Part shown: positions 1 to 64,000 of the stretch, piece after piece | Layout of the letters: every line of letters starts with the position of its first letter | Position numbering within the stretch: position 1 is the first letter of the stretch | Made by a program: the position numbers and the translations under genes | Assembly (NCBI GenBank): GCA_030265395.1 | Contig: JARFYF010000053.1 | Span: forward strand, 32,993,788-33,057,787 | Length of the DNA: 64,000 nucleotides | From: Rhina ancylostomus | Lineage: Eukaryota | Reading direction: 5' to 3' | The notes under the pieces: model-generated | The model's database searches: none | Seen by the model: the letters and a program-made list of their open reading frames with translations, nothing else | What the model was told of the DNA's origin: nothing

Positions 1-409
1 TGTAAATCTCTCTCTCCTGTACTAGTCCTACAGACACGGCTTGCCCTTCATAATCTTCCCCTCCTTACACTGTCCATTATGTGGCACAGGATCAAGCCAG
101 AGATTACCATCCCTGCGGCCTTGTTTTTCAATCTACTGCCTGACTCCTTCACCAATCCCTAGTTCATCCGTGCTCCACTCCAATTCATGGACTTCTCGTG
201 TGACCACCCACCCCACAAACTAGAATTACAAAGTAATCCCTCACTCCGCAAGCCCTACTCTGGACCATAGTACATGTAGTTTGCAGCTGCTGGCCCTTGA
301 AAATGTCTTGTTGGTTCATCACATAGTAAGTACTTGATACTTTAAGGAAACCATCTGACTCTTGGCCTTTGACATGCACTAGATCAGGCAATCTGTGCCG
401 CACCAATTC

Positions 410-750
410 AAGAGTAATTGAAGGACAGGGTGAGGCAGGAGCTGGCAGGCAAAAGGCGGTTCCAGGTGAAGAGGGCTTGATAGGAAAGATGGATCCAGGT
501 GGTGGAGGGAGGGGGTCAAATTGGTTGCAGAGGCTGGGAGGTGATCAGGAGAGACAATGAAGGGTTGCAGATGATAGAAACAGATAAGGAAGGTGATGAG
601 TGGAACCAGATAAGGGTGGGATGGTGGCCAGTGTGAACAGGGGAAAAGGTGTGGAGAAAAACAATGTGCAAGAGGACCTGGGTTGATCAGGAGAGAAAGG
701 GAACAGATGGAGTGGGGGTTACTTGAAGTTGAAGAATGCAATATTCANNN
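410..750 (-). mobile_element. Penelope-like element 3' region relic
   Basis: Purine-rich tract ending ...gttacttgaagttgaagaatgcaatattca, homologous by eye to other PLE copies in the window. Confidence 0.5.
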
Positions 751-3704
751 NNNNNNNNNNNNNNNNNNNNNNNNNNNNNNNNNNNNNNNNNNNNNNNNNN
801 NNNNNNNNNNNNNNNNNNNNNNNNNNNNNNNNNNNNNNNNNNNNNNNACTTGAAGTTGAAGAATGCAATATTCATGCTGTTGAATTGTAGATCTCATGCT
901 TAACCCTTGCTGTGCTGATAGAAGGCACAACAAAACTGGAAAGTTTACTTCTGGACTACAAATGACTGATGGGTTGAGTTTAACGGTAGTTTCAATGACT
1001 GAAGAACCTCTGGATTTTTTGTTTCCTTATTCCCCACATGACAAATGCAATTCATAGGCCACCAGTTGTGTAGCTGGAGCCCCAATGCCAGAATCCAGGC
1101 CAAAGCAGAAACTTTTGAAAAGCACCAGATTTATTTTTAATTCCTTACAACTCCAAAGCAGTTAACCATTTCACATTCTTACCAAAGTCTTAATAATCCC
1201 ATTTTATCATGGTTAAGGACACCCCAATCTGGCAAGACTTGTGCTGGAGCTCCCAGCTATTAGTGTAGCCACACCACTAAGAACTGGAAAAAAATATCCT
1301 GAAGCAGTAACAGGCCAGAGCCAGTGCCTGCCCTGGGTAGATGTTTAAAACAAATAATCAGCACATTATGTTGCAGTGGGCAAGGTTGCCACTCTACCCT
1401 GGCTTCCGTCACCTCTTTGCAAATCTTGTTGCTTTCACCAGTTTCCCAGCTGGGCTGCATTGTGTTGGGAGGCTGGCTCCTCATGGGAGGGAGCAGGACA
1501 GAGCTCTTGATGAGTCACTGCTTCATGAAAGAGTTTAATCTTAACCAGGGATCAACACACAGCAGTCATGGTTGCTGCCGTAACTGAAGTCCTGCTGTTT
1601 TGGCACCTTAAATGATTTGTTGCCAGGGTTGGATCATAAGGAACCCACACCAAATAATTCAGAACACTACTGCTATTTGGGTGAGACTATTTGATAGCAA
1701 ACTCCACTTATCTGACATGACCAATTACAAACTGTTAGCAGTGGATCAGTTGGGGCTTAATTGGTGACAATTGTCTCAATTCAAAATGCAGCCTGACATT
1801 GTGGGTCAACTTGGCACCTCAAACACATGGTCTGTTACCTTTCACATTGGTATCATACAGACAATCCAAGTGTTCTCTCACCTGCAAAAGTTCCTGTGAT
1901 GTTAAGAGTAATGTCTTGACCAAGATTTATCCCTCAACACCTGAAACTTTTACTTCAAAATTGTATGTAACCTTGCATTCCAATGTTATCCCAGTACTTG
2001 AAAGATGAACATGTGACAAGTGGAAGGTTCTGGAGTATGGCAGAGATTTTTGGTTGAAGGAGTGGGCAAGTGCAAATGATAATCAATCTCATCTTGGTGG
2101 AGAAAGAGGTCCCATCTGCCCTCATGGATGCAAAAGGTCCCATGGCACTGCACAATGATTTCTGGCCCATCAACCTACCCACACTCATTGTTGACTTGGT
2201 GCAAGTATTCAACTTGTACCAACCAATTCAATGTTAACTGCTTGGTACGTGCCATTCCTATCCTAAATGGAGAGGCTCTGTGGCTGGCTGTGGACAGCAT
2301 GAAAATACCATCTCATAGGGGAAAATGAGAGAGATGGTTCACAATCAGTACAACTGGATACAGTGCTTCATGACATGGAGTTTATGAAAAATGCCAATTA
2401 AATTGCTCAGTCACACTTCTGAATAACAAGCTCCTGAGCCTATGGCTCAACATTTTACCAAACCATGTTGATAACTATCTTTACTCATCTGCCCAACTGT
2501 TGCCCTCATTCCAATAAAACTTCTTCTGCCTCAGTTCCTCCAAAACTGCCTTCGTTCTTCACCTGCACTCACATGAAGACAAGAGCTGAAAATGTGTTCC
2601 ACCCAGCAAACAACTGGATCATGCATTTCCAGGTCTGGTTCAGCATCAAAGTCCCACTGGACCTGGATGCTCTTCTCCAAAGCTAGCCATTCCTCAATGC
2701 ATGAAGCTGCCTCCCTGAAGCCTGCACTGCTCCAACTTTCCCCAGATCTCAGATCTTGCCATTTCACTCCCATTTGGCTTCCTTTATCCTCCCATCTTCA
2801 ACCACACCAGTGATATCTGTAACTTCAGGTACTGAGACCTATCAACATTCACCCTCTTAATTATGCTCATTCCCTTGGAAGCCCCTTAATTGTCACCATG
2901 ATTTATTTTGACAATGTTCTCCACTTTAGTTAAAGCTGCCAAATAGTCACATGGCAAAACACTTTCTCACCACAAACTTAAGCTTATCCAAACCTGTTCT
3001 CCATACCCTGACCTGCAATGTGACCAGCTCACCAACCAGCTGAACTTAATAACTTACACTGACTTCCAATTTCAAACTTGGACTGTAAAACCTGTTTCAA
3101 ATCCCATTCCCTACCCAAATTTCTAACCACGTGCTACAGGATTGGGAATCCCTCATTTTGATCCTTCCATTATTTGGAGTTGTATTTTTAAGCTAACAAG
3201 AAAAACTTCTGGAATTCTTTCCCTATCCAGCTCTCCTCTTAAATTTACGAATTTTGTTCATCTGCATTAAATATCAATTTGTGTGTGTGTTCCTATGAAG
3301 CACCTGTCTTAAAAGTAAAGGCCCTAAAATGCAAGCAGTTGAAGGGCTGAGAGGCCTGTGTGATGGCCAACTTCTGTACTATTAAGTGTTCCATGACAGT
3401 GCTTTCTACCCACCACCCCTTCCCTACAAGAGGTGCCATATCAGAAAGTCAGACTATAGACAGACAAAACACATGACCTCTTTCTTGGACTTCATTGAAA
3501 ATTCATAGAAATAAGTGTCACTCTCACCCTTATTTACCCAGATTCTCTAAGCATCAGCCAAGACCTTTACAGCTGAAGTTAGTTTAGTAGTAATGAGGAC
3601 ACAATCTGGACCAAATCAACTAACCAAGTTTAAGCAGTAAAATCAACAGAATCATTTTCACTGAATGACAATGTAGTCATCCACGCAGACAAAGGCCACT
3701 CAAG

Positions 3705-4762
3705 ATTTCAAAATTTATGGTAAAACTTTTTATTCTAGTTTCTTTTTCATGACCATTAACAGGGACACAGGAGAAAGCCAGGTGTTGTTTTCCCTTCTTG
3801 CAAGAACAAAGCATTCTCCAGTTTAGACAAACCCCAAACTGTGAGCAGAGGCGAAACAGAAACAGGATACTGCCTCTGTCCCACATCAACATCAATTAAA
3901 TTCCTGATCTTATTTGGTATAGGAACACAGACCAGTTTTTTTTTNNNNNNNNNNNNNNNNNNNNNNNNNNNNNNNNNNNNNNNNNNNNNNNNNNNNNNNN
4001 NNNNNNNNNNNNNNNNNNNNNNNNNNNNNNNNNNNNNNNNNNNNATTACTAATGCTTGATATCAACTAGTCTCCCTGTTTCTATGCAAAAGGCATATATA
4101 CAGTACCAACGATTAACATTTCCACCTTGATGCATTAATATACTTAAAAAAAAATTCAGCCGCTTCCTTTTCCATTCGGCATTACACAGGGTGCCCTCTG
4201 TGGGAAACAACAGTGATATTTGTTTTTTAGGCACAAATCTGTTAGTTTCTGGAATAGGGAGAATGTGTTCCAAGGCTGCAGTGCTCCACAGCATCAACAA
4301 ACTTGTACTGAAAGGTTTAATGAAAGCCCGCACTCATGGCACTCGTGTTTCAGTTTTATAGCTTTTTTCAGGTTTCTCTCTCATTACTAACAAAAAGGCA
4401 AATAAACTTAAATTTCAAATTAGCATTGATGTAAGATGCTTTTTGATTTTAAATCAAGCTCCTATAAGGTTGTGAAACTAAGGCTTCCTGCTCATTCATT
4501 GCCCCGAGCCTGTGCGTTACCATTTTTTTTGTGTTTTTTTTTTGTTTTTGCTTCATTTTGTACTTTTTTTTTAAGCTTTTGATAAAAGCACAGACAAGTG
4601 GTAGAACTGTAGTTTTGCTTGAAAGTAGATAAACTGTGCTCCATTTCCATTTTGGACTAGGAAACACAGAGGGTGGTGGAGGCAGATAACTTTGCGTAAA
4701 CCCTCCCCTCCCCGAAGATACTGCATTGGGTAATGTGCTTGCTGGGGGAAGAAAAGGAGAAA
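3705..4762 (-). other. CSDE1: CSDE1 3'UTR (approximate 3' end)
   Basis: Follows the stop codon, has A/U-rich tracts and ends shortly after AATAAA; contains a 100-N gap. Confidence 0.75.
3729..3734 (-). terminator. Polyadenylation signal AATAAA (distal)
   Basis: Minus strand reads CTGTTAATGG...GAATAAAAAGTTTTAC, similar to the recalled mammalian CSDE1 distal poly(A) context. An ATTAAA at 4316-4321 may be a proximal site. Confidence 0.75.
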
Positions 4763-4810
4763 TCAATCTATCACTCCGGCTTGACGAATCTTTCTCTCCA
4801 CAGTAAATCC
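4763..4810 (-). CDS. CSDE1: CSDE1 last coding exon: [15 protein letters not shown]
   Basis: ttgcag acceptor; TGA stop at 4763-4765. Confidence 0.96.
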   Translation of the reverse strand, partial: GFTVERKIRQAGVID

Positions 4811-7800
4811 CTGCAAAATACAAAACAGAATGGTTAATTTCCCCAAAGGTTCACTAGATACACCAGAACTAAGCTGATAAATATGAGCTTTAGAATAATT
4901 ATTTTTTTAAACTGGCTAGATTGCTGAGTTGGCTTGAAATCAGTATGATAGAACTCAGGAACCTAACTCTTCACAGTGTATGTGGAAGATCTTTCAGCCT
5001 TCATTTGCAAGTCAAACAAGCAACAGTTAATGTGATTAAAAACAACCCAAGTGTGGTAGCCAGACAGCAAATGCTCAACTCCAGTTGATTCACAAATAGC
5101 ACAGGGACTGATTACCCATTCTCTCTCCACATCCCCCACCAACCCCCCCCCTTCAATTTCTACTTCACTGAATGGAACAGTGGTTCCACAGGTGGCAANN
5201 NNNNNNNNNNNNNNNNNNNNNNNNNNNNNNNNNNNNNNNNNNNNNNNNNNNNNNNNNNNNNNNNNNNNNNNNNNNNNNNNNNNNNNNNNNNNNNNNNNAG
5301 TGGTTCCACAGGTGGCAAACAACTAAAGGTCACAAACCAATGATATTTTCATTCCAGTTGTTATCTGCAGGCCATCATGGGGAAACCATGTAATCCTAAT
5401 CTAAAATATACCCACTGAGCAGACAGGAACCAGAAATCTAAGTTTTACAAAGAAAACACTTCCACAACCAGGACAAAAAATGGTGGCACCCCTACTGCAA
5501 CCCCATCGAAAAAATCAGCATTGATGAAGCTACAATATTTGCGGCTCAGTTCCTCAACAAATGAGACAGTTATTGAAGGAGCTGACAAGTGGGCTGTATG
5601 CAAGTTCTTCAGACCCATGAGCTTATTCTTCAGTAGCAAACACTAGTCTCATGGGAGGATGCAAGATGATCACTAAATAAAACTCAGTTTCATTTCTCTA
5701 TTATGGGGCTCCCAGCTGCTCAGATTTAGTCTGGCTGAAAAACCAGGAGGATAGAGAATGTCAGTGTGTCTGCAGTCTACAATACATAGCACAACTACAT
5801 TGTCTGGTACCAGTCCCATTCTGACTTTAAATGGATACTGAAGTAATGTGCTCCAACACTCCTACTGCTCATGTCCTTCTTAGTGGTAGAAGTCATGGGT
5901 TTGGGAGGTGCTGTCGGAGTAGCCTGGCTGAGTAACNNNNNNNNNNNNNNNNNNNNNNNNNNNNNNNNNNNNNNNNNNNNNNNNNNNNNNNNNNNNNNNN
6001 NNNNNNNNNNNNNNNNNNNNNNNNNNNNNNNNNNNNATCAAATTAACTACTGGCGAAAAACAGCTGCAGAACTCTGCACCAAAATAAGCAGCTCCCAGTC
6101 CAGAATTTCAGTCTGTTATAATCAGCTCAAGTTCATGCAGAGGAACTTTCACTGTCTATCATCCAGAGTTTTATGATGGAAAATATAGTTGGGCTACATT
6201 AGGATCAAACTGAAATGTCAGCCAAATGCAGATCAAGACAAACTTCAAATTCACTGGTTTTGTTCATTGAAGCACAGGGGTTAAAATGCAGGTAATTATT
6301 TGCATCAATACGTATTGTTTGGCAAGTTGCATTTTTGTTTAAAAATCAAAGCAGGATGAGAGGGCGACTAATGACCAAATTTATTAAAGATTTATTCAAA
6401 GCAAATTCCAACTATAGGCTCTACAACTTTATTCTTTCTCATTTTCCCTATATGAAACATACTTGAGTAGATTACTGAAATCTATATAGACAATATAGCA
6501 TACCCCAACTACACTCCTCCCAAAAACAGTTAATTTATATCAAATACTGGCTATTAAACCCAATAAGTCAACTTAAATCCATATGGACTGCCCTTGTTTA
6601 AACTGCACCTTCCCAAATCTGTATTCTCCCTCAGTTTTTCCAATTTGCTCACGATGGATATTAGGTAAACATGTCTGCAAATACTGTCCGACCCCTCCTT
6701 TAAGGCAATGATAGCATCAAGGAACCAAGCCAATAAGTTTGTCAAAAAGATAGTCTGAGCAGAGGTGATTTCCTTTCATGCTTCCATCACCTGGGATAGA
6801 TATCACTCCAGACTGGTGATGTATCTATCCACTTTTAAAGTTACTGTCTCCTTAATATTTGTTTGCCATAATTTTTAGAGTCACATATTTAACATGCTTA
6901 TTCCCCAACTTCAGTTTTTGGTCTTTATATGAGTGGAGGTGATACAAAGTATTTCATTTAGTGTCTCGTAACTTTTGCCACCACACAACGATTATCCCTT
7001 TAGTCCCTAATTAGACAAAAGTCTCTCATCTCATCTCTCTTTATACGAAAAGATCTGGGAGTTTCCTTGGTTTTCCTGCAACTTTTACTGCATCCATTTT
7101 CTCTCAATTCACTTTACAATTTCACTCTGGATTTTCTACACTTCTCGTGGCTTCTGCAACATTCAGTATATGAACTTTTCTTGCTTCATCCTATGCTTCA
7201 GCTCAACATCTGGTGGTGGGTGGGGGTCCGAGTTAGTGTAGATTTGGTAGTTTATACATCAGAAAAAAATTCTAAAGAGTATAACACTTATATTTGTAAA
7301 GTGATTAGCTCTAGCACTTCCATTCTAAAATGTCCATATTGCAACTTTAGGTAATAGTTATCAGGTAAATGCCTAGATCCATATCCAAAAAAGCAGTGGT
7401 GTTTTCCCAAAACAAATCTTCACATTTTGAAGTACAACTCCTGTACTACACCAAATTTCATGAATTAGTTTGGAATCTCCATTCTATAATGACAACCAAT
7501 GTTAGGGAGAGCTATCAGATGCTAATGTAACAGCCAATCAATAATCACCAGCAACATGACATAGGTTAATTTGACAGCATTTACCTTGGTGTTATCAGGT
7601 CCCTTTGGCTGGCGANNNNNAACCAACTTTGGAGCACTTGCGTCATCCAAGGTGATGCTTTTCAGACGATGTACTAAACGGTCAGGACGTGGAGCTGCCA
7701 CCTTGGAACCTTCACTAAAATAAGAGAAATATACACAATGCAAATGAAATTTTTCACAACAAGATGCACAACTATGACAATGTGCATGGTTTAAAAAGTA

Positions 7801-10800
7801 CAGTTTGGCAGGAAAGGGTACAGCCAGTCAGAATTCTTAAACTTCAATCATCTTTTCTCTAAATGAGATAATAGGCTTTAAGTCTGTAACAGATAAGGCA
7901 ACCCTTTAACATTTAACACCACACTGGAACATCAGCCTGAATAGGTTTGGTCAAGGAACTGAAGGGAGATTTTGTACACTTGTTCTGACTCAGGAAGGGA
8001 CATTCAACCCGAGAGTAAATTGGCCTTGCTATGAAGGGAAATACTTCGAATTGGCCATTTTAACAGAAATACTAAAAACATTGTGCATCTTAAATTGTTT
8101 TCATTACACTTATTGCAATTGCATTATAAACAATCAAGCAACCTATTCTAAACCAAGATAGATTCTTGATAAAGGAGCAAAAGATTAACATGGGTAGACA
8201 GGAACATGAAATGCAAAACTGAGATTACAATCAGCCATTAAATTATCACAGCAGAACTAGAATCTACTGCCTGGAAATCCCAATTGTTCAGTATCTGGCT
8301 CACTAGGTTCTAATTCACATACTCCCTTCCACTCACCAGGGACCTGGCTCCATGATCCTTTAGACCCACACTTGGTTCTGTTTCCCTTGAACTCACCTGG
8401 TCCACAAAAATTCTATGCAACATTAAAAGCAGCAAATTAGGAGTGTGTTGGAGTATTAACAGAACATCTGATGATCTGGAAAATACACAAGTTTGGCACC
8501 AAAAGTCAAGTGTACCAATTTAATGGAGTTTTACAGTAACTGGTGCAGCAGACTCAAAAGGGGCTAAGTAGCCTCTTCATAACTTGTTTGCAAGTGATCG
8601 CAAATACTTGTGCAGTTAAGGAAACGCCACTGATGCTCTCACATTAGTGTTAGTCACTATTAAGCATTTTCGCAATGGTAGAGAAAATCTTAGTACCATG
8701 ATAGAAAGGCACCAATCTTGCAGATATAGGACGATTGTTGGACAAATCACTGGTGATTAGTCAGCGTACAGGAGTGAGATAGGATACCTGGTTGGTTGGT
8801 GCTGCAAAACCTCTTACTCAATGTCAGTAAAACTAAGAGCTGATTGTTGACTTCAGGGAGGGAGGGGGAACATGCACCAGTCTGCATTGGTGAATCAACA
8901 GTGGAGAGGCTCAGCAGCTTTAAGTTTCTGGGTGTTAGCATGTCCTGGACCCAGCATATAGATGCAATCAAAGGCAGGCACACCAGCATCTTTACTTTGA
9001 GGAGAATCAGTATGTCAGCAAACTTCTACAGATGTACTGTTGAAAGCATCCTGACTGGTTGCAACATGGTCTGGTATGACAATTCAGATGTGCAGGAATG
9101 CAAGATGCCACAGAGTAGTGGACTCAGCCCATCACAGGCACATCCCTCCTCACCATTAGTGTCTAGAGGAGGCACTAAGTCAAGGTGGCAACATCAAGAA
9201 TCCCCACCATCTGGGCCATGCCATCTTCTCACAGCTACCTTTGGGCAGGAGGTACAGAACCCTGAGGTCCCACACCAGGTTCAAGAACAGCTACTTCCCT
9301 TCAACCATTTGGATCTCTAACCAACTGGCAAAACCCTAATCACCACCTTAGTATCGCAACACTATGATCACTTTGCACTACAATGGACTTTTTCTAATTA
9401 TGTTCTTTCTTGTAAAAATTGTGCACAACTTGTTTTTCTTGTGAATGCTGCTTATCTGATGCTAAGTGCCTGTGATAATGCTGCAGGCAAGTTTTTCATT
9501 GCACCTGTGCATACATATACTTGCATATGACAATAAACTATTTTTGAGTTTGACAAAAATGCAGTTAATTTAAATTTGGACTTGTCAACTTCATTGTTTA
9601 GATTGGAGTCATTAGACGATGGTAAATATTTTGTTCTTTTCTCTACAGATGTAGGTTACCAACAGTAAAGCAATTTGAATCACATTTCAAACAACAGCAC
9701 TGTTTACATTGAATTATTGCATTTGGCATGATATGCTAGCTCTATGCAGATATTGATCAGATTTTACAGCTCTACAGGAAAGTTTATTCAGTTTCTGCTG
9801 ACAAACTAAAGCCAAAACAACAATTTGAAGTCAGGAAAATCAGGGTATTACCAGAATTGAACATTCTTCCTTCAGTAATGTAAGGCAATGTAAAAAAATT
9901 TAATGGGGCAAGGAGATGACTGTTTAGCAATTTAAAAGGTTTATGCATCGAGTACTAGAATGTGATATGCATTCATTTTTTGAGCAATTCCCATACAATT
10001 AGCATATTCATAAAAGCATCACCATTTCCCATTGATGGTTTGCACTTATCTTCCAAATTCCAGTCTTTTTTGTAACAGTTCCCACAGATTGAAAGGTTGT
10101 AAGCATAATCCTGCTATTCAGGAAAGCAGCTGGTTAAACCTCCACATGGGGAAGCATAACCATCTCCAACATCTGATTCATTTATTGATTTTGCTGCAAG
10201 GACCTTGAATGAAATGAGACAAATCTCAATCCAATTACCTCACAGCACAAATTGATGTGGAAAATTGCTGCTTGGAGGGGACAGCAAATACACAAAAGCA
10301 CAAGTGCAAAAGCAGTAAGGTGTCCTTGTGCAATTGAACCAGCTTATATGCATGGGAGTGGGACAGATGTGTTTTACAATGTAAGTGTTAGAATTTAACA
10401 GTGAGTTAAAACTGGATTGGGTCCATCACTGCAGAGCGCCAAAATAAATCATGAGAAAGCAAATGCAACTTAGTATTTAAAATGTCATACAATTGTAATC
10501 TTAATTCAATACCAAGAGGACAAACTACTGTACCCCCACCTGCAAAGAACATTTAGCAATATTTGATTAATGATTTATCATGTCTATTATGGTGTGGATT
10601 TACCAGAAGCTTACCTGACACGGAATACATTGCAGGCACTACACTTTCCTGTACGCTGATTTAAGATGACAGAAAACTCCACTTCATCTCCAGGCTGCAA
10701 CTCCACACCATCCAATACCTCATTCACACGGAAGAACAGCTTTTTACCATCACCAACTTCATAGTTAATGAAGCCAAACTGGGAAAACACAAGTCACCAT

Positions 10801-13800
10801 CATGTTCATTATATACAAAAATTCACACACTTTTTTGAACAACTAGAGTGAACAGACAGCTAGTTCTGTTTACAACGTTCTTCAGGAACCTTTTTCTGCA
10901 GAGCAGCTTTTAACTAAACATGAGGGCAAATAAAGTGAGAAATTGAAGGACTGCACACAACCCTATATCGCCCCCCCCACCATGGACAAAACTGGTAATT
11001 ATTGGAATTTCATAATTCAGGTCTTAAAAGTCATCATCATGCAGGAACAGGGTAGTATCTAGTTGTCACATTACGGTATGAGATAGTAGCATATGGGTAC
11101 CTGTAGACTGTGGGATAAGGTAAAGGACTTGCTATTTTGGGGGTGGTGCAGGCTGGAAGGCTAAAATGTGCCTGGACAGATGCAGTATTGGTCCTCAACC
11201 TTGCATTGGGCCCTGTCGCAACAGGAGGCCACAGACAGATAAGCCGGAGTGGAAGTGGGACGGTGAATTAAAGAGCAGACAAATTTTAAAGAGTCAGAAG
11301 AACTGGGAGAATGGAATGCAGGAGAAAGTATAGTCAAGATAGTTGTTGGCTTGTAAATAGGTGGTGTTTGTGGTTAGCTTATTCCCAAGAGGGAAACCAA
11401 GAGATCCAGAAAGAGTCAAAAGATGGACCAGATGAAGCTGAGAGCAGGGAGAAAACTGGCAGAAGTGATGAAATTTCAGTTCTGTACGTGTAGGAAAAAG
11501 CACCAGTCTTCGATATGTACTAGAAAGATACGAGGGAGTGGGCATAAGCAAAACCAGGAAACTCAAATTAGTGGATGGCATTTGAAGTATCATAGACCAG
11601 CTGAGGGAGAATGGAATTAAGATGGGAACTGGGGCAAGAACACACTGCAACAGGTCAGCCTGAACAGTCCCACTTGTGGATCTGGGCCAGAAGGTAGGGA
11701 AGATCCGAGAGGGGGATGAAGATGTGTCAGAGCTGGAGTTTTGCCTCTGAGATGATCTGCTCAATGCTTCCCGAGCTTTGTTTTTCCCTTTACGAATATT
11801 GTTTGACCTGCACAGCATACCTGGCATTTTGTTTTTACTTCAGAGTCCCCATTTTGCCTTTTATATAAATAAGCGAGCAAACTTCTTAAAGTCATTCTTC
11901 ATGATATTTTCTGTATAGCCAATTTCTTTAACCTATTCACAGGATTAAAAACTATTGCATATTTGGCACAGTTAAGGAGATGATTAACATGCATTTTAAT
12001 TGGCCAATTTTCTTCTCTTGGACATTGTAATTAACAGAAATGAGCTGAGTTTCGTGTAAAGTATTAAGATTTACTTATTGCTAGTGGGAATACACANNNN
12101 NNNNNNNNNNNNNNNNNNNNNNNNNNNNNNNNNNNNNNNNNNNNNNNNNNNNNNNNNNNNNNNNNNNNNNNNNNNNNNNNNNNNNNNNNNNNNNNNGAGT
12201 TACTTATTGCTAGTGGGAATACACATTCTATTCAGCAATAGGATCCTGTGATTTTGTGTGCTTTTTGGAGAGGGAGGTGATGGAGCCAAGTTAGCAGTAC
12301 ATAGACCTATTAGTGCAGTGAAACTTACACTCAATACACCCTCTTCAAAAATGCAGTGCAAATTACTCCCTTGGAGACCATTCCTGCAGGGCTAGGCCGA
12401 ATACTTTGTATTGTAGGCAAAAAACTAATCTTACAAAATAAAGACAAATCAAACTTGTTATGAGAACTGCTCAGATTAAAATGTTGTGTACATTCCATAT
12501 GTGGTAGGAGATTCCCTTCTGTCCTGAAAATCTCACTGCAGCTCTGAATCTCATGACTGATACATCATCACGTAATCTACAGTACACACCTGTAATATTA
12601 CAACTAAATATTTCAGTTGTTCAAAATGAATAGCATTTTGAAAAAAATAGCAACAGCTTCCAAAGCATTTGTCACGAATTAGGGCAGGGATATTTATATA
12701 GCCAACAGCCATGGATTCACCATCCCAGAGTACCAGGAGACCACGATCTGACAATAGCAGCCAGCACCAGCCAGTGGCTGAAGATTCTCCCATGTGATTG
12801 CGGCAGTGAGCAAAGGTCTGAACTGGGACAGATTAGATAACATGCATGCTGGAACTTTGGCAGGAGAGTTTGCAATTGGCAATCAGCACTGAAGATGGCA
12901 AACAGCAGTCAGTACATGGTCTCAGAGTGAGCAGGCCTCCGGAAGATGTGGTATGTGAGGATTGTGGGGAGGAGAGAGCAAAAAAGGACAGCAGGGAAAA
13001 TAAGGAGCCAAGTTGGTAGGCGAGAGCAAGGGAAGGAGGAAGTTCCATGAGGCAGGGTGAAGAAAAAGGGTCCAGGCAGAATAATAGGCACCTATAAATA
13101 TGGCCAAACTGCCCACCAACTTGTGTAGCAGAGCCTAGTTTCACAATGTCATCACTTCCTTGCCATTGGGCCAATAACTGTCAAGTCCCTGTGGTAGCTA
13201 GTGTGCAAAAACCACTGCATATTAAAAGGATTCAAGCACAAGCATCTCCACTGTGCAGAACTGGGTGGAAACAAATCACCTGCAATCTCAAGGGGATGGT
13301 TTAAGACAAAAACCCAAGTATCACCACCCACCTCATTTCCAAACTACTTGTTTCCTCTGTTTCAAGGCCACCGATGCAGTAAAGAGCATGACCAAAGTTC
13401 TAGGCTCCAAATGGTAAAATTTTTCAAATCAAGTGAGAGTTGCTTGTTATTAGCTTTCAGGATTTAGGGGACTAGGGGTGGAACAGGCAGAATGTTTGAC
13501 AAAGGAAACATTTTCATTGCAGTGCCTCAGACTGCAGTTCTAAATAAAAAATCCAAAATTAGTTCAGCTGAAGAATGGCTGATACTATTACATGCTATTG
13601 GGTATCAATGTGTTCTGCAAGATCCATAATCAGGTCATTTACAGACTGGCACCTAAATGTTAATTGGCATAAAGCAGCCCTCTTCAAAAAGGTACACTGG
13701 CCACTGTTGCAGCCAACATTGTTCCTGGTTCCTTTGTTCAAAAAAGAAATGGGTTAATCCAGGAAATTATAGGCCTCACATCAATGGAGGGAAGCTATTG

Positions 13801-16800
13801 GAAAGGATTCCGAGATAGCATTCATGCACATTTGGAAAGGCATGGCCCAATGAGGGACAGTCAGCATGGCTGTTGGGGGGGGGGGGCGAGAGAGAGAAAG
13901 AGGAAGATGATCATTTCTTATGAAATCGATTGAGTTTTGAGGTGACAAAGGTGATTGATGAGGGGCAGGTTGTGGATGTTGTCCACGTGGACATCTCTCC
14001 ACACAATTCGAATCTGAGAGCAAAAATACTCTATTCTTTTTGCACTGAGCATCTCCCAGAAACTTCATTCCTAATTGTGCATGAGACAGATGTTAGACTT
14101 GTACAGTACATTAGTATCGCATCCTCAGACTGGAGATCATAACACTGAACATAACAGACATAGGGTTTGCTGGTCTGTTTTGTGCAAAGGCTCACTTGTA
14201 TTGATGCCACAACCAGCTTCATTAAAACTTTGCTTTAAGATCAACACCACGTTCATGCAACTAATACATATCTAATACTCAAGCAGCTATGCCAAGAACA
14301 CCAGCTTTACTCAGAACACCAAAATTGTTCCTCAAAAGACACCAGAATCATGGAGATGACCAATTCATTGTTGAATCATAGCCAAAACCAGTGGATATAG
14401 ATGGGAAATGTAAGCAACATTGGGAAGAATTATAAAACTTAAATTTTACTCAAATCCCAGACACTCAACTACCCACTTTTCTCACATTCAAGATTCCAAT
14501 CTCCATAGCAACTGAACTACCAGGCTTCTGTGACAACAGGAGACATGTGAAATAGCACATGAGAGATAGCAAGCCTGTGAAAAGCTCTGTCACCATAATC
14601 ACTCAATTATACTCCATCACAGTTGTTTATCTGGACATAAACTGATCTATTTTTACCACTCTAGATAATGAACAGCCATTCCACAATGGGTTATTTAGTG
14701 TCATACTGTAACCAAATTGTATTCTAACCTGACTCTATTGCCTTTCAGGTAATCTCAGCAGTTTCAAGAACCATGGGCTATTTACTTGCTGCAATACTTT
14801 CCTTCACCTTCTCTCCCAGTACCTTTTGCCTAACTCAGTCTGGACACAGAATGAATCAATGCTGGGATCTTTGTGACCAGAGTACGTGGTATACTCAAAA
14901 TCAGTCATGTGAAGGCCACCTGTATTACTATGCAACATTAAAACAATTGCATCATAAATCTGAAGTTTATCATTAAAAGCACCAGATCTGGTTTTCTCAA
15001 AAATCTTCAAAACTTCGCAATGTGCTTAAGCTACCATGGCAACTTCACGTTAAGATACAAATCTCCTCCAATTATTCCTCAAAAATCAGGGCAGTAGACA
15101 GCACATCCCATATCAAGTAGACAAGGATCTCCATTGTCACAGTTCTATTGCACAATTACAACTGTAATTGCACAACTACAATTATACTCAATTTATGAAG
15201 ATCAATCACATCAAGTATCAAACAAAATGGTGAAAGTGAATGCTTATTTTTTAAATGCACATGAAGATTTGCAGGCCTTATTTCAATGCTGCCCTTCAAG
15301 TAACTGTGCATTTGCCCATACCAACTATTCAGGAAGTTGTTCGCCTGTCCACAAACTTCCACCTTTTTGTCTGGATAAGTCAGTCTAACAATCTATTATT
15401 GTGGCAGAGTCTCACCGTCAAACATAAATGCACCAGCTTTAAATACAAGTGAAAAGGAGAAAATTTGACTACCGAAGGAGAGATACTACAAAGTCCAAGT
15501 GCTGACTTGGGAAATAAGCCAAACAATCAACATCAACTCTCACCTGGTCTTTTACACAGTCCACAGTGCCTCTCCGTAGAGGTGTGGCATTGTAGGCCAA
15601 TTTCTGTCCCGTCTGAGCCACAGTGCATAGCTGGAACTTGATAGTTTCACCCTTCTGAAGGCAATCTGTTTTGTTTGCCAGACTGATTATGCCAAAAGGA
15701 TATACTTCACCTTTTGTAGTCCCTGCAAGAACATACAAACACCTCAGTACCAAATAGTACAAATATCTAACAATTTGTTGCATGAAGATTTAATGTTTGT
15801 GGGGAAAAAACGAATTTAGCCATCTTTCAGGATTAATTTCTCCCCTTCCACCACCAATAGCTTAATAGATAAATGCAGCAAGCCAGCAAGATCAGAAAGA
15901 CTATTTAAGAGCAAATCTGGAGCCGCAAGTGACTTGTGCATTCATGGTCCAGGATGTCAAAAAAATACCCCTTGCTCTTTAAATGAATCAACTGGAAAGT
16001 GCAAACATTGAGGGGGACCGATCAGAATTTTAGTCTACACTGAAAAATCATTGTATAGGCTTGCACATAACAAATAACCATTTGCACATTGCAAGACACA
16101 ACATCTTCAGATCTGAAGGTCAGAATTTTGCACACAGGGAGGGTGGCAGAAAATAAACAGGAAGAACAAAGCTATACAAATAATAACACTCTTAAGCTCA
16201 GAGTACAAAGTAGGATCAAGGAACAGAAGATCAAATTGAGAGAAGCTTGCATTGAAGGATGCCGATTTAAGCATTTCTGATCATTAGACCTTTTAGTACT
16301 CCCAACAAACTGAGCAATCAGAATTTTGAAAATGCTTTAATAGTAACTTTAGAAAAAATTTGCAAGAGGCTTCAGAAGTATAACCGAAACAGGTAAATTG
16401 GGAGTGGTGACTAAGTTTGGCAAGAGGTGCATTTTAGAAGTAAAGTTGTAAGGGACAACAGGGAGATGGAGTTTAAGTGCCTGCTGCCACTTAGGTGACA
16501 AAGACCCCAATGGTGGGGGAGGAGGGAGAAAACAGTTACCAACATAAAACTTGGGGAAAGGGCACTTTTAGCACTGCATCTGGGGGTGGGGTTTAAACAG
16601 ATGAAAATTGAGGGGGGAATTGGCGTTTGGTTCCCAGATCCAAGTTATTAAAACTGGAGCAAAGGCTGAAAACATCTTACTGCAGGAGTTCTGAAGAAAC
16701 TGAAGATTGCACAGAATGGAGGATAGATGGCTGACCAGGAACAGACTATGGCAATGGATGAAGCTTTTAAAAGCAGGTATACACCAGAGTTGGCAGTTTG

Positions 16801-19800
16801 AGGCCACTCCTGTGACACCCCCCCCACCCCCCCAAATCCACAATCACATTAAATGTTGAAATAATGCACACAAGAGAAATTCACCTTCCTCTGTAATCTC
16901 AACAAGTCCTTGATACTCTGCCTGCTGTGGATCGACACTGCGCAATGGCCTCAACACTTTACCAGTATAGACTGTTGGGTANNNNNNNNNNNNNNNNNNA
17001 CTGTAAATAGAAACATATTAAAATGGGGCACATAACAAATTGTCACAAGTCATTTTAATTGCAGACAGCTGGCAGCAATAGAAACTGGGAATCCAAAATA
17101 AGGAAGAAACATTTGCAGCAATACACATTTCCTCAGATACACTTGATCAGTTTTGAAACATGCAACAAAAGAGGTCAAATGGCAGATGCAAGGTTTCTGC
17201 AATCTTGCTACATGATACTTTGAAGGACGCTGCATTTATTCTTCCTGCAATTAACACTGATCCAGGTTAACATCTATCATCCTAAAGTGATCTTAAGGCA
17301 ATGTCATCTTCTCAGATTAAATTACTATCAAAAAAATTAGACAAAAGCTTGAAATAGTATAACTTTTAAAGTAAATGGGAATCCAACACTGCATCTCATT
17401 CTATTTCTATAGATCTGCACTAATGAATCTCAAATCTTTCCTACTTATAAGATGTCAAAAATTGGAACAGAACATTTTAAATATGCATCCTGATATATCA
17501 ATTCCTTTTACTAGATGAAGATTGCTAGTCCCTAAATGGTACTCGAGACCAGAACCCCTCTGGTAGATTTAAGATTTTTTACCCAATTAGTTGCTTCAAA
17601 TAATAGTTTCTAGTGTCTTAATAAACTCAAATCAGCAAAACTCATCTACAATGGTTCTGTACTAAATATCAAATTGTTCCCAGGACAGAACTTATTAGCA
17701 TAAAAACTTAGTACTATTCTAAATTTTTCAATGAATGTTATTTAATAAGCAACCTTGAAATAGTTTTGATTTAAAAAACTTCCTTCATTGCTTTTCTCCT
17801 AGCACCAAAAAGCCTAATTTACAAAACCCAGAACATGAAAACAATAAAACCAATGAGTTAAACAATTAAACATTTAACTTGAAAACAGACAGCAAAGGAA
17901 AAAGGAAACAGAAAAGCTTGGATGGCCCTCAGCTGTTCCAAATGCAAATTTTGATCAAAACATCATGTTACTTTTAAAAACTACTTTGTTCCTGACCGCT
18001 AAGATGTATAAATGGCATCATACAACTACTATACAGCAGGCCTGGGAAGTAGGTTAAAAACTAATATTGCATTTGCATTTGAATGTTACAAGCATTGATC
18101 ACAGGGCTTCCATTTTGTTCAATGTATACTCAATGTGTAAAGCACAAGTCTTCTGTTCCTATATTTGACAAATAAATCCTTAAGTCTGGAAGAAATTGGT
18201 GGATTATTCAAAACCTATATAAATTTACAGTACTGCAATCAGCAAAATGATTAAAGTGCTTTAAGTTTGTAGGGTTAATTTCAGATTTTATTAAATTGTG
18301 AAGGTTTTAAATGCTCCCTTTATCCATTCAAATTATTTTTCAAAATTAATACAACTATGACAGAAATCTTCAATACAAAGAGCCCAGTCTCAAACTACTC
18401 CATGAACTATTTCTTTTTAGCATTCACATTTTAAAGTTAAAACAGATCTTGCTTCCACAACCTTTCGAAGGTTCCAACAGACCCAAAGACAAAAACTCTC
18501 CAAGATCTCTCCTAACATCATACTATCCAATATTAATTTACTTAAATCATACTATCCCAGTTTTGAAGATCACCATGAGATCTCCCCTCAGTCCTTACTC
18601 TAAAGAGCCTTGCTTACTCTCAAAATCCTTTCATTGCTGGCATTTTACTAGCTCTGCACCCACTGCATTGCCCCCATTTATCCTTCCTAACCTAAGGTTT
18701 GCAAACTGCACAATATTTAAATTGTTGCAATGAACTGCATAGTTTATACAATATACTTTTACACCTCAATAATAGGATTCTATTGCTTTAAAAGCTTAAT
18801 TTCCCCTTGTTTTTTTCAGGTCTATGCCTCAACACCAAAATTTTTAAAAAACTGGATGAATTTCCCTATTGCATCCCCAGAGCCGGACTGAACCTGGAGC
18901 CATCCTGGTCTGTTTGGTGGAACCTGACAACTACGACTTGGGAGGATTACTGTTCTGTTTATCAAACACAGGAAAAATTACAATGAAAAATAAAATATAA
19001 CTGCAGATTCCAGAAACCAAAAATAAAAAATGGAAAATACTGAAAACACTTCAGATCAGACAGCACCCATGAAGGGAGAAAGATCCTTCAGAACTGGGAG
19101 AGATAAAGTTGCAGAGTGGGTAGGGTAGAGAATTATAGGATAAGGGAATCTGATCTGGTAAAGCCAGCTTTGCCATTAGGATAAAACTATAGTAATGAGA
19201 AAAGAGCAAGAAAAATGATGCACCAGTATTTCAGATGGATGACCTGCAGCAGCTTGATACACCTTGAAAGATTTCAATGCCCTGGGTCAGTGTTCTGCTC
19301 ACTATCTGCCATCTCTACCACTTCATCGTGACTGAATAAAAAGCCATTGGATGCAATATTGAACATTACATTTTCAGTTGATAAACAATGGCCATCTTAA
19401 AAAGTTTGAATACAGCAAATGGGAATAGATTGAATTTGGAAATGCCAAGAGCAATTTACCGCCAGCTTTCCTACTTTTACTTGCCAAGGATATGATGCAA
19501 ATTCCTGGAGAATACACAAAATACACTCCTGCAAGTGAATTAAAATGAAAATAATGTCTGAAGCAAATATTAAAATCCTTACAGATTTGGTATAATACAT
19601 TAAAATAATGCTTCAGTTTTGTTTTCAAGTACAAAGTTGCACTGTAGAATTCTATTCAATTACTTGAATATTTCCCTGGATCAATTCCACAATAGTCTGA
19701 AATTTCTTTAGATCTACCTACATCTGAAAAGTTTATTAATGATGGACAAAACAACATCAGGTCACTGATTTATATTATAGATCTTCATACACATTTCTAC

Positions 19801-22800
19801 TGCTTATGCTTCTACTGGTCTCAGGTATTAACTAACATTTGAGGGAAGTAGAAATAGAAACAGACAACTTCAACAAGGTGTAACTGGCCTGGTCATCCAA
19901 ATATATCCTGTTGTGGAAGGCTTTGAATACAGGGATGTAGATCATGGAAACAAATTCTGATTAGGTCAACTGCAGCCAGATTAAGGACAGCTCCTTAAAA
20001 CTGTCTCATATGCAATGAAATTTTAGCCAACCACATTGAATTCAAAATCAACAGTTGTATTCTTATTACCTGGCAGCTGGTACATTAGAAGATGCAAGCA
20101 TTTTTTAAAAATTGATGGCGTTCACCTGGATCTTACCTGTTGTAATCTTGGCAACTTTTTCAGCACTCACTTTGTTTCCTTTTCCCTTTGACAAACTGTA
20201 TTCCACAACATCTCCAACTTCCAATTCATCGACATCGCCTGAGAACTCACTGGAAATTGGAACATCAATGTGTGAAATGTAAAAAAGACTTAACTACATC
20301 AATATTCAAAGTTTTAAATGTATACAGCACAGACAGCTATGTATTGATTCTGTGCCAAGACCAATACATCAAAACAGTCAAATATTGACTATAAAAATGA
20401 AGCGTTGGTATGCTGGTTTAAAAACTGCATTTCAATTATCTCCAAAATACTCAAAAATCTATGTTTACATAGACAAATGTTTACACACTGCCTTAAAGTA
20501 ATCAACTATTTATATAAAACTTTCAAAACTACTGGTTAAAGCACCTGACAAATCCCATTTCTGGAAAACACTAAAATAATCTGATCAAGAGATATCCTAA
20601 GAACGGGCAAAGCGTTTTAGATCAAAAGTGATTTCTGGGTTTTATGTCCTGAACAGCTAGATTTCAGCCAAAGTGTAACATTTCCTGTTGTATTTACAGC
20701 CATTCAGGTCTGTGGATTAAGATCAGATTCCACAATTTTTTCCCCCCACTGATCCAAGAACAAATTTCACTCCATGCACCCAAAAATTCTTGATCTATAA
20801 AAATTGCAGAATACAGCATGAGGGAATGTTTCCTATGAGAAACTGGGCTAAAAGAATAGAGGAAGGATAGTGCCAATACAAACTGGAAAGAAAATCATGG
20901 TGTGGTATTGCAGTCCACCTTAGATTGTTAAAAAATTGATACTTAAACAATTTTCTTGCAGGTGTGGTCGGAACTGGGGTTGGGAACTCAATAATAGAAT
21001 CAACAGGATATCTGATAGCAATATTCAAAATATCAGACAGTAATTGGGAATTCTCTAGCACTGTTATGGTAGCAGTACTACAAGGATCAATGTGAAATAC
21101 CCGGGCAGAAAATGTAGCTTTGCCAGTATCGCTAGAGCACCGATGAAAATTAAGTCTAGTGAGTAGCCACATTTAATTCCCAAAATATCCTTTTGTGGAG
21201 GATCTACTACTACAGTTTCTTGGGGGTATTCTGATGAAAATAGAATTCACCCAAGTTTGAAAACAGAAGCAAACAGTGGAAATAAAAATAAAAGGATTAA
21301 GTAGGTTTGTATGCTCTAGATGAGCACAGAAAGGGATGAAACACCCATTTCTATGGTACTACGATTTTACAGATTCTTTTGTAATCAATTGTGTGCCTTG
21401 GGGTTGGTTAGAAATGTTCAAAAATTATGCAGGGAAAAAATCTTGAAACATTTACATGAGCCTAGAGTCAAAACTGATCTCTATTGCTTTGATATTGATA
21501 GCTAAATATCAAACAGCAACTAAAACACCACAAGCTTAGTATCAGCAATCCTATATTTTAAATTGAATGTATGCAGCTTTGCCAAGATTAACCACACACT
21601 TAACACATTACTACAAAAATTCATTATCCTATCCAAAGTTTTCCTCCTAAACAGGAAGTCATCTTTGAGCTGTACATTCATAAAAGGTCTGATCAAGCAC
21701 AAGTTAGGCTGATATACTAAGCAGGTTAAAGAATACTTTTATCATCTACCTGGCTCCCAATTTTACCACTGCCTCAATATACATACCCAAGTTGTGCCCA
21801 AATCCTACAATCCACTGTTGCTTAGCAAGTACCTCACCACTGCTGAGAAATGTGTCAAAGATGAGGTGTAATAAAGTAAATTCAACACCTGTGGATGATA
21901 TTGTAGTTGCACTGTGAAACTGCCAAGTTCAAAAGGCATTAAATTGTTCCATTTTCAAATTATGAAACAGCCAAGATAACCCAATTTTGATACGCCTTGC
22001 TTTTAAGACCAGCCAAGCATTCCATAAAATTGGATGTGCTACATTAAGTCTTGTTTGCCAAAGCTGTTTTCCATAAATCACAGAAACTATTTTATAAATG
22101 TAAATATCTAAATGAACACAAAGGTTCCAGACTGTATGAGAGTTCCAATAGTTTCAAACTTTGCTCTAGGTCAATTATATGCTGTGTCACTGAGCAAAGT
22201 ACCCTAAACTTTCGATCAGCAACTCAAGACTTTTATAATGTACATACGGCATTTTACAAAAGGCACATTTGGATTAAGATTCTAGAGTGGGCATTGTGCC
22301 ATGCATAAAGAAATGTGTTTTGGGTTTATGGATATGTGCAAGACATGAAGTTCAACCTGATGCCATCTAACATCTTTCCTTTTCTCCCTTCCAAAAGGGG
22401 AAATTTCCTCAGCCAACTCAGTTCATTCTTTCATCTCTCATTCCCATTCTTAGTGCCTTCCCAGGCAACCACTTTCATTTTGCCTTTTCCCAGAGGAGAT
22501 CCAAACTTCCAGATGAAGCGGAAACTCAATTTTATATCCTGCCTGGGCACATTGTGGCCTTCAAGGTTCCATATGGAATTGAACAACTGCAGGTAATTTG
22601 CTTTTGTGCTTTATATCAGAACCGGCTAGTCTGACTGAAAGACAATCCATATTTAAAATTAACACAGGTTTTCCTTTTCTCCTCAGACACTGCCTGATGT
22701 TCTTCTGGTTTCAGCAACAGCTCTGATCTACATTTCATAGCTTTGACCTGCAACTTTGTTTTTCCATTCTACCTGCCCTCATTAATCCATGAGCCAGATA

Positions 22801-25800
22801 ACTTCTGTAAACATTGGAATTATCTTGTCAATCCTGGCTTCACTCTCAGAAATATTCCCCTAGTCCTATTCTACTTTCCTTGCAAGTAAAAACTAAACTT
22901 TTCTCACTATTCTGATGAAGCATCTTCACTTGGAAGTGTTAACTATTTCTTTCTATAGATGCTACCCGAGCCAGTGTTTCTAACATTGTTTTTATTCAGA
23001 TTCAACATTTTGGCTTTTATAAGTAGCTTTTAAAATAACAAAACCCACTAATTTTTCCACAAGTGCATTGTTTGGAATGTAAGATATTCCTCGAGCCAGA
23101 TTCTCCTCAACTCAGCTCAACACCCAAGCTCACCCAAAGCCCACTCCTTCAGAGGTTGCATTCACTTTTTGCAGTCCTGCAGGAATAATTGAGCTGCAGC
23201 CAGGCAGCCTCAGCAGTCCTGCATGGCTCAAATGGTGACTGACCTCAAGGTGGCAGCACCCATTAATGACCCTCACCATCTAGGAGATGTGCTCTTCTCA
23301 TTACTACCATCAGGGTGGTGGTACAGGACCCTGAAGATCCACACTCAACTTAGGAACAGCTTCTTCCCCTCCAGATTTCTGAATGATCCAAAAACATTTC
23401 ATTTCTTTTTAAACTATTTTATAATTTATAGACTTTTGTCTTTGCACTGTACTATTGCAACAACTAATTTCACATCGTAAGTCAGTGATAAATCTGATGG
23501 AGCCTCAAATCCTGAAGCCCTGCCCTTGGACCATCCTGATGGCCTTTAGACAGCCCATTCTTTTAACCGTTTAAAATGTTGTCAATAATTAGATACTTAA
23601 AAACTACAAGCAGATTTGAATAAAAATGTAAATGATGCTATTTCTAGTGCTTTAAGATGCTTAAGTTAAATGAAAACAAGCCATGCACTTTTTCCCAATC
23701 AAGATTGATAACCCCTTTCAAATGAATAGGTTATGTTATGTACACCAGTTGCATCTGGCATGAAGCTTAGAGGTCAGATATGAAACATGTCTGGCCCATC
23801 AGTTCAATACATCTGCACTCCACCCTGGGCTCAATGCAGAGATCAGTGACAAAGCAGGGGAGCAGATGTACCGGCAGGTGCACAAGTTAGGGGACAAGCT
23901 TACCCGTGGAAAGACTATCATTGGCAATTCTCTGCAGAACCAAAAAGCAAAATTAACATTTAGTCCCTTTAAGTATTTCTTAGAAAAACAAAATGCACGA
24001 GGTTTCTTTCTCTTATCAGTTACACAGGTAGGCAATCAAATGATGGAAGGATAATGGGGTAGCTAACAACAACCCACTACCCTGTAAATCTATAATCCTG
24101 GCTTTTACAAATTCTTAATCTTACATTCTCCCATGATGCAGGTGCAGCAAGATCAAGAGGGATTAATCACATCTGTTAAATTATAAAAGTAGCCCTCAAC
24201 TCTTTACTTGATCCTCTAAGAGCTGTTCCTTCAAAGTACTATCCTTGGAGAATACGAAGTCATTGATTGTGAAGCGATTACACCATGGAAAAAATTAAAA
24301 TAGAATCAAGCAACAGGAAAGGAACTGGAACACATGCTGGTATAGTCAAGCAATCAGGATTTTCTGTTTTAAATAGTAAACAATCTGAAAACACCATTGT
24401 AATTTGTTTCAATACAAACGAGACCAGAGACAATGTTATCTATGCTTTCCTTAAAGATGTTTTGCAGTTTTATATGCAAATCATTTTAGTGATGCTATTG
24501 GAGGATGACATTACCATCATTCTAATAACCCACTGGGTCAGCACAACTGTGGATGTCCAAATGGACAGTTCACATTGGTAGTACGTGCTTATGATGCATT
24601 CAATTATTTTTGTGAACTACAAAAACATTAGATTTTGGTCATGCATTGGTAAAAGGATAAATCAATGAAACAAAGGCATTTCCATGGTCATGAAAATTGA
24701 TGTTAATTTTTCCTCTATTATACACTAAACTAATTTGGTATGGAATATACCCAGCAGTTTAAATTCTCCACTAATGAAACCTGCTTAGTCAGAATTACTA
24801 AAGGGATGCCACTTACAGCTGGCATTAGTAACAGGAGTCCTTGATCTAATCAAATCAGTGACCAAATTCCCCATTAATACAAATCTGAAAACACCCGGTT
24901 TCAAAAGTTACAATAAGGTGGAACACTGGAAATTCTACAAAGAAATAAAATCATGCAAGTATTTGGCAAAATACACACCTAATCTAAACAAGTTCACTGA
25001 GAAGGGTGATACTTTTCATTTAAAAATTCTAAGTAAACATCATGCACTCCATGTCTTGTAAATGCAGTGCAAGTGTCAAATAAGCAGCTCACCTGTAGTG
25101 GAAGAAAATTTCTTGATCATGTTGAGAAGTTTCGATGAAACCAAAATTATCCTTCAATGCTGCCACATATCCTACAAGTCTCTTGGCATTGGGGTTACGA
25201 TTTAGAATTTTGATTGATACTGCACTCTGTAGGCCAGTTCTTTTAACTTCACAAATGCTAAATTCAATCTATATGCAAAAATTAGAGATGAGAACTGCTT
25301 TAAGAAATTGTTAAATGAGCATTGTCAATTTAATTTGTAGTTGTACAAAACTAGCCTGGATGCATCAATGGAAATACATACCTATGGGTATTGAACTGTA
25401 ATAGGTTTAAAAGAAGCTTTTAGTGACTTAGTTTTCATTTGTAACCTCATCACAAGAAATGCTGATGAATAATTGATCACCAAAATTCTGGTTAAGTGAA
25501 CATACCTAGCTTGCAAACTGGTCACTGAAATGCAATAGTCAAAATATAGACATTTAATGTTTATATTAACATTGATGGGCCTCAATCCACTCAAACTGGA
25601 TGTGGGATTACAATTTTGCTGCATATTTGTGGCCAAGGGACCATAAAAATTAGGTTTTTAAACCAACTACCACAGGAGCAAATGGCCACATCAAAATGTT
25701 TTTTTAAACTCAAATAGGTTATGACACTTCAGTGAGTTTATCCCATTAATGGCTAATCTTTGCAGAAAAATTTGCTCACCGAGTTAGGATGACAGGTAGG

Positions 25801-28800
25801 GCATTTCAAGAGGACTGTGCTCTTGAAAGAGAAGAACATTCCTATTCCTGATCACCAAGTAGCAATTCAAAAATTGCAAAGTATAGCAATTTATATAGGN
25901 NNNNNNNNNNNNNNNNNNNNNNNNNNNNNNNNNNNNNNNNNNNNNNNNNNNNNNNNNNNNNNNNNNNNNNNNNNNNNNNNNNNNNNNNNNNNNNNNNNNA
26001 GTATAGCAATTTATATAGGAGACAACTCAAATGTCAATAGTGCCAGATAGGTAGGTGTAGATGAACGCAAGCTTCACTCTAATATGCCTCAGGAACCATA
26101 TGGATCTGGTTTTCAAACTTATCCCCTTACTACTACCCCTTAATGTTATGACAATGGAATACATCTGCATTACCATTCAGCTAAAGAGGATACTGTGGGA
26201 CTACACATCTCCATTGTGAGAACCACCAGAAGCTGGGACCTTCAATTGGATCTAATATTACACACTCTCCATCTATTGATAAAATGGGTAGACGGAAAAT
26301 GGACAAAACACCAAAGGTACAGCATGGACAGAAAACTATGGAGTCCCCCTAGTCCTTACCTTACACCATACTGGCCCCTGCATCCAGCATATCCTGTGTC
26401 ATTTCCACCTACAGCAAGGAGATCCCACCATCTCCTCCCCATCCCTTTCCACCTTCTGCAGGGACCACTCCGACTCCCCTGGTCTGCTCATCCCTCACCA
26501 CCTATTTGCCCCCAGCCTCAGGCACTTTCCCCAGCAACCATAGGAGGTGCAACACTTGTTCTTTCAACTGCCTCACCACTACCTCTCAGGGACCCAAACA
26601 GCCCTTCCAAGTGAGGCAAAGATCCACATGCACCTCCTCCAACCTCATCTACTGCATTCAGTGCTCCTGATGTGGCCTCCTCTACATTAGGAAGGCCAAA
26701 CTCAGATTAGGCAACTGATTTACAGAGTACCTATGAAGTGAATTGGCTATTGGGACCTCATTATTTATCCCAATTATGGAAAAACAAGGATGTAAATTTT
26801 CAATACCATTGAAGATTCCTAAACTGTAGAGGAAACTGAAGACCTAATGGTGCTGTTGGTTATTGCATTCTTTTAGAAAGACCTCAAAACTATAGGAGTA
26901 TTAACAGTAATGTTAGGCATAGCAGCTTAGAAATTAAGATTTGCATTGCAATATAATGAGTGCATTCTGTAATAAATTGCACATGCAATGTGCAGGAATC
27001 TATGCACAAACGTCTAAATTAAAGCCACTATCCAGTTTCAAAAGATTAATACATTCTGCCACAATACTTCAATGAGAACAACCATTAGAAACATACTACT
27101 TGCTTGCAGTAATCATTACATCTCTACACAACATAGCCGAAGTTCAAAATTGCTCTTCAATCCAATGATACAGGACAAAAAAATTATTGGCAAATAACCC
27201 TGCTTATCTCAACTATGGCCACATGGTGGCTCTGCACCAGCTTAATTTAAATAAGGCAAATTGAACCCGAAAATAGTGGCAAAAATTGAAGGGGAGGAAG
27301 AACTTAATAATAGTTAAACATTTTTTAAAAAGTTTGCAGTAGAATAATCAAAAGAACTCGTTAATGGTCAACAAGCCCATTCTTATTAGGCAACATTATC
27401 AGTGTACATGATCGAAATACTGAGTGGGAGGTGGGAGACAATTACTCATTNNNNNNNNNNNNNNNNNNNNNNNNNNNNNNNNNNNNNNNNNNNNNNNNNN
27501 NNNNNNNNNNNNNNNNNNNNNNNNNNNNNNNNNNNNNNNNNNNNNNNNNNGGAGACAATTACTCATTGACAGAAAACCAGACCAGCAACAGGGAGGCAAA
27601 ATCCACTTCAGTGATTTGCCTCCTGATTTTGCAAAGCCCTTCTATCAAGATGTCAAATGTGATGGAAAAACTGCAGCTTCAATGAAAGCAGAATCCCATC
27701 TAGGGAAAAGTGTACAATCTATAAAAGCTCAAAAAAGACAGTGAGCACATAGGAGCCTAACAAGCTTTAAGTTCCACTCCAGATCACACTTCCAACTTGC
27801 AAATTTCATTGTCTCCTTGAACAACATACAAACTCAGTGTAGGTACCTTCACCACACTGACAACTGTTCAAAATGGTGGTGAGCTGCCACCTTCAAGGGC
27901 AATTAGGGATGATCAGAAAATGGTTGCTTAATGAACTCCACATCTTGTAAGCTAATATTGACAAAGATTTATTGCTTCTCACCAGCCTACTCCATCTCCC
28001 ATTTTTCTCTTCTTTCCCTGGAACAGCCCTGTTATTTCACAATCCTCTATCCTCAAACTCCCATGTGCAAATAGGAGAGGTAAATTCTTTTTATTAAAAC
28101 AATTGCAAAGGGGAAAGAATCAGCTTTGTGGTTAAATTTACAGGAAACAAATTCTACAATAATGCACCTCAATGAGAGACAACTTCAACTCTTAAGATTT
28201 AATAAGAAACCAGATTTTAGACTCATTACATTTCAGTCCAGTCAGTCATCACTGAAAAAATCTTTAAGAGCCAACATTTCAACCTATTTGCAAAGGTAAA
28301 ATGAAACTGCAAAAATGAAACAGCTTCATGTACCTTATCACCAAGTTGTGGAATTGCACACCCTTCCAGCTCTTTTATATGGTACGGTACAGTCATTCTT
28401 ATCCCAGCTTCGTCATACGCAATTACTCCCTCTTCAGAATCCTAAAGAATGACAACAGGAAAAGTTTAGCAACAGTGGTCAGCTCACTGATAGCACATTA
28501 ACCAGAATGTTAGCAAAAGTCTTCGTCACTGGATTCTTTCACTCTGATGTTTAACCATTTGAACTAAAAGGACCATGCCAAAAATCCACATGCATTTTAA
28601 AAAATTCAACATTGACTTCAATTTCAATATTTCAAAAGGTTAAGTATTGAGAAAATTCTTAAAGAATACATATTATTCTCTTGTGTAACGTATTAGCATT
28701 TCTAAGTGGTGCTCAAGAATGTCCTCAGCAACAGCGCAAATGCACATAGTAGGAAACCTAATATGGAAGGATATGGGGTACCCTTGCACAAATCCCTGGA

Positions 28801-31800
28801 AGTGAATGTGCAGGTACAGAAGGAATAGGGCCAAGGGGTTTCACTGCAAAAGGATTTGAATACTGGAGTAAAGCCTTCTTGTTCCAATTAAACAGGGTCC
28901 TGCTGAAACCAGATTTCAAAATAACATGTACAAATCCAGTCTTTCTTCCTCAAAAAGGATGTACAAGTATTAGGAATGCAGGAAAAGCTGACCAGACCGA
29001 TTCCTGGGATTACCAGATGTGAGGGGTCAAAACACTATTGTGCATTGCCATATAAGGAGAGCTTAAATCAGAATGAGGAGAGATTCCACTGAATCATACA
29101 AAATTTTCACAGGGCATTATAGGATAGATGCAGGAAAGTTGTTCCCTGTGATGTCTAGAACAAGCAGTTTCAAAATAAGCAGTCAACAATTTAAGGTAGA
29201 GATGAGGAGAGATTTCTTCTGGCAGAGAGTGGTGAATCTTTGCAATTCTCTACCTTGTAGGGTTGTAGAGGCTTAGAGGTCACTGCAGAGATGCATTCAT
29301 TTCTGGATATTGAGAAAATGGGGAACACTGGAGGAAGAGAATGGAGGTAGACAAATCAGCCATGATCTTGACGAACAGCGGACTGTTCATCAGGGCCAGA
29401 TGGCTTAGTTCTGCTCCTAATTATGTAAATGAATTAGGGTGGGAGAAGCTCATGGAGCACAATGAAATTGCTGCCAAAACTCTTCAGACCATTGCCCCAA
29501 GTTCAAACCACTTCATCAATAACCTTCCATCACCTGAAGTTCTGGAGCATTAATGCCTGCTGCCAGTGATACCAGTGTTCAGCTCATCTACTAACTCCTC
29601 TTTATAATAAATGTGCCCTTGCTCACAGGTCTTGGACAACATTCAGGCTTGGTCTAATTACTTGGCATAAAACACACTGGCTGCTTGTTATGACCATCTG
29701 CTATAACAAAGCATCAATCCCCTATCCCTTAACATTCAATGGTGTTACTGTTAAGGTTAACTGAACCAATCCTATAAATTTTGGGTGCTATGGTAATAAA
29801 ATGAGAAAGTTTTCAGTTGCAAATTATTCACTCCCAACTCAAAGCCCTTTTCCATTTAGAGTACTTCGAGAGCATCAGGTGTTAGAATATTCTACATTTG
29901 TTCATGAATGCAGCTGCGAAGTTGGCACCATTTACATCAAAGCAACAAACTTGATTGCCACTCATCAGCACATCGAAGTACATGCATCAAGATTGATTGC
30001 AGCAACACTACAGCTCCTGAGGTCACAAATCTGTCAACTTCAATGTCCATGCATTTTAATGTTTTGATGACCAATTTATTCATGATCTTCTCACTTGTTT
30101 GAAGGCACTATATCTGAGGCAAAACGCTCCTCAGAGCATAACATTTTCAGGTCTCAAAACCTCCAATGTATCTAGCTTCTTAAAATGAAAACAGCCCTTA
30201 GGTGTTACTCTGTCTCATTTTTGTTTCAGCTCATTTACATTTTCTTCAAGTTCCTTAGGTTTGCTCATTGCTATTTAGAAAGTCTTCCTTTTAGACAATT
30301 ACTTCAAATACTTTAATTCTTTGGCTGGTTTAGACTGGGAATGTGTGCCGATCTCCATTATTCATTTTACATAACTGCTCTTTCTCTGCATTCAATATTA
30401 AATGCTGTTCGGAATGTGTTAATTCTATTCACCCTGTGTTCTTAAACCACAAATTTACTGACAACACTGCCTTCACAATGTTTCAAGGAAGGGAGCCTTC
30501 CACAGTAAACTAAATGCACCAAACATCTTTGATTTTTAACTTGATGCACAATTTACATAAATTGCATGGAATGCCCAAAGTTGGGAGATTTTTCAATTTT
30601 GCATAACGCACATATTAATATTTAGGTTTAGAAGGCTTTGGTAATCAATACCTGTGACATGATTTTATAGTCTGAATAGTGGTTTTGCAACCATTGCTAT
30701 ACAACTGGAATATAGCAACATATTACCATTTCCATTACCTGAGTTTTGAGGGCATTGTTGGCTGGTCTAAACCTTAATCAGATCAGTCTCTGCCAGGGCT
30801 CCTTAAACCTGAATGCACTTGCTTAGCAAACAGACTGGTTTCAAACTTTCAATCAATTTAACCTCACTGTAGTTTTGAGGAGATTTCCACTACCTATTGT
30901 GTGAAGGTATGTTTTCCAACATCTTGCTCTGGTCCTCATTTTGGATTTCCTCCATTAAGAGAGAAAAGTTCTTTTTACTCGTGTCAAATGCATCCATTAG
31001 ATCAATGAATAAGTTTAAGTAAACTGCCCTCAATTTAACTTTTGTCATTTCTGTGAACATGTACTTCACAGGGAACCCATCCTTCCTGGAGGTGCTGTGC
31101 CTTGAACAGGGTACCGTTCTAAATGGAGACAAAAAACTAGATGCTAGAAACTGGACCAAAAAAAAAACAACTGCTCTAGGAACTCAGGTTTTTTTTTGGG
31201 GGGGGGGGTGTGTGGAAGAGCAGAGGGGAGTGGTAGACACCTAGTTAAGACCCTGCATTGGACCGAGTGGAGGGGGAAGATTGCTGGCATGGAGGGGAAA
31301 GACGGGGTGACAGGTGGATTGAGGAGTGATGAATGATGGGCAGATGGAGACAGTTGAGGGCAAAGGTGGAGACAGCCACTGGAAGCTGGCAAGCAGGAAA
31401 ACATAGGCTGCCAGTGCTGGAATATGATAAGGGAGGTGATAATAGGAAACATTAAAAAGGGAGAGATGAAGGGCAGGTCAACTCTGCCAACAATAAATTT
31501 GCTTTCACATTTTACACACAATGTTTAAAAGATGTACAAAATTGGAATCTTGAATAAACAGATTCAAGAGTGCTGAAATGGTATCACTGAGACTTCCCTG
31601 GGTCAAATGGACCTCTAATGATGTGGCCTACTTGCCAAGCTGTTTTAAATCAAACTGCACATTTCCAATGACAATAAAAGCCACTTGAACTGACGAACTG
31701 CAGGACAGCCAGTGAGGGGGCTTCACAGCAAATAGAATGTGCCAATGGATGACAGACAAAGTACTTCACAAGACAGTCAATGGCATGAAATGTTACTGCT

Positions 31801-32976
31801 GGCCAGCTCTCACAGCAGATGGGATATTAATTAACTTCTACCTTATTTCATCCATCAAAAAAGGACAAAGGAATTCCAATGCAAACCAAATCAACTTCAT
31901 GTCACTGTGCCTTTCAGAAAAGCAACTCTCCAGGACTAATTGCACAATGCATGCCAATTGGGCATTAGGCAAGTTATCTGCCCCATTGTTGGATTTCACT
32001 TATGACAAGATGCATTTTATGTAGAATTTAAGTAATGCAATTCTGGATAAAATTTACTGCTTAGTTAGGCAGAATACATTCCATACTATCACAGATTTAG
32101 AATTAGCCAAAGGAGAACCTCAGCTAGGCCAGTAACTTGCATATTGTAACGTCCTACAATTCAGAGTTAGTCATTTAACTTCCCAGAATTGTTTTTCACA
32201 AAAGGATTCAATTAGGTTCACTGCAATTAACTGCACTGTAGTCAAACCATGCCAAGAAACTCAGCCTATATATTCCCTAGTACAGAAAGCATGATCTAAT
32301 GAAATGTATACAAACAGGATTTGCAAAGACTCCATTTTTTTCCCTGATCAAAGGTTGCACACAATAAAAAGATTTGTATTTCCTGTATTCTTTGTACTTC
32401 AGCTGAAAGGGAGGTGGCAAGGATGCACAGGAGAATCAAGAGATCTAATTCAAATGCATTACAGCAGTACACAATGAACACTACTACAATCTGGGATACA
32501 GACCAAATTAGTATAGTTCAGCACCTCTGGCCTATGCTACAGTGCAAACTGAGCTAAACATACAGCAGTTGCAATATATTGTTACCAACCATGACAATAC
32601 TGCCAACCTCCACTGTCAGAATTTCTGGGTGGGTGATTGGGAAACTTTGGAAATTTTTGCTGTAAAGACAACTGTATATTAGGTCAATGGAGAAAGGACC
32701 AAGACTTCCAGTTAAATAATTTACATGGATTTAGATGAGATCTGTGAATAATATCCCTCTGATTAAAAAAACTGCAGATTTTTTAATTGGAATTCTGAAG
32801 TAAAACTAAGAATGATAGAAAGAGTTCATGGCTCAAATCAAAGATTCTCTCAGGAGAAAAAAGTTAGTGCGATAACTTTCTCCTTCCCAGTTCTTGTGTT
32901 TTTTTGGGGGGGGGGGGGGGGGCGGGGGAGGGAGTCCCATTCAGAAATGGACTTTTCCCCACTGCANNNNNNNNNN

Positions 32977-33020
<44 letters not shown>

Positions 33021-36000
33021 CCCAGGCAGAACTGGACTTGTCCCCACTGCAGCGACCCAACCCCCAACCTTTTGACTACAGCTATTCTGCATGTCCAGCA
33101 TTTTGCATTCCACAAGCTCTGTTATCACCAAGGACTTGTCAATGTCCTGAATTTAAATTAACTAAAATTAAATCAATTAATTTAACTTCCTTTTCCACCA
33201 GCACCCCAAAATAACATTTTAGTTGCATTACTTCCCAAGCACAGTTCAAATCACTTTGAAATACTCGAGAAAAGCTTGTAGCAAGTGAAAATCAATTAAT
33301 AAAAATGAAAGAAGTTTTGACAGGAAAAAATGGTTTTAAAAGTGATTCTGATCACTATAGCATTCAAACAGGGATACCATGCCATAAGCATCATTTTCTT
33401 CCCTCATCTTGAACTTGAATTCTCCACGTCCAGCAGATAAGCTTGCGACGTAGATTGTAAACACTTACCCAAATGCAAGGCAAGCGCTGAGTTGTTGAAT
33501 GTCATAACCAATAAAATGCTCTATACAGTACATACTGGAGTAGCAAACAGAAGGTTATCTAGCAAAAAAAAGTTGAATGGAGACTAGGACTATACCCACT
33601 AGATCAAATCAGAATTCCAGAGCATTCTTGGGCACATCCCAGTGACAATGGCAGAGTGACAGAGACTGCATATACACTCATCAGGTAAAGGTATTCTACA
33701 TCTTTATTCCTGCATTATTTCATTGCCCATTCTCATACATCACCCTTTATTTATACCATCTCCAGATAGTTCAGCAGCAATTAACAAGTCTTTCCAAAAG
33801 ACAGAACAAGTACTTGCAGAACTTCCTGGTTTCCAGTATCTGCAGTTTTTTCACTTCTCAAATAATCTGGAGAATGCAAGTTTAAATAGTTGATTGCAAA
33901 AATTAATACTTGCTATCAATTTTCATGGACATTTTGCTACCAGAATGCCATCAACCTTGTCTGCCCTCCTGTCACCAAATTCATGTCAATGCCTTACCCA
34001 TTTTGCCAATGTATATGCAAAGACTAGGTAGTACACATTAATACCAGTATTTAAAAAACATGCTAAATACTTCTTCACTAAAGTCAGTTTGTCCCTGTGA
34101 CATCCTATATATTGATGGAATCAAATGATCAGAAGCTGTGCAACTTCAGAAGTTGCATTTAAAAAAAGAGACTAAAAAGGATTTCATGGATTATGGGTAT
34201 TTTCTCCCAGCTGCGTGATCAGTGGAATTTCCTGCCATAGAAATATCGGGATCAAGAATAGAGCCATTACATCACATGCATACTGCTGTATCAGGGGAAC
34301 AAATTGATGCAGAGGGTTGTTTGACAATTTGATTCTAGGTCATGCACACTCATCTCACTTTGCTTGACTGTAGCTGTTTCCAAAGTATAGAAACCTTAGT
34401 CAGTTGAAATGCAATGTCGGCATACATGCACTTCCTACAACTGCAATTAGTTCACCCACATCAATCTAGCACTTGCTTTTCCTTCACAGATCTCTGGCAC
34501 ATTAAATGAAGCTGCATACTGAAGATAGAAAGCCAGACTTCAAAGTTGTGGAAAGGAAGCTGAAAGATAGGAACAGTCTTCAAGAGGATGCCACACTTGT
34601 ATAAAACTTGGGTTATAGATATCCCNNNNNNNNNNNNNNNNNNNNNNNNNNNNNNNNNNNNNNNNNNNNNNNNNNNNNNTCTGAATCTTATGGCCAAATT
34701 AGGCACACAGTCAGGGTACTTTGCTAACACAGATCAAGTCAAAACAAGATCTTAAACTCTACCCTGGCATTGTGCCTTAATTTTAATACAATTGAATCAC
34801 CACTCAAACCAAATAATGTGCAGAAATGAGCAAAATTTTCATTAGTTTTCAGTTGTTAATCACCATACCTCCCACTTTCCAATCCATTCGTGGATAAAGT
34901 TGGAAGCTATAATAGTGGGACGCTACAACTGCACTAACAAAACCCTGGCTTCAGTAGATACAAAAAATATCATGCATTCAGATCCTGCCTAGGAAGATAA
35001 GTCTTCTAACAAGCCATTCAGACTCAAATCTGTAAAACAGATGAAGACTCATTCAATCCATGAGCCAAAGGAGCAGCCATGTAGTTTCATACCTTGTTTT
35101 CATACCCACAACTCTAATCTCTTGCTCAAATTTTCATCCCTTTAAAAATGACTTAGTGAATCAACTTCTATCACTTTTCCAATGGAAAATAAAGTTTTTA
35201 CCCAATTACCTATAATCGCAGATCAAGTTAATTAGGCAAAAGCTTGATCTTCCATTTAGATTTTTTCCAATGGTTTTACATCTATGACCTTCTTGAATGG
35301 TGGGTCAATAATGAGGAAATCTGTTTAAAAAAGACAACCTTACTTTGAAAACCTTGATTAGGTCACTTTCATCTTCTCCATTCTACGATCAGAATAACGA
35401 TAGATATCTAACAGCTTTGATAACATTTCTAAAGCAGGTACAACATTCGTATTATAATCAGTTCAGGTATAAAAATAAACAATGCTCTCTTGAATTCCAC
35501 AAGGGCATCTTAAAATTTCTACAGAACCAATATCCCAAGCTAGAATCCTCAAGGCCAGCCTAATGCTTCATTTGATTCATCTTACTTTTTCTTTACTCTT
35601 AGCTGGGCTGGTGGACTTGGACATTGAACCAGTAGCTTCTTTCTCCACAACTCCAAAGTAACGCTGCTCAGATTGTGTGTGAAATGACACAGTCCCTTTT
35701 GGAAGCTTTTTAATACGGATTGCATGGTTCCTTTGAGCTGAAAGAACATCCTTAGAGAAAACAAACTAATTAGATTTTCACAGATAATGCAAATATACAA
35801 TATAATTGCCAAGAAATGTTCTGTTCTATGAAAGATAACTTGCCATGTGTAATCTATCAGACTATTTACTGTTTTGGTAAAATAGCTTAGAAACAAGTTG
35901 AACACTGTTCTGATTGAAAATGCTAAAATATGGAAGTTTACATCCTTCAGCACCATTCTCAAGCAGACAGACTGAGCTCTTTTGTAGGACTATTATCCCT

Positions 36001-39000
36001 CCCCGCCCCATCTACATTTATAACAGCCTGGGACTGAATTGCCGCCTGTCTGATTCAGGGTTTAATAAATAACAAAAGACCANNNNNNNNNNNNNNNNNN
36101 NNNNNNNNNNNNNNNNNNNNNNNNNNNNNNNNNNNNNNNNNNNNNNNNNNNNNNNNNNNNNNNNNNNNNNNNNNNNNNNNNNNNNNNNNNNNNNNNNNNN
36201 NNNNNNNNNNNNNNNNNNNNNNNNNNNNNNNNNNNNNNNNNNNNNNNNNNNNNNNNNNNNNNATCCCTCTTCCTTAAATGAATACTCTGCCCAAGTGACC
36301 CACCTGCTAATGTCTGCTGACTTGGTCACCTGTCCCTAACTACAGTGACATCATTTAAGCTAAAAACCTTGCCAAATATCATTAGCCTCCCCTTTGACCT
36401 TGAACTAAAGTTCTACACTTCCACAGACCAGGAACCCCAATAGTTACTGGCATAGGAATTTCAGCGTTGTAGTTAGTCAAAAGCCACAGGAATCACGCAA
36501 GTGGTTAATCTTAGTTTCTCACAGCTTGGAGGCTTTGGCTGTCATGTCCTGCAGAGTCAGCAAATATTAAATGCTGGTCAATTTCTGGGTATATGGATTT
36601 ACTGTACAGCTACACAGCCCCACAAATAGCTAGTTTTATGTACGCTTCCTGCAAAACAATACAACAACTTGGTAGAAACCCAAGTGTAATTGAAACCAAT
36701 CTTCAACCTTCCTTCGTAAAGTTGTTTATCTTCCCACACAGCTCATGTAAGGTTTGGAACATACCACTAAATATTTAATTCAAGTATTAAGCACATAATC
36801 CAAGACCACAAGACTTTACATTTTTAAAAATACCTTAATACACATGTAAGAATCTTGGCATTATGCTGTTACTTGACAGTAGGTCACTGAGATTTTTGTA
36901 AATCCTTGCATTTGTATCAAGGCAAACCTTGAACTTCTATTAGCTTGAAACGATGGGTGATTAACACTGATTGTAAATGTAGGTGGGCAAAAAGAAAACA
37001 GTCTGCCTTTAATAATTTTAGAAATTTCAAACTTTTGTTTACTCAATGCTTCATGTTCAACCCCCCCCCCCACTCCCTCAATCTCCACGGAGTTATTTCC
37101 TTCCTTTGTAAAGGACTTGAAATGTTCCACGGGGTGCTCCATTGTCAGAAGCTAAGGAACCAGAGTTCAGGTATTCATAAGATCCGAGAGCACTCTTTCA
37201 CATTTACCAGAGCTAGCATTCCTTCAACCAAAACCAAAGTTAAAACAGTATCATACATCAATTACCATTTTGGGACATAATACATAGGCAGTTAGCTAAC
37301 AAAGTGCTATCAAGCCAACTTCAGATGTGAACATAGACAATTAGAATCGGTGTAAATTACATTTAGGTGGAGTGCGTAACAAATCAAGGACCAAAGGCCA
37401 AGGATAATGCTCCTTTATCAGCTCAAATCATAACTGTATACAGATTTGAATAAAAGGACTTAATATACAAATTGAAGCACTTACGGGGACAACTGTGAAT
37501 TCAACCTCATCTGAGATGTGGAGCTGCAGACTATCCATGATCTCACTAAAGTGGAAGAACATTCGTGCATCGCGATCTACACATTTAATGAAACCAAATC
37601 CATCTCTCATAGCTGCAATCACACCCTATAAAAAACAAGAGAATCAGTAACTCTTCAGGGAAAGAATACACAATTTATAAATACTTTCACTGATATTTAA
37701 GTATCCTTAGAGTTTGTCACCCTAAAAATCAATAAGCTCATAATCTATACTTGTGCTCTCAATGTCATGTCCATCATTTCACCATCTACTTGTTTACCTC
37801 CCTTTCCAAAACCACTTTTAAAGTCATTACCATCTAGATGCATCCTAATAGATTGCTTGTATTAATTAAAAATTATAAACTTACCATTTCTCTGGTCTCT
37901 CCAGTTAACTCAAAAGAATCAGTCAGGATTTCAATATTTGTAGCACGTTCTAATTTGTCACGTCTATCAGTAGAGATATTAAACCTGACATGGTCACCTT
38001 CTAATAGAGTAACTTTAGATCTGGTGTCCTTATCTCCAAAGGGAAGTTCTTTGGAAATGGTAAAGTTTACTTTGATACGTCCTGGCAAAGGATCAGTCTA
38101 CAATAAAAAAGGTTGCAACTCTCAGTAGGTAAAGGGATTAAACAAGTCTAATGAACAGTAACAATACACAAATGATTAGAAATTATTGCAGAAACAGCAA
38201 ACCGAAATTAAAAAAACAAAATGCATTTTTTATATAGGGCAACATTTTTGTTGAAAAGAATCTATGCTAGACTGGAATTGTTTATGATTCAAGTACTTAC
38301 AAAAAGGATCATATTTATACATTTTCTGGGATATTGTGGTTTTATTGTTCATTTGCCTGCACTCAATATTTTATTAAATTTTCAAAAGTGTTGATATTTA
38401 CCATCACATTACCCTGCAAACCATGAGAGTTAAACTAACGATCACATTTAGTATAGAAACACTGCTAGTGTCCAGTGAGCAATTAACTCAATATGCATTT
38501 TTCAACCTCTCCCTCTCTTTTTTGCTATCATAGACATTAATTAATTCACAATTTATTTCATTTCTCAGTCACAAACTTTAGTAAGATTTTGACTAAAACA
38601 AGGTTAGTCATGATTACTCCAGACATGTTGAACAGTTTACACGCCTCACGTTTGGCCACTATGTACTGGCACTTAAAATGATTATTGTAGTTCTCTGCAT
38701 GTTCCTGACTTTCCCCATTTGTATTCGTTTTGAGATCATTCTCCAACTTCACTGAAGCAATTGTTAATGTCATTTTTTGTTAAAATGTTTAAACAGAATT
38801 GTTTTGTCCAATTAATACATGAAATATGAAAAACAGCGACAAAGCTATTGAACACAATGGCCATTTTGCCGTACTTCTGCCCGAGAGAACACTTGTTGCT
38901 ACACAATTCAATCCTGTATTTAAGATACTATCTTTGAACTAACCACAGTAAATTTGTACTAGATTTACCTGGGTTTTACTGGATACTTTTGGAATAACTT

Positions 39001-42000
39001 TGGTGACAGTTCCATCAAACTGTTCAATACTAACATCCTCAAATATAACAGTTCCTTGGGGTAACAGTTTCACTTCAGTGGCAACTTCTTTTCCCTAGGA
39101 AAAAAACATCACTAGACCATTGAGCTTTCATTAAAGTTAATTTCCTAATTGAGAACACAATTCTTTGCTCACTATACTGACTGCATATTGCCAAATTTAA
39201 AGATAAATTCAAAAAAATTTCTGCAAAAAAGTATTATGAAGCATGTAATACTTCAGAATATTTATGAGGAATTGCTCATGTTGAAATCAAGCATCTCACC
39301 CCTTTAAGATAGTTATAATAGCAAGAAACATGAAATATAAAGAAATCTTTGGTGATTGTACACCACAGAACCCTTGTGGTTCTGATGTTATTAGTGATTA
39401 TAAGTTACATTACCATGAGACGTGCAACTGCAGACAGCTGTAAATTCAAGTGTTGCACCATAGTGACATCAATACTAATCACTGTTCACCTGTGTGGGTG
39501 TTACTGCTTAATGGACACACAACACGGAGTGGATTGCAAGTAGAAGAGCAGATGTACTGCTCTCAGCTTATTTTAGGAGAAACAAATATTTAAACAATAC
39601 AATTTTTTTTAAAAAGGGAAGTAATGGATACAGAGAATTATCCAATGATTTTGAAATCTCCCATCCCCATCATGCAGAAGTTAACAAATCTTCAAGGCAC
39701 AGGATGGTCATTCCACTAAAACAAAGTGAACCTCACTAATCTTTCCAAACCCCATGATGGAACATAGGTGGAGGCCCTTGATGTAGAGTCCCACTATCCC
39801 CATCCTTTTCGACAACACTTATCTACTTTTGTACCTTCAATTACTTTAATGGACATATCAGACTATCAAAATGAACAAACAGTGCCAGGTTTTCTCCCTT
39901 CCAGTTTTCCAAAAAAAGGCTTATCACCACAATTCAGTTTAGACCAATTAACTAATATAGCATGGGCTTAGATTGAGATTCAAAACCTCAGCTTTGTAGT
40001 TCAATGTGGCATGTGTAAGTGTAGAGAGACTTGAAAGAGCCAAAAGTACATTTCCAGATTGTGTGTTTAAAAACATTCTTGGAATCCACATTTAAAGAAA
40101 CTGAACATCCATACATGTCTGAAAGGATGAAACTTCCCATCTGCACACTAGATGTCACTATTTCCCCAAACAAATCCTCCATCCACATGAACTATAGAGC
40201 AAACCTCTGGTATTTGAGAAAAATAGCAATATGTGAAAATTTAACATGCTCCTCTGCAAAACCTTTTGCACAAGTCATTATAGCTCAGGTCTGACCATGA
40301 ATATGCTCTACACAAGGCTTTGTACACTTCCCTTCATCTTATCCTAAGAGTACATTTTCCTGCTCCTTTACTCGTCATGTACTTAAAGCTTCCTATATTC
40401 ATCTATGATTCAATCTAAGTGGTAATTAAAAATACATTTTATAACTGATTGCAGAAATTAAAATTCCAGTTGGTCACTTTCAGAATATGCTAGCTGAGCT
40501 GAAAAGTGCTGCACGAAAACTGTCAGATGTAGCTCTTCTTAATATATTGAAGAAATGGCAGAGAGCTCAGAGGCCCCAATTATCAACAGCTCACTGCAAA
40601 CCATCAAATGGCCATTTCCCTTGGTTTGGAGAGGGGTGGGGTCCAGAACTAGGGATCACACACACTCAGGATACAGGGCAAGATTTAGAACTGAGAGATT
40701 TCTCCTGTCAGGTGTTGAAGCAGTTGATTTCTCAACCACAGAAGGTAGTGGAGGGGCCAAGTCACTGGATATTTGAGACCCTAATTTCTAGGTACAAAAA
40801 AGGACAAAAGGGGCATGGAGAAACTAACATTGTATTGATAAAAGGACAGCCATGACAACCAAGGACTGAATTGCAGAGTAGGCACAAGTGCAGGATAAAG
40901 AAATATTGAAATGGCATTGTTTAAGGGGATTATCAACATTGAATCCTGGAAACTGCTAGTTTTATGGATCAACTAGCCAAACGTTCAGGTACTTGGTTTC
41001 ATTTTTGTTTTGCATTTTACTTCAACATTACTTACATTTCTTTCTTTAATAGTAAATTCCACATCATCGCCTGGCTGCAATGTGTCCAGGTTTCCTTTGA
41101 ATTCACTATAATGGAAGAAGATCTCTTTCACAAGGTCACCTCTTTCAATGAATCCAAATGCTTCCTGTGAATTTCAGCAAACAATTAGTGTTAACACAAT
41201 ATCCTGAAATAAATACAAGATCCTTGTACATTAAATGTGCACATGATATTTTTCTGATTAAATTTCAGTTAACCTAATTACATTAACAATAAATGCAACA
41301 ATCTCCCTTTCCCAACAAATGTACACTTGCAGTGGCATAAGCATTTCCCTACTATATAGAAATATTTGGCCCAATTCAAAAAGTATTCAATCATCAGTAA
41401 GATGCACATCCTTATTTGCACGGTCTCTTTGACACACTAGATTTCCCCTTTCAAATCCTGAGAAACAAGATCAAACAAGCTAAAAAATTAGGTTTTTGAT
41501 ATTACAGTATTTCAATCCAAAAATCTGAAAATATTTCAAACCAATAAAGAGCAGGGTAACTTTCAAACGGCATCTTGCATCAAGTTCTGAAAACTATAGA
41601 TACATCTTCTTTCAGGGAATTAGAAGACATGACTAAACATAAAAAATAAATTATATCTATGATCAGTAATGAACCAAATGAACAGCCATACAGGCTATAG
41701 AGGCAACATAACTTACTCCAGCTTCCAATTCTTATAACAGAAGAATCAATGTACTTCTACAGCCTCAGTTACTTTCAAAATAAGTTATTTTTAAGTGACC
41801 ATTAAAATTCCAGTAGGTTACTGTCAGAGCATACAAATTTACTTAGCTAACCCAAAGTGTGATAAGGAAACACAGATCTTAGATTAAGGAAACACAGATC
41901 TTAGAATATTAAAGAAAAAGGATACATGATTTTCAATATTTGCCTTTTCTGCCCCACACTAAACCCCTGGGAATCAGAACATTGGGACTCAACGTAAAAA

Positions 42001-45000
42001 TGGACTCAAGATAGAGATCAACCATGATCTAAATGAATGGAGGACGGGTTCCAGCAGGCAATATATTCCACTCCTTGTGACCAAAACTGAAGTCATGTTC
42101 AGGGACAAAACTAAACGTGCACTATATACAATATTTAGAACATCAATTCAATCCAATTTTTTCCCCCCAGATTCTGAACAGTTCAACTGTTCTTGCATTT
42201 CTACAGAATCAAATTTCTTTGCTGTTTTGTCCCTGTAATTTTAGTTAGACAAAGAAATCTATCTTCCTTTCGATTGAAATTTACCAGCTTTCCATACGTC
42301 AACTATATCTACCTCCTCCAGAAATGGAGTCTAAATGGGAAACATACCTTCATAGCACAAACTACACCTTGACATCGGCCCTGCTTCTTCTTCACCAATA
42401 CAATGTTGTGAGCGTTTACAGCACCAGTACTAAAAAATACAAAGATTTATGGTTAGAGATTAAGTATTTTACACAATTACATTTCATAAGCTGAATTGCC
42501 AACTTCTGCTTTATTTCATACATTCAATTAACCTAGAAGTTAGTTCAAAATGTGCAGAAAAATACCCACAAGTAATCTGCATACATGCCAATTAAAATAC
42601 AGTAAAAGCTGATTTTCTGGCACTTCACGAATGGGTAGCAGTTGAGGTAGTGAAGCAACATCTGGACCGACATTGGTTTAGCCAGCACCTGTCAACTCTA
42701 GCATGAGCCAAAGAAGGTGGTCTTTACCATGAGAAATGGAAATCCCATTTGCACTTGTCAAGTTATGTAGATAGACTCAGTTTATTAAAGTTTTCTTTGA
42801 ATGCAGCTAAGCCCTTAATGCTGAGATAAGCATTCAACTAATGAATTTTACCTCATTGTTCCTCTGCAGACAAGGGCATGCAGAACACACTTCAAAGTTC
42901 TTTGATGGACTGTGACCACTTATTGCAAAAGACTAACTCAGTGATTGCCAACGCCCTTTGGGTTAGGTGGGGCATCATAGGCTACAACAATATTGTTGTA
43001 ATTTAGTTGGCAAGGTTTACAAGTAAAAATTATACTCTGCCTACTAGCTGCCTCAATAAGCTCGTTATCATGAACAAGCTACTTCTTGCACCAAATGAAA
43101 CTGCCTCCACAGGCAACATCTTCAGTTCCAGTTAACTGGAATGCAAATTCTTTGAAAACACTGGTGCCTAGCAAGGAATTGTAACAATCTGACCAATGAA
43201 ATTGCTACAACATATTCTTGAGTCCTGCTTATATGATGCCAATGTACCTGTGATGAGGCACACAGCATTCACAAGAATATACAAGTTTTTCATCGCATGT
43301 GTGCATATGACAATGATGTCTAATTTCTAAATAATGCTTTATCCATTAGGAGTGGCCTTATCCATTAGGAGTGCACTTAATGAAACTGAGGATGAGGCTA
43401 TGAAATGTCTTTGGCAGGCAAGATAATGGAGAATCCCAAGTCATTCTACAAGTATATTTGGAAAGTGGGTCTTCTTGGGGACCAAATGGGTAAACTGTGT
43501 GTGAAGCCAGGGAATGTGGGCAAAGTCCTAAAAAAAATACCTCAACCATATTCACCAAGGAGAAGGATGAGAAGGCTGACACATCCTTCAGGAGGGAAAT
43601 ATGTTGATAATCTGGAGCATGTTAGTATTAAAGTGGGGGTGTTAAGTGGTCTTGGAACAGATAAGGGTGAATAAATCCCAAGGGTTCATACAGCAAGGTC
43701 TATCCCAGAATGATATGGGAAACAAGAGGGGAGTGTTGGGGCCCTGACAGAATTTTTTTTAGCGTCTTCGTTCTCCACAGTTGAGATACCTGAAGACTGG
43801 ACGATAACTGATGTTCATTTAAGAAGGGCAACAGGGATAAAGCCAAGTAACTACAGGCCAGTTAGCCTTTATCAGTGGTAGGGAATTATTGGAGAAAACC
43901 CTAAGGAACAGGATTTATGTAGGTTTGGAAAGGCTGGGGCTGATCAGCAATAGCAAAGTTTTGTGCAGAAGAAATTCTGTCTCATTAATTTGTTTTTAAG
44001 GTGGTAACAAAGGAGATTGAAGGCAGTAGGGCAGAAGATTGTGTCCATATGGAGTTTAGTAAGGCATTTGGCAAGGTCCTGCAAGGTGGCAAGGGATAGG
44101 ACACACACAGTAAATAGTAAGGCACAGTAAATGGTAAGGCACTGTGGAACAGACCTCAGGGTCCAAGTATGGTTTCCTGAAAGTGTCAACCCAGTCAACA
44201 GGGTGATGAAAGCATACGGCATGCTTGCCTTCATAGGTCAGCACAGAATTAAGCAGCAAGGATATTGCATTCCAACTTAAAACACTGGCCAAAACTTGGT
44301 GTATTGGTCACAGTACTGATCACCACACTATGGGAATGATGTGAATGCACAGGAGAGACAGAGGGGGAGCAGAGGATATCCACTAAGATGTTGCCTGCAT
44401 TGGAGGAGAACTAATTATAGGGGAGAAAAGATAGGCTGGACTCTTTCTTTGGAGTAGGAAGCCAAGGGGTGACTTGATAGAGGTATACAAGACTATGAGA
44501 AGCATAGATGGGGTAGATAGACAATTTTTTCCTACAGAAGGGGTATCAAAAACAAAAGGGCATAGTTTTCAGGAGAGAGGAAAAAGCTTTGAGATCTTAA
44601 GGACAAATGTTTGTAACAAAAGTGGATGATCTCAAACATGCTACTAGGAGGTGGAGGAGGAGGAAGAGGAATCAGTTACAACTACCATTAATAGGTGTTT
44701 AGATAATTAAGTGGGCAAGACACAAGGATATTGCCCTGATGTAGGTAAATAGGATTAGTGTAGATGGACAAGGTGGACAACATGGTTGGCCCAAGGGCTT
44801 TCTGCTATGCTACAAGATAGATTCTACTAAGTGAACAAGGTGACCAGAATGTCAACTCAAAACAGCAAAATAACATTTGCGTCTGGCTAATGATTTAGGA
44901 TAGCAAGCTGTCCAAATATGTGGATATATGAAAAAAATTCAAAACAGCTATTTGAGTTCCTAGAAAAGACTTTCCTGTAATGCAATACTGCACCTATATG

Positions 45001-48000
45001 AACTTTTAAGTAATATTGTATCTGTTATGATGGGACTGTTTTCCTGGGAAAATAAGGAAATTAGAATTGTTTATTTGGAGGTGGGCTGGTTCACTTGAAT
45101 TTACTGGAAGCTACATTCTGGAACAATTTGAATTCCATCAGCTGGGGAATTTAAGTTCAATTAAATAAACCAGGAATAAAGTTACTATTAGTACTGATGA
45201 CTTTGGAACTACCAACATGGTTGACTCTTAACTGCCCTCTGAAATAAATAATTTAACAGATCACCAGTTCAGGGGAAAATTAGTAATGGACTGTGGATGC
45301 AGACCTTGCCAGCAATATCCATGACCTGTGAATGAATAAAAACAACCAGATCTTGCCAAAATTTTACTCCATCCTAAGCAGGATGTGCATTTGTCCTTTA
45401 GAACTGGGGATGGAGTACATTAAATACATCTAAGTAATGGAAATTTTCGATCATTAATTCAAGATTTAAATGTAAACATGAAGAGCATAAAACAGCAGAT
45501 GCTAGAAATCTGAAAAGGAAACAGAAAATGCTTGGGATGCATAGGTCAGGCAGCATCTGTGTAAAGAAACAATTAACATTTCAGGTTGATGACCTTTCAT
45601 CAGAACTGGATGAACAAAACAGATGTGCAGGGGCTAGTAGGTGGCGACAAAGATTTCCCAGATAACACTATTGTGATCAGTGCCTAAGAGGACAATGAAT
45701 CATTGCTGATCTTAACAAGCATTCATCACCCCTTAGACTAAAACAGCATGTCACACAATCTTGGTATTCACTCTGACATGGATATTTCCTTTGTTCTTTC
45801 CAACTTACTGCCACTCCCACAACTCAAATCATTTCTCACTTATAGGTCTGATGAAAAAGCCTGAAAACGCCATGTCTCTCTCCAAAATCCTGCTAAGCAT
45901 CTCCAGGATTTTCTGTTGAGGGTTAGCAAGTAGAAGTCAGGTGTTTAAAATTAAAGCCAGTTTGAAAGAATGAAGGACAATGTTAAAGCAATTGCCAATG
46001 GAGTAGCACAGAGAATACAAGTATTTTATGTTCACAGTAGAGCACAAGACATTTATACAAAATCATTTTGATCTTTCAGACAGTTATATGGCTGACCTTT
46101 CAAACGATGACAGTGAACTTTTGTTGCTATGCTATTAGAGAGCAACCCAGCTTAATAGCAAAACATTGTTCAAGAGGGAATAAGCATATTCTTGAAAACA
46201 ATACACGCTATCTATTCCAGGACATTGCTTCAGAGTATGGCTACATTTGGTTTGAATTATCAAGCAATGAGTCTGATCACAAAAAACCACCAAAATTAGT
46301 AAATCAAGTTGACCATACATACTGTTTATTTGTTTCCATGGAGAAAGAAACTTTATCTCCTGTTTCAAGTTGGACATTTCCATCAACATCTTCAGGTGTA
46401 TATGTCAGATAAAACACTTCCTAAACCAAAAAGCAGTCAATTAGATCTGGTGGCTGAAAATACAATCACAGCAAAATAATTAAAAGTTAGCTTGTTAAAA
46501 TGGTTAAACTACAAAAGTAATTGTCAGATTTGTATGCCAAGACATTATTTATGAATGAGTGATCTTTAAACTAGCCAGTGGGGAAATTACACAGCTGATG
46601 CTAATCCATTTTTCCTTTCATTTTTCACCAGTTGGTTTAGATTTGCAATGCTCCATATTGAGGGTTTCACTAGTCAATACAGGTCTAAATTAGTTTTTTG
46701 ACAATTGATTTAATTGTGCACATGACCAGCAGTGACAAAAGTAGTCTCAATCTCACCGAAATGCCAGGATAATTAGCCAAGTGCATTCTACCTTCACACA
46801 AATATCTAGATCTACAGACAGCCCTGGTCAGTCAGAAGGAACTCTGACCAACTGCTCCAAACCCAGAGCACCAAGGCCAAAGGCATGCTGAAAGGTCCTA
46901 ATACAGCATGGATGGGAAATAGAATCTTGTGCTTTTCTCATCTCTATAACATTATTAAACTGATGAAACACCAGAGGAAATACTGGTTCAGCTTCCAAAG
47001 AGATATTTATATAGGGTACCACCACAATTAACTTGCCATTAATTCTCCCCCCCCCTCCTCCTCCTCCCCAACCCCTGCTTTTTAAAAACACTTGTCTAAT
47101 TGGCATTATGCCTTATAATAAGCAAGCTGACAAAATGCTTGATTGAGCTCTTGGACAAGCTGCTATAACATTTTTGAATTCCTTCACCACCTTATGATAT
47201 CTCCAAAACCATAGTGACCAAGAAATTAGTATGTGGAGATTGAGGGGGGCAATAAAAGCAAACATTTTTAGGCCAATTACAATGTTTGCTTTAATATAAA
47301 AACCACAGTAGAACAGAGATAAGAAGCCACTCAAAATTTAAAGAAATCCTAGTTGAGTATCTGATTTTGAAATTAGTAGAAAACCATAAAATGCCAAGTT
47401 CCCATTTTCCCCACGTTTCAGCACTGAAGAGGGCTAACAAGATACCGAGTTTACCAATCCCCTGATGCTGCAAGCAAGCTGTAGCCTTGAAATGGTACGT
47501 TATTTAACACTCAAATGAGTATTTTGATGAGGGCGCAAGAGTTTGATGACAGCAACATTGTTAAGAAGGGCAAATTTCCCCAAAGCTCTTGCATCATGGT
47601 GGCAAAGGAAAAACATTCGCTGTGTGGAAAAAGACATTACGCACATGCTCAACATATTACACAGAAGTATTATGAAATTCCTCATAGGTCAGTCTCCCAT
47701 ATACACTTGGGTTTAGTTCTGAATTTGCCAATTAAGAGTTTTACTCTTGTATGTAATTGCTTTCCCCTATAAATAACATGCTTCAAACAATAACAGTATC
47801 GAGGCAAAACCCCAAATTCAGACAAGGGAAATGGGCAGACATTCTATAGAAATTGTAGTTACAGTAATAATTCCCTGCAAGACAAGCCTGGCACTAGAGA
47901 TGCCTAAAGCTATTTACTTAAAGATGATAAAAACAGAATGGCAGGTGGTAGTGTTTTAGGGTCCTTTGAGACTGCACTTTTGATCTTTGGAAAAAGTGTA

Positions 48001-51000
48001 ATGATTTCAGAGTGATCAGTGGATGAAGAATTTAACTGCAGGTGGTCTTGTTACCAAGTTACCTATCTGCCTGTTCTCCCATTGTATACCACCTTTAATG
48101 CAGAGAGTTAAAATTAAGAAATGGATTCAACTCTCAGCATAATTAGAAAAGGGCCAACACTAATCTCTTGCACACATTAGCTGTGCCTGGATATTATGGC
48201 ATATTCTCAAATGCTACCTCTATTATTGACATTCAAACACCGGCCCATGTCTTTTGTTCAATTACAGTAGCAGATCTCATTCCCCATCAATATCTAGAAT
48301 GGAGCTTTCAAACAGATTCTCCTCACATGCATCTGATGTAGGATATCAATGTCAAGATTCCTCCTCTTCTGTTCAACCAAAACAGTGTCTGCTCTTTTAT
48401 CAGAGTGCTAGGAGCAACTACTAGAACACGTTAGACGTACTCATCACAGCAGGGAGGATTCAAGAATACAGCATTTCCTACAAGTTGTCAAAATCCAGAG
48501 CTAAAAAGAAACAATAAAAGCCACCTTACAACAATCCATTTTGTATTTAAAATCTCCCTCTGCTGTCCTACCTGCATTAAAAAATGCCATGGAAGTAGAG
48601 CCTGAATAAAGACCAATTTAACAGAACTAAGCATACCTGGAGCTTATTGTCTCCTTGCACAACGATAACCTACAACATGATACTGCATTCTGTAAACTGA
48701 AAAAATACTGCAGCTTTCATAGACAATGATGTTGCATTTCTTATTGGTACCTGGCTTGCATTCTTGAAAAGTTTCTTTCACTTTGTGACAGAACAACTCC
48801 ATTAACAGCTAAAATCTTTTCAATTACTTTTTTTTTACTCACTCAAGTTGAGAGATATCCTCAATTCCTTCAATATCGTCATGAGGAGCTAAATAGTCAT
48901 CATTTGCATTTTACTGGGGCTAAAAAGTTTGACAATAAAGAAACAGGAAAGGAGAAATTATCTTTGACAAAAGCCTAAACAGATAATTAGATGGCTTCTA
49001 GAAAAAAGTGAAAATTTGAAAATTGGTAATATTAAGTGAATTGTTAATGTGAAATCACTTCTAGTGTTTTCTGTTATTGCATGACGCTCTATTACAACTA
49101 GCATGACAGTATTTCTTGAATGCTAATAACTTCCAAATCAAATTATGGTGGCACTGAGTGGAAACCAGGAACCTCGCCACAGGAGCCAAAGACTTGGTTA
49201 TCCATCTTCTTTCACATATTCTTCCCATCAGTTTTAAACAAAGCATTCAACCACAGGATATTACAGAAGGTCCGGTTTAGACATGGGATTGGAATTTAAA
49301 GGTAAATGGGGCTTGTTCCTGTACTGTACATTTCCACATTCTAGTTCAAAAACAAACATTGAAGATGCTGTCAATCTGAAAAACAAAATTCTTGAAATAC
49401 TCAGGTCAGGGAGCATCTGTGGGGAAGGCTGAAGATTCTTTACCAGAACCAGGAAAGGAACATTAAAAGGTAGTTTCAAGTTACAGTGAGGATGGAAAAG
49501 ACAGGGAATATCTATGATAGGGCAAGGCCAAGTCAAATGGGTTAATGGGGATAGTTGGAGAGTGATTATGCTTCTTTGCCCTGTTGCATTACTAATAGCA
49601 AGGCCCTTCACACTTTAATCCATGACACTTTGGATACCCTCTGCCACTGAAGTTTCCAGTTACCTAGCCCCTAGCCCTAACTGGATTGCCCTTTACCATG
49701 GATGTAAAAATCTCTCCACGCACTTCCATCCCAGACTAGGAAGGGCTGAGCACCCTCTGGCCCTTCCTTGAACCAGTTCCTCTAGAGTAACACTCATTTA
49801 GGTCTGGTTGAACTTGTCCTTTCATTGAACTTCAAACTCCACTCCATTCACTTTCTCCAAATTTAATATGAACTATGGGAACTCTGCACTAGCAAGGTCA
49901 GAGCCATCATGTCCTCATCTTCTACTCCTGCAGTATTCCCATTCAAAGGATCATCCTCTGCAATTCCCACCAGCTCCAATGAGATTCCAGCAGCAGATGC
50001 ATTCCCCTCCCCTTTCAGCATTGCATAGGGACTGTTCCCTTCAGGAATCCATCTGCTCTTCCATGCCCAACCATTCAATATTTTTCATGTCCTTTCAACT
50101 CTTCCCTTCCTACTATCCAGGACCAAGTCTTTACAGGTGAAGCAATTTACTAGCACTTTCAATTGTGTTTTGCATTTCATGTTCAATGTTGTCTCTATTA
50201 CATGAGAGAAACAGGTTAGGCAATTGCTTTGTGAAGTGCTGTATTCTATCTGCAGGAATGACCATCTGTTTTCTGCCACCAACCACCGATCTCCATCCCA
50301 CTCCCATTCTGACCCATGGCCTCCTGCATGGCTGTAAAAAGATCCAAAAATCGTGAGGAACAACACCCACCTGGGAACATTGCAGCTTTATGGAATCAAT
50401 ACTTAATTCCCCAGCTTTAGGTAAATTGCTTTGTCTATGATACTGGCTCAGTTGTTTTCTTTTAAGGAGAGTGACCAGCTGGGCATGTTCCACAGCTCCA
50501 TAATTAGCAAATCGCAATTAAGCATAACCACTCCAAATGCCCCATTAACCCATTTGACCTGGCCTCATCTAACCAAGATATTTCATTTATCCTTTCACCA
50601 CCTTCGCAGCAACTAACTGGAGTTTGTGCAGGCTGGTAGATTAATTACCGTAAAGTGCTCCCAGTGTGTGGATAAGTGGTAGAGAGACTGAGTGTGCATG
50701 CAGAGGGAAGTGTGCACATTTGGGGAGAAAAGGTGGATGGGAATGTGGGGAAAATGGAGGACAGGAATAGCATGAAAGTGGGTTAGTGTGGACTTTATAG
50801 GCCTGCTTCCACGCCATGGCTCTAGAATATAAACTACCTTTTATATCTTGCCCACTTCTGATGGGTCTTCAACCTGGAATATTATTTCTTTTCACAGATG
50901 CTGCCTTACTATTCTGTTTTCACAAATTTAGACTAATGCCCTTAATATTTTGTTCATAGGGATATTAATTGCACAGTATGCTTTGATCAAAAGATTGTCT

Positions 51001-54000
51001 GAAATTTTCATAAAACTTAGGTGCAGACAAATTATGCTGAATATTTCAATCAATTGCACAGTTCAGCAATAACTGGCATGTGCACTCATCTTTACCGAAT
51101 TGAAAACTGCTCTTTTCAGCACATTAATACAAAGCAATTTCCAGATCAAAAGCATCAATTCAGAAATCCGTCCAGCTACTTCCCATCAATCGCACTTGCA
51201 CATATTTTCCATGTCAAACACAAACAACTCGCACAGTAACACTAGTATTTAAAATTTGATCACAATGATCACGTGCACCTACTGCTGGTGAAAACAGCAC
51301 ACACTGAAGAACAGATCAAAGGAGTCTTCCAGATGAGATTCTAATCCACACTAGACCCCTCCTCAAATGTTATTGGTGTTTCAGCCACCTTACCTCCTAC
51401 ATTACCATTGCCACTTCTCCACAACACCCTAAACCCCACCACAGCCTCCCAGCTCATGATCCCAGCCCAATCCAAACCCTTACCTGCTGATGAAACACCA
51501 TCCTCTTATCCAATCACTACAAACATCACCTTTTGATTGACAAATCAAATGTTCCCTTATCACCCAACCATACCCTACCCCATGCACTGATTTCACAACC
51601 CCACAACTCATCTATCTGTACTTTACCCAACTAGTGGTATGATGTATGCAAACAACAGTTGACTTGCTCAAACTTTTCTGATCCACGATCAACGCCTACC
51701 AACACCCAACGCTCTAAATCATCCTACACTTCCCTTACCCACAAATCACTTGCATTGAATTTACAAAGTCCTTTGTGCAATCCCCACCAGAGCCTTGGGT
51801 ACCTGATGGGAGACCCACTGTGGACCAGCACAGAACCAATTAGCACAAGGACAATTATTACACCTCTGCAGCACTGGTGAAATTCTAACCACTTGTTGCT
51901 TCTCCACTCCTTCATGAAAAAGCAAGCGTGAGAATTGTGTTTCATGCATCCCACTGACTTGATGAATATTCCAACATACCACATCATTACTGTGGCCATA
52001 GGCAATGTTTCACAATCTAAAAAAGTGAATTGTAATCCCAACCAAAAAGAATCCAAAAGCAGAATATTCCACTCCAGCTTAGAGCTACTAGATGCAGACA
52101 ATAGATCAAACGTCCTCCCTGTAACTGGAGACTATCCAATGATCAACAGACCCAAGACTCACCACGTGTAGAACCAATCCAACTGTCCTCCATTGATCTA
52201 TTTTCTTCTCATACTATACTTGGCAAGACAGCTTAGCCCATCAAGTCCATTATAGCTCCTCCTCCCCCACTGCTCTATACTCCTGCAACTTAACCTTTCA
52301 TATTCCCATCAATTCTCTATTCTTTTGCTATTAACCTATATCAGTAGATTTTAATAGCAGACAATTAATCTGCTAGCATACCTTTGGATGGGGAGGAAAT
52401 TGGAGCACCAAGAAATTAAGTCATGACAGAATGTGCAAACCCCACACAGCACCTGAAGTGAGGAATGAACCTGGGCCCCTNNNNNNNNNNNNNNNNNNNN
52501 NNNNNNNNNNNNNNNNNNNNNNNNNNNNNNNNNNNNNNNNNNNNNNNNNNNNNNNNNNNNNNNNNNNNNNNNNNNNNNNNNNNNNNNNNNNNNNNNNNNN
52601 NNNNNNNNNNNNNNNNNNNNNNNNNNNNNNNNNNNNNNNNNNNNNNNNNNNNNNNNNNNNNNNNNNNNNNNNNNNNNNNNNNNNNNNNNNNNNNNNNNNN
52701 NNNNNNNNNNNNNNNNNNNNNNGTCAAATTCAGATATGTGGAATGCCATTTTTACATCAAGTCATTTATAGTTGAAACTCCATTGTATGCCACCTTTAAT
52801 GCAAGAAGTAAAATCAATACAGAAATGGATTTAACTTAGTACAGTTAGAAAAGGGCCAACACTAATCTCTTGCACACATTAGCTGTGCCTGGATATTATA
52901 GCATATTCTCAAATGCTACCTCCATCATTGACATTAAAACACTGGCCCATGGTCTTGTTGCTCAAGTACAGTAGCAGATATCTCATTCCCCATCAATAGC
53001 TAGTTGAACCCTAAGAATAAAGCTTTCAAACAGGTTCTCCTCCCACCCACTCCCAACTGTCCCCAATTTGGGAGGAGGAGAATTTTGGCCAAAGCAACTC
53101 TATACTCAAATTGTCCAAGGAATGTATGCACAATATACTGAAGGTAAACCTTTCTTTAAAAAACAAATCTTGCTGGTTATTTCTCAAACAGAGTAAAGCA
53201 CAGAGGCCAGCAAAAAAATTTAGTTATACATTTGGAAACTTTAACTTGGCAAAAAGGNNNNNNNNNNNNNNNNNNNNNNNNNNNNNNNNNNNNNNNNNNN
53301 NNNNNNNNNNNNNNNNNNNNNNNNNNNNNNNNNNNNNNNNNNNNNNNNNNNNNNNNNCTAAAATAAAGGAGAATTCCACAAAAACTTGTCAAAATTCAAA
53401 AGGCAGGAAGTTTAAACTAAACTCAATATCAGCAGGTTGTAAATTTATAGCTTTCCAACATTATCCTATACAGGTGGAATTAAATTGCAGGAGCATATGG
53501 GGAGAAGCAATCTAAAGAAATCAAGTGGATTTACTGGATTTTCTCTCTCATGGTATGTAGAGGATAATGCAGAATGAACTAGAAAAACATTAAAACATTC
53601 AGGGAAAAACAAATCTAGGGCAATTCTGTCCTTCCAAAAGTAGTTGAATAGATGTTGAACTCCATTTGATTTTCCCATTTCCACCTTGTGACAACTGAGC
53701 AAGAATCTTTGAAGGTTCTGCTGTTACCAGATCCTGAAGCAAATCAGAAAACCTTTTGCAATTATGATTCTTGATCAAAGCTCCAATTAATGAGTATGGA
53801 GTCATTACAACAGTTTCAGATACCTCTGCATGTGGCCAATCATTGAAATATTTAAAGCATTTTCCATAATGTATTGCAGTTGATGTTTCAACTTCAAGAG
53901 ACCAACTCTGAGGAAAAGTAGACATTAGGCAAAGTAGAATCTTCAAATTAATGCAAGGTGAAATGAGCTTTACAGTTACTCTGGCTTACTAACTTTGGAA

Positions 54001-57000
54001 TGTTTACTTGAAATAATCTACGACATTAGAACAAGATTGCAAGAGAGAAAGATTTGAAGTATACAGCTTTGAGGTTTGTAGAAGCCAACCACTCACTTTG
54101 AACAAAATACAATATCTGTGCCCCCTGCAACCAACCCCCTCCCCATGCAAGTATGATAATCTAATCTTTTCCCCACTGGAAACTTCCAAATGAATTGACA
54201 GAATCTTCCACTTCAAAAAAAACAGCAAGGACCAAGGAGCCAAATGCTTGCAAGGCTAAAATATTGTGCCCAAATAAACTGAATGATTTCAACATCACCC
54301 AAAAAACTATTATAGGCACTTATCCCATTGTATTACTTAAAGCTGTGGCAAAATTATGTCTGTTTACACAGGGCAGCTTGGGACAAAAATCTGACCAAAA
54401 TCACAAAATGCAGAATAGCCCACATTTCTCAGGACAACCTTACCTAATGCTGTCAACTTGTATACCTCTGGGATCCAGAAATTCTCATGACCCACGTGCT
54501 TATCCCTCCAACCCATCTATATCTTGTTTAATACATATATAGAAATAGATACCGTCCCCTTAAACCAGTACAGGGTGGTATCTTGGAGCTTGCTAGAGGC
54601 ATCATCTGCAGTCAGAAGTACTGAAATCAATGCTGATAACACTCTGCAAAGGATCCAGTGTTTTTCAGGGACTGAAACACGCATTTGCATTAAATTTAGA
54701 GTGAAACATCTTCCAGTTGTTTAAAGTCATGCACAGCATTCACTGAAGGAATGAGCTTGGAGCCAGAATCCTGCAGTTGTAGAACTTGATTAATACTTCA
54801 ATCCTACATTTGGACATTTTCATGCTTATGGCAAAAATTGTTGTTGCTTAATTTTGCATATTACTAAGTTTTAGACTCTAGTTTTGCAAAGATTAAACTA
54901 TTTAAAACTAAAGTTAAGCTCTGAAGGAACAATTTTCCATGATCTTTATTCAAATGCTACCCAAATGATAAAAGCCAAAATTAACACAAAGATTACTGGG
55001 GTGTGGAAATTAATTTGAGGCAAGAGGTTACCCATATTTATTGGAACCATCTAATTTAAAATCAATCTGGCTGACATATGCATGCATGCCTAAACTCAAG
55101 TGCCTGTATGGGCGACCTACCTGAAAGATCATTTATTACCTGGAAAGACAAAATCCAATCTTACCCCATTGCGTTCATAGCACACACTGCCTGAAGTCTG
55201 ACCAGGAGATGAAGGTTTCAGCCCAGATTTGTTCTCAAGGTTAAGGGGAGCAGCACAGACAACCTGGACATACCATGACATAACAAAGAATAATGTCAGG
55301 AGGGTACATGAAGGCTTTCCAGGGGTTGAAAATGCCACTGGTCAAAGGCCCCAGGTGTGTCTAGTTTTGGGTTTAGACCAGCAGAAAATATTCCTCCAAT
55401 GCCTTATGAATTGGTAGAAGAAAAATGACTCGTAGTACCAGATTTCTGCCACTATTCTATTCATATTGCACATCTAGCAGCAGTAATTCGGTACTGAAAC
55501 TATCAGACCTGCAATGGCCTGACAAACTGATTAAAATTCCAGTGTCTGTTTCCAAAACCACTACATCTAACTTTTCAACCCCTGATTTCCAGATGATTTG
55601 TTGGCAAAAACAGTTCTCTTACAAGGTCAGAAACTTTTTGTTGTAGACAACAGTCAAAACATTTGATGACAATGTTCCATTAGAGAAAGGTAACTTGCAC
55701 ACCAGTAAGTGTAGTTTCATTGAAATATGAAGATATTATCCTCCACATACCATGGGGGAAGAAAGAAAATCATGATGCAATGGGGTAATCACTATTCATC
55801 TGTCCCTTTAAGAGATTTGCCCTTGAGCATTCCCATTTTAGTCACCGTCACTGGTGGTTACGCCTTCAACTACTTAGTTAGCACTTCAAAATCTACCTTT
55901 CATAAGGTTTAGGTCATCCACTCCAATTCCTCCTTATGAGGCTTGGAGTCACATTTTGTTTTTAATTATGTTGCTGTAAATGTCTAGGATATTTTACATG
56001 AAAAGATGTACACAGTTATTGATTATTGAACTCCTTTTCCAAGTTACGTGTAGAAAAATTCTTCAACTCCACTTCAAATATATATCATTAATTTTGAAAA
56101 GGGTACTTACATTAAGTATCCTGCATCAAAGCAGATCAGACTGAGCTTCCTAGAACCAGGAACAAAGTACAACAAAATGGAAAGCTATATCTCAAGAACC
56201 TGATTATTGAAGCAAGGTCTAGAACTGGTTCGGAGTGGTGAATAAAGGACAAGTTGAGTGTAACTTCAACACAAAATAGAAATTGAGTAATTTTTTTCCA
56301 TTATCCTCCACACACCATGCGCATTTCCACAACAGAACCTCAGAAGCAGAAGACTATATTCTACTAACCAAATATCCATTCATTAGCAACCAAATCATAG
56401 CATTTAGAGTATATATGGCCATTCTGGTCTACATTAAGTAATAAAAAGTTAGAATGTTGTTAAACCTAGAATTCAGATACTGCAGGAATTTAAAAGTTAC
56501 CACAAGAAAGGCTCACTAATCTCAAAAACATTAGTCACTCACCCTACAGGCTGACACTCAAGCCACAAAAATGACACTTCCCTACCTTTGATATGGTCTT
56601 AACTAATGAATAAACAAACCCATACTAACACTCACTACTCTCCCCCTTCATAATTTTAGTAGCATAGATTACCCATTCAGCCTCACTACTGGAGTACAGA
56701 ATGCAGTTTATAATTCTTGTGCATCACAATGGAAGTGTTCTACACCATCTTTTAAAATATAAACACTGCAGACCACAAGACATTATGAAATGCACACAAG
56801 GCAAGCTAATGATGCTGCCAAAAATGAGATCATTCCTCACCACCTAGTGAAATATTGGATGACATTCAAATCAAACATGTAACCGCAGACCAGTTAAACT
56901 GTTATTTTTAATTATCAAATTGAGAAAAAAAACAAATGCTCCTGTTTCAAGAACAAAAAATTGGAATTACCCAACTTCTTTCTGCTCTAGATTCAAATAA

Positions 57001-60000
57001 AAATTAGAATGCTCAATTCCTCCACTTAGATGAATAGGTAGGAAACCACCTTCCTTCAAAAAGACTTCAGCCATTTCCCCCTTGCAAAATGGACAGATTT
57101 TATAAGACAAGTCATTGGAGCAGAATTAGGCCATTCTGCCCCGAGTCTGCTGCTATTCAATCATGACTGATTTATTTTTTCCCCTCAACTCCATCTTTCT
57201 GCCTTCTCTCCACAACCATTGACTGCCTTGCTAATCAAGAACCTATCAACCTCAGCTTTAAATATACCTAATGACTTGGCCTCCACAACCATCTGTGGCA
57301 ATGAATTCCACAGGTTTACTACCTTTAGCTAAAGAAATTCTTCCTCGCCTGTTCTAAAAGGGACATGCTTCTATTCTGAGGCTGTGCCCTCTGGTCCTAG
57401 ACTCATTTTGGTTTGTCTTTATTAAAAAAACTTTAGTTGCTCAAGGTGCCCAATTTTGATTGCCTGCACTGATAAACAGTCTCAAGTAATCTGAAGAGCA
57501 ACACACTGATTTAACAAAATTCAACTACTTTAATACCATACAGACCAACTGACAGCAGGGATAAAATACTGCGCCCAAATAAACTAGATAATTTCAACTG
57601 CACTCAAAAACATGATTGAATATCCAGACATGTCCCATTTGCTTTAAGGTCTGGTTGTTTGGATTCCTTCCTCAGATTAGTCCCTATTTTCATAAGCTAG
57701 CTACTCACAAATAGATAAATACAACTTCCACCTGCCCACTTTTTGGTATGGGAATCAAAGTCAAGATGAAGGGAATGAAAAGAGTATTAGAGACTGCATA
57801 ATACAATCCACATGCAAGATTGACATATCTGTCATGCAATTACCCTCTTCATCCCAAAACACATGGCAGATCAATTGGGACAATAGTTGAAGCTACCTTA
57901 TTACTCTCACCAGGTACATTAGTCTTAAATAGGGTTACTCAGATTAGCCTTAGTTTCATGAAAGTTTGAGGCAGTCAGGGGAAAGGAAACTATAGAAAGA
58001 CTGGGGTTGGAGTATCTAATTGATAAGTCAAAAATAAAAAGCTGGTTTCAACAAAAGGGCAACTCCATTAGAAAGTTCACTTATTTTATTCTCTGCATGG
58101 CTAACAAACAAGCCCAAATGCTATAACTATTCATAACTGCATTTAAAATAGCTGCAGACTACAGAGTATCCTCAGCAAGACAAGATCCGTAATGTTCTAA
58201 CCTCAACAGGCCACAAGTTTAAGCAACTTATCTCCATTTCTTGAACGAAAAATGTTTAAGTGCCAACACTGGTAATGAAGCCTATCTGTAAACCCATTAA
58301 CATTACTAGCAGTAACACCAAATATTAGCAAAATAGCCACACACCCAAATGTAGCTCTATACTGTCAGACTATATGCAAGTTACTGTGCCAAGTCAATCA
58401 TCGAATTCTCTCTTGATGTACTCATTTTCCTCAAAATAAATGAGCATGGACCAGAAAAATTGGGCACAATGGAGGAATTCATCACCTGATTTACTGACAT
58501 CATTTGCAGAAACATACCTTTCCTCAGCCACAATCATTTCACTTCATCAGTGGAAGTACAGCTAAATAAAAACAAGAGTTGTTTGCCTGAAGGCATTTGA
58601 ATTTCTGTATACGCTTCCTTGATGTGATTTTCACAGCATGTCTACACATGCTGCTTTACATTGGAGTTCAGGAAGAGAATTTGTCAGCATTTGACCAAAA
58701 TAGTTTTCTATGGATGTTAGAACTGCTTCCTTGAAGTTCTGCATGTTCTGAAATCTAAAAAGAAATCTGATTGAAGGGCCATGGCCTTTGGTGCAAGGTA
58801 CCCAAGATCCAAAATAATAAAAAGCCAGGCAGTGGTAATTAAACAGCACTGAAGTTTCTCCCTCACCCACCCCCAAAAAGATTCAGATTACACCAAAGAT
58901 GCAGTTACTTTGGGCTGTGATGCCAGGAAGCAGCGTAATGAGTTTCAGTATCAAATAACCCTTTAAATGCAAGAAACAAGAGGAATTTTCCAGAGAAAAT
59001 CTAACCAGGTGAAAACAATACCACCCAAATACTGAAGAGCTTCTATAGATATGACAGCAATACTTAAAACTGCTGATAGTTAAGAGGCCACTTTGCTCCA
59101 AGTATCACCTTAAGGAAAGAGCTTTTGGCATCCACCTTGAAGAATGCAAGTAACTTTAATTTTTTTTTAAAAAGTCAGACAGCAACACAAGGGAAAAATG
59201 TGAAAAGATGAGGAGCAAGAGGGACAAAAATGCCTGTGAATCCAGTCATGGTTGTGCCAGAAGGACAAATGCAATATTTCAGCAGAAGTTGCTTGCATTA
59301 GAAGAGCACAAATTGGATAAGTAAAGATCATGCACATGGACCAGCTAAAATCGGTGGAAAGAATCCTTAGAAACTGAAAAGGAGATTCAGAAAGTCAGCA
59401 CATGGTCAACTGACTTTTCCATCAACTCAAATTCTCACTCCAATTGTGGCTCATTAAAAACAATTAGTATATTCTGAATTAGGGCTCCAAAAAACAGAAG
59501 AGCTGAAAATAAACATGATTTGTGTTGCATACACAAGTCCCATCCAGCTGAAGACTATGAAGTTTCAAAGTTGGATTCTCAAGCCTAAGCCCAACAGATG
59601 ACAATTAATTTCAATACCACCAGGTGGGAGATGCAGACAAGGTATTCTCTCAAAGGAGCAGGAATTCAAAGATCAGCATTCCTTTGGATTTATTGACTTA
59701 AGGGAACTACATATGGTATGTGGAGAACAAAGAATTTAAGGTATTGACCTTCCTTCACCCACTGCCCATCCCCAGCATTAATATTTTGAATTTGAAGATC
59801 AGGCTTCCTGCATGCTGTTACCATGGCAAGAAAAACTCCAATCGAGTTTGAAATTGGCAAGACAATTGTTCCAAAAGATATCTATTTTAATTCCTATTAA
59901 ATTGAATTAAATTCAGGATGGTGCAGATAATGCATTGCAAATTTAGAAATGTAGCTTTACAGAATAGTAAATACTTCTGTTTACAGTAACTAAACTCCAA

Positions 60001-60290
60001 GAATCATTAATACAGTACAGAAACAGGCCCTTTGGCCCTTGGGGGCTGTGCTGACCTTCAAGCACCCATTTACACTAATCCAATTTGATATACTTCCCAC
60101 ATTACCATCAACTCTCCCCAATAGTTTTAAAGATGTTGGTAAGGTATTTTCCCAGGTCTGGATGCAGCAATGAGCTTTACCTGACCAGTGATCCTTTCTT
60201 CAGGCAAAATTTCAGGCTTCACTTTCAGCAATTTCACAGCAATCGGTTTTCCAGTCCGTCTGTCAGAGGACACTTCAAATTCCACATCAT
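4763..60290 (-). CDS. CSDE1: CSDE1/UNR, spliced CDS, 5'-partial (17 coding exons visible; start-codon exon missing)
   Basis: Exons join in phase at GT-AG sites into a protein collinear with vertebrate UNR, with repeated cold-shock RNP1 (FGFI) and RNP2 (FFH) motifs and the C-terminus [10 protein letters not shown]. Confidence 0.98.
6560..7150 (-). mobile_element. Degenerate CR1-like LINE fragment
   Basis: Reverse strand resembles the CR1 ORF2 region (KENSQIF..YIK; ..KSGV..IYPR); heavily decayed. Confidence 0.5.
7585..7714 (-). CDS. CSDE1: CSDE1 exon, 130 bp (5 Ns): [43 protein letters not shown]
   Basis: tttag / gtaaat; SUZ-C-type RQPxGPD motif. Confidence 0.96.
8714..9540 (+). mobile_element. 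Rex1/Babar-clade LINE, 5'-truncated relic
   Basis: RT C-terminal motifs [38 protein letters not shown]; 3' tail ending gcatatgacaataaac. Confidence 0.8.
10615..10778 (-). CDS. CSDE1: CSDE1 exon, 164 bp: [54 protein letters not shown](S)
   Basis: cccag / gtaagc; CSD9. Confidence 0.97.
11050..11285 (-). mobile_element. Penelope-like fragment
   Basis: Reverse complement resembles the region downstream of the GIY-YIG domain (tttaattcaccgtcccacttccactc...ggcctcctg...ggttgaggacca). Confidence 0.5.
13780..14000 (+). mobile_element. CR1-like RT fragment
   Basis: GNYRP..., [36 protein letters not shown]. Confidence 0.65.
15544..15722 (-). CDS. CSDE1: CSDE1 exon, 179 bp: [60 protein letters not shown]
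   Basis: ttgcag / gtgaga; lies inside ORF 15469..15783. Confidence 0.97.
16885..17000 (-). CDS. CSDE1: CSDE1 exon interrupted by an 18-N gap: ...[31 protein letters not shown]
   Basis: ttacag / gtgaat; the 5' codons are hidden by Ns at 16982-16999. Confidence 0.92.
20137..20249 (-). CDS. CSDE1: CSDE1 exon, 113 bp: [37 protein letters not shown]
   Basis: ttccag / gtaaga. Confidence 0.96.
22400..23010 (+). mobile_element. Degenerate Penelope-like 3' end with hammerhead relic
   Basis: Contains CTGATGA at 22912-22918 followed by the tail gatgctacccgagccagtgtttctaacattgtttttatt. Confidence 0.5.
23245..23500 (+). mobile_element. Rex1-like LINE 3' fragment
   Basis: [27 protein letters not shown], similar to the 9190-9310 segment. 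Confidence 0.7.
25093..25268 (-). CDS. CSDE1: CSDE1 exon, 176 bp: [58 protein letters not shown](S)
   Basis: tatag / gtgagc; CSD7 RNP motifs. Confidence 0.96.
26340..26733 (+). mobile_element. Penelope-like element fragment (GIY-YIG endonuclease)
   Basis: [41 protein letters not shown], a decayed GIY-YIG signature. Confidence 0.8.
28334..28441 (-). CDS. CSDE1: CSDE1 exon, 108 bp: [36 protein letters not shown]
   Basis: tttag / gtacat; resembles human EAEDGIIAYDD...PQIGDK. Confidence 0.94.
28790..29430 (+). mobile_element. CR1/HER1-like LINE 3' fragment
   Basis: MRRD..E.YKI..G..RIDA..LFP...EMRRDFF.QRVVNL.NSLP..VVEA, followed by a HER1-like 3' tail. Confidence 0.8.
29510..30060 (+). mobile_element. 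Degenerate LINE RT fragment (second family; also at 62990-63460)
   Basis: CFINNLPS..., DLDNIQAW-like segments are shared with 63090-63130. Confidence 0.5.
35586..35750 (-). CDS. CSDE1: CSDE1 exon, 165 bp: [55 protein letters not shown]
   Basis: ctaag / gtaaga. Confidence 0.96.
37485..37625 (-). CDS. CSDE1: CSDE1 exon, 141 bp: [47 protein letters not shown]
   Basis: tatag / gtaagt; CSD5 RNP motifs. Confidence 0.97.
37885..38097 (-). CDS. CSDE1: CSDE1 exon, 213 bp: [24 protein letters not shown]...TGETREM
   Basis: tgtag / gtaagt; overlaps ORF 37873..38088. Confidence 0.97.
38969..39094 (-). CDS. CSDE1: CSDE1 exon, 126 bp: [42 protein letters not shown]
   Basis: cctag / gtaaat. Confidence 0.96.
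40660..40885 (+). mobile_element. CR1-like 3' fragment
   Basis: FRTE.RDF....Q..VEGPSH.IF pattern and cagccatga tail. Confidence 0.55.
41036..41164 (-). CDS. CSDE1: CSDE1 exon, 129 bp: [43 protein letters not shown]
   Basis: cacag / gtaagt; RNP1 and RNP2 of CSD3. Confidence 0.97.
41863..41905. repeat. Tandem duplication of TAAGGAAACACAGATCTTAGA
   Basis: Two exact 21-mer copies separated by 1 nt. Confidence 0.85.
42348..42429 (-). CDS. CSDE1: CSDE1 exon, 82 bp: [27 protein letters not shown]
   Basis: ttttag / gtatgt; phase-consistent with neighbours. Confidence 0.96.
43339..43373. repeat. Direct repeat TTATCCATTAGGAGTG x2
   Basis: Two exact 16-mers at the 5' junction of the CR1 relic. Confidence 0.8.
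43385..44820 (+). mobile_element. CR1/HER1-like LINE, internally deleted ORF2 relic
   Basis: [16 protein letters not shown]..., [32 protein letters not shown]; many frameshifts. Confidence 0.85.
45493..45918. mobile_element. Non-autonomous Penelope-derived element with inverted termini
   Basis: Left arm 45493-45610 is a diverged reverse complement of right arm 45845-45918; both carry CTGATGA...CCTGAAA. Confidence 0.55.
45570..45608 (-). ncRNA. Minimal type I hammerhead ribozyme motif (Penelope-type)
   Basis: CAGUU-CUGAUGA-A-AGGU-CAUCA-ACCU-GAAA-UG-UU-AAUUG. Confidence 0.6.
46323..46420 (-). CDS. CSDE1: CSDE1 exon, 98 bp: [32 protein letters not shown](H)
   Basis: tttag / gtatgt; translation matches UNR. 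Confidence 0.96.
48080..48324 (-). ncRNA. Candidate intronic H/ACA-like RNA, copy A
   Basis: Direct repeat of 52781-53042; hairpin, AAAAGA H box (48250-48255), GGGCC..GGCCC domain with UGAG loop, hairpin, ACA+3 nt. Confidence 0.45.
49362..50925 (+). mobile_element. Decayed Penelope-like element with inverted terminal repeats
   Basis: RT motif FTMDVK at ~49692, GIY-YIG remnant at ~50130-50230; 49503-49572 is an inverted match to 50521-50588. Confidence 0.75.
50615..50825 (+). mobile_element. HE1-type SINE 3' part nested in the Penelope terminal repeat
   Basis: gtgcaggctggtagattaatt...gtaaagtgctcccagtgtgt...ggcctgcttccacgc; it interrupts the right terminal repeat. Confidence 0.55.
52200..52480 (-). 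mobile_element. HE1/V-SINE-like SINE
   Basis: Reverse strand reads ...gtgtggggtttgcacattct...ggtgctccaatttcctccccatccaaaggtatgctagcagattaattg (V-SINE core); it runs into an N gap. Confidence 0.7.
52781..53042 (-). ncRNA. Candidate intronic H/ACA-like RNA, copy B
   Basis: As copy A; ACAAGA H box at 52953-52958, UGAG at 52908-52911, ACA at 52784-52786. Confidence 0.45.
55165..55263 (-). CDS. CSDE1: CSDE1 cassette-type exon, 99 bp: [33 protein letters not shown]
   Basis: gtccag / gtaaga; phase 0-0; resembles human VVCAVPHNLE...GSVCYERNG. Confidence 0.95.
57103..57405 (-). mobile_element. CR1/HER1-like LINE 3' end
   Basis: ggagcagaattaggccatt...caatcatgactgat...aaagaaattcttcctc...ctctggtcctagactc is the reverse of the CR1 3' region. 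Confidence 0.8.
60181..60290 (-). CDS. CSDE1: CSDE1 coding exon, 110 bp: (D)[36 protein letters not shown]
   Basis: Acceptor ctgcag, donor gtaaag; second half of CSD1. Confidence 0.96.
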
Positions 60291-60689
60291 CTGCAGATGA
60301 TTCAGATTGGTTATCACAGAGCTCTTATTAGGCCAGACATGAAATTGTCAGACTGCACAGAATATTTTAATAAAGACAGATTCACCTGTACCTCCCTTAA
60401 CATAANNNNNNNNNNNNNNNNNNNNNNNNNNNNNNNNNNNNNNNNNNNNNNNNNNNNNNNNNNNNNNNNNNNNNNNNNNNNNNNNNNNNNNNNNNNNNNN
60501 NNNNNNNNNNNNNNNNNNNNNNNNNNNNNNNNNNNNNNNNNNNNNNNNNNNNNNNNNNNNNNNNNNNNNNNNNNNNNNNNNNNNNNNNNNNNNNNNNNNN
60601 NNNNNNNNNNNNNNNNNNNNNNNNNNNNNNNNNNNNNNNNNNNNNNNNNNNCCTTGCAACCTAACATGGGCCATACCCCTCTTTCCTCC

Positions 60690-61010
60690 TGCCCCAACCA
60701 TGCCTCTTTTCTATCGCCCCTTTTATCTCCCTTACCTTTGACCCATCCCCAGGTGGATCTGCTCTCCCCTTCTCCCCCACACCTGCCTATCACTATCTCT
60801 TACCTGCATCTACCTATCACTACCTTGTGCCCACCTCACCTTCCCTCTTTTGTCCACCTATCACTGCTTTGCTTTTCTGTTCTATTTACTGGGCTTCCCC
60901 ATTTTCTTATCTTCAGTCCTGAAGGGTCCTAACCTGAAGTGTCGACTGCCTGCTTTTTGCCACAGATGCTGCCTGGCCTGCTGAGTTCTACAGCAGGATG
61001 GTGTTTTTTT
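60690..61010 (+). mobile_element. Penelope-like 3' terminal repeat with degenerate hammerhead
   Basis: Pyrimidine-rich tract, cagtcctgaagggtcctaacctgaagtgtcgactg, then gatgctgcctggcctgctgagttctacagca. Confidence 0.7.
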
Positions 61011-64000
61011 ATTTTAATGAATTTGCAGTGCTCCCATTATCATCTTGCATTCAGATAGTTAGTCTATCAAAAACAGGCAGCAAGAGGACATTACATCGTA
61101 GAGCTATTTTGCTAAATACAATGGGCGTGTTCCAATCACCAACATTCTACAAGTTATGACAAGTGGGCAAATGTTTTAATCCAACTCAGCAGACTGGCAT
61201 GGTGGGGAAGATTATAGTAATATAAGTTACTTACTGACTTTCCAACCCAGCAAGGTCCACTTCTGTCTCATCTGGGCATTCACATGCTAAATGAACCTGG
61301 CAGAGGGTTCCTAATATTCACAAGAGAAAATTGGCTTCCCATTTGACACCAAACTTCCTAAAAAAGGCCTGGAATTGACCCAGAAATCCCTAGGGAAATA
61401 CAAATTTCTAGAGGGGCAATATGTAACATGATTAGAAGGCCTGGGATCCATCAGAGCATTCTGAAGGCTGTGGCTGCAGAAATTAACCTCCCACCACCAA
61501 CATTTTCCACCCAGTGGACCAGTAAAGGAAATCTAGGGAGCATGTTGGCACAATCCAATCTTCAAAACCAGGAATGCAGATCCTACTCTAAACATAGGGA
61601 TACTACATTAGCAGACAGATGAGCGTCACTGCAGAAGACTGGGAAACCATATTAATGGGCACAAATCTATCACTGCATAACATGGGGATACTGTATTAGT
61701 GACTTTAAAATTGTTTCAATTATCAACCCTGCAATGATCTACCTTTTTTTAAATAAAATCTTCAGGGCATGTGTATGAGAGCACAAAGGATCCCTAGAGT
61801 GGATGCTGCACTGTATTTAAAATGGCTGAGGAAATGTGTACAGTCACTTAGCTTTTCCTGTGGGAAATGTTTTCAGAGGAAAGCATCAACAGCTAGCTTT
61901 AAAATCTTAACTCATGTGAATTTTCTTTTTCAAATTACATGGGAGCACTGCTTTCAACACACAAGAGCATAGTAAATGTTGGAAAAGAAAATTCTGCAGA
62001 AGGTGGAACACAGCAAATTTTCTGGCAGAGTGAAGAGCAGAATACCAAATCTTTGAGGGGTGGGGCACAAGCAGCAGTGGTGTGTAAACTGCTGTGCAAC
62101 ACGGTGAACCCAATTAGAGACACCACAGCAATGGAAAGTTCCCATGTTCAGGCAAGGCATCTTCTCTGAAGTCCTGCACTGTGGGGAGCTGCAGTAGCCA
62201 TTGCCAGCCCCTTAAAGTAATCCTCAGCCATTATTTCACTTCCACCAAGTCACCAGATTTTTAACCCATTACCACCTGAACTCAGTCTGCATCACAAACC
62301 CCAGTCCTTGAATCCCATCTCTTTCCCCAATACCCACACTCCAAACCCTTTCCTGATCCATGGCGCTTGCCCAAAGAGAATGCTGCAGATGCATGGTAGG
62401 TTGCATTCTGAAACATCTGTTCATATATCCTCAGACAGGAGAGGGCATAGCACGGGGATAGACTCATGTGTAACTGCCAACCCAATTGGCATGATGTCAT
62501 ATCCAAATCATATTGCCTCAGTATTGAGTGACTAAACTTTCCTTTTGCACAGGGCCTTTTTCCTCCCCCACTCCCCAGTCTAACATAGGCCTCAGCTGTT
62601 AAATAACAGCACTGGATCACTTTGCAATCAACAATAAAATGGCTTAATGAGGGAAAAACATCTTTTCAGAAAACATCTCTTCTTAAATCATGGGATTCAA
62701 AATGGGAACGCGCGCTAGGAAAGGACAACCGGGATTGCCTGTATTTCCAAGAAAGCAAGGAGTGATCTCACAGGATAGTTAAGAAAATGGCTGAGAAGTT
62801 TTCCAAGCCAGGACGTTATGTACCATGCACAGAATTTTTGACCGTTTTATGCAGAACACACTGTAGCATAATTTCAGGGAGGGGAGATAAATTTATACAG
62901 ATGGGAATATAAAAAGAATATGGTTATGGCATTTAAGGGCTGGTTGTATCCAGGATTTCTGCAGGGCAATATTTGGAGGTACTTAGTTGCATGATCAATG
63001 ATGTTCCTTCCATCACATGGCCACAAGCTTGTCTATCCACTGACTGCATGTTCAGTTCCATTTGCAATGCCTCACAAAAGATTCCATGCATGTAGGCAGC
63101 AAGACCTGGATAACATCCAAGCTTGAACTGATGTGGTCTGAATCTTGACAGTCAGACAATGACCAACTCCAACAAGAATAATCATTTCCAAATATTTTCA
63201 ATAGCATTACCATTGTCAAGTCACTCAGTGGCCTGAACATCACCTAAAATCTAATTGGATCAATCACAAATGCCACAGCACAAAGATAAGATTCTGTGGC
63301 AAGTAACTGATATCTACAAGTTACACCAGGAGAGTGATGAAATATTCTCTGTATGCCTGGATCAAGCCAGTACCCATACATGCTGCTAAACAGAATCAAG
63401 GAAGGTCATTTCCTTGATTGCAAATCTATCCCCTCCCTCCACTCAACATATTGTTGTTACAATGGATTCTTGCTACCATTCCAAAAATTTGAAAAATCAC
63501 AATTCTTAAGGTGAATGAAAATATTAAGCACCCTAATTAGATTTTAAGCATAAAGACAAGATCTTTTTATTTACAAAGTCCAATTTCTGACCTTTAGAAG
63601 TCCACTAGATTAAAATTTGCCTTTTGAAATGGGAAGTTGGTTCTTTCTGCCCAAAACTAAAACTAAACATGGCAGCTGTCTTGACTGGACAAATACAGAT
63701 GCAGAGCTACCACCCAAGAAAATAAAGCACACTTAAGTTGCGAGGACATTTTCCCTGCAGTAATTAATGAAGCTTAGAAAAAGCCCCCAGATTAATCCTT
63801 CAGTATAAAAACTGAGCTTGCAGTTATTTGTACACCATTTCTCATTTGAACACAATACTTGGTTCTTTAAGGCAATTTTCAGTACAATGAGTTTTATTAT
63901 TGTTTTCCTTAAGTAACCATTCTACAGCATCAGCTTTGCCATTTTTTATAAAATAACTAATTTGTTTATGCATTGTCACACAATTAGACAGAATTCTGAT

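Follow-up and report, generated by a model that had tools for sequence, protein, structure and literature searches.

The CSDE1 intron in the 64,000-nucleotide window analysed here carries two copies of one discrete element, and we consider it probable (roughly 0.6) that these twin copies encode a long orphan H/ACA RNA of 245–262 nt, predicted from sequence, whose family is not in Rfam. Copy A (48080..48324, minus strand) corresponds to a predicted H/ACA-type RNA of ~245 nt that is drifting, and copy B (52781..53042, minus strand) to one of ~262 nt that would end 3 nt past the ACA and is better kept. Both assignments draw on the ends of the blastn alignment, a scan for the H box–hairpin–ACA arrangement and comparison with a second organism.

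Alignment of 48079-48324 with 52780-53042 gave 83.8% identity over 266 columns (blastn, E 3e-76), in agreement with the initial annotation, which had described a direct duplication 4.7 kb apart within one intron. The core quoted there is present in the sequence, and the stretch common to both copies without gaps extends to 117 nt at 92% identity. The flanks align no better than chance, in line with what had been proposed: 110 of 500 shuffled controls align as well as the 57 nt downstream, and 457 of 500 as well as the 214 nt upstream. Homology stops 4 nt past the ACA, again as described. The suggested genome-wide count of copies was carried out, and DNA searches of the 2.2-Gb genome located two places only that match the element in full, its central part or its 3′ half, with repeats counted as lower bounds, common words skipped and diverged paralogs below BLAST sensitivity able to escape. 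Models of the element's middle and of its 3′ half detected no third copy in 114 kb and 94 kb, respectively, the next best match to the 3′ half having an E-value of 0.12. A and B are paralogous copies of a single discrete element of the intron. A 17-nt core motif was also found at 29 loci in metagenomes; because none of these extends past ~30 nt, they were attributed to chance.

Matches to the Pfam CSD family and to a PDB entry for UNR (E 1e-17) identify the host gene as CSDE1/UNR, and both copies lie in sense orientation within its 8,743-nt intron (46422..55164, minus strand; 55164-46422 in the direction of transcription), as originally annotated. The upstream exon ends ...GSVCYERNG. Runs of N adjoining copy B are assembly gaps, and a contig from the second organism joins 53252 to 53365. 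Two candidate features of the intron were rejected: a recursive-splice-type site at 51486, which lies in a segment absent from the second organism, and hairpins directly upstream of copies A and B, whose sequence is not common to both. No CSDE1-hosted snoRNA was found in the literature searched. CSDE1 gave 0 matches in the portions covered of the supplements of PMC2653536 and PMC4914119 (one of three files of the latter), and one exonic cluster in that of PMC4053766 (10 of 13 files). It also gave 0 matches in the portion covered of the supplement of PMC6984369, a weak null because the tables there mostly carry coordinates instead of host names.

The motifs named in the initial annotation (AAAAGA/ACAAGA, the UGAG loop, GCACA/UGUGC and ACA followed by AUG) are all in the sequence, and its H/ACA-type reading is supported, but through a 3′ half that differs from the one given there. 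The 3′ hairpin first drawn folds no better than shuffled sequences (z −0.24 and +0.32). The revised hairpin begins at GCCCUUUU and therefore takes the GGCCC previously placed in the middle domain; its stem consists of GCCCUUUU/AAAGGUGGC plus an upper stem. It is ~68 nt long with an internal loop, and occupies 48088..48154 in copy A (−19.8 kcal/mol, z −3.46, 0/200 shuffles as good) and 52789..52856 in copy B (−14.4 kcal/mol, z −1.53, 10/200), both on the minus strand, as are all the features that follow. The best-supported H box in parse and scan is AGAUUA (48161..48166 and 52863..52868), which is identical in A and B, lies 6 nt 5′ of the 3′ stem and has no change listed in the second organism. 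AAAAGA in copy A (48250..48255, from sequence) and ACAAGA in copy B (52953..52958, from sequence and folding), the ANANNA motifs originally taken as H box, are present and may be a second box, but AGAUUA is better supported. In both copies the ACA stands 2 nt past the 3′ stem and 3 nt before the predicted end, the box and its 3-nt tail covering 48080..48085 and 52781..52786. Sequence and folding thus place an ACA 3 nt from the predicted end, an H box in the hinge and a 3′ hairpin within 60–75 nt with an internal loop, as in box H/ACA RNAs.

When the minus strand was scanned for this arrangement, with thresholds chosen after the parse was known and with one of three U17 copies passing, 68 of 995 ACAs were accepted, copy A ranking 4 and copy B 17. 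In the accepted parses, A and B agree in H box, in hinge length (6 nt) and in the 2 nt that separate the stem from the ACA. The energy of copy B is reached by 17 of 995 ACAs on the minus strand and 26 of 1614 on the plus strand. Differences between A and B are rare in the H box, hinge and lower stem (0/24 and 1/19 positions, the lone change being G-C to G-U), and the upper hairpin differs at 11 of 45 positions with five further gap columns. One pair is compensatory, G48133-C48105 of copy A becoming A-U in copy B, and 38 of 40 cells pair; covariation between A and B, two sequences only, is no better than in a shuffled control (238/500).

The 5′ domain (~160–175 nt) has no settled fold in either copy A (48167..48324) or copy B (52869..53042), where several short hairpins form and an apical loop has 12 nt inserted that A lacks. 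Its z-scores are −1.43 and +0.53, with three competing folds, and the single 5′ hairpin first proposed did not hold up against shuffles (z +0.59 and +1.95). A GCACA/UGUGC hairpin, similar to an inserted hairpin, lies directly 5′ of the H box in copy B (52872..52888, p ~0.94) and has its counterpart in copy A (48170..48186, from folding and the second organism). The whole element does not fold significantly better than shuffles (z −1.30 and +0.73), and neither does the plus strand (z +0.33 and −0.99); SNORA53 of the same genome gives z −2.55 for its whole fold. A C/D or composite C/D–H/ACA reading was set aside, there being no C box and D box common to both copies. The CAB box has the consensus UGAG, and in scaRNAs it lies in the apical loop of an H/ACA hairpin and is bound by WDR79. 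CAB-box-like UGAG motifs occur in a hairpin loop of copy B (52908..52911, pairs at p 0.95–1.0) and in the consensus hairpin of copy A (48206..48209). The scaRNA label, which may be appropriate, rests on this single UGAG in the loop of a predicted hairpin.

The cmscan search against Rfam that had been recommended was run; no family matches the element, nothing in the whole window reaches the gathering score, and matches at E up to 10 are at chance level. The pocket rule that we applied, taken from the portion of PMC8763049 consulted, places the U 14–15 nt from the box. No pseudouridylation target scored above shuffles in U1, U2, U4, U5, U6, U12, 18S and most of 28S (≤6,934 nt), a set that leaves aside 5.8S, U11, U4atac, U6atac, U3 and parts of 28S. 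With a U required, neither the pockets first proposed nor the revised pockets nor the UGAG hairpin exceed the shuffled nulls, and in copy A the 3′ hairpin of the initial annotation has no closable pocket. The best weak leads common to the copies, U2 U34 (8 pairs) and a 28S site, were also within shuffled nulls and were discarded. Contiguous complements of 10–12 nt are as numerous as chance predicts, and duplexes of the whole element with six snRNAs are not better than those of shuffles. In copy B the strands flanking the UGAG hairpin could form 15 bipartite pairs with U2 snRNA stem-loop IV (2/100 shuffles as good), a match noticed post hoc and about equalled by a 28S site. Orphan H/ACA RNAs exist.

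Both copies are carried by the second organism, in which the background is 115 substitutions in 4347 nt (2.65%). Relative to this genome, 11 of the 246 nt of copy A are substituted and 6–9 of the 261 nt of copy B; constraint between these two close organisms is not significant for either (2/181 in the 5′ part of B, P 0.14). In copy B of the second organism the left strand of the upper stem is altered at the positions matching 48141 and 48140, and another three mismatches were counted within 48079-48108, two of which, on the revised parse, are predicted to lie opposite these alterations. Rates at or above background for A, with 7 substitutions against 2.5 expected in its middle 96 nt, and not significantly below it for B, are what would be seen if a neutral or dead 250-nt piece, maybe the remains of a former small RNA, had been copied locally, perhaps gene-converted, and left to drift in both places. 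The unremarkable folding of the whole element and the ACG that replaces the ACA of copy A in the second organism (contig depth 4.6) also favour drift. We nevertheless regard it as unlikely, since both copies end at ACA+4 with a passing H box–hairpin–ACA, their differences gather in the loops and upper stem, leaving the base almost untouched, and the element is 84% identical between flanks that cannot be aligned.

An explanation to which we give somewhat less credence is a structured element that acts in cis in the CSDE1 pre-mRNA, involved in splicing of a neighbouring exon or in feedback by an RNA-binding protein, which would be built on a GGGCC/GGCCC three-way junction and to which the boxes would be incidental. 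The initial annotation had proposed this domain for both copies, and in copy B it is the best local fold (z −2.95, 0/300 shuffles, pair probabilities ~0.9), favoured by ~5 kcal/mol in the free fold over the revised parse; when a 96-nt window was slid along the intron, none of its 170 positions, with untuned borders, reached that z. It is also the stretch most conserved between the copies. Copy A, however, lacks the fold (z −0.57), three of the five A/B differences breaking a pair in A, and a cis-acting domain leaves unexplained the homology that runs 70 nt further, to ACA+4. Retention of two copies of a DNA-level element, for example an enhancer or a fragment of a low-copy transposon, would fit the sharp edges, the copy number and the non-coding sequence, and the DNA searches, which skip common words, count repeats as minimum numbers. 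We judge it very improbable given that the searches located two places in the genome and no dispersed copies, as expected of a transposable element, that read depth on A and B is at single-copy level against 200–250 for true repeats of the same intron, and that stem changes, including the two second-organism changes in the GCACA/UGUGC hairpin of copy A, yield G-U pairs on the transcribed strand.

For an H/ACA RNA, we envisage that the predicted product would be released by trimming of the CSDE1 intron after splicing, with dyskerin, NOP10, NHP2 and GAR1 binding its 3′ hairpin and ACA and defining the 3′ end. Function would reside in the expanded 5′ domain with its several hairpins, by analogy with the extra domains of U17 and SNORA53. 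If the RNA is expressed, the UGAG loop might bind WDR79 and lead it to Cajal bodies, a step we propose only tentatively. Of the two, B is probably the one that would function, and A is probably in decay in one lineage or more. Two more elaborate products seem highly improbable: a ~5-kb H/ACA-ended RNA capped by both copies, or a non-modifying Cajal-body H/ACA RNA that clamps U2 stem-loop IV through the flanks of the UGAG hairpin.

The element resembles box H/ACA snoRNAs and scaRNAs in its sense intronic position, ANANNA H box, hinge, 3′ hairpin with internal loop and ACA three bases from the predicted end, and in the presence of paralogs within a single host gene that do not align beyond their ends. 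It differs from the usual member in being about twice as long, in lacking a clear single 5′ hairpin and an Rfam match, in having yielded no target in the searches, and in the location of both copies in one intron. According to the portion of PMC11028025 consulted, two snoRNAs per intron are a less common arrangement, and two snoRNAs of one intron can give rise to a sno-lncRNA, a long RNA with snoRNA ends. Two such RNAs here would predict a snoRNA-ended RNA of ~5 kb, copies B and A bracketing 4,963 nt, as in H/ACA-ended SLERT; SLERT, however, requires exon skipping and is reported as human-specific, whereas our copies apparently share one intron. The pair offers a direct test, outside mammals, of the tendency to one snoRNA per intron, the outcomes being a silent copy, an exon between the copies or a SLERT-like 5-kb RNA.

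Among long H/ACA RNAs, SNORA53 (ACA53) is similar in size (244 nt here) and in its long 5′ domain, which in its case folds into a single branched hairpin that has a functional pocket; its 3′ hairpin has no known target in the portion of PMC8763049 consulted. The SNORA53 of this genome is on another contig (RF00563, 140.6 bits), the element has no RF00563 match, and sequence likeness between them is not convincing. In U17/SNORA73 (snR30) several hairpins make up the 5′ domain that precedes the H box, and the 3′ hairpin is of the standard kind (PMC7601244, portion consulted), the architecture predicted here. The m1/m2 motifs of the U17 3′ hairpin, present in the genome's three true U17 copies elsewhere, are absent from the element, which has no cmscan match to RF00045. 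These three paralogs are 80–85% identical, a divergence similar to that of A and B, and show the same homology-end signature, aligning from their first base until roughly the ACA, with unaligned flanks. If expressed, the element would add to the vertebrate H/ACA RNAs a family that Rfam 15 lacks, hosted by a gene without a snoRNA in the literature searched, and would join the few long H/ACA RNAs, such as U17 and SNORA53, whose extra domains exceed the guiding of one modification.

BLAST aligned copy A (48324–48079, minus strand) with copy B (53042–52780) at 83.8% identity over 266 columns, including an ungapped core of 117 nt that is 92% identical, and local alignments of their flanks were no better than shuffles. 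The direct copies with unrelated flanks described in the initial annotation are thus borne out. CSDE1/UNR, encoded on the minus strand, is the host gene, and its intron 55164–46422 contains both copies. Copy B is flanked by assembly gaps, the upstream one of which is spanned by a contig from a second organism; this organism carries both copies. We conclude that the element is real, two-copy, sharply bounded and intronic. A single-copy segment of 824 nt (50918–51743), which contains CAG/GTAAG at 51486, is absent from the second organism.

The 5' and 3' hairpins originally proposed folded no better than dinucleotide shuffles (z +0.59 and +1.95, and z −0.24 and +0.32, respectively); SNORA53 of the same genome gave z −2.53 and −3.47 in the identical test. 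The proposed GGGCC/GGCCC three-way domain held up strongly in copy B (z −2.95) but not in copy A (z −0.57). When the ‘linker’ was folded jointly with the 3' part, a single long hairpin resulted, in which the lower stem GCCCUUUU/AAAGGUGGY is separated by an internal loop from the upper stem. This hairpin terminates 2 nt 5' of the ACA, and AGAUUA, an ANANNA box, stands 6 nt ahead of it. Its energy is −19.8 in copy A (z −3.46, attained by 0/200 shuffles) and −14.4 in copy B (z −1.53, 10/200). In a scan for H box, hairpin and ACA, with thresholds chosen once the revised parse was known, 68 of 995 minus-strand ACAs passed, copy A ranking 4 and copy B 17. Of 1614 plus-strand ACAs, 99 passed and 26 attained the energy of copy B. 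SNORA53 of this genome also passes, but only one of its three U17 copies does.

Differences between the copies track the revised structure: none at the 24 positions of box, hinge and left lower stem, one at the 19 of right lower stem and ACA, and 11 at the 45 of the upper part, plus five gap columns. One pair shows a compensatory change (G48133–C48105 in copy A, A–U in the other; 38/40 cells paired), although with two sequences this covariation is statistically inseparable from its shuffle (238/500). The revised parse is incompatible with the originally proposed GGGCC/GGCCC helix; in free folding of copy B that helix is favoured by ∼5 kcal/mol, so both conformers are possible. By its predicted fold, the 3' half is of the canonical H/ACA type.

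The 5' domain, 159 nt in one copy and 175 nt in the other, gave no settled structure on folding. It includes the hairpin with a UGAG loop, which is CAB-box-like, and a GCACA/UGUGC hairpin ending 3 nt 5' of the H box; a Cajal-body location of the predicted RNA is a guess. Candidate pseudouridylation pockets of the element were searched against own-genome U1, U2, U4, U5, U6, U12, 18S and most of 28S (its 3' middle as degraded copies), and with U required nothing exceeded shuffled targets. Without that requirement, U2 stem-loop IV can base-pair with the strands on either side of the UGAG hairpin (copy B, 8+7 pairs, 2/100 shuffles; copy A, 6+7, 5/100). Since this pairing was spotted post hoc, its junction lacks a U and one 28S site scores about equally, it is only a lead. 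The 28S 3' end at locus L065 (G000:C6968) has variable segments strongly unlike those of the L067 copy and may derive from a different organism within the assembly.

Other features lie close by. A second two-copy element (54240–54305 and 57545–57610, minus strand; 82% over 56 nt) occurs at only these two places in the genome and has no Rfam match. Its 54.3-kb copy shares the intron of copies A and B, passes the scan and forms a strong hairpin (54319–54265, z −3.79) leading into ACA-AUA; the 57.6-kb copy, in the preceding intron, folds poorly and has GCA at the ACA position. The two may represent a further snoRNA with a decayed paralog. Immediately before the 54.3-kb copy stand 11 nt identical to those that end copy A. 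Directly upstream of copy A, C/D-box-like GUGAUGA and CUGA motifs ∼40 nt apart (48400–48447, minus strand) are absent from copy B, lack a terminal stem and carry several changes in the second organism; they probably reflect chance. Between copies B and A lies a candidate 60-nt cassette exon (48441–48500, minus strand), with a pyrimidine-rich acceptor at 48501, the donor GTACGT at 48440 (GTACAT in the second organism) and two in-frame TGA codons at its end. Inclusion of this exon would split the copies between two introns and yield a decay-prone mRNA.

We favour, at a probability of about 0.6, the reading that the element encodes an orphan long H/ACA RNA, probably a novel member of a known RNA class. 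Because established H/ACA biogenesis works in this way, splicing and exonucleolytic trimming would free the predicted RNA from the intron, and core proteins bound to its 3' hairpin and ACA box would shield it. Passages of PMC11028025 describe snoRNA pairs within one intron giving long RNAs with snoRNA ends; copies A and B would accordingly delimit one of 4,963 nt, provided that copy A is not silent and that no exon separates the two. No report of a CSDE1-hosted snoRNA was found in searches of mostly openly accessible literature, including parts of PMC6984369 and of the supplements to PMC4053766, PMC4914119 and PMC2653536.

That the duplication reflects a DNA element appears very improbable. 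Whether queried with the full element, its middle or its 3' half, the 2.2-Gb genome gave two of two candidates, copies A and B, which answers the question of copy number raised initially; models of the element found no third copy nearby, and Rfam 15, also pointed to at the outset, has no match. An intronic structure acting in cis is somewhat less improbable. Survival of the copies as neutral remnants, though unlikely, is the strongest of these rivals. Summed over eight contig pieces, the second organism differs from this intron in 115 of 4347 nt (2.65%), from copy A by 11/246 substitutions (nine listed directly, two inferred from contig counts) and two indels, and from copy B by 6 to 9 of 261, a partly inferred count including three mismatches without listed positions; neither count indicates significant constraint. 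In the 5' and middle parts taken together, copy A carries 8 changes in 165 nt and copy B carries 2 in 181 (P ∼0.11 for the asymmetry); over the whole element, copy A has 13 events and copy B 7 (P 0.26). Copy A of the second organism has ACG in place of ACA and one lower-stem change, at a contig depth of 4.6 that permits errors. This trend, short of proof, suggests that copy B is kept and copy A is drifting.

U17 and SNORA53 were rejected as the identity of the element, the genome having both at other loci. The three U17/SNORA73 copies of this genome, all within 1.6 kb (L068, G000:C55:12238963–12240553), share 80–85% mutual identity; their homology starts with the initial base of the RNA and runs roughly as far as the ACA, with unaligned flanks. 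In divergence, extent of homology and flanks, this paralog pattern is the same as that of copies A and B. According to PMC7601244, U17 combines a standard 3' hairpin with two stems and an additional internal hairpin; according to PMC8763049, the 3' hairpin of SNORA53 has no known target. Function of the predicted RNA would reside in its conserved 5' domain, as it does in U17 or SNORA53.
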